This document shows, piece after piece, positions 1 to 60,000 of a DNA stretch of 60,000 nt (its first letter is position 1; each line of letters opens with the position of its first letter). This DNA is from Botryllus schlosseri (taxonomy: Eukaryota). The stretch is from NCBI GenBank assembly GCA_051294905.1, contig CM119372.1, positions 8,062,001-8,122,000 on the forward strand. The letters are read 5' to 3'. The notes below the pieces were generated by a model, which was not told the origin of the DNA, searched no databases, and was given only the letters and a program-made list of their open reading frames with translations. The translations under genes and the position numbers were made by a program.

Positions 1-155
1 CTCTGGTGCTTAGTAGCAAAGTATTGATCCTTTTTCGAATTGCTAATTAGAATTTATCCACCTGTTCTACTTATTTACATTTTAGAATGGAATCACACTT
101 GGCCGCGGCATTTATTAAATTGAATAAAAAGGATAAAAAAACTGTGTCTGCTCAC

Positions 156-3100
156 TTGCGTTCTTCCGTCTTTCAAACCACGAGCCTGCGGGCTGAGTAG
201 TTCGAGCTTGTACAACATTTTTTTGTCCAACGCCGTCGACATAGCGTTCGCCTCACCAACCATTCGGAGAGCGCGAGTTATATCCTCTTGTAGCAGTATT
301 TCCTCTGCAAACAGAATCGCGATGAAAATACAGAAGGATTGCAGTAGCGGCATATCGCTGCACGCTGTTTATTCGACTTTGTTAAGATTGGTGATTGAAT
401 GCAGAGTTCAAACATTGTTAGAAACAGTTATCAGGTGCCGAAACCCAAGTATTTATCATATTTCGTAATTCAACAAAATCGTAGCATGGGCGAATTTTGT
501 TTCCGACCGACAGGCACATCGATGCATATGATAAAATACAAAACAAAGCAAGGATAAAACGTTTATAAGGTATAAGACATGGGTAACTGTTTCCAAGAAC
601 ACATTGAACTTCTAAAAGTTGATGAAATCAGAACAACCCTAGTGTGCGTCTACCATCAATAGCTATATCATTTCGTTATGATTGAAATGTCATTATGAGC
701 TATGATTACTTGAAATCTTCCGCTTCATTATTGACTATATAACTATATTGACTCCATAACTTTTGTTACCACCAAAAAACGAAGTCAATCATTTTGTCAC
801 AAATCGTTGTTTGAGTTGCAGTTTTTCAAACTTACCGGGCGATTTCCCTAGCATGTTCATATCGAAGCCTTTCTTTTCCGCAATTTCCTGTTGAGCGGAA
901 TCGAAAGTAACCCTCTCGACTGGTTTTCCTTCCTTCTCTTGAATGGCTGCGTCTTGGGGATGGTGGAAGACGTACAAATGCGTGGAGCCAAACATGACTC
1001 TAAAAAATAACTCGCTGAGCAAAGCAGACATTGGCTATTCCGACAAATGCAAACCATGAAGAATCCCCGAGCAGATAGCTGCGAAATGTAGTCCTAATGT
1101 AGTCAAATGTGCATTCTAATGAAGTAAAAAGCTGTCATTGTTATAATATATATCAAGTGCTATAATGATAAAGTGAATTGATAGATTTTGTGGAGCTTGT
1201 CAAAGTAACTGGTGTTCCACGGAGGTTTTGGTTTTGTGTGAAAATTATATTTTAACGGTTTTGTTCTTTTGACACTTTGTTGATGTACAGTTCATTTTGT
1301 ATTCATCATGTATTAGATGTGTATTATGACAGATTTTTTGTTTTTATGATTTCGTGAAAATTTGGGATTTGGCAAAGGCTTGCAAATTAGCGTGTGTGTT
1401 CTGCAGGTTAGTAGAAGTCAAGAACCACTGATTTAGAATATATTTCATGCAATAGTAAGAAATGATTGTGTTGAGAATCATTCAAGCACATAGCTTAAAA
1501 CGTAGTTGTAGGAAATAGGTATAGGATAACTTTTGCCAATAACAATATCATCTGTTGACTTGTGAAACTTCATATAAACTAACCTGTCATTATGTCTAAG
1601 TTCCGTTTCCTTGTCGATGGTAACGCCATTTACAAGAACGGCGCCTTTCGGGACAATCTTGATCGAGCTGTTATTTCGATTATCGATGGTTGCATGATCT
1701 TTTTCCACACTGCATTTATAAGAGAGAAAGGTAACTGAAAAGTCATAACACACTAACGTAGTAGTCTCTAACCTCAGGCCCTTCAACACGATATCGGCAG
1801 GCTCCGCATTACCGAGAGCGTGGTGGCCAGCAGGTACAAAGTGTACAATCATTCCAGTCAACATCGGATCCTCGTTGAGATTCCAAAAGTGGGGAGTTGT
1901 TTTTCTGGCTTCCTAAAATCAATAAAGACCGCCGTGATCCATCAAAACGTACAGCCCATGAGCAAAATCGATATCCTGTTTCTCAGTATCCCAGTCAAAA
2001 ACAGCTCTACGACACTCTATTGCTCATGTATTCGATCATTTGCTCATGAATTTTTTTCATTTTGAAACATTCCTCCGGTTTCAGTACCATCAAAAGCTAA
2101 GGTGAATAAACAACATATATTCTTAACATCTCCAACATACTTGTCTGCTTCTCTCTTCCATCAACATCTTCATGCTTCCTTCCTCCTGGTCTTTCAATCT
2201 CTGTTGCCACGACAACTTCATGTCTTCCATTTCCTTTTGATTCTTTTTCAACTGTTGTAAAAATACTATGGTTTTGGCATATTTTTTTTTATTTTCAATA
2301 ACAGATTCGCTGTGTGAAATGAGTGCCATATTAGACTTGACTTAGTCGGGCTTTTCGACCAAGGTCGTCACAGGCTTTTCTGCATTCGTGCGATAAGATA
2401 TGCCGGATAAATAATTGCGAGTTTGAGGAAAATTTGTGAAATCATTACTTAGGACCACTTGGACATAATGTACTTTACGACATTGTGATTCGCAATACCT
2501 CTTCCTCCATTTGCTTTCTCATTTCTTCAACTTGGTCTTCGGGAATGCCTTGCACAATTACCCCTCCGGGGCCTCCTCCCAATTTAAGTTGGTCTAAAAC
2601 AAATTGTACGCAAACTTACACATGTCAATTCTAGTTATTCAGTGATATTGAATGACATTGTTCCGAGGGACAGTGTGAAGCCCCTTTCTCATCCGAGATT
2701 TTGATTTTAAACATTGCGAACTAGCATTGAACTGTAGATTAACAAAGTGACTGCTCATTTGCATAACAGAAATGTCATTTTTCAGTGACGCATTAAAAAA
2801 TGTTGTTTCAATCGTAAGAGTGACAGCTCATTTGAGTGCTTACCTTGATATCGACGACATAAATGAGTTGCCGAAAAGTTTTTGACGCATCTACAATATT
2901 ACCATTTACTCTCACTAAGACTTAAAACCACCAATCTATCACCTTGAAGTCTTTTGATTTCTTCTTTCATTTCCCGAATGAGTTTGTCGGTCGGACTTTC
3001 ATTGACAACGGCCCTTGTCTTGATAGACTTGGCCCTGTCTGCGAACCGTAAAGTGGACACAGTCTCGTCGTAGTTGATGCCAGCCGGGCTCAACGCCGCT

Positions 3101-5696
3101 ATCTTGAATAGAAGATTGAAAGTTCAAATTTAAGCATCGCTTCACAGAGAAATTTATGGACTGCGAATAATTTGGTGTTGTTTCATATATTTGACGTTAG
3201 GTTTCACTGGTGCCGCTCAATGACATGAACAATATGTCGTAAATGGGATAGTAAGAACCACAACAAGATAAACAGACACTAAAATGGAAATCAATTTGAC
3301 AAAGTATGAAGTCAGCTGTACCGGTAACTATGTGGTAATCATAATAGAGAATCAAATTATATAATACGCAATGAAAAACGACAGTTGATCGTGTCACTTG
3401 TTACCATGCGACACTTGAGTCTGTAACTTTATACCCCCAAAATGAGCCGTAATCCCAATAACCCCACTCCAACTTCAACCCACATGCTCAAAGGCTGCAT
3501 GCTTCAAGTCTGCACAGGCTTTTAGAATTAGAATTTTAAGAATGTAATGGAACTCCTACTGTCGGCATAAATCTGGATTCTTTAATTTAATTTGGACTTG
3601 GATATCAAATGAATTTGAACATGATTTTATATGACTTCTGAGTTTAATTCGGAACTCTAAAATCCTGAGGTGGGTCACGTATAAAAAAAATGATGAATCT
3701 TTAGTTCCTCACCATAATGGTCTTGCTGTTCCCTCCCAGTGCGTTTTTGAGCAATCGAGTCAGAGTCGAGTCGCGAAACGGCGGGTTGGTGGCTTTGCCC
3801 ATTTGCTTATCGGCGACCGCTTTGATGCAGTTGCCGAGGCAGAGAAGGCTCTTGTTAATCATGGAACCCTCTTTCAAGCGATCCCCGGTCGCGCCAGTAC
3901 TGTCAGCTCGCTCACTAAATGAAATATTCACGCTAAATTACTATTTTTGTGTGAATAGTTTTGAAAAGTATATTTGGTCGAGATTCCGCATACTTTTGGC
4001 AGTTAAATCGATGGTAGGTACTTTTGAAATTGCAAGATGCATCTTCGCGACTAGCACAATACGACTAGTGACGCTGCAAACAGGTACGATCTTGGAAACC
4101 ATATCCAACAGCTACTGTGATGGCTATTTTACGTGATTCCTCACAAGCGATACACACGCACGTCTTCGAAGAACAACTATGATGTGATTAGGACGGAATA
4201 CAAGAAAACACAGCAATCTATCAAGTATGCGGGACCTGTAGTGTGGAACAGCACCTCGCCAGCTATCCGACAGTCGTCGAGCATGTCCCCATTCAAATCG
4301 AAATAAGCAATTACTACTGAATCAATACCAGTCTGCCCGCAAGATTACCGGACCACAATCTGACTGATCAACCTTGCCTACCGACACGTGCAGCATTCAT
4401 TTTTGTCGCTTCCTTTTATGTTATCCTTTCTTTTATCCAGTGTACATTCCTCTTATTTACATGCTGTAAGCCAAGGTAGGTGTCTGATTAAAAGACTACT
4501 CCAAGCCGTTTCGGCACCCTCCGATCTTTTCATTATAGCGCAATCGTGTGGTGTATTGATTTGATAAAAAATTTAATAAAATGATGATGAGACAAAGCTC
4601 ATTCTAAAACTTCTTCACACTTTTCAAAATGCAAAGTGTAAAAAGTCAGTATTTTGCCTAAAATAGAGTAGAAGTGGGAGTAGTCTAAATACAAACTTGA
4701 GTACTTTGAACTCGACTGTATTATGACTACCTGAATTCCACCGCCAGTCTTACACAATATTTTATGGACCTTATTCTCGCACGGCTTTGTTAACAGAATT
4801 AGATCCATTGACACCACATCTGAAATTGACGAAAGCTGCATAAGTTACCTTCCGGCAAGGTCGACGAGATTGATGACCGACGTCTTCGTCATGCTTTTCC
4901 CGGCGTCATTTTTTGCTTTTTGAGCAAAGTTGATGGAAACGATGGTGTGCGCCCGAGAGCTTGTCGCATTCATGTTGGTGGCCGCGACCGTGCGGTTGAA
5001 ATTGCCTTCCGCTATGCGTCCCTCGATGTCTTTGTAATTCCGCACCGGGCTGATTTGAAGTTGTTCCACTGCAATTTTAGGAAAGATTCAAGTCTTGAGT
5101 CGGAAGCAAAGGTGGTCAGTAATGAAGTAATTATATTTTTTCATCACACTCGAGTAGGTTTTGACAACTTCAACTACTTTTTCGGGTGCTTATGACTTTA
5201 GATTACTTATAATTATACCGGGCAAAATATTGGCAAATGCTATGACAATACTTCACTTTAAACAATAATTTGCTCAGCGAGACCATGATGTAATAACAAT
5301 TTCAAACTATCACTATCTCTATATCACGCCAAGCCTCATTCACATTCTCAACACAAGTATTTATTATTGTTAGTTCTAGTTATTCCGACTACTTGGACCC
5401 CAATTTGACCTAATCCTCCGATCTAGACCCTGTTCAATATTGTTGCCGATATGTATTTTGTTATGAACACCTGTCAAATGGTATTGGTTCTTGCCCATTT
5501 CGTGTGACTATTTCTAATTTGTCCTAGTTGACATGCATCGCTTTTATATTTTGATTTATTTTTTATAGTTATCAACTGTGATAATTGCTCCGGTGTGGGT
5601 GGCTCGGCTGTGAAAACTTTGTCATATCGAGCCTCCCGTTTACCTTGCATGTCGCATTTATGTTGTGTGACGTTGATTTGTAACGTGGACGAATAA

Positions 5697-5727
<31 letters not shown>

Positions 5728-8700
5728 TATAGAACTAAACGTATGTGTATTACTCGTATTACGGTCAAAGCTGAGTGTTTCACTCATTTATGTGGAGTAG
5801 AACACTTTTGATGTTTCGAAATCACTGATTAAAGACATGATGAACAATTATATTGGAATGTTCACCATAAACGGAAATCCTTTGAAAAGTTCTCAGCTTG
5901 GTCATTACCGGGCAGTTCGGTCTCATTACATGGTATTCTATTATTTGGCACGGTAATTTTACCATAAAATCCTTTCTGCGGATGCTCGCGGACTCTCAGC
6001 CCGCCTTTCTTGAAGGATTTCGTGTTGAGCAAATCTTTCACGGATTCATTGTAGATTTCCAACATCGACACAGACACCTGCAAACACTCAATGGTTATAG
6101 ATGACGTCAAATATTACGTGTGGAGAAAAATGATCAGACCTGACCAGTGACAAAACACACTCAAGTACTATCCGTGTGGGATAGAGGCTATAAGTTTACA
6201 TACGATAAGATTTTCGAACATCGAATTTGCAGTACAAAGCTTGGATAAAGCTTTGGATGCCATGTTCACAAGACGTTGTCAACTTGAAGGAACATTTTAC
6301 GTGCGTCTTAACAAGCGTTACAACAAAAGGGCACAATACAGCACATTGGACAAAGCTTTATCTAAATTCAAAAGGCGAATTAGGATGACACAATGTAGCA
6401 TTGTAACAAAAGATATATCACAATGAAAACAAATTCAAAGGAAGTTTTTAAAGTACAGCTGATCACAATGTAAATTGGTTTGGCAGTACGCAACATTTTG
6501 AAGTAGCCAGTACATTCTCGTAAGTTGGGTACAGAAACATGAAATACATTCCTCCACCTGACGGTAGTGTTTTAGATTATAATGACTCTTATATTCTTTA
6601 TGAAAATGATTGCTGGGGTTATTTACTATGAGTAAGGCAGGAGAGTGTAATGCTTGGATTGGATGTACCGTGGAAAACTAAGAAAACATATTGTCAGTCA
6701 TTTTCAGCACAGTAAGGGTTATTCATCAATTTCTGGCCAATACAGCACCGTGAACAGTAGCCATGCAAACAGAACTTGTGCCATACATTTGATTCAGTAA
6801 ACATGTTACAATATTGATGGCGTTCACATTATAGCCTTTACCCGTTTATCCCCGTCTTTATAAATTTTATGGTTTCAACAATAAAAGACAAGACTTTAAC
6901 ACGGTTGTTTTGAGAAAATCGTAACCAGTACGCGCAAACAGTCATGCACTACAATTCCTAATGCTTTTGCGGCCATTGTACAAGACTGATCAAAATTAAG
7001 TTACCATACCAACAATTACTTAAACATTATAACTGAGGGATTGATATAATAGTAGTTGAAAAGCCCGAGTACAATTGTAATATAGTAACAGTATACATTA
7101 ACCAAGCACATACCAGTTTGGGATCAATGACAAGATTTAGCGATAACACTCTAATAGATCATTGGACATTGTGGTTGCTAAGCAATGTAAATCAATAAAA
7201 CCAATAACTTTGTCGGGAGGGAACAAAGTAAGATGTAATCAGAGGATTAGATGAAATAACATACAAGTCTTTTCATAATTGAAGGAATGAATTTGAATAC
7301 AGGATTGCAACTTCCAAAATAATTATATTCAACAGAGGATTTTAAATGAGAGTGATCTGTGCGACCAGAGGTGTAACCACTATCCAATAGGGAATTTCCA
7401 TGAAAAACCACAAATATAATCATAAATAACAGAGGGCACACCGGACACAAGGCATGCCAGATTAAGAGGTCGTTATTGGTCATTTCTTTGTCCACCTATC
7501 TGTTCATTGCATCGCATTGTGTCTTGTGTATCGCATCATAAATTGTGTGAGTCTTGATTGGATGAAAATATTTAATCTGCCGACTATTAAAAAAAATATC
7601 GGTGCATCCAAGATGGAAAGACACTCCTGCCCATTTACAGGCTAGATTTTCGACGACTTTTTTTCACTATTTTGCGACTACGCCACTGATTGTAAATCTT
7701 ACATGCTATCAAGTGTTGCTAGTATTGTTATGAAATAACTATTGATACACATGAGGATAATTTGGTCGCAATGCCTCTGATCCGACCTGATATTCTGCTT
7801 CTCTTTCGGCGTCATCAGTCAACTTTCGCTCTTCAATGCCCTTAAAAAGCTCCTCACAGCTGACAGGAATTATTCCTGGAGATTTGTAACAAATAGATAC
7901 ATGTATCAATTTCGATTTCTAAAAAATCTACGAAGCTAGATGTATGTGTACTACAACAGAAAGAAGAATCGACGCAAGATTTTGTCAGAAAAATGTGGAA
8001 TTTTCAAATTGCAATGCTCGGGTGGTATGCTCCATAGGTTTTCAACTAGATACTGCACCAGGTACTTAGAGATTGTACTACATCATCACCTTTGTTTTCT
8101 CCATATCCCACCATTGAGTATGATTTCCCAGATCCAGTCTGGCCGTAAGCAAACAACGAACAATTGAATCCTTGCCATGCATTTGACAATACTCCCTTTC
8201 CCAAGTCTTCAAACACTCGGGCCTGCAAAATAAACATATGTATTGCGCAAACCGACCGTATATTTGTTGTATTGTAAGCTCACAACAGCGACCGCGAACG
8301 TTGAGTATCATTGGAAAGTTCAGATAATATTTATGTGTATTTTGCTGGCGATTAATCATAAGATACTAATAGGACCTGGGTGATCATCCGATTCGGTAGG
8401 GGCGGTAATTAGCCAGCGGTCCGAGGATTAGTCTTTACAGTTGGGATTTCACACAACCACTCAAAATATTTAGGTGTCCGCAATAACAGATGGTTTAAAA
8501 CCTCTGATATAATCAAGATACTTTAGCAGGACATTGAATCTCAATGAGAGATAATTCAACAAAAATGTATCTAACTTGGTTCAAATTTAGTGAAAAAATC
8601 TCGAAATAATGGTTGGTATTTGATAAAACTATAAAGCACATGTCACAACACAGGCAGAAATAAGTCAAATATATCAAATTTACTTTTCAAGTCTCCACCA

Positions 8701-11700
8701 TTGTCATTATTGAGACCAACGAGTTGCCAGTGAGTATATTTCATTCGTACATCATTCATAGTCACACCCTCAAAATAATTTCAATTTTAATGATTAGAAT
8801 AAAATGGAAAAAGCTTGCAATTTACGTCCCTTAATTAGAGTACAGCAAGAAATTCTAATAAATAACGAATTCGAAATAGTTAGAAATTTTCAGGGCACTT
8901 TATCACATGTAACGGAAAATGCATGCTGCCGTGGTCCGAATTTGATATACATTAGGTTACACGTCATATGAGAATGAAAAGGATCGATACAAAGGATAGC
9001 ATTGTCTACCAGGCATTGAATCGGATTATTCACCGTTCAATTATTATTCATCAGAATATCTCAAATCTCTTTGTACGATCGGCATTTATGTGCTTATTGA
9101 TTCATAAATATGCTCTAAAAGAAAAGTAAACATTAAAACTGACCGAAAAGAATACCACAGCCAACAAAAAGACAAAGTGATGTGATATTAAAATCTATAA
9201 AATGTGAAGTGTACATTGTAGTAAAATGTATGGACATAGAAACAACAATGCTAACTAAAAAGCCGCTGCTGCCATAAAATAAATGGATGATGGGATCTTA
9301 TGATCAAAAGGTCAGCAAACATTCCAAAGCCGCAAGACATTATATTTTGTAACTGGTCAATGTATATCCTATTTTTATATACTGGGCTATGACTTCGGTC
9401 ACAAAAGGCAAGACAGTGGTGAAGTTACACGACATTTGGTGCATTCAATTTTAACAACTTTAAGAAGGAAGTTGCAAGTTGGCCTATTATACACGATAAA
9501 GTTCACAGCAAATTCTGACGTGAGTCAACTTTTTCAACTCAAGTCACATAAATTGTCTGATCCAGAGTTAATTTCAAGTTATCAAATTATTCAGTTTGTG
9601 TTGTTTGATTTTAATGCAAAGATGCACGTCCATAATTGCATATAGGTTAGACCAATGTTCCCTCTAATTTTTGACCAGTCTGCGCACACTCACCAACTCA
9701 CTGCGCAGACGCCTGGACAACAGTGCGTAACGACTAAAAAAAAGGTCATCACTTCGGATATTTTGTGCGCAACTTAGATTTTCTGTGCGCAGAGACCTCA
9801 TAAGCACTGCGCATTTGCGCACGTGCGCAGCATAGAGGGAACATTGGGTTAGACCAACGAAGTCAAACCCGGTGCCATGCAATTTCTAAACTATTAAAAT
9901 GATATGAGTTACAGCGGGTATTTATATATAAGAATGCTGGCCATGGGGTAAGGCCCCATTCAAAATAATATGGGAATATAATTCAACATAAGCGACTATT
10001 ATTGACAGAAATGCCACATGAAGGCTATAATGGCTTCGCCGACCTCATGGAGAAAAAAATAATATTTGATAGTGTACGAAAAATTTGTTACCAAATTTCG
10101 CGGAAACTGCCAAGAAAGGACCAACCTTAGTCGTTATACATGTGACTCAATGTATATTTACACACTACTTGTAAGGAAAAGACGTAGTTTATTTTTGTCC
10201 TTGCTGTTTTGCGGCATATACACTGACTCACGATATACATACACACAATCTGTGCATATGCATACCATGTAAGGATAGTATAATGCCAGTTAAGGCCATT
10301 ATGGTGGCAATTAAGGCCATTATGGTGACAATAAAAGGCATGACGAAACTGTTTTGTCTATGATGTCGCTGCTGATAATGAGACCAACCATATCAAAAAA
10401 GTTAGTGGAACTGGAATCCAGACAATAAAGGATTATATTGACCACATGATTTTGTGAAGTAGTGCATTTGATGACTGGAAAATTGACTCCAACATTCATC
10501 TCCGAGTCATGATTCATTCCGTATTTTTGATACATCGACTGCAAGTCAAGTCATTTCGTTCCGTGACTCGGGTCAAGTCATTCAGAAAATGAGACTTGAG
10601 TCTCTCTCAAGTCAAGCCATAACTTGAGACCTCGAAACACTGTATCACAGATACATCAAGTGATACAAGGTAGTCTATAAGGTAGGGACTACGAGAAAAA
10701 CCACATCCTATTTTTCCATATCAGATACCCAGGCTCTGGCACAAAAGACTTGCAAACCCCGCGCCAAATCGAATTTTTCTCAGCATATGCTATCATTATT
10801 GACATTAGAGAGAGTGAGAGAGAGTCTCTATTTTCATCCAACCAAAATTCATACCAAACAGACGGCAATGATGGTGGTACAGAAATTAATAATGCACAAT
10901 ATTCGGTATCAGATAGGAATGATCGATACGACCGTGAAGGTCAACTAGTCTGAACACACCCGCATCAAACAGGTACACTTGTCTCTATACAGTCTGGCAG
11001 TAAAAAATGTTAGTTGAAATAGGAAAAGAAAAAAGAAAAATTAAATGCAACTTTACGCAACATACTTTCAAGACGTTGTTACATGTAAGACATACCAATG
11101 CCTCTATAATTCATCGCAGAGAAAGCACTTTTAAAACTGATTATCTGAATCAAGAATTCATTAAGATGGATTGAAATGTGATTACCTCTCTTTCAACAAA
11201 CTTTTGTGTTGAGTTAAAATACCAATAGAGGAAATTGACAGCACCGTTTTGGTTATCTTAGATAAGTATTTTACCTGATCAGCATATCTGCCATCTTCTG
11301 GTTCAAGATATCCATCATCTCGCTCCTTGAAACCATCATGTGACCAATAAGAGTAGTCAAAAGTGTACTTTCGACCCTCCCCTTCCATATTGTTGGGGTC
11401 TTTAATGATTGTTGTGTCCCCATGCATTTCAATGACAAGCTTGGCATTTCGCTGCTTTTCTCGGTCATTGTGTGACTTGTTAAGGAAGAAACGTTGGTAA
11501 TGTACAGCACAGTGAAATGCACATATTATACTTTATACATAATCAGTTCAGCTATTTCCATGACCATTTTAATTTAGTGTCAAATTACTGAAATTAGCAA
11601 TGAGCCTACTCGAATAACCCGATCATATTCAGATTAAGCTTGAATCCATAACTTGCGCATAAATTTGTTTTATCGGTACTTAGAATCCTTAGTTACCATA

Positions 11701-11841
11701 TAGCGCTACGTACGGTACATCGGAAATACGGACCGCGCATGGTGGTGCGATACGTTATTCAATGTAGCTGCTGGAGTAAAGACCAGTTGCAAAGGATATA
11801 AATGGGCGCACACGGACGGCCACTTTAAGATTGTCCCCCAT
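156..11841 (-). CDS. KIF28: Kinesin-3 motor, KIF28/KLP-6-like (motor domain, neck coiled coil, FHA domain); 3'-incomplete, continues beyond the left edge
   Basis: 14 exons joined in frame (minus strand): 11841-11800, 11469-11275, 8222-8090, 7875-7787, 6077-5963, 5068-4849, 3914-3713, 3102-2943, 2593-2499, 2251-2141, 1912-1773, 1709-1584, 999-836, 304-156. Motifs: [19 protein letters not shown] (kinesin-3), P-loop GQTGSGKSY, switch I NATSSRAH, switch [25 protein letters not shown] leading into the FHA domain. Post-FHA segment [19 protein letters not shown] resembles KIF28/KLP-6. Introns are GT-AG except intron 1 (AT-AC). Confidence 0.9.
4090..4580 (+). mobile_element. 3' fragment of a non-LTR retrotransposon (CR1/L2-like), degenerate
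   Basis: Disrupted ORF2 C-terminal remnant [29 protein letters not shown], followed by a 3'UTR (ggtgtctgatt..aagactactccaag..) shared with copies at about 13220-13800 (-), 16780-16860 (+) and 36000-36320 (+). Boundaries approximate. Confidence 0.65.
9653..9846. mobile_element. hAT-type MITE, 194 bp
   Basis: TIR CAATGTTCCCTCTA/TAGAGGGAACATTG; exact 8-bp TSD GGTTAGAC (9645-9652 and 9847-9854); same family as 24964-25105. Confidence 0.9.
10807..10946 (-). repeat. Retroposon 3' end with (CT)n tail
   Basis: Reverse-complement match to 25177-25322 (gttgaccttcacggtcgtatcgatcattcctatctgatacc...ggatgaaaata..(ct)n). Confidence 0.65.
11470..11799 (-). other. U12-type (minor spliceosome) AT-AC intron, intron 1 of the kinesin gene
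   Basis: 5' end ATATCCTTT (11799-11791), branch point TTCCTTAAC (11487-11479), terminal AC (11471-11470). Removal joins VRVRPF|NDREKQR in frame; 330 nt. Confidence 0.92.
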
Positions 11842-13219
11842 TCTTCTTGCTCTTTGCGGCGGCAATGCTCAGCTATATTTCGCACCGGAAACAACACCGG
11901 ATCCTGCAGCGGAAGTCCAAAGGAACTGGTTTTAGCGTCATGCCGCCAAGGCGACCAAATTGGTTGTTTATTTGATTCGCACTATTAGTCATTCATGACA
12001 GTGCTTCACTGGCATAGGTGGCTGCGAGAGACTATTCGTAATGATTGCAAGTATCGGCAGGATATCATAAATCATGTCAATGTCATAAAATATAATAAAA
12101 TGTCTATTAGGCTATGAACAGTACTTTGTTCCGCGCCATAAGGCTTGACTTAACAAGGAATGTTGTCGCTCGCCATACATCCATGTACCCGTTTGTGGTA
12201 TTATATGTGCCCTGTAACTATGTAGTCTAGCTCCAAAATATTCGGAAGAGTATTAAATATTATATATTCCTTTAGTCCCATACTTCCACAAGAGAAAAAC
12301 ATAAATGTTATAAGTTTTCGAAACCAATTTTAGTCATGCGATTATTGATGCGGTAGATGGCGGTGGAGCGTCGTCGTTTTATCAGCTCTTCTCAAACTCC
12401 GGACACGAATACGATTCGAGCTGCAATAGTGCAAATGCAATCTACCAGAACCAGAATGGTAACCAGATAGATGAGCCAAGACGGCATTATGATCCTCGTG
12501 GCAATAGGTACGTTCTTTCAGCCCTCCTATTCAAATCTCATCATAAGCGACCAATCGATTTACTATGTCCAGCGTTATTTTTTTAATATACGTACGAGGA
12601 ATGAAGAACTCGTATACTGTATAGTGCATATACCTGTCCGTCGTACCATAGCAATTTACAACGTAGCTAATAGCTATACGTTGTAAATAGATATGGTCGT
12701 ACTTACGCACACACTTACACGCACGTATCGCAGATATGTAATAACCTACTGTACAATTTACAAGTCGTTGATATACAATTTTGGAGGGTGTAGCTGCGTC
12801 GTTAATTAGTAATGTGCGATAATATGATGCTGGGAGGCGGCCCGTGGATTGGATTTGTGCTCTTAATATGGCATCACACTGTGGCTGTAGCTGTACTATT
12901 TTATTGCCATTTTTATCGATTCAAGAGATCACAAGAATTCCGATACGATGAAAAGAATGGCTGATGAGATCAGCCCATCGAAATCCCACATGAACCAACA
13001 AATGTCGTAACAAAAATGGAAGGAATTGTTAAAAATATGAAAATAGCTGCACAGTGTACACTGTACACTCTACAAAAAAATAGCATGATGTCCTTTTAAC
13101 AACAGTTTTTGAACCGGAGGACCGTGTGAGGACAGGAAGATACGGCACCATTCTCTTCCACCGCGCATTCTTGTCATTCAATAACAATAAATTGAATTGT
13201 AAGTTAAATATAATAATGA

Positions 13220-13800
13220 TATATCAATCAATCAATCAGGTTTATTGATATTTTCATCGTTTCAAAAACATCACAAGACTGCGATACAATGAAAAGATAG
13301 GAAGGTGTCGAAACAACTTGTAGCCTTTAAGATCAGACACCTACCTTAGCCTAGGCGAAGTAAATAAGAGGCATGCACACTGAATGAAAATTAATGCAGA
13401 TAATATAAGGCGCAAGCGACAAAATGAGGTGGTATGTGGTGGAGGGCGAGGTCGGTGTTAGGTCTTGGTCCGGTAATCCTGAAGACTGGCTAGTATTCAT
13501 TTAGAAGAAATTGCTTGTATTTCGACTTGAATGCATATAGTGTACACTGTTCCTGTAAATGAGTGGAAAACACGCTGGAGTGAAAGGACATAGCTTGTCT
13601 TGACGCAACATGCACGCTGACCGACATTGGGGTATGATAGTATAGTGATGTCATCAACAGTGATTCTTTCGTGATGTCACGAGTGAAGGTGTACGCTCGC
13701 AGTAGCGGGGAGAAAATAGAAGAGACATATGACCCAATAAACGCGTTCTGTTGCATCAGAATGTACTTCCCGTGATCGCCTGATGTGACAACGCAAGTAC
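13220..13800 (-). mobile_element. 3' fragment of a CR1/L2-like LINE
   Basis: Minus-strand remnant ..AFKSKYKQFLLNEY, shared 3'UTR, then AATAAA and a (TGAT)n tail at about 13222-13246. Confidence 0.65.
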
Positions 13801-13880
13801 TCATTCCTGTGCTTATGTACTATTTATAGAACGCAAGTCACACGACCTCACGCTGACTGAAGAACTTGAAAAAAAGTCCC

Positions 13881-13940
13881 GTCACGTGACGCGTAACAAC
13901 CAATAGCAAATCGCCGAGTGGCAGACTGTTGGACACGTCG
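13881..13940 (+). promoter_or_regulatory. Putative XBP1 proximal promoter elements (E-box/CLEAR-like palindrome, CCAAT box, ACGT core)
   Basis: GTCACGTGAC at 13881-13890, CCAAT at 13900-13904 and GACACGTC at 13932-13939, about 170-230 bp upstream of the XBP1 ATG. Function is inferred only. Confidence 0.45.
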
Positions 13941-14108
13941 ACATTGCGAAAGATCATTTCGCTGTGGAGACGCTATGAGGTAGCTGCGATTTATTATCGA
14001 ATCTGTCGCATTATGCGCGAGTGTTTTGAGTTGGACAAAAGTCTTCGTAACATCGAGATATAAGTTCAAGTCCGCGCTTCTCTTATTACTGAAACCTCGA
14101 AAGCCACC

Positions 14109-17100
14109 ATGTCTCCCGTCGTACTGGGCACTATTAGCCAACCTCGCACAATTGTTGTGACTCAAGGACTGTTCTCTGGCGATGAAAACAGAGGGTTTGT
14201 TGACAGAGGAGAACTTCCAAAATATGCAGTCGGCCTCTTTGAATCAAATGGATCGGGCCCAAGGAAAAGGAAACGTCTTACCCACCTTACCCCAGAAGAA
14301 AAAGTCATGAGAAGGTATACCAAATACCAGTACTGTACTGAACACTGCCAGTTAATATGATTTAGTGTTGGCTGCAATAACACTGTCGATACTTGAATTT
14401 CAGAAAATTGAAAAACAGAGTCGCTGCACAGACTGCCAGAGACCGCAAAAAAGCTAGAATGGAAACACTAGAAGATGCTGTAACAAAAATACATGAACAG
14501 GTATTTAAATTGACTGTTTACACAATGATATGTGATATAAATTGTAGGTAGTATTTACCTACTCACTACTCTACTGTTATGTTGAGTTCGATTAATGGTA
14601 TTGAATATGGGGTGTGTACTAAGCAGGATATTTTGTTAATGTCAACTTAACCAGCTACAGAGCAACTGTTTGTGATATACAGCTGCCATCGTGAAAATAC
14701 TATAATGTATTGTAGATGATATGGTTGTGGGAGGGACACTGTAAAACCCACAAAACCCGCAGAACCTGTAAAACCCGCAAAACCTGCAGGGTGTTTAGCA
14801 GGGTTTTGCGGGTGAATATCAGAGTTTTGCGGTTAACTAGAAGGGTTTTGCGCTTGAATAGAAGGGTTTTGCGGGTGAATAGCAGGGTTTTGCGGGTGTC
14901 TAGCAGGGTTTTGCGGTTAACTAGCAGGGTTTTGCGGGTGTTTAGCAGGGTTTTACAGGTGAATAATAGGGTTTTGCGGGTGACAAAGCGGGTTTTGCGG
15001 GTGTCTAACCGGGTGATAAAGCGGGTGATAAAGCGGGATTTGCGGGTGTTAAGCAGGGTTTTGCGGGTGACAAAGCGGATTTGCGGGTGTTTAGTATGGT
15101 TTTGCAGGTGAATAGCAGGGTTTTGCGGGTGACAAAGCGGATTTGCAAAACCTGTGAAACCCGCAAAAGCGAGGCGTATTTAGGTAATGTGTGTATCTCT
15201 TACAATACTGTCGCTGCATGGCCATAGATATCATAGATTAGTTATGGAATTCAACTATACGCAATGATAAGTACGCGAAACCCACAAAAGCAAGGCATAT
15301 TCAGGTAATGTGTATATATGTATCTTTTACATAGAAAACATAGATTAGGCATATGATCCAATTCAAGATTAAGCAACACTCTCAGATATTTCAGATGTCT
15401 AATGGAACATTCATATAATTTCAATCCATATTATATCATCCCAATCCGATCTTTCTCCTCTTGTTATCGTTTTCATTCCTTTTTCTTCGTGACTTTCATT
15501 TGAATTCATTTGGTTTTTTTCCAGAGCCAACTGGTGGCGCCTTTACAATTAGTCCTCCATCTGTTGATATAATAAAATTAGATTTTAATTTGGCCTGATT
15601 GAACCTATTCCGATAGTTATCTTTAGCTGCTTGACTTTTTCCAATCCAATCATTCGGGGTTTGCTGAAACTGCACATATTCACCGTACAGCCGGTAGCTT
15701 CCTACTCCAATTAAACTCTTTTTAATATCGCCAAACATGGCAGTAACTGGGTCGTATAACTCCTCTATTAATTTTGGCACTGACTCAATTTTTCTCTCTG
15801 TTACCCTTTTCATAACTGTACATAACTATACATACTTCATAACTATACACACATTGAATTAACTGAGTATGCCTTGCTTTTGTGGGTATTGCCATGTCTG
15901 ATACCTGCAAAGTCCTTCTAGTTAACCGCAAAACCCTGCTTCTTACCCTCAAAACCCTGCTATTCACCCACAAAACCCTGCTATTCACCTGCAAAACCCT
16001 ACTAAACACCCGCGAATCCGCTTTGTCACCCGCAAAACCCTGTTATTCACCCGCAAAACCCTGCTATTCACCTGCAATACCCTACTAAACACCCGCGAAT
16101 CCGCTTTGTGACCCGCAAAACCCTGCTAAACACCCGCAAAACCTGCTTTGTCACCCGCAAAACCCTGCTTTGTCACCCGCAAAACCCTGCTATTCACCCG
16201 CAAAACCCTGCTAAACACCCGCAAATCCGCTTTGTCACCCGCAAAACCCTGCTATTCACCCGCAAAACCCTGCTATTCACCCGCAAAACCCTTCTATTAA
16301 ACCCTTCTAGTTAACCGCAAAACTCTGATATTCACCCGCAAAACCCTGCTAAACACCCTGCAGGTTTTGCGGGTTTTACAGTGTCCCGTTGTGGGATTGT
16401 TTACTCGCACAAAATGTATAAATCCTGGATCAATTATTGTAGAAGTTTTGTCCATTGATCCAAGTTATCTCTTTTAGATGAATAAGTTGCTAGACGTCAA
16501 TTCGACGTTGCTCCAAAGAACGCATGATTTAGAGGAAGAAAACATGATTCTGCGCAGAAGATTAGGACTAGACTCGTCGCCTTCCATTCTCGAAGAGATA
16601 AGCAGGGAAGCGGCTATCATAAAGCAAGAAATTACCGATCAACTTCCAAACACTGATTCTCCAGTCGGGATCAAATCCGAAACATCAGGTACGGTACATT
16701 GGTTACTGGTTCATGTCGAAATGAAATGAATACAATCAACGTTCGATTATCTTCTGCTTTACATCCTGTGTGCATACAGCAGTTGGGTGTCTGATTCAAA
16801 GACTACTCTAAAGTCGTTTTTACAACTTCCTATCTCTTATTGTATCGTAATGTTGGTGTTTGTAGAAGGATGAATTATTAACCATTTACTCAAAAACTAA
16901 TCATTTAGGATACAGAACAGCATTACTCGAAACAATAACATAAATTCTTATTCAGATGATGAAGGATGTGTTCTGAAATCGTATGAGGAGCCCGCCGTCA
17001 TGAATGATCAGATCGGAATGAATGTTTCCACGCAAGAAGTTACCGTTTGTCGATCCCCCGTACCAGCAGCGTTCGGGGAACGCGTCAAGGAAAGACTTAT

Positions 17101-17832
17101 TCCTCAGCAGCAGGAAGCTGTCAAACCAGTGAAGCTGATCCACTCGGTAACGGAAAGCGAGGAAACATCATCCGTATCTGTGATTCGAATGGCGTTTCGG
17201 ACCTCCCCAAAGAAGAAGACACAGACATCACCGCCCTACTTAGGGCGCTGCAAGCCATCGATCCTCAACAATGCATCATTACGAAAGTCGATCAAAAAGG
17301 TATGTTTTCCCTTTAACAAGAATGGGCTTTGTGTGTGTGTAATCCCGAAGTCTGTTGTGGTAATTGACTTCCGCCATCTTGTGTTTGACCATGTTAATTC
17401 TGAAGTTTGGAGTTGAGGTTTTTCATGTAGGCTCGATATTAGCATTGGAATGTCTGATATTTATAAATTGTGTATGTGAAATTTTAATTAGTAGCTTGCT
17501 CGCGTATAACGAAGGATTTTTAGCAACCATAATACCTAAATTGAGTATGTCCTGTCTGTCATGTTTGTAAAACTGCTTCTTGAAGTGTAAACTGGACAGT
17601 TATTATCATTATGTAGCTGCTAAGTTTTGTGCCCCGAATGGATGATATTTGAAACAAACGACAATCGTTGCATCAAAGTAGGCTAAGCGGGTTTGATTGG
17701 CAATTCGCTCATTCTGAGAAAGTTTTCCAAACGCTCTCAAATTTCCAAGTCATGGTAACATTCAAGTCGTGCTCAACTTCATTTTGTGATATCTTCTCGC
17801 AGGAAATGCCGCTGGATCTTCGGATTCGTTAA
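14109..17832 (+). CDS. XBP1: XBP1 unspliced isoform XBP1u (about 295 aa)
   Basis: Same exons without the IRE1 excision: ..PVPAAFGERVKERLIPQQQEAV..LRKSIKK|EMPLDLRIR*, stop TAA at 17830-17832 in the last exon. Confidence 0.85.
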
Positions 17833-18380
17833 CCCAGGAGTGTGCAACGTTCAACGTCTTCAGTGACCACGGATATACCAAGCCCGCCACGGAGCAGTTG
17901 TTTTACACCAGCTGCAACAGCGGCGCCACATCTTCACAGGAACTTCTCAGGCCAACCGATTCAAAGAAGCTAACTGCCCTTTTTGGGGAGACCAAAGAAT
18001 GCACACAAGCCGACCTGTTCCCAGCCGACCTCATGGACGCGCTGCCCTACTGCGACGACAGCAAATTATCGGACAATTCTGAGGCTACCTCTGCAGATTT
18101 TGAAGCTGTTTTGGACAGTATTATTAATGGGGAAGGTTTTGGCGATCATACTGAAACGAAAACAGTCGCCATGAGCCCCGGCGCTAATTCAAATTTCTCA
18201 AACTCTGACATATATTCTGAGGACAGCGGTGTGTCTTTGTGCGGTTCCCCTTTATCTCTCGACACACCGTCGCCTCTGTACGAGAACACTGCAGATCCGT
18301 TTTTCAGCCCGGTAACAGATTGTAAAGACTTTCTGGAGGGGGATGAACTCGATTTGTTTCCACAACTTTCCGCCATGTAA
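14109..18380 (+). CDS. XBP1: X-box binding protein 1, IRE1-spliced isoform XBP1s (about 464 aa)
   Basis: Exons 14109-14314, 14404-14500, 16478-16688, 16956-17299 (minus 17067-17107) and 17803-18380. bZIP basic region [37 protein letters not shown]. After the 41-nt excision the frame reads PAAG..., contains FSDHGYTKP (cf. vertebrate DHIYTKP) and ends ELDLFPQLSAM* (cf. ELFPQL). Confidence 0.95.
14733..16387. mobile_element. Foldback/MULE-like non-autonomous transposon in XBP1 intron 2
   Basis: Termini GGGACACTGTAAAACCC/GGGTTTTACAGTGTCCC; exact 9-bp TSD GTTGTGGGA (14724-14732 and 16388-16396). Inverted arms (about 14733-15170 and 15900-16387) are built of tandem 21-24 bp units such as CAGGGTTTTGCGGGTGAATAG. 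Internal minus-strand ORF remnant at 15496-15813. Confidence 0.9.
17067..17107 (+). other. Unconventional (IRE1-excised) intron of XBP1, 41 nt
   Basis: Two 7-nt loops CAG^CAGC (17064-17070 and 17105-17111) matching CNG^CNG, closed by stems CCCCGtAC/GTtCGGGG and TTCCT/AGGAA. Excising 41 nt (2 mod 3) shifts into the frame carrying the conserved XBP1s C-terminus. Confidence 0.92.
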
Positions 18381-18488
18381 ATTTTTATTTCAGATCTCTA
18401 TGTTAAAAGGTGCAATATTGTAGCGTCCCTGGGCTGGTTCGGCGGTGTTGATGTCGTCGCGACATTGTGTGCATATTTTTGGCTTCTT

Positions 18489-18494
18489 AATAAA
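18489..18494 (+). terminator. Candidate polyadenylation signal for XBP1
   Basis: AATAAA about 110 nt after the XBP1s stop; not verified. Confidence 0.35.
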
Positions 18495-19143
18495 GAGTTT
18501 AATGTTCCACATACGTCTACCAATCTACTGTTGTGTGGGGCCGGGTGATCTCGTAGCACATATGCACGAAAGATCTGCTGTATTCTCGACGCGGCTGAGA
18601 AAGCGAAACGATAGCGGAAGATGTAGTTGGCAGGGTACTGCTGGGCAAAATCGAGTATCAATTTCATGAATTAATCGTTTTTCAGGTTTACAAGGAATAT
18701 GATGCGGGTTGAGCGCCATGTAAAATTTAGTGCAGAGGTCTCGAACATGCGGCCCGCGTCGGCATTTTCGAATTTTGAGTATTTGACAATATATTCAAGT
18801 ACCATATGTCATTTTTAGATGTAAGAAGTTGAAGTTCACCCTAAAACTACTATAAAAATCACTGAAATCTCAACAAACTTCACTTTCAAAAGCTAGCATA
18901 CGGCAGAAGATCAGCTATTACGTCACATTTCTAGTTCGTGAAGATTGAACATGACCCGTTGATGATTCGTGAATGAAAATTGTGAATTTGTTCGGTGCGA
19001 CCTTCCGTCAAATTACTCGATTTCGGTTTGACTGGGTAATCGAATGAAAACTAATCAATGTTGAAATCAGAGGACTTGTGATTCGGAACGGTGACTTGTA
19101 ATCCTACGGACGCAACAATCTATAAAACTGTGTTGGGGAATAG

Positions 19144-20715
19144 CAGAGGTGGTCAGTAACGAAGTACTTCTACTTTGTCGAAGTACTCAAGTAGTTTTCC
19201 TCTACTTCTGGTACTTACTCAAGTAGATCTGATTTTCGCTACTTCTACTTCGTAATACTTTGTGATCTACTTACTTACTTTTCGCTATTTTCAGTTTGTC
19301 AAGTAGAAGTAGTTCAATCTTCCAATCAGGAAGATAGCCTGAGGAATTTAGGGGCTGTTTTCACGGAGTATCAACATTATATTTCATAAAAGTTTAGTAA
19401 AGCCCAGAATTTTCGTCGCGCTTCGCGCGCAGTGCTGGATAAGGAGTGACCACTGACCAGTATGATTTCACGGAAGTATCGGTGATTATAATTTAGGTAG
19501 AGGGTTGGCGTGGTCCGTTTACACCACATTATCGTCCTTCGTCCATATCAAATAATTCATGACATTTTATATGGCTCATCATAACGTCGAAAGAAAGCAC
19601 TCACAATGAATGGAAAAGAACTAGTAGAAAGGGCCGCGGCTTCAAAGAGATCAACATCGAAAAAGAACTGTGACATCGGGCACTCTAGGCCGAGGTGGAT
19701 GTTAGAGTAAAGGATCGCTACTGATGCGTGTCGTTCTACATCCTCCTATCTGTTCATGACATCGCATTGTGTCTTATCGCATTGTACATTGTGTGTGACT
19801 TGTTCAGATAAAAATATAACCCAACCATGTTATGTTATGTTATGTTATGAAACTGATGTTTCGCAATCTAGCATTTACTTGTCATATCGTAATCTAGCAT
19901 GTCCATTGTCCATGACGTGTCCAAATCTGGAAACATGGACTCTGACTTTTTTTTTAGTTTTAGAGCTGTTTTAGCATACCACCTTTGAAACTTTCAGGAC
20001 TAAAAACATGAAATACATGTTCTGCTTTTAGAAGTAGTACATATATTCCACTTTCAATTCCCAGTATCATATAGGCCTACTTTGAGTTATAATTATTATC
20101 AGTTCTTTTGTCTGGATAACATACATGTTGAAGCATAAAAGCAAGTGTAGTAATGCCTTTAATTTCTGGAAATAAAGCTACACAATATGGCATTTTACGG
20201 CCCACCATATTTTTTATTAACGTTTACCAATCGCGCAAAGTGTTTACACCGTATCCTATACAACTTCTCCGTATTGCTCTTCGACTAAACTACGGGCCTT
20301 ATAATATGAGGAATGGCGCCATACCATGCTATTTTCTAAAACGTGCTGTTCGAGAAAACAGAGGATTAGCATCGCATTTCCATATCAATACTATCATTTT
20401 CGTCCCATGATGTGGACGAATACTTATGCTATCGAAAATTGGATACCTGCTGGTATGCATCAATATATGAATCAAGCTCGTCACCTATCGCATAGCTCAA
20501 TTTGCACCTTTTTACAATCCATGTGAACGAATTAGGATCGTTTTCATAACTACTTACTTACTTGAGTACTTTTAAAGTCAGTCAATTCTACTTCTACTTC
20601 AAGTAGTTTTAGGTTGCTTATGGAGGAAGTACTTCTACTCGTACTTGAGTAGATATTTTCGTCGCTACTTCTACTTCTACTTGAGTAGATTTCTTGACTA
20701 CTTTGATCACCTCTG
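19144..20715. mobile_element. hAT-like non-autonomous element with AGTA/TACT subterminal repeats and nested insertions
   Basis: TIR CAGAGGTGGTCA/TGATCACCTCTG; flanking direct repeat (G)GGGAATAG at 19135-19143 and 20716-20724 (8 or 9 bp, ambiguous). Confidence 0.8.
19591..19849 (+). mobile_element. 5'-truncated copy of the tRNA-derived SINE at 51993-52410
   Basis: Near-identical to 52142-52410; ends in a (TGTTA)n tail. Confidence 0.8.
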
Positions 20716-20920
20716 GGGGAATAGTAGTATATCAAAAGGTCGTAGCTTTCGTTGCCTTGATTATATCTATCTAATCAGGTCGGTATGGTAACCATTGGCG
20801 TTCTGTGACCGCAGTGACGTATAGTTGGTTACATGCTGGGTGTTGTTTGTTCTCTTTATCCATCGGTGGCGCGTAAGCTAGTAGTACGCTCCACAGCTGT
20901 ACCACCAATACAGGCAAAAT

Positions 20921-21883
20921 CAGTGTAGGGATGACTCGAGTCACCTTTTTCGTATGACTTGACTTGACTCGAGTCACTTTGCAAAAATGACTTGACTTGG
21001 TTTGACTCGGCGCCTCAGAAATGCGGATTGACTCGTGACTCGGAGCAAAATTCACGAGTCAAATTCAAGTCATTAAGTAAACGGTGTCGATTAAATCACC
21101 CTATACCGGTATTATGTATGTTTGGGTTGTTAGCGATACGCCGGTGTCACTTGTGAGAGCAACCAGTCTTCAATTATTGTAAGTTTCACTGATCATCAAT
21201 TGTTACATCACAAATAAATTGACCGCTAACGAAACCATCACACCTACGTTGTCGTAGTAGCAGTAGATTTATCTAATAGCATCGTATCTTTGTTTCTTAG
21301 GCAGCTCAGTGCCTTACATTGCTCAGTGATCACCTTCACCAACACTCTTGTATGATTTTATCGAACGAATATAGTTTATGCCATTATATTCTCACAGATG
21401 TATAGGGGGTAGTGCCTATTGCACCACATAAATTTGTTCAACTTTTCGATAGGCTTCGTATTCGATCCTTTAAATTGGCTGATAAAATCAGACTGTAGCA
21501 TGCAGCTATACAGCTACTTGCATATTTTATTAGCAATTCTACATGTGCGTGAGCGATACAACACCTTTTTGCATGCATAATTAACTTTATAATCGTCATT
21601 GATTCAAGATAAATGGCCAATTAATCTATCCTTCACACAGTTAGCAAAATGTAATGACTTTTGGATCATCACACATAATTCGAAAATTCAATTTGACTTG
21701 AATCGTGACTTGACTCGTGACTTGACTTGACTCGACTTGACTCGTGTAACCTCCAAAAAACGAGTGACTTGACTTGACTCGAGTCACCTTTGAAAATGGA
21801 TTGACTTGACTTGACTCGAGTCAAAATGTGCAATGACTCGAGATGACTCGTGACTCGAAGGTAGTGACTTGATCCCAACACTG
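20921..21883. mobile_element. hAT MITE with GACTCGAGTC/GACTT subterminal arrays
   Basis: TIR CAGTGT(A/T)GGGAT; exact 8-bp TSD GGCAAAAT (20913-20920 and 21884-21891); a terminal fragment of the same family lies at about 51176-51241. Confidence 0.9.
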
Positions 21884-23205
21884 GGCAAAATGTAAAGCTG
21901 ATTTGATTTAACTTTGGCCATGACAGTAACAATAGCCTATACTTCTCGCGACTATATCAAAACCCGGATTACTCTACACCGCTCAAATGCTCTAATATCA
22001 GATGAATCTTCAGTAGATTTGATAATATTCTACATAAAATTGTGGCACGTCAAAGGTCCACTGGCTGCAATATTATAACCCGACAGTTTTACGATGCCAT
22101 GAATCATGATGCATCCTCTCGCATGATGTCTATAACTCATTATTTTAACAAATTATGCCCGGCGCAAAAAACAATTTTATTCAAATATTTGAAAATATGA
22201 TGTTTTCCGTGTCAAGCGTGAATAGTACAATAGTGAATTACATTTTCACGATGTTTGTAGAATGCCTGTCTCTGTCTGCAAGGTCCTGTCAAATAAAGGC
22301 CTACTTGGAAAATACACATTGGATATCCCTATTATTGATGCTGCGGCCAGCAGCTGACCGGCGTCATCAAAAACTGGGAAATTGGCCGTGAGCACTGAGC
22401 AGCTGAGCATGTCCGGGACATGACTTATTATTGGCCATTGCGCTGGTCGATCGCTATTGAACGGAAATCGTCTCCATGAGTGTTCGCAGCCTTGTGCGAC
22501 ATGCCTCTCGATGCCGAGGTGCGGCTAACAGGTTTTCGAGGCTCTAACATTGGAAAAATAGTATTTAGACGACCGGATGCGCTGCGAGATCGGGCGGTTA
22601 AATATGATTCTGCGTAAATAGTTTTGGTTCCGCGAATAGGTTATACAGGGAAGGAGGAAGTACAATGGATATGCTGGTCTAATCGGCATCTGCCTACGGC
22701 GGGCAAGGCAAATCGCATTATTACACCCGAAGGGGCGATGCCGCGGGTATTAGTTGCTACTACCGTTACACACGGTCAACGTGCAGTGCACACTGCAGAA
22801 ATACCCTTCGCACTCATTGCACGTAAGGTTGGCGAGTTACAATTCGGGATCTGTGATAGGGCAATGTTCCACGCTCAATATCCAGGGATATCCCTGTCAA
22901 TATCACGGAAGCACGGGTTGGTTGCAGTTACTCTGCATGAGTCAAACTGATCGTTTCCTCAAACTCTGGACGTTATAGGTAACACTGAAGTCACTCCCAA
23001 TCCAAACGATATATGTCGGACTGAAACAGGCAAATATAGATCCACAACCGACCTTGTGTGTACCGTATTAGCCAGCTGGCTAATGTCATATATTGTAACA
23101 CAGGCCGATCAGGCCGAATATGCTGCGTTTACTGAGTCGCTGTTCTTGCGACGTCATTAGAAAATAATCCAACGAAAATAAAAAAGAAAATAAAAGAAGT
23201 GTGAG

Positions 23206-26200
23206 TTAGTTTTGAAATCCTCTGTCGCAGCTTTCGAGTCCTGAACCACCGACTTCTTTCACCAAACTTTTCAAGATTGAGAGATGTTCCATTGCTCTGA
23301 AATACAGGGCATCAATTGATAGCTCCAACATATAGGCTATATGCACGGGACATTTTAGCATACAGCAGGAATAAATTTTTCATAGATGCTGAAATTACGG
23401 AAAAGTATACAATTTAGAAATCACCTTTCGAGAGATTCGTATCCTTGGTCTATCGTTCCTTCATTTTGATTTTCCGGGTCTTTTCCTGCGAACGGATAAT
23501 GATACATAATAAGCCACAACTGTGCCTGCAAGTGTGCATGTGCATGTGCATGTACAATTATGCATTATGTGCAACGTGCGGCCTGCAACCTGCGACTATA
23601 TTTTGAACCGTGTGCGGCCCACGAAATGGATTTCAAATTTATCTTGATCTGGTAGCTTATACGCTTTAGCTAAGCTCAAGTGGGCTAAGAGAAGGGCCAC
23701 ATAACAGCAAATCACAAACATCGCCATATGCTTGAATTCGCACATGATAATTTCCTCAAAATATTGTGGATAAGTCTCTCCATCAGTCCAACACCGTTAA
23801 TACTTACCAAAGGACATGATTGGCCTTTCCAACTGTACTAGAGAGTATATATATATCTCCAATTTCCGCCCCGCGATCTCGGGGTGTTATTTATATCTGC
23901 CCAGCTTTCAAGAGTTGCACACAATGTACAGTGTGCACTGTGCAGGGTTGTAATGACTTGAGTTATGACTCGACTCGAGTCCGACACGAGTCGCGAATTT
24001 TGGTAACGTGACTTGACTCGAGTCATTTTCTTGAAATACGGAAAATGACTCGACTCGACTTGAATAAAACTGTGTATTGACACGACCTGTAGGCCTACAC
24101 GAGTCATTGCCCATGACTCGGACCAAGTCATATATGACTCGAGACTGGGACTGCCAAAACAGGCATTTCGTTGTATTTTTGAAGAATATAGTAATAGGTT
24201 TCCACATCATTTGTATGTCGTCTATCAGTACTAGTAATTGAAGATCCTACCAGAAACTGTTGAAATAAGTGAGGAAAATCAGTATATTATGAACTTGCGA
24301 AGCATTCGATATCACCAAGCAGACGTGTAAAAAGTCTGTTTCACATGACTTTACCTCGAAACCGAACAGGGAACACAATGACTTGGACTCGGACTCGAGT
24401 CACAACTAGGGTTGCACACTTTGTTTTAAACATGCTTTAAACAGTGCTTTAAACAAAGGCCTTTAAAAAAAAAAATTTTAAGTTGTAAAACTATGCCATA
24501 CTTGTTTAAATAATTTTCAAAAAACATGTTGTATGAGCCCACTGACAATTACCACCCGATTTAGCTGACGTATATCGATATGGGATGGTTGGAACCCTCA
24601 AAATAGTCGGTTCAACAGTTATAGTACAGATATTTCGTCAAAGGAGCTATATTTACCCTATATTTTCGATTGTCAATGTCAATCCATTATGACGCCACAA
24701 CTGAATATTCTTGACGTCGCGGCTTTAAAAAAAACATGTTTTAAATTATGGGCTTGTTTTAAACATGTTTGTTTTAAATTGATTTTTGTTTTAGATGCAA
24801 CCCTAGTCACAACACTATGTGACTCAGACTCGACCCGTTGCTCCCTCTGACTTGGACTCAGGCTTGACTCGGTGGTGAATTGAAAATGATTCGAATTGAC
24901 TCGAGTCAAAACTGCAGAAATGAGATTGACTTGTGATTCGCAACCTTGTGACTTGGTTACAACCAATGTCCCCTCTAATCTGCGTGCGTACAAAAAAGCC
25001 GAAGTGATGACCTCTTTTTGTAAATCGTTGCGCACTGTTGTCAGACGGACCGCGCAATGAGTTGGTGAGTGCGCGTAGACTCGTGAAAAATTAGAGGGAA
25101 CATTGGTTACAACCCTGACAGCGTGCAATGTTCATTGTTCACCCTTGCGCTACAATGGAAGTAAATTTTAATTGCGTTGACCTTCACGGTCGTATCGATC
25201 ATTCCTATCTGATACCGAATACTGCGCATGCATATTTTCTGTAACACCATCATTGCCGTCTGTTTTTTTAAGTATTTTGGTTGGATGAAAATAAAGACTC
25301 TCTCTCTCTCTCTCTCTCTCTCCCTCTCTGCGGTGTAGCAAGCAGATTTAAGACCTCAAGTTTGTGGCGTCATTTGTTCGACTCAAAAATCCGAGTATGC
25401 GCTAACAAATCATTTCAATTTGGGAAATATTTCAATAAGAGATGTAATGAGGTTCCGAACGTAGCGTGATTCAATGATCTCCATTTACCTAATTCACTTC
25501 TTGCTTCACTCGATATTTCTTGAAGCGTGAATAACATTTTCTTCAACGATTCCACGGTTCTTTCCGCCGACTTTTCCGCACTGGATATACTTTGTCTGGT
25601 CGTGGACGGTTTCTACATCAAGAAAGTAGAAAACACAACGCACTATTATAGTTGCCTTATAGAAATTATATCACAGCCCATATAAATACCTTGACGAAAC
25701 ATTCCCCCATAAATTCCCGTACACTAGTTGGTTTTCCTTCTAGCTGCAGGGCAACGGATACGTATTTTTCATTGGTTTTGTTGTCGCATCTGTAAAATTC
25801 CATTTTATAATACAACGTGGCTACGAATTACTCTTAGAATCGGGCACGATATGGTACTAATGTTTTAATGAAGTTATTTTTGCATGGTGGCAGACTGGTA
25901 AGATTTACTTGACCACTTTGTGTGCTGTGCGTGCAGCAAAATGCAAAGATTACGTAGATAAGCGTGTGATGCAATGTATTTTAAACGACACATCACGTCA
26001 CAAATGGAAGCAAATTCGAGCGTATCTATGCTCTATCTAGCATGGGAAGTCTATACTTGCTGCTCGTCGACGACCTCACTACGAAAACACTGTACATAAA
26101 AGCCGAAACTGTAATATTTAAACGAGCATCGACATCGATAGAAAGAGATGCCAAAAGCCGCATGGAAGCTACAGACACCGATGGTGAAAGAGCGCGAGAA

Positions 26201-29200
26201 TGCAGGTCGTCCGCAAAGTGGGCGCACAGCTTACAGAAGTCAAAACCCATGAACATTGCAATATCTGTATATTCATTATCGTGGGGCAGATAACCCTAAA
26301 AACGCGGGAAGGGACAGTATAGTAAGCAATGTGAGCATGAATGCATGAATGAAATGAATGCATGAATGTCATTTTATTAAACACTACGATAATTTAATTG
26401 GACACCCCACCAAATTATAAGGTATATATGACTAAATATTACCACGCTAGTTTCTTTCCGGTATAATGTACTCTGTTTTGTCTCAGATGTGAAGCAACGA
26501 GCGACAAAACACGGGAAGTGACATATCAATACATCATAATCATTCATAGGCTATGTATACCTTCGTTGATTGCATTTCGAGATACTGGTATCGGCCGATG
26601 CGTCAAGATTACGAGGCTCGTAGTCGACGTAATCCTTCGACTGTAGCCTTGACGATTTGTTGCGGTCGCAATTTATCGACACTTTTAGCTCTCCCTGTAA
26701 GTGCTCGGACGTAATTTTGGACCTTACAATCGAAGAAGAATGTGAACATGCAACAGATTTCTGCTTGTGACAAAAACGATACCTCCCTACTTTCGCTACC
26801 GGTGTGTGGCGCAGTGACTGAACGTCTGAGCGAGATGACATTTTTTCCCGATCAAACAATTGTTGCAACGCCGTTAGGTTGCTATGAGCATCCGTGTCAG
26901 TGGTTGTCGGCCTGCATTTTAACATTTGTAATAGTAAATGGCATTAGTACATATATGACTCGCATACTTGCCTGTAAACACTGCAATTGGACGGTTTACG
27001 GCTGAAATATGCACAGTCTCCATAGTTCCCTCCCAAGTCTGACACCCGTAGATTACAACCGCTGTAGCTCATACTCTGTTAAGATATATCGATAAAACGA
27101 ACGTCTTTATCAATCTAAGCAGGTGTGCAGCAATTCAGATCACGTAATGTCTGCTAGTCAAAAGGAGGAAGATAAGCCAATTTACTCTCAGCCTGTTCGC
27201 TTTTCAGTGTCTCCCCAGTAGCCTGCACTAATCAATATTCGTCCGGTTATGTTACCACTAGGGCTGGTTTTTGAGCAAGATGTTTGGGTTACTACCAATC
27301 GATGTATCAAGGCTCTCACCGCGGGAAGAAGGTACCGAAACTACATTTCATGTTGATAAAGTAACTTCTAGTTTGAACGGTGAATGTATATTCTCCATTA
27401 TCCAATATATTGTACAATCGTTACTCGAAAATATCGACATACTATTCGATATGAGTCATTACAACTGATACTCGAATCGCTGTATACCCAGTCCTAGTTA
27501 CACCGATTCACGACCTGCAGGGGTCACCAAAGTCACGGTATGAAAAATTCGTTTTGTGTGGCCCCCGACTTGACTAGCATTTTAGAGCGCCTGACAATCG
27601 ATAAATCATTTTTTAATTTACATAACAGCGCAAGGTCACATTCATTTGTACCTTTGGGCGCCTAGGTCAAGAATACATCACTTATCTTTTGAGGTATTAT
27701 CGTCTACATTCAGTCTCCATTCAGTAGAGCGCGACACCAATAACAATTTCATTATTGAGATTACTATAGTAAATAGATTGCTAATAATTTCTACGATTTC
27801 ATCATTGCTACTGTTACACTTCAATGATTAAATACGTCGTGTTTTTTAATATCAAAACCACGCCACGATCGACTTTCATATTGACTGGTACGGAAATCTT
27901 GCTCTGCGTTCGACATATTTGTCAGTTACTCATGAATGTGATCAATTGTTCTTAATCGTGCCGAATAAATTGTTGCGAACCCACTATTTATGTGTCTCCT
28001 GTATTGCTCAAGTATATTGGATTTGGATCTCTAGATTAGGAGATTATTTTATGCGTAGCTGAAGAACATTCTTCGTAAACTTCGTGATCTTTTATCAATG
28101 TGACGTCATCGCTCATTGAGCTCTCTCGTGATGGTCAGAGTGCGGGGTGGAGCAATAAGTACGAACCACATATTATTATAGTTGCCCCAGGTAGATTTGT
28201 TCAACGTTGACAAATATGGCTGCAATCTAACATAGAAATCCTTTTCAACCTACACATGCATGACTATTCTACAACGCTATATCGGCGCCTATTGGCCCAA
28301 ACCTTCCGTCTCTGCACCGGATAGGCCTGTTCCTGACCCTAAAATAATCGTACATTCATTATTCTAGTACATATATAAGTAACCTCCGAAGATGAAGAGC
28401 AAAAACTTGTGTTCAACGGTTGCTCCATCAGCAGCTCTTCAGTGGTCATGCTCAGATCATCAATACCCCAGTGGTGCCTTTCGTCGGGGAACAAGTTCCT
28501 TGCCATAAGTATCTCTTCGTCCAAGGCAGACATGTCTACGAATGTAGTGGATTGTTAGGTTATGACAGTTGTAATAGGCAGTCTGTTGCTTCGCGCCATA
28601 TGTAGGGTTACATTTACCACAAAAATAAATATAAAATAAACATGTTTTTTATTGCGTTTTTGTTTAATTTATGACGTCACGAATCTTTAATCGTGATGTC
28701 AAAGTGGATTTACATTGATACATGGCTCGTTAAGAATTGCGATTGAATATATAGGGTCACTATCGCTAAAATATATTTGACCAGGACTACATTAGCTTGC
28801 AGCATTATTATGGTCGGCGCTTATCATCACCAGAACATCCAGCATTCCCTTCCAAGGATATATAACTACGTGCTAAAACTGTTGAACCGGCTACGATTTC
28901 GAAGATTCCAAGTTCCGACCATTCCGTATCATCAAATGCAAGTCGCCCGACGGCACATACTACATGTTCTTACGAAAGTATTTTCACAATTACGACATAA
29001 TTATACAATTTTTGAAAGAAAAAAATACAATTTTTGTTTTTCATTTGTCTAGAAAACGGTTTAAAACATATGTTAAGCAAAGTGTTTTAAAACATCTCGT
29101 GTTTTAAACGCAATCGTAGCCATATGTCTGTCGTCCAGACGAGGTGAGTGATATTGTATCATGCGAAATGACATTTAGTTTTATCAAACTATACCAAAAC

Positions 29201-29613
29201 CACCCTATTCATTCAAACAAACCGGGTGAAAAATATCACAATTATAAATAGTATCGCGGTATTACAGTGTGACTTCTAATAGAATTAAATTAATACACAA
29301 ACCTCGTCCTAAATAGAAGGCGTGGATTTATGTATGTACGCAGCTACGCACACACAGGCATACTCACTCACATTAACCTACGTCGTGCTCATAGCGTTTT
29401 GAATACAATGTCTAACGCTATAGCCTGTAGTTCCATACCGTTTCTCAACGAGTTCAACATTTTTGAACAGTTCTCCCTGGTACTTCCACTGTTGAAAGAG
29501 CAAGTTCCGAATCTTCTTCTCGAGGAGTCATAGTCATTGATATACGAACTTAACGTCTCTGACGCGGACTTAGACATCCTGGGATCTGGGACGTAATTAA
29601 AACAGTCTTCCAT
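23206..29613 (-). CDS. C18orf54: C18orf54 / lung adenoma susceptibility 2 (LAS2)-like protein
   Basis: Proposed exons (minus): 29613-29439, 28535-28384, 27075-26972 (GC donor, tentative), 26911-26561, 25789-25690, 25612-25489, 23485-23425, 23296-23206; phases are consistent. Motif series SASETLSSYINDYD, IDDLSMTTEELL, VESLKKMLFTLQ and ESLERAMEHLSILKSLV matches, in order, the LAS2 blocks I recall (SASQALQAYIDDFD, SLTTDDLL, VEALKQMLFNLQ, SLQKALHHLSRLRDLV). Middle exons and true start are less certain. Confidence 0.75.
24407..24805. mobile_element. Nested hAT MITE with TTTAAA repeats
   Basis: TIR TAGGGTTGCA/TGCAACCCTA; exact TSD GTCACAAC (24399-24406 and 24806-24813). Confidence 0.9.
24964..25105. 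mobile_element. Nested hAT MITE, 142 bp, inserted into the host element's right TIR
   Basis: TIR CAATGT(C/T)CCCTCTAA; exact TSD GTTACAAC (24956-24963 and 25106-25113). Confidence 0.9.
27259..27496. mobile_element. Degenerate hAT MITE
   Basis: Termini TAGGGCTGG/CCAGTCCTA; near-TSD gttaccac versus gttacacc. Confidence 0.6.
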
Positions 29614-32155
29614 CTTATTTAGGCTGCAGCTATAAGCGTGAGTGTGACACGTCCCACTGTTAGATCATTTAAAATCTTGTAAGATTCGCGCCAATGCCTA
29701 TAAAGCGGCGTTTCATCAACATATCCATGTGCGACGCATCATTTGTCATTGTTTTATCTGAAATCGTCATTGTCTTGCATGTTTATACCGTAAACATGCT
29801 GTGTATATGGTACGCGCAATGGATAACACTAGACGTCGCTATAACGGTTATACAACGGCCGTGGAGGCATTTGTTATGATTTTGTTGATCAGTAACTAAG
29901 GTCACAGTGAAAATGAGTGAATGCAGTTGAGATGAGGAATTATTTAGATTAAATAAATACTTCGGCAATAGCGGTTGATCACTTTCGTAACAACATTTTC
30001 GCAACACAAGACATATGGAAGATATTCCTAATTAAATACACGCCATAGGTCTACAGTTCCAGAATCTTACACCGTGGATTGCGTAACTGATAGCATAGTG
30101 ATAAGTTTCGCCGGATTCAACTTTCATATGTTGCGACTTCCAGGACTTCTAGCCCAGCCCAATTCGATTGTAGAATCTCTCCTTGAGTCTTACAAAAAAT
30201 CGGCCGTGGTGTGCCTGGGTGTTGAAACACTATTGATTCAGAAGAACAGCAATAACTATATATAGCATGCATGAATGCATGGCCTTTTTGGTGCGTCGTC
30301 GTATCAACGCTAATATCTCATAATCGAAGTAAGAAAAAGTTACGTATTCCACTATAACCCTAAGTCAGTCAAATATTGCTTTATCATATATTATCTTTAA
30401 TTTTCACCATAGCCATGGTTGTAATTTGCAAATTTATTCTATATTATGAACATTTAACCTTGGAATCGATCATCCGCAAAGCACCTTATGGAAGTTATAG
30501 TCCATTGATAAATATATTCTGTGGATTGTTCACTCTTTGGCCCTACGATTTTCCTAACGAACATTGTAAGTTACTTATTAAAACGTGATGACTATTTTGG
30601 AGCCTGTGGCAATGGAGGACTCTCTTGTCCTATTGAAGCATAGCAAGTCTTGATAGATCAACCTGCAGAAATTTCGAACTTAATAGAATTATAGCTCATC
30701 CCTTATGCTTTGGAATGCATGTTGTTTCGAAACTTACTTGTTTAAAACGTTATAAGAAAAATATAGAGCATACAGTGGCCAAATGCATATAGTCACTATT
30801 TCATAATTGCACTCGTACTCCCCTTCTCTCCCCCTCTCTCACACACACTCCGAAACACCGCCTGCCTATTGCCCGTGAAATCTAGAGCTTTCGTAAACCA
30901 AAAGTCAGCTAATAAACCTTAGCATTATATCAAATCGAAAGGATAATGGACGAATTTTCATGATCAGTCATAATTGTCATGAAATCATATCTGAACGGGT
31001 CACTTGGATTCCAGCGAGGTGGGCAGAAAATGTATGTACAGAAGCTTCGCGCACGGCCAAATTTTTCATTAACATTTTAACTGCAAGAACTCGGGCAAAT
31101 TTTACGTAAATCATATTGGTCGTTTGATGCGGACGTGTGTTGAAGAGCATATGTCTTTATAAAAAGTTGTGCGTCCATGTTCTGTGGTGTGTCCTTCAGT
31201 CCTTATTTACAGTTCTCATCATTGGTCACGATACTAGCAACACGGGAGATGAGAACACCAATAATACATTATCCTAGCCGGCCTATAAAGTCGTGACCTT
31301 TTTTGGACTATATTTGTTTTAGTCAGCAGGTTCCCAAACATACAAGAACTTGATGTGAATTAGAGTTGGGCGAATGTGGTGTCATTTTATAGAAACAGTA
31401 GTGGGTTATAGGTTATGAAAATCGGATTTCTCGGATGTCCTTCGTCGATGGCTAATGGCCATACCCAGTCAATAGGCATACGACGTGTTATGTTTATGTA
31501 GTTTAGACTCGATTCCAAATGATTAATTCCCGTCCGCCATAGGCGACGTCTATTCAATCAAAGTAACTAAAGTATGCTAACAAATCAATTGTTTGCCCTC
31601 TCTATAGAAACCAGTATGGTGGCGGGTTCGTTTATCCTATTCACAAATGATCACAAAAGACAAGTAACAAGTCTCGCAACAATAGGCAGTAAGAAGTATA
31701 TGTTCAGAAATTGTACCGGCGAAATTTCAGCATCGGCGTGAACGTGTAATATTTGATATTCGATGTCAGTTGAGACTTTCATATCCGATGAACTGATGAG
31801 AGAAGATCGTGTATTGGTGCATGTATAGATGCCTGTTTCGACGCTACGTAGGGCTAATACAAACAATAAATATACGCCAATGTCCAATACATAGTGAGTT
31901 CAGCTTCAGCCTTCAGACGCTAGAACTGATCAGAAATATCCGTACGACCGACAGCGGCTAATGTGTTAAGAAATCGAGAAACACATGTACAATGTACATT
32001 GTACAATAGAGAAGGTATAGTCAGCTATGGAAATTATGTACCACTGTTCCTCAATTCATGTTAATTCACAACGCGGTTATAAAATGTATTGTTCACCCCG
32101 CAAAAGAGGTGCATAATGTTCCAATGTTTTTATATTACTCTCTGTAAGCTCCTAT

Positions 32156-33016
32156 CAGTGGTCGGGAACCTATGACTCGCGAGCCATATATGGCTCTTTT
32201 GGGTATAAGATACGGCTCTTTGACATATTTGTAAATTTGTACTTAATTTTATCGATATTGCAGCAACTTCTTAGTAAGTTTTCTTGACGGCCGGACTAAT
32301 TATTCTCGTGGCAGCATAAACATGTATTTGTGAGGTCAAGGCAGTGGCGTATCCAGGGTTAAGGGCTCGGACTCCTTTACAAAATCTTCAAATTTAAGTT
32401 GCTGTAGCGCCAGCGACCAATATCCCTCGGGAGTTCGATGTACCCGGCATCGCGCGCTGCGTAATCTTGAATTGCACCATACGTCGGTTGATCAAGAGAA
32501 TAGCAGACGTGGGGAAGTCTATATGACAATACACATTGTCTTCCCGATCTATACCTGGAAATGAACTGCATTGGAAGTGACATTCCAATTACAAATCTAA
32601 ATCACAAACAACGCTTCGCTTTCCACGTCCAAATCGATAAGAAGCTTTCTGGTATCGGCGTTAAAATGTAGGCGTACAGTGCAACGTTCATGTTACCGCC
32701 GAACTAAGAAGTCGGTCAATATTTAGATTTTCGGAAGCAGTGCTATAGTTATATTAGATTACTATCAGTTACTATCAATTCTGAGCTATTTACGATGAAT
32801 TCACTATCACAGGATGATTAAGCCTACGAGTTTTATCAGAGAAAATATGTCGCCGCCGACGACTCCTATGTAGTGAGTTCGAATTAGCACTACCATGACG
32901 TCACGAATTTTAAATTGTGACGTAACTATTGATTATCATGTATGGCTCTTTGAGAGTTAAAATGAAAAATATAGGGCTAACATGGCTCTTCAGACAAAAA
33001 AGGTTCCCGACCACTG
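32156..33016. mobile_element. hAT (Charlie/Buster-like) non-autonomous element
   Basis: Perfect TIR CAGTGGTCGGGAACCT/AGGTTCCCGACCACTG with ATGGCTCTT subterminal repeats; TSD not clearly preserved. Confidence 0.75.
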
Positions 33017-33340
33017 TGCTATATAGTCAACTCCGGGTCCTCCAGCGCATTCCGACCCGATAATGGGGATGAAAGTATTGTCCGCAGCTGTCAGTATAGT
33101 ATATTGCGGGTTGGATCTGGTTTAAAAGATCCAAATATTTGCGTGACGGACCTCTAAAATATCACGGCATATCAGCGATGTGACGTCACAATTGAACCTA
33201 GTAATGTCTGGATGATTGCACAAATGCACCCACTAGATTGCCGCAAATGCTCCTAATTATGATTATGCCTAGCACAAATTTTACGATTGCAATATGATGA
33301 CAGTTCCACAGTCGTAGTATATGCGTAACCTTATATAAAC

Positions 33341-34498
33341 TAGGGTTACCATATTTTTGTGTGGCAAATTCCGGACAGTCTTTAGCGCCCACTAGCGGAT
33401 TTTAAAATGAGGTGTACCACATTGACTGTCAATATGACGTCACACTAGCAAAGTATTGCCCATCGCCTGTATACACTATACAGGAATGGAGTGGAACATA
33501 GGTCATGAATTGGGCCATCTGTAATGTGAGCGCTGGTGATTGCTACTTGCTAGGGTCTGCAATAGATTCCTCCGCGGGCCGGATGAAATCATCTGGCGGG
33601 CCGCGGGCCGGATGAAATCATCTGGCGGGCCGTGTCTGGCCTGTCAAAATTGTGTTTGACAGCCCTGCTATACTGTTAGGTCGGTGCGGCTATCTGTTTA
33701 TGTGTTTTAATCAGGTCCGAAACAACATTTTTTTGCCCCCTTCCGCCAAAAAAAAGCACTGATCTTAGGACTACAATAGATAGTCGATGTAACTTGTTGG
33801 GTACTTACTATATGCATTTGGCTGTTAAATTTTATGTATGAATTATGTCATTAATATTGATTTTTCCATGTATTAGGCTGCTATAAAATTCGCTAGCAGG
33901 TTGCACATCCGGTGATTTCCAACCTTTTATGGTCGCGACCTCATTTCCCACTTAAAAATGTTCCGTGGCAATTAAAGCTTAAAACTTGATAAGCTGATTA
34001 CTAATTAAATTCAGCTTGCCCAAACTTACTCACGGCCTAGGAAGCTGATTACGTCCAGCATCATCGCGATCCCCAGATAAAGGCGAACGACCACAACATT
34101 TGGAACCACTGTCAGTGACTGAAGCATCCAATCGGCCTTAACCAACTCTAGGAATATACCGTTAGCTTATAATTGTGATTACAATCAGACTTATTTCAGT
34201 AAATGATGGTTATTTATGTTTATTTTGATTGCATTTTTTAGCGAGGGTGGTGCCTGGTGCCCATACTAATATCATTATGCGTTGCATTAACTCGCGCGCG
34301 GCGCGAAGAACAATTATGAATAGCATGAATCTGCTTGAAAATAAGATTGTTTATGTTGATTTACAAAAAACTTTTGAGCCTGCTTCAAGCCTTCAAAATT
34401 CCGGACATTTAGGCATATTTTAGAAATTCCTCCCTGACGCAGATTTTTCAGTGAAATTCCGGACATGTCCGGGAAATTCTGGACGTATGGCAACCCTA
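33341..34498. mobile_element. hAT non-autonomous element with nested MITEs, directly upstream of the TEX52-like ORF
   Basis: TIR TAGGGTT(A/G)CCATA; exact TSD ATATAAAC (33333-33340 and 34499-34506); TCCGGAC subterminal motifs; nested MITEs at about 33551-33667 and 33910-34111. Confidence 0.85.
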
Positions 34499-34560
34499 AT
34501 ATAAACTCATTTACATTCTAGTAGTAGACTATAGATAATACGAATTTTTAGCTCTACGAT

Positions 34561-35217
34561 ATGATCGCGTCGTACACTGGATCTCATTTTCCTCGTCGCG
34601 AGCTTTCTTTGCAAGAGCGGGAAAATTTGTATGGTGACCCGACCGTCAATTTCACAGGATTTTCGCCAAGACCTAAAAGCAGCATAGGAGTCCCGAAGAC
34701 AAATCCAAGTGCTATGAAGAAGATCGAGGTGCAGCACAGAGTGAGAACACCAGCTTCTGAATCAACAATTATATATCCCCTTCATACGTATCAAACTTGG
34801 GTGGATGTAGGAGATATTGAGCCTATACCAATAAAACAGCCAGATCCGGAGTATAACTCGAATGTGTGGCGAAACTTTAGTAAGTCCGAAGGGATCACCT
34901 GTAACGTGAAAGGGAGGGCTACTCCGGCCCTTATAGCTGCCATGTATCCGATACCGATTCCTCCCGCCTCCCGAATGGGAGACTTCACCTACGATAAATT
35001 CATCAAATACGGAGATGTGATAAAGTCAGATGAAGCTAAGCGGAAAAAGATAGTGGAAACAAAACGTCGGGTAGAGGAAATGAAACGACTCGAGATCATG
35101 ACGGCCGGACGAATACCCCCGACCGACATGTCTGGAAAAATCATAGCTCCATTACAGCTGCGAAGACTGCAAGCCCAGGGAAGGATTAAACACAGACCTC
35201 TTCCATCAGATGCGTGA
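34561..35217 (+). CDS. TEX52: Testis-expressed protein 52-like (218-aa uninterrupted ORF)
   Basis: Motifs TWVDVG, QPDPEYNSNVWR, PIPPASRMG and RIPPTDMSGKI parallel the TEX52 motifs I recall (TWLDV, QPDRPYDSNVWR, PIPPPSWMG, RAPPLDAQGNI). An acceptor-like TTTTTAG lies just 5' of the ATG, and GTGAGT at 35214 could be a donor extending the CDS. Confidence 0.75.
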   Translation: MIASYTGSHFPRRELSLQERENLYGDPTVNFTGFSPRPKSSIGVPKTNPSAMKKIEVQHRVRTPASESTIIYPLHTYQTWVDVGDIEPIPIKQPDPEYNSNVWRNFSKSEGITCNVKGRATPALIAAMYPIPIPPASRMGDFTYDKFIKYGDVIKSDEAKRKKIVETKRRVEEMKRLEIMTAGRIPPTDMSGKIIAPLQLRRLQAQGRIKHRPLPSDA

Positions 35218-35388
35218 GTAAACTTCACCGGAACTATAATAGCGTGTAGTAAGATTCGGCATAGAGGCACACTATAATAATAGCTACTAACTAGACTAGA
35301 ACATAAACTAAAATCGGTGCGGATTGTATCCTGATTCCTGGGTGCTGGGCTTTCGAGAGACGGCCGACTCATTTACTGAAAGAGGTGT

Positions 35389-35890
35389 AATTGTAATCGC
35401 AATTGTAAGATAACGGTATATTCCTAGAGTTGGTTAAGGCCGTTTGGATGCTTTAGTTTAGTCAAATACAGTTGTTCTAAACCTGGGGTCGTTTGCCTTT
35501 ATTTTGGGAATCGCAAAGATGTTGGAGGTCATCAGCTTTCAAAATAGGCCGTGAGTAAGTCTGGGCAAGCTGATTTTTTTAGTAATCACCCTATCATTTT
35601 TGAGCTGGACCGCGGAACATTTTCAAAATGGAAATGAGCTCGCGCCATAAAAGGTTGGAACCACCGGCTGTGCAAACTAGGCCTACTGCAGAGCGAGTGC
35701 AGACCCAAGCAATCACCAGAGTTGCCCAATTCAAAACCTATGTTCCACTCCACTCCTGTATACAGCGGATAGGCGAAGCTTTGCAATTGAGACGTCATAT
35801 CCTGACAATGTGTTCATACCTCGTTGTAAAATCCGCTAGTGGACGCTAAAGATTGCCCGGAATTTGATCTACAAAAATATGGTAACCCTA
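35389..35890 (-). mobile_element. Inverted partial copy of the 33341-34498 hAT element
   Basis: Reverse complement aligns by eye to 33341-33530 and 33900-34186, ending in ATATGGTAACCCTA. Confidence 0.8.
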
Positions 35891-37833
35891 AGTTATATGG
35901 AAGTAACACTTTCGATGCATTTGTTTCACTTGTTCGTAAAATGAATATCTCCGTGGCAAGTATTGCAAATCGTACGTAGGCCAGCCCCTACCGAGTCTAT
36001 TCGATGTGCATCAGACTGCAATACAAGCAATGTCTAGTAAATGAATACGGTCCGCCCTCAATATTACCGGACCAAGACCTCGCTCCCGCCTTCCGTGTCA
36101 TGCCACCCTATTTGTGCCGCTTGTTTTTTTCTTTCTATACTATCTTCTTTTACTTTTCATTCAGTGTGCAATTGTGCATGCCCCCTCTTTACATCGTCTA
36201 CGGCCTAGGCCAAGGTGGGTGTCTGATTCTAAAGACTACTCCAAGTCATTTCGACACCTTCCTATCTTTTCATTGTATCGCAATTTTTGTCGTGTACTGA
36301 ACTGATAAAATTGCTAATAAACCGAACTGCACCGTATGCTTATAGATACACTCGTCCCACAAAATATCCATTGATATATTTCAATATTTCACGTAAACGT
36401 AAACGTCCATTATTGATACTGTAAAACCGAACGATATAAGGCGCATATTCTAAATCGAAACCGGCCAGCGTCGCGTTTACCAATAGCTTTCGAGCGCATA
36501 TATACAATCGATACCGACGTTTTCAGGCGAGAGCAGCCAAGGGTGGGACTGCTATTCGATCCGCAACCGTCTGGTCCAGCCTCAGTCGTCTCGAGCACCG
36601 CGCTCAGGCATAAAGGCCTGCTGTGGAAATTCTCATACAAAATGAACAACCCAGCCTACAGCAAGGTAGGCGCTTCCCCTCGACCTGCGCGAAGTTGGTT
36701 ATCGATGCAGCAAATCGCACATGTTAACAGGTCGTCAACGAACAGATGGATCTACAACGTTGGCGTGAGAATAATGCCAGAATGCGCAGGCTAAGGAGGC
36801 ACAACATGGCGCAGCAATTCGTCACGAGCTACACCTGAAGCTTCTTCACGATACTACGTCTTGTCCGAGTAACCTACCTCGACAGTCGACACGCATTCAA
36901 AACTCGACCTTGAATCCGGCGTTACAGCCACGAGAAAATCGAATTCACAAATCGATAGTGCAAACGTTTATTGCCGTTGAAAATACTTCGAACAAGTACA
37001 CAGCCTTTGATGTCAGACTGTGCGATCATGATGTGAACAATATAAAAGAGGGGTAATCGCATAATAGAAATGAAATTAGAACGACTCGCGAAGCTAGACA
37101 GTTCTAGCAACCAGAGAACACTTAACGCGGTACCGCAAACATGATTCTAACAACTATGGCAATCAGGCACCTATCACGGCACTAATAATATCATAAGTAA
37201 TCGAAAAAGTATCATTTACAATCTAATAGGAGATTACCGCTAACCGCATAGTCACCTCGCGGAATGTGCACAAACCACAGTATGGAATTACCCCGGGTCG
37301 CCGGCTAGTGCAGAGCGGGTGCGTGGTGCATTACGCAGTATAAAGAACAAGCATTAACCTAGCGAGGGGGGACGAAATGCGGGGTACACCCATCCCAAAT
37401 TTTAGAATCGGAAAGTACGACATTAGCCGTTTTCGCCAAGTTCGATTGAGCGCCATTCATATAGAACGCAAAGAAAACCATGCCAGTTACACCTAAGAAA
37501 AAAGATGTTTTCTCATTTATCAATCATAACCGTGGCATACAATATGTACTAATCATCTCCACGATAAAGTCAATCGAATTTTCAAGGCTTCACTGTTGGT
37601 AACTCCCGTCGTTAAAATAGTTATTTGTCGACAGGAGCGGTACTGACAAAAAATCCATCGACCCCTTGAATCGAATCATTACAATCAGCACTCGAATCGC
37701 TGCGGCCAGTCCTAGCCGAAAGGCATCGCGCGGTCGTTCAAGATCCGTCCGTATAAGCGCAATAGATACTGGTCGTCAATAATTATTATTTGGCAATGCG
37801 TCCGGCGGGTGGCGCGTAAAATCCGCCCGTCCA

Positions 37834-40800
37834 TCATCGCTCGATCTTCCTGATTACCGGCTGCTGCAGCATGAGCATGGAGCCGGCCGACACGATCGGC
37901 AGGTTGTTGTTGCGGTGAAACGAGATGAGATGGCACACGCTGTCAAACTGACGGTCCTTGGTGCGCACCTGAGGAATTTGCGTTGATCAGCAGCGGCGAT
38001 GTACGGAACGAAGATATTAACAATTGAATAAGGGAATTTTTAGATGCACCATTTGTATTTACTGCCACATAAATAATACCGCAACAATGGACGCTGGGCC
38101 TTGCAGCTTCATTTAACACTTGAACAGCTTCTTGGAGGTACAGAACTTCAATATACAATTGAATAGTATATTCATATTGAAATGAACCCCAATTTTTTCG
38201 GCTGACACTCGTCAGGGGTAATTGTCAGCAACTAGTAGAGAATAGGAAAGAACATTGCATATCAACCACCGTATCACAAAATATGACGTCACCAGCATGA
38301 AAGAGAGAGCGTTTAATGTGCTATTTTTAGGTGGTACACGAACTCCTTTTGTTGACATAGTTTGGGTTTGTGTGTTTTGATAAAAGTCGACTTTTATCAA
38401 AATTTTTTAATAGCAGAGGTGGTCGATAACAAATCGCTTCTACTTTTCGAAAGTGCTCGAGTAGGTTCTGCTGACTTGGACTACTTTCCCAAATCGTTAC
38501 AGACCACTTCTTCTACCACTTGCGGGCCATTACAAAATTATTAAATTTCAAACAGGACGTGCTGTCGAACGGCCGATAAGAAAAGCTCATACTGTGATCA
38601 AATTAAAATTTCCGACTCACCACGCCGTACGGGTCCACCAGCAGCAGATGCTTCCGCAAGCCGTCGTGCAGGCCGCTCAGCACAAACTGACCGGGCGTGG
38701 TGCTGGATTCGCGGACCAAGAAATCCCCGTCGTCGCGCAAGTAACTTTCCGCGTCCTGCCGGCTGACTTTACCGTGAAACCACGGCTCGTGCTGCAGTGA
38801 CCCGACAGCGGATGACTTCTCCATCATCAAGGTTTTCTCAAAGGGCTCTGAAAACGGGCGTGAGTCGTTATTCGGGCTGGACAGTGGACATGACAATTCG
38901 AGGACTGGCATCAGAATCAAGTACGAATTGTTATGATTGAAGTCGAGCAGTAAGAGGTGATTTTTCAAGTACTAAAATGGTATGACGTACAGGGTTAAGG
39001 GTAGCCATACCAGTCTTGTTGTCGACTTGTGTCCTTATTTCCGGCACCGAGTCCCTGATTAGGACTGGACGAAAGTGTGTTTTTCAAGTATTTACCAAAA
39101 AGGCAGTGAACGGATGATAGTAGCACTGGGCGATGATGTTAACCCACAAATTTCGTGGACATACTACTTTGACGACCCTTACTTTTTGATTCAAATCGTC
39201 GCGACCCCGGTCATATTATTATCAATGATAATAATCAATAATCATAGTTTCATTTCGGGATACAACTAATGCCATAGACATGCCAAAACAAGTTGAAGTA
39301 GGAGTAAGTAGGTAAGATCGGAAAAGTGCTCAAGAGAGTAGTCGGAGCTTTGAGCATGTAGATTGGGACAAAAGACCTAGTTTATCGCCGGTGGCAACCA
39401 TCAACATGAACACTGCAGAGGAAAATTTGTGAAAAATGCTACGCTCTTTTACCGATAATGTGGGTCTATATTGTCCGTATCCAAGGGCTCATGATTTAGC
39501 GTACCAAACACAGGAACACTTGCTTACTCATGTCAAAAGCATCAACGGAGGAATTGCTTCCATGCCGCGGCGCGTTATCATCAGACGCAAGGCCGATTGC
39601 AGCTGCAATGGCGAGTGCGCCGCCACCACCACCAGCTGAAACAAACAGCACCAAGTTCGATCAATCACATAATGTGGGATAACATATCAGGTTCAGAACT
39701 TACGCTTTTGAGGAGAGATGGGTTGTGCGTTTACGTCGGCCAGAACATTGCTGTGACTCGTTCGCTGGACCGGTCCAGAAGATCCAACGGGTGGAAAGTG
39801 GGAGGCCTTGTGCTGAGATATAAAAAATTTTGAATCACAGACGTGAAACAAACACTACACCTAGGCTTACGTCGATTGGGTTAGCAGCGGGTGCTTCGCC
39901 TTGATGTATGACGCTTGTGTTGATGTAGTTGTGGTCGTCGAAACTTCTTTGCTTCGATTGACGGTTGATGTACGACGACGGAATTTCGCCGGACCCAGCA
40001 GAGTTTGGTAGCTAATAGAACGATTTCCAACATTACTTTATACCGTACTAATATCATATGATAAAATAATTCTACTTTCAGCTGTCTCAAAATCATAGGT
40101 CGTTAATGCAGTGATCGTTGTATTCAAATAGAAGTAGTCAAGTCATCTCGTAAATTTCTACTCAAGTAGACTCTCATTTCAAGTAGGCCCAGTACTCATT
40201 TCAACAAATATTCAATCATAAATCGACATAGATGGTGATAGTCAGCATTGGTACTGAAGTAGCAGTAGAAGTAACATAAACACAGGAGTGCGTAGTGCAA
40301 CTAGGCAAAACCTACTTGAGCAGTCCTACTCTGAAAAGTACTTTGTAACTGACCGACTCTGCTCATGATAGCTTAAACCGTAGTATTTATTGTTAGAACC
40401 AACCATAAGACATAGTACAAATATCTTGTGATCAGTACACCAACATTTCTAATGTAAAATTGGCATCAAAACCAGGTAGAGTTCTAGACCATCCATATCC
40501 CCGAAATATATTTGCCAACAGACTAAAAATGCCTATATTAAAAACACATCAGTCATACGTGAGCAATAGGTGAGCAATTTGTAAATCACACGAATCTCCT
40601 TCAGATTAGGATGTACACAGTGTATTAAACCTACAATCACGTCAATAGTTCAAAGCTGAGTAAAACGCAACTAGTTTTATGAAACAAACCAAAACCCTAC
40701 ACCACGTTGCATCAATATTGTGATTGTCAATAATTGTGATGACTCTAGTGTCTTGTAGGCAAGGAGCATACAATTCAGCACCATTTCTTTTGGCAAAGAC

Positions 40801-43800
40801 CAAAATCCGGTGATGTAAGATGCCAACTATATGACCGCCAACAGCTTACGTGAAGCATACCGAATTCAGGATTGTATAAGTACATTAATTTTCCATCGTT
40901 TAGACATAACACAGTTTTAACTATTTCCTGTAACACTTGGCGCTTAAAATGAAACCACTAGTAGCAGCCAAATACTGATCGATTCCAACCTCTAAGTGAA
41001 ATTTCATTTCAACCAGCATTAAAGATCACTTTACTGCATTTATTAGGCCTAGTTATATCGTGTTCCTAGGAAAACAATGCCACCATCTTTAAAGCACTAG
41101 GATTGACGCATGTAACTACAATCCAAGCCTATCCATTTTCTTACATCTACTTTCACAGTTCAATTACTTGCATTTGTAGAACTCTTTTATTTTCATGGTT
41201 GGAGCACCGACAAAAGCATCGTAAATATAGGGTTACTGCAAAGGTCACTAGCAAAAATTCCAATCGTGCCATTAGTACTGGTAATAACATCGAATACAGG
41301 AGAAAACCTTCCGCCTGGTGCTTTGTTCTGTCCGCTGTCGTGAATTTTAATTTTGCAACCATTTCGTACACTATCAACTATTTGGTATTTGAGCATGGTT
41401 ATCAAAAGTATTACAGCGATAACTACGCAGGCTTCAGTATAAAAAAGTATAAAATTGGTGCCAAATTTCATGTGGCCTACAATATTATCCATCTGTTATT
41501 AAAAAGACATTAATCATAAAGAATTGTGATTTACAAATGTATATAGTCACTTGTTTCAGTTGAGAGAAAACCATCAAATATTATATTACACTACACGCCC
41601 TCGATGAGCATAAACTAAAGGATATCGATTACATATATAAAAAAATATAGTAGCCAAGAAATTGTGTACGGGACAAGTGAATAATTGAATGTGCACACTT
41701 GCACATGCACACCTACGAAAGCGTATCCAAAACTCAACAAACCTGATGAGCGTGGTTGTGTGGAGTGGTCGGTGATACTATCCGTTTATCTGTCATCCCT
41801 CCTTCTGGCGGTAGCTTTCCGGGAATTTCATTATAATACTCCGGCTCATCGTCACCCCACCTATAAACCATCCAATTATTACGAAAAAGATAGATGCCGG
41901 CTAGTACCAAGCCACAATGGTGTGCACTGTGCACACAGCCACTAACGGGCCTCTTCACTATAGATCTGCTGGAATTCGCGGCAATTCAGTCGGTTAGCGT
42001 TCCCTCCCGAATCAGTTGGTTAAGATGAGCAGTTAAGGAGAATGTGACATTCAACACGCGGCTAACTTCTTTCCGTCCGTAATAAGGCATTCATTATGTC
42101 TTGAAGTGTATGCAAAGTGTTGACTGCTGGGAAAACTATCGCGTTGGCACGCAAGCAATGCAATCAACATGATGATCCCACACGTGGAAATATATACCTA
42201 CCGAATGCGTTCATCGATAAGGAAAGTTTAGTTTTGACGCTCGCAACAGAGTATGTGCATTGTCTATGCGCCAACCGGAAGGTCGGTTTAAAATAGAAGA
42301 TTTGAGAGTTCACAGAACCTATGCACCATGACATGGACATTTGACACCCTTGGCTTAAGCTTGTTCAAGTCTACCAATATATAACAATCGACATGTCCGA
42401 AAACAGACTACAGAAACTATTCTGTACTTTCCTTCAGCCACTTACAATGTCGTATCTATTAAACCTGTTGAAGCAATGTCCGTTTCGCAAATCATTTCAA
42501 GTCAATATCAATGAAAAGCGATATATTATTCCTTAACCTTCCAATATAGCACAATTAGGCTACTATGCAGAATACAGAAGACCTATCACACTATGCAGTG
42601 AAGGTATCCAAAACAAGTAACAAGATTATCATCCAAAAATATTTCCTGGAATTTATGCAGAGGTCTATTCGTTAATAAATGAAATCAGTCTGCTTCATTG
42701 CATAAACAGCATGTCAATCCCACACATAGAAGTTTTACATCCAAACAATGCACATGCCCACGTCGTTGGCAGTGTGTCAATAGTTAGTTTGGATTTAATG
42801 TAGATAAGAACCAAATTTTGTTCACTATCCGTCAAACAATTTTAAAACTGAACACGATTACTCACCTAGATTTTCCATCATGAAATAGGGGCTCTGTTCG
42901 GTCTGGTGGCGTAACTGCTTTCGGGGGATTCTTGAGGTACTCCTTGAAACGCAGTTCAAAGGCTTGTCCGATGGTGTTAATTACATCTTGCGCTAAGCCT
43001 TCACTGCATTCCAATACATGACACGCTGTAATATAGTCAGAAGAAATGAATATCGCAACAGCCTTATAGCCAGGGTTGCCATAGGCATGGACCCAAAAAT
43101 AAGGACGGTCGAAAAATTAGATCAACATGAAAAAGCGTTTGTGTACATACTTTGTATTTATACGAGCCGTGGCATATCACATTTCATACTTTTCACCAGA
43201 AACAATCTGCTCGAGCAGCTCCTTGATTTTAGAAAGTGCTTCATGGCTATCATGACAGCTCAGGTCTAAGTTGTTTACCTTTACTCAGGGCCGAAACAGC
43301 ACTTCGTCAGCCCCCCCCAAAAAAAAACCGTTGGTCTTGCCCCCCTCGGGTGATGAACCAAACTTCTCCACCTCGTTAGAGGCGTCAACCAAGAGGGAAA
43401 AGGCCGTACACCAAGTTCAGACAAAATCATTTTTGAGCGTATGGAGCAAAAACTCCAGTAACAATGCTTGTAGTCTTGGTCCTGACCCAAGAAAACTTAT
43501 TTGCAATGCTGAATGCAGATATTGCTATGTTCGAAACACTCGCCCTTCAAGCTTCGTTCATTTAAACTAATCAGATTTAGCCTTATTTATAGCTAAAACT
43601 ATATTCGCAAGTGCAATATAATTTAGAAAAAATTATCAATGATTTATAGCTTTTTACTACTTTAAAACAAATGTTTCGATTGCACTGCGCCTTCACAACG
43701 CTATAAATGCTGCCTTCCCCACAGCTTGAGCTTATTCTACTGTAGACGAAACAGCAGGAACCTGGTACTTCTGTTTACTGCGAAAATTAGGTCGGCTGCG

Positions 43801-46800
43801 GTAGCTTGGTACAGACGAAACTGCTATACCACCACTCACTGCCTTAGCTATCTCACCACTTAGAAGTCAAATCTTGTGGTGTGTACGTCACGAGAGTTCC
43901 TTATATTTATGATGTCATAAAATCTCGACGAAAAAAACATAATTTTAGAATATTATGCAACACAGATACCAGAAGAAAATGATCGAAGTTCTGTAGCGGT
44001 TGAAAATAAGACAAAATAAGGACGCAAGTCGAAAATAAGGACATTTCTTAGAAATAAGGACAGTTGAGTTTTCTAAGACGTGGCCCTTCAAAATAAGGAC
44101 AAATCTTAGAAATAAGGACGGTATGGCAACCCTGCTTATAGCTGCTACTCAAACGGCTGCAACAATAATTCCACATTTCATAGTGTCCATGAATTGATAG
44201 GACTCGTTACCTCGATTGTTAATGGGGTCTTTGGCAACATATGCTACATAATCCATCGTATCAGGATCACCGCCGGACGCAAAAGAAATTGACTGCATTT
44301 GATGATTTGCGATGAACTGAAAAGTAACCAACAAAGTCATAAATGATAATTACAAGCGTATAGATCGCAGAAAATTGATATTTAAGAATCATGTTAAGGG
44401 TTACAATTGGGTCAGTACATTTCAGGTGCTCCATGCCAAATTCCCACCTTCTTGAAACGTCATGAAAATTGGCATGCTTACAGAGCTTTGTTTTCTGATT
44501 TCAGAAATCCAAATTTCATCAAAAAAGGTCGACTAGAACCGAAGGTATGACTGTCCAAAAATTGCCATTTTTGTGATCGCTCAAGCGGAAAAAATGGCAG
44601 AAATATATACATGTAACTTAAATTTGCCATAATTCGATCAAATTAAGGCTGTTGAGGGCAAAACTTTCACACTTGGTCATTTACAGCACACTTAATGCAT
44701 TTTCACTGTCTTTGACACCTGCGGCTGCCTAGTTTGACCTTTGAACCCATGCTTTTATTTATAACTTTTGAAGGCACTCATGCATGACATCAGTTTTAAT
44801 TGTAGATATCTCATGGCTAACAGGTGGTATCATCAAGTGTAAGATATAATTGGAAAGCTCTTGGAAAGCACTTTCAAAATCAACAATAATATTAGTGGAT
44901 ATTTCATCTTCAAATTTAAAATTTTTTTTTGTAGACAAGTGTTGAAAAAATATTAAATTTCGAAATATCGAATATCCAGTAATTTTATTGTTGAATTTGA
45001 TAGTCCTTGTCAAGAGCTTTCCAATAACACCTTACACTTGATGACACCACCTCTTAGTCAAAATATATTTGCAATTAAAAATGACCTCACGCGTGAGCGA
45101 TTTTTGAAGACATGAACAGAATCATGGGGTTGAAGGTCAGACTATGCAACCCCAGGTGTCGAAGAAGGGGACAAAGTATCAAGTAGGATGTAAATGAACA
45201 AGTGTGAAAGTGTCACCCTCAACGACCCTAATTTGACCAAAATATAGCAAATTTAAATTGCATGTGTAAATTTCTGACGTTTTTTCCGTTTGAGCGAGCA
45301 CAAAAACAGCAATTTTTGAACGTCCACATCTTCGGCTGTACTTGACCGATTTTTATAAAATTTGTTTTTCTGGTATCAGAAAGAAAAGTTTTCCAGGCTT
45401 ACCAGTTTTCATAAAAATCTGAGATTGTGGGTGCACATTTGAATTTTTTCTGGAGCACCTGACATGATCTTACCCAATTGTTAGTCAGACTAAGGTAAAA
45501 TATCAGTTTCTTAGCCTAAACATATATTTGTAACATAACATCTATAACGTTCTTGTAATTAGGTGGTATTTTGACAAATTGAAAGTAATAACTTTGTATT
45601 CCATATATTAACCCACCGATCGAAACATTGTCACCGTAACCAGTACACATCTCACATCATTACAAGAGTCATGAACGATTCAAGTAATTTCGGGGAATCG
45701 ACTGTGTGCAGTGTGCACAGACGTCGCACAATGGAACAGTGAATCACTTCCGTTGATTTTCAGGAATGGGAAAATGGCAATGCATATTGGGATTTAAATT
45801 CAGCGTAGCACAGCCTAAATGTCGATAGCTGAGAATGCGGATTGAGGTGACTTGTATTATTGCATACCTAAAAGAGAATGGTAGGCCTATATACTGTCCA
45901 TATCCACAGAATTGCACCAACACTTTGTCAAAGCTTAGTCCATTGCCTAGTAACCACCATCAAAATTGACAATAGGCCTGGACTACACAGATGTAACTCA
46001 CAAATCTTGTTGCAAAATAATTAACTATGTGTACTGGCTCTTGCATTGTCAACCACATAACTTCTTGGGGTTAGGACATTAAAGGTATGTTGCACAGTTA
46101 ACAAAAAAATGCTGCACTCTGTTGCCCTGTAACTATATGTTGCTACTGCAACAACTGCATCACATGATTAAAATATAGTAGCCTCTTTACCAGAAAATGC
46201 CTACATTTGAAATATGTTATTATTATATTCAAATGGACAGTATTCTAGAAGTAGGCGGACCAGTAGAGAACTATTAATCATTGGAAATAGGTTTAATAGG
46301 TCATTCAATAGGTTACATTCATTCATTATTATCAGTAATAGCGTTAGCTATTGGAAATCAGCTAATGACGACAAAATTATCACTGATAACACAGACTGCA
46401 CCAGGTCGTCCAGAGAGAGAGAGAGATATGGTATTCTTTTTCGCCTGCACCATCGAGATGCTTTGACGACGGAGTTGCGATACGGCCCCATGAGGTCATC
46501 TAGTCTGCGCCCCCGTTTTTTTCTCCTCCATGCTATCCGTGATTGCTGAGCGCCTAGCAGGATAGCTGCGGATACCAATTTTCGAGTCTTTGGTATGACC
46601 CGGCTGGGGATCAAACCCACGACCTACCGCTCGCATAACCATTATTAACCTACGCATAACCATTACACTATCTCGCTCGCAAGACACACCAGCATTAGAA
46701 CAAACTGGAAACATGCCTGCCTACTATGTAGATTCCAATGTGGATTCTATGAGCAAACCAATTTTGGGTCTTTGGAACCATGGAGGCGAAATAATTCATT

Positions 46801-48283
46801 GGCCAAATGCATTTACAAACTCACACACTGTCAGGCTTCCAACACTGTCAATTAAACATATTGATTAATGATTACACTGCACTGACATACATATTCTAGC
46901 ATGATTAACTTCCTAAACAATCATATAGATTACATTAATGGATTTTCGGAGTACTGACATATGTTAGACCCATTTCCGCCACATAATAATCGGTGATGTT
47001 TTATATTTTGTTAAGTAGAAAGTAGTGTCTCGATAGATTTACAAATTTGTGAGGAAAATTGTCCAAACAATTGCGCTGAACTACTTCTTTGAACTATAAA
47101 CTCGCTTTGTACTGCATTGTTTTGGTCTGTTTCTACCATGCATTTTCATGTTAGGCCAAAGTAAGTGCTACCTTCTATGATTCAACAATTCCACATTCCG
47201 GCGGCAGGTGACTTGATCATCAATCCTTTCGCTACAGCCTGGTTCTGCATTAGTATAGACTTTTCTTTTTTTTGTAATCTCAATCTTTCTCTCCACCATT
47301 ATAATTCGTTTTCGCATGCCTTGAAAAATACTACTTCTACTTGTAAAGGAGTAGTAATTTACAGAATAATTCTATCTTTCCTTCAGTAGCCAATCATCAA
47401 TGAATACTTTGTTCATGATTCATACAGCCTACATTCTTGAAAAACTATATCAATATAATTACCTGTCCTGTGTCAGTGACGACAAGGGTCAAGCTTGCAG
47501 TTGATATGGTCAGATTAATCAAAGATAGAGAAAATTGGAGGTTAGGTCTTTCGCCAAGGATCTTTGCCACTTCTTTTGGGGTCTTCTTTCGACTAGATCC
47601 GATTTGATGTGATCTGCCTGTCGCCGTTAGTATTCTCCATATCGCCTCCCTGAAAATGTCATTATCATCATACTCTGTTCATGTTGAGCAAATAAAGTTA
47701 CATACTTGGTCGCTTGTGTTCTCATTTCAAATTGAAGTGTTCTCATACTCTGCTTCACTTCGATGCATCCCAGATACTATGAGATTGGAATATATTAGAA
47801 AGGTAGTAACAAAGGTCTCTTATGGTCGTAAATCATAACCAATGTGTAATTGGACTCTATTATATTGCAGTACAGTACATTGATACCGTTTCCATACATT
47901 AGAGAGCATGAAAAAGTTATCATTGATAATACAGTTGTCTAAGATCTGGCTGCTGAGTTGTTTTGAAGCATTATATTCATCACACATTTCTGTACTGGGC
48001 GTGATAGCCAAATTGGGAAATTCATCAATCGGAATCACTTCCAGCTGCAATCATTTCCTAATTTCTACACTCGTGTCTAATCAGGTTTCGCCTATAGATG
48101 TGTAACAAAGTGACAGTAATATATACTTAAACTTACTCTGACTGAGTATACAACCCCAGGGCCCATTACAGATGTATCAGGATGGAGCCACCCACGAGTT
48201 GGCTTGTTGACAAAGCTCCCTGATTTCCTCCATTCGTTCGCCTGATCGCCTTCAATCACTTTCTTGTGTTTCATACGATTCAT
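37834..48283 (-). CDS. SHC1: SHC-transforming adaptor protein (PTB-CH1-SH2), about 502 aa
   Basis: 11 exons (minus): 48283-48137, 47776-47706, 47649-47463, 44316-44211, 43025-42866, 41860-41743, 40011-39871, 39812-39704, 39635-39528, 38847-38621, 37968-37834; all GT-AG and in frame. PTB motifs [28 protein letters not shown] and [10 protein letters not shown]; Grb2-type sites YYNE and [18 protein letters not shown]2 [24 protein letters not shown]. Confidence 0.93.
43071..44134. mobile_element. hAT non-autonomous element with AATAAGGAC subterminal repeats (SHC intron)
   Basis: TIR CAGGGTTGCCATA/TATGGCAACCCTG; exact TSD CTTATAGC (43063-43070 and 44135-44142). Confidence 0.9.
44423..45461. mobile_element. 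Palindromic (foldback) MITE with arms of about 500 bp (SHC intron)
   Basis: Termini CAGGTGCTCCA/TGGAGCACCTG; the arms are imperfect reverse complements over nearly the full length, centred near 44930. TSD and superfamily not determined. Confidence 0.8.
46412..46678 (-). mobile_element. tRNA-derived SINE, probably MetaSINE-type, with (CT)n tail
   Basis: Minus strand: A-box-like GATAGTGTAATGG, B-box-like GGTTTGATCCC, then GGTCATACCAAAGACT..AATTGGTA..GCTAGGCGCTCAGCA (resembles the Meta domain as I recall it), tail (TC)n. Confidence 0.6.
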
Positions 48284-48497
48284 TACTTCTATTCACAACA
48301 AAGTGCTGAACAACAAGAAGTACGAACAAGAACCCGAGACGCTAACCCTGCCACCTTTCCGAGAACTGGAGATGTGGTGGTTGTGGTTAAAAAACGTAGG
48401 TCTTTTTTATTGACTTCACAAATAAAGAATATCCGCAAGAGGGCACTATGGGAATCTTACGACGGATTAAAGTTCTTTGCACTGCACAAGTGCACAG

Positions 48498-51400
48498 TAG
48501 GGATGGTGTGAGCCTCTGAAAGGTTCAGGTTCGTGTGAACGCGAACCTTTTTGAAAGGTTCTGTGTGAACACGAACGTGAACCTCATGACGTCACGTGAC
48601 GTCATATTGCTAATTCGAACCCTATCCTTCGATGAAATGATAGCCTATATTAATATGCACGACACCTAGTGACGACTCGCGCAACATAACGTCACAATGC
48701 TGAAGTATATATTGACGTTTTAAACGTCGCCAAATATATCAACTGGGGCAATCAAATGATATAATAATCCCATAAAATCAATATCTTCCGCCTTTGCCAA
48801 CAATTTCGACGTGGACTTACCAGGGAATATAAGGAAAGGAAAGTGTATTTTTGTCTTTGATGTTTTTGCAGCATATACACCGAATCATGATATACATACA
48901 CTATAGAGACTGTAAGATGGAGCGACGACTCATTGTTCTAAGTTTAGATCCGTCACGCTTGACTTTGCGTAGTGAAATTCCGTTCGCGAAAGTCCGATTG
49001 TCCTATTTTACATGTAAAAGAATAGGCGATTTCGGAAATGCATGGATGAATTTGAGTGCCGAAAAAGGGTGGAAATATTCTGGCTAGACGTTTCAAACTT
49101 TGCATGTTACGAGGAAGCATCAATATGTTCTCACTAAAAAAATTTCACAACTGTCCTCCACCCAGAACACGTTTAAAATCAATTTCCCGCAATGCCTTAT
49201 TCAGCGATAAGTTCTCCGCGGCCGAATCCCGTAAACTCGTAGACAATGCTATGATTGATAAGGCTTTATGCGGTAATAATTAAGTGGCCGTTGAAAGCCG
49301 CTGACGCCGATACAAAACTGCCCAAACTATTTTCTGTGCATAAGCAACCGATGAAAAAAACGAATAGCCTACACGGAAAGCGGATAAAAAGAGCGCCGAA
49401 AAGATTATCAATACATCCAAAAGATCAATATCGTACACTGTTTTATCGGGCATTAGGCCTATGTTACATTGGAAGACTGTACTTGTTCGTTTTGACATCT
49501 TCTTTTCTGTTCACTAGGCTACATCGCACTGTCTTATATCCCGTTATACATTTCGCGTCTTTAGCAGTTAAAAATAATAGAACCGCCACGGCAATTATGG
49601 TCAGCAACTGCGCTATCCCTGGATGTACCTATGTGAACAATCCGCGTAGTGACCAATCTTGTAAGAGGTCCTTATTCACGGTACGAAGACCAGAGCTGTT
49701 AAGGAATGAAGCGGCCCAGATCACTCAGATCACTCACTCAGATCAAGAAACCAATGCACCAAACGATTCCAATTGATATATTTATTCATATAGAAAGAAA
49801 GGAAGATACCTTTCCCAAGAAAAGAGTTGCCAGAGACAGTGAGGCACAAAAATATTCCAGATTTGGTACAATCAGCTTCTAATTTGAACAGCAAAATTTG
49901 GGGTATAGCAGGCCTGATGGTTTGATATCACAGTAGATTCAACGGCTAGATATTGCTTCTTCATTTAAGGTAACTGGACATTCTATGAACTGAAAGGTAG
50001 ACTGCACATTGAGAAGCATGGTATGGAAGATGACACAGTGCCAATAATCAGGTTAAGTTAATGTTAATTTCATTACATTGATTGAATTGTCCCAACAGAC
50101 GTCACAACTTATTCCACTCCACTCATCCAATCCTTCAAAGCATTGGGAAATTTCCTCCTCGGTGATGGATTCCCAATCCTCCCACAATGATTCTTCGGCC
50201 ATGACTTTTACGAAAAAGTATCGGTTATAAAGGAATCAAAATTTCTGTGAAAGCATAATACTCAGAATTTTATTTCCGTTTTGCTGATTAAATAACAATT
50301 AGCCTACATGAAGATAGCTCGCTACTTATATAGTATCACAGCAATGTCCTCCAATAGTACTGTAAGTGACTTATATTTTCTGGTCGGCAAGTTAAAATAC
50401 ATACAGATTCTGCTGTATGACGCCTTCAAGAAGGACCATGATTTGGCATACCCACTTCGCCTGCAACGAAATGCCGTTTCATTTTCATCGCCTGCCCTTT
50501 TATTGTTATCTTCTATCATCATATAATACGCCACTATAATAGCTATTATATCATAAATCATCGCTGGTATTCACCGACCGTGCGCATTGCGCAGCGATAT
50601 ACCGGCATATTCATCGCATCGTACGGCAACAAACGCAAGACCGCCACGCAAGTATCCAAGATATTCACTAATCAGGCCAAACATATTAGGACGTCCAATT
50701 AGTCACAGAGTCCGTTATATGTATTCAACCTCCAATACTCCGACCCATTCCCATCGACAACTATGCATTAAACCAACAAAAACTCAACTTTCCACCCTCT
50801 GAATTCTATTTGGGATTAATAGTGGTACACGTAACAATGGGTAGCTCCCTACGCAAAGCGGAGCGTGACCAATCTAAAGGGAGTTGAAAATATTATTGCG
50901 CGCAGTGTAAATAGAGTAGATCAACTTATATAGATATTTCGGTATATCAATGCACTAACACCAGTATAATATAAAATATTTATAGTATTATGGGCAATAA
51001 TACCATAAATATCCATTTTTACAAGATAATTGCTGCAAAACCATGCAAACAAAATATGTTGCGGATGAATATTAATTAGGCATTTAAATCAGTCGTCACT
51101 CCATCCTACAGTCTCTATACATACACATGATGTGCATATGCCGCCGGCAAGGAAGATGCAGATATAGCCTTGTAGCAGTGTTGGGATGGCTCGAGTCATG
51201 ACTTGACTCAAATCAGACTCGAATCACCTTTTTCGTATGACAGACCGGAAAATGTATTCGGCATCCGAGTATTGCTACATTGATATTGATCATGGTGTGA
51301 ACCGGGTACATATGCTTGCTACTGATATTACCCCATTAACAAGATGTACAGCAGTAGCCAACACCTCAATTGCACCGATTTGGTTTTAATGATACAGTAA

Positions 51401-51875
51401 ACATGAAGTCAAGACTGACCCCGTGCGCCTGCTAGATTTTTTGCATCAGAAAACGATATCAATCTCATTGATTGGTCGAATAAGCATCATTCGCTGACTA
51501 CATAGCTTATTTCGCTCGTGATGTTTTGTGATTGCGGGTCAAGCTTGCAGCAGAGAGTCACTAAATATTTACAAACGGAAAGCTGGATCTTTCGAACAAA
51601 CTTTTGCAACAAAGCAAGTAAAACTTTTGAGATTGTCAAGGTGCATGCTCGTTTAGTGTTGATTGTTTTATGCTGCCAGCGCCATGCATGGAGTGGCCTG
51701 CAGTTGAAATGCAATAAATTTAAACCAACGATGCTATAATGAAGTGAAAATTGTTATATATGAAAAAGGTTCACAGTGCACAACCTACCAAGGTTCTGTT
51801 GTGAACGCGAACCTCTAAATTTCCGAGGTTCACACACAGAACGCGAACGTGAACCTCACGTTCACACCATCCCTA
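48498..51875. mobile_element. hAT element (3.4 kb including nested insertions) 215 bp upstream of the SHC ATG
   Basis: TIR TAGGGATGGTGTGA/TCACACCATCCCTA; exact TSD GTGCACAG (48490-48497 and 51876-51883); GTGAAC/GGTTC subterminal arrays. Confidence 0.9.
48902..51119 (+). mobile_element. Nested P-element/Galileo-like transposon remnant with truncated THAP-like N-terminus
   Basis: 29-bp TIR TATAGAGACTGTA(A/G)GATGGAG(C/T)GACGACT; 7-bp TSD CATACAC (48895-48901 and 51120-51126). ORF from 49597 reads MVSNCAIPGCTYVNN..RSLFTV (THAP-like start; the CxxH half is missing). Confidence 0.7.
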
Positions 51876-51992
51876 GTGCACAGTGCACACGGAGGTCTTC
51901 ATCTGTGGTCAACCTGGTCTTTATAGCGACGTATTTCTACTTTTTAGAGTACTCAGTGAGTTTTCTCTACGTCTGCTATAGAGCCTGATTTA

Positions 51993-52410
51993 GGCGGGGG
52001 AGATAGCGTAGTGGTGACGATAAGCGCCTGCCAAGGAGGCGGACTCGATTCGATTCCCGTCGGAGGTTCATTTGGGCTCCTCTTCCCCCGCTGTCGCCGT
52101 TCTTACGGTGACAAAAAAGCCCAGAAAAAAAGACCCGAAGAAAGAAAGCACTCACAAGGAATAGAAAGAACTAGTAGAAAGGGTCGCGGCTTCAAAAAGA
52201 TCAACATCGAAAAAGAACTGTGACATCGGGCACTCTAGGCCGAGGTGGCTGTTTGAGTAAAGGATCGCTACTGATGCGTGTCGTTCGACATCCTCCTATC
52301 TGTTCGTGTATTGCAATGCAATGTATTGCATTGTGTCTTATCGCATTGTACATTGTATGTATAGCTTGTTCAGATGAAAATTATAACCCAATGTATTGTA
52401 TTGTATTGTA
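51993..52410 (+). mobile_element. Full-length tRNA(Gly)-derived SINE
   Basis: A box TAGCGTAGTGG (52004-52014), GCCTGCCA anticodon-like segment, B-box-like GATTCGATTCC (52047-52057), body shared with 19591-19849 and about 7494-7570, (TGTAT)n tail. Confidence 0.8.
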
Positions 52411-53900
52411 ACGTAGCGTTGGTGAAGTGGTGAAGACACCGCAAAATGTTCCGTCTCTTGAGTCTTGCAGCAATGGAAGAGGGTCTAAAAGAGCGTCTCC
52501 GAACAGTTCTTAGCCGAGAGCAACCGCCGTAGGTAGGTTCAAACTTGCTTCCTTATAATAGGCCATGGCAAGAATACAATATAAAATATATCCATATGAT
52601 AGCGATTGAAAATCTGGATACATCATAAGAACAGATTTCTAAAACTCGTGAAGTCATATTACGATACATGCCTCGCAGAACTTTACCGGTGTGGAATATT
52701 TGTCGCCCCTACTACGGTATACTAATTTTCGTTGTAGATACGACTCCAATATCTGAACGGGTGAGAGCGGGAAGTACAAATATATTTGAGCATTACGGGA
52801 AGCATCAATCGTGTCATATGGATTAATAATGCTTTTCGTGTCACAATCATGCATGCAATCCACATAATTATTATTGGGCACAATGATTCGACTACTCGAA
52901 TCTGAATCGAGTATTAATTTTAATGATTCGAGTCGAGTAGTAAAAGACGATTTTTTCGAGTACTGAAATTATACGCTTCTCGCCACTAAAAGTTAATTTA
53001 TCAATGAGAATTATAGTTTCGATACTATATCTTCCACTGCTGAATCCTTGAAACCTAGCAATTAATTGGCGGTATCGTAGCATACGAAACATATACTACA
53101 AAGCTATGAAGGATACTGGACGTAGCACATTTCCGAAGTCATGATTATCCCACAACATTTTCACCAAGTGGAATGAAATCGGTATGGTCGAAAAAATACC
53201 AAAATATTTTGTGATGGATAACATGCCATTGTATTTTTTGTGGCGGCATAAACGGTATATATTTTAACTTTGACGTGTTACATTCTGTTATGACGTTATA
53301 ATGAGTGATACTCGATTACTCGTCTTGAAGCATATTACGTGATTTAGAATCGAATCACTCTCAGGTACTCGATTTTGCCCAGCCCTACACGTAATGCAGA
53401 TATTGTGAACCGAGGTTAACGCCGAGGAACAGCTCGTCGTTTATATCTACGACTTCGCAGAAACCGCCTATTTTATTTTAGGAGTTAAATTTTCAATTGG
53501 CTAAGCATAGTCGCCTAGAAGCAGCATTGGTTTTAACTTTGTCTTGCAAGCATAAAATGAACTGAACATCGATCAGTTTGAATAATAGCGATAGCTACGA
53601 CATCCAAGCGGGGAGGTGCTTTTCTTTCTCCTACTTACGAGCTAGTGGTAATAGTAATATTAGAACAACGACGATCGGTCTACAGACCATAGCCCGACTG
53701 CGAGAGTGCGAGTGGATAAAATATCTGTTACGACGCATAAGGATCAACCTTTACTGCGAGTGTATGATTCACAAATCCGACATTTCTACTGATACATCAC
53801 ACTATTCCTCGTTCCATTTATGCCATACTGCGTCAATATAGCCATTGTAAAATTAAAAAGTTAGCAATCCTCCTCTATTAAGCAATCAATTGGGCTAGGC

Positions 53901-56900
53901 CAGTGGTTCTTAACCTTTATTCATCCAGCGCCCCTTTCAAAAATTATCGTGCTCTAGCGCCCCCGCCTCATATTGTAGGGACTGTAAAAATCAATGGGTA
54001 TGAGGGAGGGCCGTAACAGCACTTCGTCAGCCCCCCTAAAAAAAGATTGTCTTGCGCACCCATAGCGTGATAAACCAAACTTCTGGGGGCTTCGTGATTT
54101 CGATGGTCTGCAAAATTTGTGTGGCCTGGTCGCCCTGGGCACCAAAATTTTCTATAATGCATGAATGAATAGGTGGTAATTGCATATATATGTCGCTATA
54201 AACTTTTTATCCTCTCTGCCCACGTAGTCAGATTTACCAGTAGCGCTGAGTGAGCTGTTGTATTGGAAAATGAAGGCCACGTAATTAATAATAGAACATA
54301 TTTGGGCATGCCCGTTGGTAAATAATTCGTTACATGTTGTTATTTTATTACCTCTTGTCCGTTATATAGTCAAAAGATATTGAAACGCATAAACGTATTA
54401 AACTAAAGTATAAGCACACGAATCAAATTTGGTATTTCTTCACTGGCAAATAATTTTCTCTGATGGATGTTATTCAGGGCCGTAACAGCACTTCGTCAGC
54501 CCCCCCCCAAACGGTTGGCCTTGGGCTCCCCATAGGGTGATAAACCGAACTTCTGGGGGCCTTCACCCCCCAGACCCCTCTTTGGCTATACGCCTTTTGC
54601 CGCTATTTGACATCTGCATTGGGTGTCCGTTTAGTGAGTCAGCTTTTCCCGCCTAGACGCGCGAAGCGCGAAAAAAATCAGCAAATCATGATTGAATCGG
54701 TCAATATGATCGGGAATTACATATATATTGCTATCAATTTTGATCCTCTCTCTGCTCACGTAATCAGATTTACCGGTAGAGCTGAGCGAGGTGTGTTTGA
54801 AAACGTAGGACCACCCAATAATAATTAAACATCTTCGGGCGTATACCCGTTGCAGGAACGAAACAGCACTTCGTCAGGTCCCCAAGAAACTTGAGTCTTG
54901 GGCTCCCATAGGGTGATAAGTCGACCCCCTCATCACAGTGTTCGCTTTTGCCACGAAATTAGCTGCACTGTTTGGTGAGCCAGCGCGAAGCGCGAAAAAT
55001 GTCGATAATTCATGATACAATCGGTCAATAAGATCGGGAATTGCATATATATTGCTATCAATTTCTTGTCCTCTCTGCTCACGTTATCAGATTTACCGGA
55101 AACTGTAGGGCCCGTAAATAATAATTAAACATCTTCGGGCGGGCGGACCCGTTGGTATGACTTCGTTACATGATTTTATTTCGTGACCTCCTGTCTGCTA
55201 TATCAAAAATATAGAATCGCTCAAACGTACTAAACTAAAAGACGCACACGATTTCAAATTGGTTTTTCTTCACTGGCATATATTTTTTCCTGCGGTATGG
55301 TATTTGTCTTCTGAGGTTCAGATTGCCAAGACGGGAACATATGGCGCCAGTCGTTTAGGCGCCTATGGACAATTAAATTTATTATTTTGTATATATAACG
55401 AAGTTTTCGGACAGCGTAAGGGTAGTCCTTTTCGGCCAAGCTTTTCGCTCTGCCGATCGTTCTGGCACACTTCTTGGAGTCGCATGTAATATGTCCTAAA
55501 TCGTTATATATCTTGGTGCGTAGTGGCGTGGTAATGGCCATCGCCGATATGTCCATTTCTATAAATCTTGCGTGTTTTTTCTTGGGGGAAGAGTACCAAA
55601 TAATCAAGATATTTAGCAACTTTAAATCACGCGCAGTGCGAAAAATTTTTGAAAAAGTTGCATAAATTTTCAAAAAATACTCTATAATTTATGCTAATTC
55701 ACGAAATAATTTGGGGCCCCCTTCGAGCTCGCCCCCCCCCCCCCCAATTGGGGGTTTGGGGTGCTGCAATTACGGTCCTAATGTTATTTGTCCTGTGGGG
55801 TGCAGATTGCGACGACATGATAATTCGGCACGAGCGATTTAAGCACCTATTGACAATTAGACTTATATACATCGAAGTTTACGGTCAACGTAAGGGCAAT
55901 CCTTTTCGTCTAAGATTTTCTCGCCGACGATCTTTTTGACACACTTATTCTTGGAGTCCCACATGGATCGGAACTTCAGATGTCTTCGTGCATCGTGGCG
56001 TGGTAATGGCCGACGCTGAAATGCCTATTTCTATTTTCCATAATTATGCGTATTCTTCCGTAGGGGAATCGTCATAACATGATGTGTAATTTATGTTCAT
56101 TCACCGAAATAATTCAGGGCACCCTTCGAGCTCACTGATTGGGTGTTTGGGTTGCAGCATTTTCGATCCTGGTAAAAAGTCCAGTCGAGCTTTTCGGGAC
56201 TTTCGTATTGGAAATATTTCGCACTTTAATCGCGCTCGAGAACCATTCGACTATGATAAACCATATAATAATTGTGTGTGGTAGATTCAGGGTCAAATCA
56301 AGGTTGTTATAACAACAATCGGGCACGGTCTCATACCCTGTGGTTCGAACCATCCCGAATTCACATCTATCTGCTAATGGTAATACGGGGAAATTAATGG
56401 TATTAGATTTTGTCTTAGTGCTTTTTGTAACTACAAGTAAGTCAACTGAAAATGGGATGCGATGTCTGCTCACATTGAATTTAGTACTGTACCCGGTTAT
56501 TAATTTTAACGTGAATGTATTCCAAACAAAGCAACTGATATTATATATTAAAACGTTTATGTGAGGTTGTGAGCCACAACACTAGATCACTAGATAGTAT
56601 CATCCTTATGATACGATAACAAAATATTCTGACGATTTATTTTTGTAGCTCTCAAATACAAGTATATTTAGTTATTCATTTGGTGCACAAAACTTCAAAA
56701 CTTAATATTTTATGTACAGGGGGGCTCTAAAAGTACGCGCAATTTGTTTTACATGAATTACAATAACCCACTACATTTATGAAAACATATGTAGCAAACA
56801 TCGTCGCTTTTTAGCGCGACCAAAAATTTCGGGATTTGACATGTTCTGTGGAATGTTAATTTGCTCTGAATACTCATCAAGGATATGTCTTACTACTACA

Positions 56901-57100
56901 TCATCTACTATACGAAGCCATTTTACTTCAGCGCCCCCCATATCGCCCCTGAGCCCAACGCCTCCCATATCGCCCCCTGAGCCCAGCGCCTCCCATATCG
57001 CCCCCTGAGCGTTACCGCCCCCTGAGCGTTACCGTCCCCTTCAAATTTGCCAGCGCCCCTTGGGGGGGGGGGGCGCTGGAAGCAAGGTGAAGAACCACTG
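53901..57100. mobile_element. 3.2-kb non-autonomous hAT (Buster/Charlie-like) element with internal tandem duplications
   Basis: TIR CAGTGGTTCTT/AAGAACCACTG; exact TSD GGCTAGGC (53893-53900 and 57101-57108); no transposase ORF. Confidence 0.9.
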
Positions 57101-57313
57101 GGCTAGGCCAAACACAATCGATCACGATTACGATTACTTCTAATTTTTAAAAGTAATCGATTACGATTACAAATTACAGAATTACCCCAAATATAAACTC
57201 GACAGTATGATTATATAGTACTCGTCACTATAGGTAGCCCGGCTCAAGTTACAAAGTTACATTCACAAGTCGTCCGCGGCCGTTGTGCGCATGCGAGGCA
57301 ACAACAGGCAGAG

Positions 57314-58483
57314 CAGTGACGTGCGGTCAAATGAGGCAGGTGAGGCAGTGCCTCACCTGTCGTCTGGATGAGTAAGTGAAAATTGTGAAACCCCTCCATG
57401 AGTCGATGATTATATTGATGTTACACATCGATGTTCATAAATAACTAAGTTGGAACATTTTTTTCACCAAACATCATCAATTTGCATAATTATTATTCAA
57501 AAATACAGCGCGAAAGGTGAGGTGAGGCACAGGTGAGGCACGGGCGGGTCGTGCCTCACCTGCAACAATGCAATTCCTCATAAATAGCTCGGAATTCTTA
57601 ATAACTGGAATCAATGAAATGCTATAGTCACACTGATTCCGAAAATCTAAATAATAACAGTGTCAGAGCTCCAGAACCCCCAAAAATCGCCAAGGTAGGT
57701 GACCTTCGCCTATATTACAGACGATGCCATCGTAGAGAAACAATGACTAGGTGAGGCACAAACGAATTTGCTTCATGCACTATTCGCTAACAATTGGACA
57801 ATCGAAACCGAGTGAAATGCGCTACCGATTTCGGAATCCAACAGTCTTGTAGGAATATATAAGATTGAAGCGACGGCCAATGCGTAATGCGAAGCCAATA
57901 CATTCCCTTACTTATTATGTAGCTTTTATGTATTTTGCACCCATAGCTACGTTAAATTGTGGTATGTGATAGCTATTTGCATAGGCTGCATTGTCGTTGT
58001 TTGTGTCCTTTATGCTGAGTTCGACAGCAATCCCTTTAACCGTTAATTGTGGTATGTGATTGTGATAGTCATACTTACAAAGCCTGCGTTGTTGTTTGTG
58101 GTAGTGGTGCCACTAGATCTAGTGTATTTTGACTTGACCTAGTGCATTTTCTTTCGAAATTCAGCAAATCTAGTGTTTTTTACTGAATAAAATTTGTAAC
58201 TGATGCTTTTTTCATGTTCTTCGAATAATTTATAACGGAAGGCCTACTTGAAAAGATAGTAATTATTATTTGTCTAAACATGCCCATTTGGCACAATAGC
58301 GACCAGTCCTACATGTATTATAGAATGTGAAATTGCAACGGCTACCAGTGTGCAAAGAAAATGCTCTCTATACCCGCTGCTGTTGTTATTCACATTTCAA
58401 GTCTCTTTACGTGCGTGTTGTTCTTTTGTATGTGAGGGGGGGAGGCGTGCCTCACCAGCCGTGAACCTCACCGCACGTCACTG
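57314..58483. mobile_element. hAT (Tip100-like) MITE with GTGAGGCA repeats
   Basis: TIR CAGTGACGTGCGGT/ACCGCACGTCACTG; exact TSD AGGCAGAG (57306-57313 and 58484-58491). Confidence 0.9.
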
Positions 58484-60000
58484 AGGCAGAGTAAGTTGTC
58501 AACTGCGAGAAGTTTCTGGGTGCCACCTTCGTGAAACAGTATCAAATCAGGGATATGTATCAAATTAACTCAACTAGTGCGAAGTTACAATTACAATTCG
58601 GAATACCGCTTGCAGATAAGAAGGAATGAGTTTCAACGATCCAATTACAGGGCATGGGTGGCCACTCTTTTTGCTATTCACGGCCGCTTTCCGATAATGT
58701 AGCGAACGGCCGCTTTCCGATTGTGTAGCCTACGGCCGCATCCCAGGACATATCGTAGTAATGAACTAACTGCTTGGACGCCAAATACCCACGTGAAATT
58801 GTCCAGTGTGTCCATACTGTCCATGACCATTTCCAGTGAACTTCGGACTAATCAACTTTTTGATATGGGCTTAGGTAGGCCTACTATACGAGTCGAAATT
58901 GCGAGTGTTGATAATGGTGCGAGTGATTGATAATGGCCGCGCCATGCGCGGAAAAATTTACGGCTTCAAGCATGAATTTCTTCATTAATAATAGTAGTTT
59001 CACATACTATCAAATATTTATCCTCTCTCAGCCCACGTGATCAGATTCACCGGTTGAGTTGATGGAGGGAGTGTGTTTTCGAAACTTTAGGGTAAGAGAT
59101 AAATGATGATTGATGAATGATGATGCATCTTCGATGGGGCCAATTGTTATATATAAGTCACTTTGGTGCATGCTTTTATTTCCTGACCTCTTACCAGGAT
59201 TGTCGGTATAATGCAGGGGCGGCGGGCAACTTCTCCGGTCGGCGGGCCGGATATGGGAAAGTGAAGTACATGGCGGCCTGGATAACAGAATATATACATT
59301 ATTCGCGTATTTATCCACCCATACAAGGAATACATCGTATTTAATGTAAACTTCACGTTTAATGCATAGAGATCAAAAACGCATCTGTACGGTGGGGCTC
59401 ATATTGTAAAGGGCTCTATTAGATATGAATCGAAAAATGAAATCGCGTTAAATCGCGCGTCACATGAAGTCGCGTCATTTATGGCGTTTTTAGTTGTACC
59501 TGTCCAATGGCCCGGCTGTCACAATAAGCTAGGACGAATTGACACAAATGGGCGACCTCGGACATATTCGATTTCCTGAAATAGGAGAACTGCGGTAACT
59601 CTAAAACAGGGGTGGCGAACCTTTTCGGCCAAAGGGCCGCATGTAATTGACGAACCATTGCGCGGGCCACTAGTCTCGCCAAGCGCGAAAAATTTTCGAA
59701 GTTTATATGTCAATGATATTGTTACTTGCGTATATTGCGGGTCTGCTGGACGACGTGCTCAGTTTACTAGGACCGGACTATTCGGCGCCTGGACATATCG
59801 ATATCGAAAGCTTCGATCAACATGCGTAAATCATTTTGTGCCTATAGGTTTCATCGTCGACGGTCTTTCTGCGAGCGCAAACACAAGGTCGAATGTTGGA
59901 CGACACTTGTCTCGTAATTGCGAATACAGTTATAGACCCAATCTGGTACAAGGCGTTCTTGTATTTTCAGAAAGGGGTAACAATATTAAAAGCAAGAAAT

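Follow-up and report, generated by a model that had tools for sequence, protein, structure and literature searches.

Evidence for a long, 41-nt IRE1-type intron in the XBP1 gene of the ascidian Botryllus schlosseri

The window analyzed here is a 60,000-nt stretch of the Botryllus schlosseri genome (assembly GCA_051294905.1, contig CM119372.1, positions 8,062,001–8,122,000). It contains a forward-strand gene model of five coding exons with GT-AG introns, which encodes an unspliced bZIP protein of 295 aa with its stop at 17832. Removal of 17067–17107 gives a 464-aa spliced model with a conserved XBP1s tail. The parts of the gene model are as follows, in window coordinates.

14109–14314, + strand: XBP1 coding exon 1, with the ATG and the start of the basic region (GT donor; 76% identity to Styela clava)
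14404–14500, + strand: exon 2, bZIP basic region (Pfam bZIP_1; last letters carried by reads entering exon 3)
16478–16688, + strand: exon 3, leucine zipper (read depth; GT-AG joint to exon 4)
16956–17299, + strand: exon 4, host of the unconventional intron, with two reading frames downstream of that intron (gene model, reads)
17803–18509, + strand: exon 5 through the poly(A) site, with the stop of the spliced frame at 18380 (172 reads on the GT-AG joint)
17809–17823, + strand: PLDLR motif near the end of the unspliced protein, stop codon 17830–17832 (translation; motif in 19 of 22 proteins)
17865–17885, + strand: DHGYTKP motif of the spliced frame (aligned with DHxYSK of the Styela, Clavelina, and Phallusia spliced forms)
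18354–18368, + strand: LFPQL end motif of the spliced frame (aligned; vertebrate and amphioxus spliced forms end likewise)

The identity of this gene is supported by several types of evidence. The match to the S. clava XBP1-like protein (P0007) covers all of exon 1, and the bZIP_1 domain in exon 2 scores 30.5 bits against a cut-off of 27.6. Among the further homologue matches are Phallusia and Ciona savignyi proteins annotated as X-box-binding protein 1. A 35-row tree based on the bZIP region only groups the window XBP1 with S. clava (support 96/84) and places the tunicate-type rows apart from the nine others (98/98). Because long branches meet in this tree, no order of events was inferred from it. 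When the spliced tail alone was used as a query among longer proteins, none of the 2093 candidates matched. The 3′ end of the transcript is marked by reads with poly(A) tails at 18509–18511.

Intron 2 of this gene contains a foldback-type element at about 14737–16383, built of a 21-bp unit that is repeated 16 and 18 times in two arrays of opposite orientation. The outer arms of this element (14766–14848 and 16299–16381) are perfect complements over 83 nt, so it is probably a young insertion. Elsewhere in the window, two other open frames exceed 170 aa, at 34552–35217 (+ strand) and 49255–49776 (− strand); the former resembles a coding exon belonging to a neighboring gene.

Exon 4 harbors two hairpins of the type cut by IRE1, which flank the piece removed in the spliced model and lie between the arms of a longer predicted stem.

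17056–17078, + strand: 5′ splice-site hairpin S2, loop CAGCAGC at 17064–17070, inferred cut after 17066 (sequence, pair probabilities, Rfam)
17067–17107, + strand: 41-nt non-spliceosomal intron (16 reads skip 41 nt; no GT-AG in 8 registers)
17100–17116, + strand: 3′ splice-site hairpin S3, loop CAGCAGC at 17105–17111, inferred cut after 17107 (sequence, pair probabilities)
17022–17045, + strand: 5′ arm of the long exon-exon stem S1, helices 17022–17029 and 17039–17045 (predicted; fold-back joints)
17145–17168, + strand: 3′ arm of the long S1 stem, 17145–17151 and 17161–17168 (predicted; fold-back joints)

The 5′ hairpin has arms at 17056–17063 and 17071–17078 that form seven pairs with one U-U mismatch (predicted pair probabilities of 0.8–0.98), and the 3′ hairpin has arms at 17100–17104 and 17112–17116 that form five pairs (predicted, about 0.6). 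An initial annotation, made from the sequence, had described these two 7-nt CAGCAGC loops on stems with cuts after 17066 and 17107, and all of its coordinates hold. This is the sole case of twin IRE1-type hairpins 14–120 nt apart on both strands of the 60 kb, in which single sites of this type number nine in all. Dinucleotide shuffles of exon 4 produced a twin site in 0 of 5000 trials. The segment 17015–17175 is predicted to fold at −56.1 kcal/mol (z = −4.07), and none of 200 shuffles was as good. For the short stretch 17045–17125 alone, the fold is not significant (z = −0.99; 26/200 shuffles), and the significance of the larger segment is attributable to the long bulged exon-exon stem. The Rfam model RF04247 (Hac1/Xbp1 intron) aligned all of its 72 positions at 17037–17137, with a 20-nt insertion within the intron. 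The resulting score is 24 bits (E = 0.027; 0.43 in a wider scan), short of the gathering threshold of 41 bits; the model penalizes the 20-nt insertion. The ES1 exon zipper is absent from the predicted minimum-energy fold of the spliced RNA.

Four runs carrying the same species label, with no known stress condition, were mapped to 16400–18700, and about 6% of the raw RNA run X23 was read. Reads lacking exactly 41 nt had been proposed as a check on the excision, and X23 provides 16 of them, which have 12 different starts, occur in both orientations, and join 17063 to 17105 with a short side of up to 74 letters. The ordinary joint between exons 4 and 5 is crossed by 172 reads in the same run, compared with these 16, and roughly one in ten X23 transcripts is spliced. 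The skip was seen in one of the four runs; the single-cell run X21, with a depth of about 4–10 there, has none. Only the unspliced form is present in X1 and X12, contig sets of a kind that drops rare forms. The exact cut lies inside a 7-nt repeat, beyond the resolution of the reads. In the portion of the literature available for comparison, minority junction reads at CAGCAGN loops were likewise accepted as evidence of splicing (PMC12530127).

At dozens of positions over 16400–18500, the X23 run carries fixed differences from the window, suggesting that it comes from a divergent lineage that bears this species label and that cryptic lineages are involved. Among the differences listed, none falls within 17011–17194; a further 55 stand outside this list, such that the intron sequence of X23 is established in part.

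Excision by the spliceosome rather than IRE1 is one alternative for the missing piece. A GT is present at 17071 and AGs end at 17107, 17110, and 17113; however, these sites would remove 37, 40, or 43 nt, none of which was seen, and the 41-nt skip has neither GT-AG nor GC-AG borders in any of its eight possible registers. We regard this alternative as extremely improbable. Another explanation is that reverse transcriptase switched templates between the two CAGCAGC repeats, which the fold would bring close together. The joint does lie in a 7-nt direct repeat and appears in one run only, and the same library contains fold-back chimeras in the same structure, with joints at 17021/17168, 17029/17160, and 17045/17144 (3–4 reads each). 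The turning points of these three joints coincide with the helices predicted for S1 (17022–17029/17161–17168 and 17039–17045/17145–17151), which gives the long stem indirect support. However, among the 13 direct repeats of at least 7 nt in the mapped exons, a skip occurs at one, the CAGCAGC pair; the 12 others, of 7–9 nt, have none among the skips listed, although some of these repeats may be broken by X23 differences. Moreover, the frame that the skip opens is conserved in four named ascidians, has a vertebrate-like end, and has no other join to the bZIP region in the gene model. Template switching is therefore a very improbable source of the 16 reads. The earlier expectation that a 41-nt excision (2 mod 3) would open the frame to DHGYTKP and LFPQL is borne out by the gene model and by the spliced-form proteins of relatives. 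Taken together, we hold with high confidence that the gene is the ascidian XBP1, that 17067–17107 is its IRE1 intron, and that this intron is truly spliced.

The gene has the general organization of the metazoan XBP1 system processed by IRE1alpha and RtcB (RF04247; available text of PMC4687415), namely a bZIP gene with two 7-nt CNG^CAGN loops on S2 and S3 and a long S1. Also shared are an intron length of 2 mod 3 and a frameshift into an extended tail that carries DHxYxK and LFPxL. The differences are the intron length, 41 nt in the window compared with 17–29 nt, and the ES1 element, which the window prediction lacks. In addition, the window loops begin with CAG, whereas the consensus given in PMC4687415 is C(C/U)G; CAG is also frequent among the invertebrate loci. 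The 34 species of that study are described as vertebrates, insects, and nematodes (Peschek et al., 2015, available text).

For comparison of intron lengths, unspliced proteins were used, in which the length equals 2 + 3n nt, with n codons separating the conserved PA from QQE. Anchoring on the exon-side QQ[E/D/V/K] reproduced the DNA values of 41 nt for the window and 44 nt for the close kin of the metagenome locus L001. The lengths in relatives are thus read from protein spacing, with L001 alone read from DNA. The set of tunicate-type unspliced proteins comprised 22 sequences, i.e., the window and 21 picked from the matches, after nine near-duplicate cluster members and the long-branch P0056 and P0076 were left out. 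Among these 22, the length is 41 nt in ten and 44 nt in seven, and 47, 50, and 26 nt are found once each; two are unreadable. A length of 41 nt was inferred for Ciona savignyi (P0034), C. intestinalis (P0035), and Phallusia mammillata (P0009). The DNA of L001 has the same design, with a 44-nt intron and LFPQL at the end of the spliced frame. Moreover, spliced-form proteins with the same junction have been deposited for Styela (P0007), Clavelina (P0010), Phallusia (P0011), and Ciona (P0036), and for Phallusia and C. intestinalis unspliced-form proteins are deposited as well. P0038 and P0040 retain the 5′ junction and end in PMDLS, with no QQ at the 3′ site; in these two the 3′ loop may have changed or the intron may have shifted.

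A strict twin-hairpin scan was applied to 80 XBP1-like metagenome loci, which are redundant and were chosen for similarity to tunicate queries. The scan called 20 nt in 25 loci, 23 nt in 13, and 17 nt in two, with 26 nt, 29 nt, an ambiguous 20/23, and an ambiguous 26/29 in one each, 44 nt in L001, and no call in 35. Loci outside tunicates range from 17 to 29 nt, with 20 nt being the commonest (45 loci with a call). The minimum usually cited for XBP1 introns is 19–20 nt. Two loci, L065 (582) and L076 (672), have candidate introns of 17 nt, and their spliced frames end in LFPSL.

These comparisons indicate that tunicates stand apart from the other sampled animals in intron length, and that the window is ordinary among ascidians, for which 41 nt is inferred from protein spacing to be the typical state. 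The initial annotation was right, as reads and structure attest, that the 41-nt IRE1-type intron is longer than usual, and a long intron was also found when orthologues were compared. The baseline of 23 and 26 nt that it used did not hold, as 20 nt is the commonest length, and the trait is not particular to B. schlosseri, with 41–50 nt read for most of the tunicate-type sequences. Likewise, its lineage-specific expansion by 15–18 nt did preserve the 2-mod-3 frameshift; the expansion is, however, far wider than one species and amounts to about 15–21 nt. The 41-nt length is therefore a clade-wide variant of a known device.

By analogy with the known pathway, ER stress would activate IRE1, which would cut each loop after its third base; RtcB would then ligate the exons, and the 464-aa form would activate unfolded-protein-response genes. 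The extra 15–21 nt would serve as a spacer between the two stems. The two splice sites are reported to be cut independently of each other (available text of PMC4687415), such that a longer spacer would be tolerated and the length would be free to drift by whole codons as long as it stays at 2 mod 3. This expansion is an old one, common to ascidians and related tunicates, with 41 nt as the main length and whole-codon shifts to 44–50 nt.

A function for the extra bases is compatible with this explanation. They may fold onto the intron arms, where they would either compete with the 3′ hairpin and raise the threshold for splicing or aid ejection of the intron. The free intron is predicted to form two hairpins that occupy both exon-pairing arms (−10.5 kcal/mol), about 35% of the precursor ensemble has an intronic AGGAA paired to the arm of the 3′ stem, and the L001 intron has an internal hairpin. 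In addition, 17 of the 20 readable tunicate-type proteins indicate 41–44 nt. However, the intron folds are not significant (z = −1.57; 15/200 shuffles) in the window and L001 alike, which are the two tunicate DNA sequences compared. The 3′ hairpin also has a probability of just 0.04–0.5 in six short-intron loci, such that long introns are not alone in having competing folds. On balance, a function of this type appears unlikely. Nor could a decoy-hairpin role for the extra bases be told apart from controls.

In yeast HAC1, pairing between the intron and the leader blocks translation. Fungal HAC1 shares with the window the twin-hairpin splice sites and an intron length that depends on the clade and is similar among related species (PMC6222058, available text). 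These fungal introns range from 19 to about 850 nt, and one of 41 nt would fall in the "small" class (<50 nt) of that study. Given this range and the independent cutting of the two sites (PMC6222058; PMC4687415, as available), the length by itself carries little weight.

The unspliced protein differs from known ones in its tail. Mammalian and Drosophila XBP1u are similar to the window in that the unspliced mRNA is an open frame for a short bZIP protein, but they have HR2 and a C-terminal pausing region, whereas the window has neither and ends with PLDLR instead (available text of PMC6624018 and PMC4138184). The arrest motif WG-x-Q-x-W-x-P is found in none of the 22 tunicate-type unspliced proteins, which are related, such that each shared trait is counted many times over. 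The motif is present in 42 other proteins, a control group defined by the motif itself, and in 53 of 78 closed-frame loci (L002–L080). It matches the residues described as optimal for arrest in human XBP1u, namely W249–H252, W256, and P258 (PMC6624018, available text). The motif is also strongly conserved in many marine invertebrate transcripts, a wider range than the mammal and fly cases. An HR2-like hydrophobic stretch is weak or absent in the tunicate-type unspliced proteins, for which the best 19-residue hydropathy is 0.35 in the window and 0.09–1.40 overall (median about 0.6), compared with 0.89–2.34 (median 1.65) in the motif-bearing group (n = 42). Intron length as the cause of the arrest-peptide loss is unsupported: P0022 has an intron of about 26 nt yet lacks the arrest peptide, and 24 non-tunicate loci also lack the motif, a few of them with low hydropathy.

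In place of the arrest motif, [PA]xDL[RST] ends 19 of the 22 tunicate-type unspliced proteins, mostly as PLDLR (P first in 17, A in two). None of the 42 other proteins and none of the 77 other loci have such an end, and among the tunicate-type proteins it is missing in Phallusia P0009, P0022, and P0037. The window and L001 share the PLDLR-type motif in the unspliced frame but differ in the spliced frame that overlaps it, a pattern indicative of selection acting on the unspliced protein. Sites of the PXDLS type recruit the co-repressor CtBP. The PLDLR end resembles these and may be regarded as a putative CtBP site. Since the arrest peptide and most HR2 hydrophobicity are lost from unspliced tunicate XBP1, delivery of its mRNA to IRE1 probably follows a different path, which may be less efficient. 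Drosophila XBP1 without HR2 and the pausing region is reported to splice still, at a lower level (PMC4138184, available text). A rewired switch may be proposed from these sequences, in which tunicates dropped HR2 and the arrest tail, the unspliced form would be a bZIP repressor recruiting CtBP through its PLDLR-type end, removal of the 41–50-nt intron would flip this repressor to an activator, and the mRNA would reach IRE1 without the nascent chain. This proposal is tentative, with the chances leaning somewhat against it.

The literature searched, which mostly excludes subscription journals, yielded no description of an XBP1 intron that is 41 nt long or comes from a tunicate, of arrest-peptide loss in tunicates, or of a link between XBP1u and CtBP. 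The available portions of PMC4891664, PMC8528705, and PMC13149111 contain nothing on intron length. The Ciona robusta Xbp1 is an orthologue, expressed in notochord and epidermis downstream of Brachyury (Wu et al., 2022; PMC8803312). The available text of that study holds nothing on an unconventional intron, its length, or the form encoded by the "full-length" cDNA, and the word "unspliced" has 0 occurrences in it. Chances are about even that the long intron has been noticed before in Ciona. A 2011 survey by Hooks and Griffiths-Jones reportedly covered about 150 genomes and called 20–26 nt typical; Ciona may well be among these genomes.

For ascidian biology, these results locate the switch, which automated models built on 20–26 nt miss, as the Rfam score below threshold illustrates. 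The loss of the tail and the conserved PLDLR end weigh more than the intron length. Tunicates, which of all invertebrates are most closely related to vertebrates, look like a natural knock-out of the targeting tail. Ciona is an easily electroporated model in which Xbp1 shapes the notochord (PMC8803312, available text). If the unspliced form is a repressor, experiments in Ciona with "full-length" and truncated constructs would need to be re-read.
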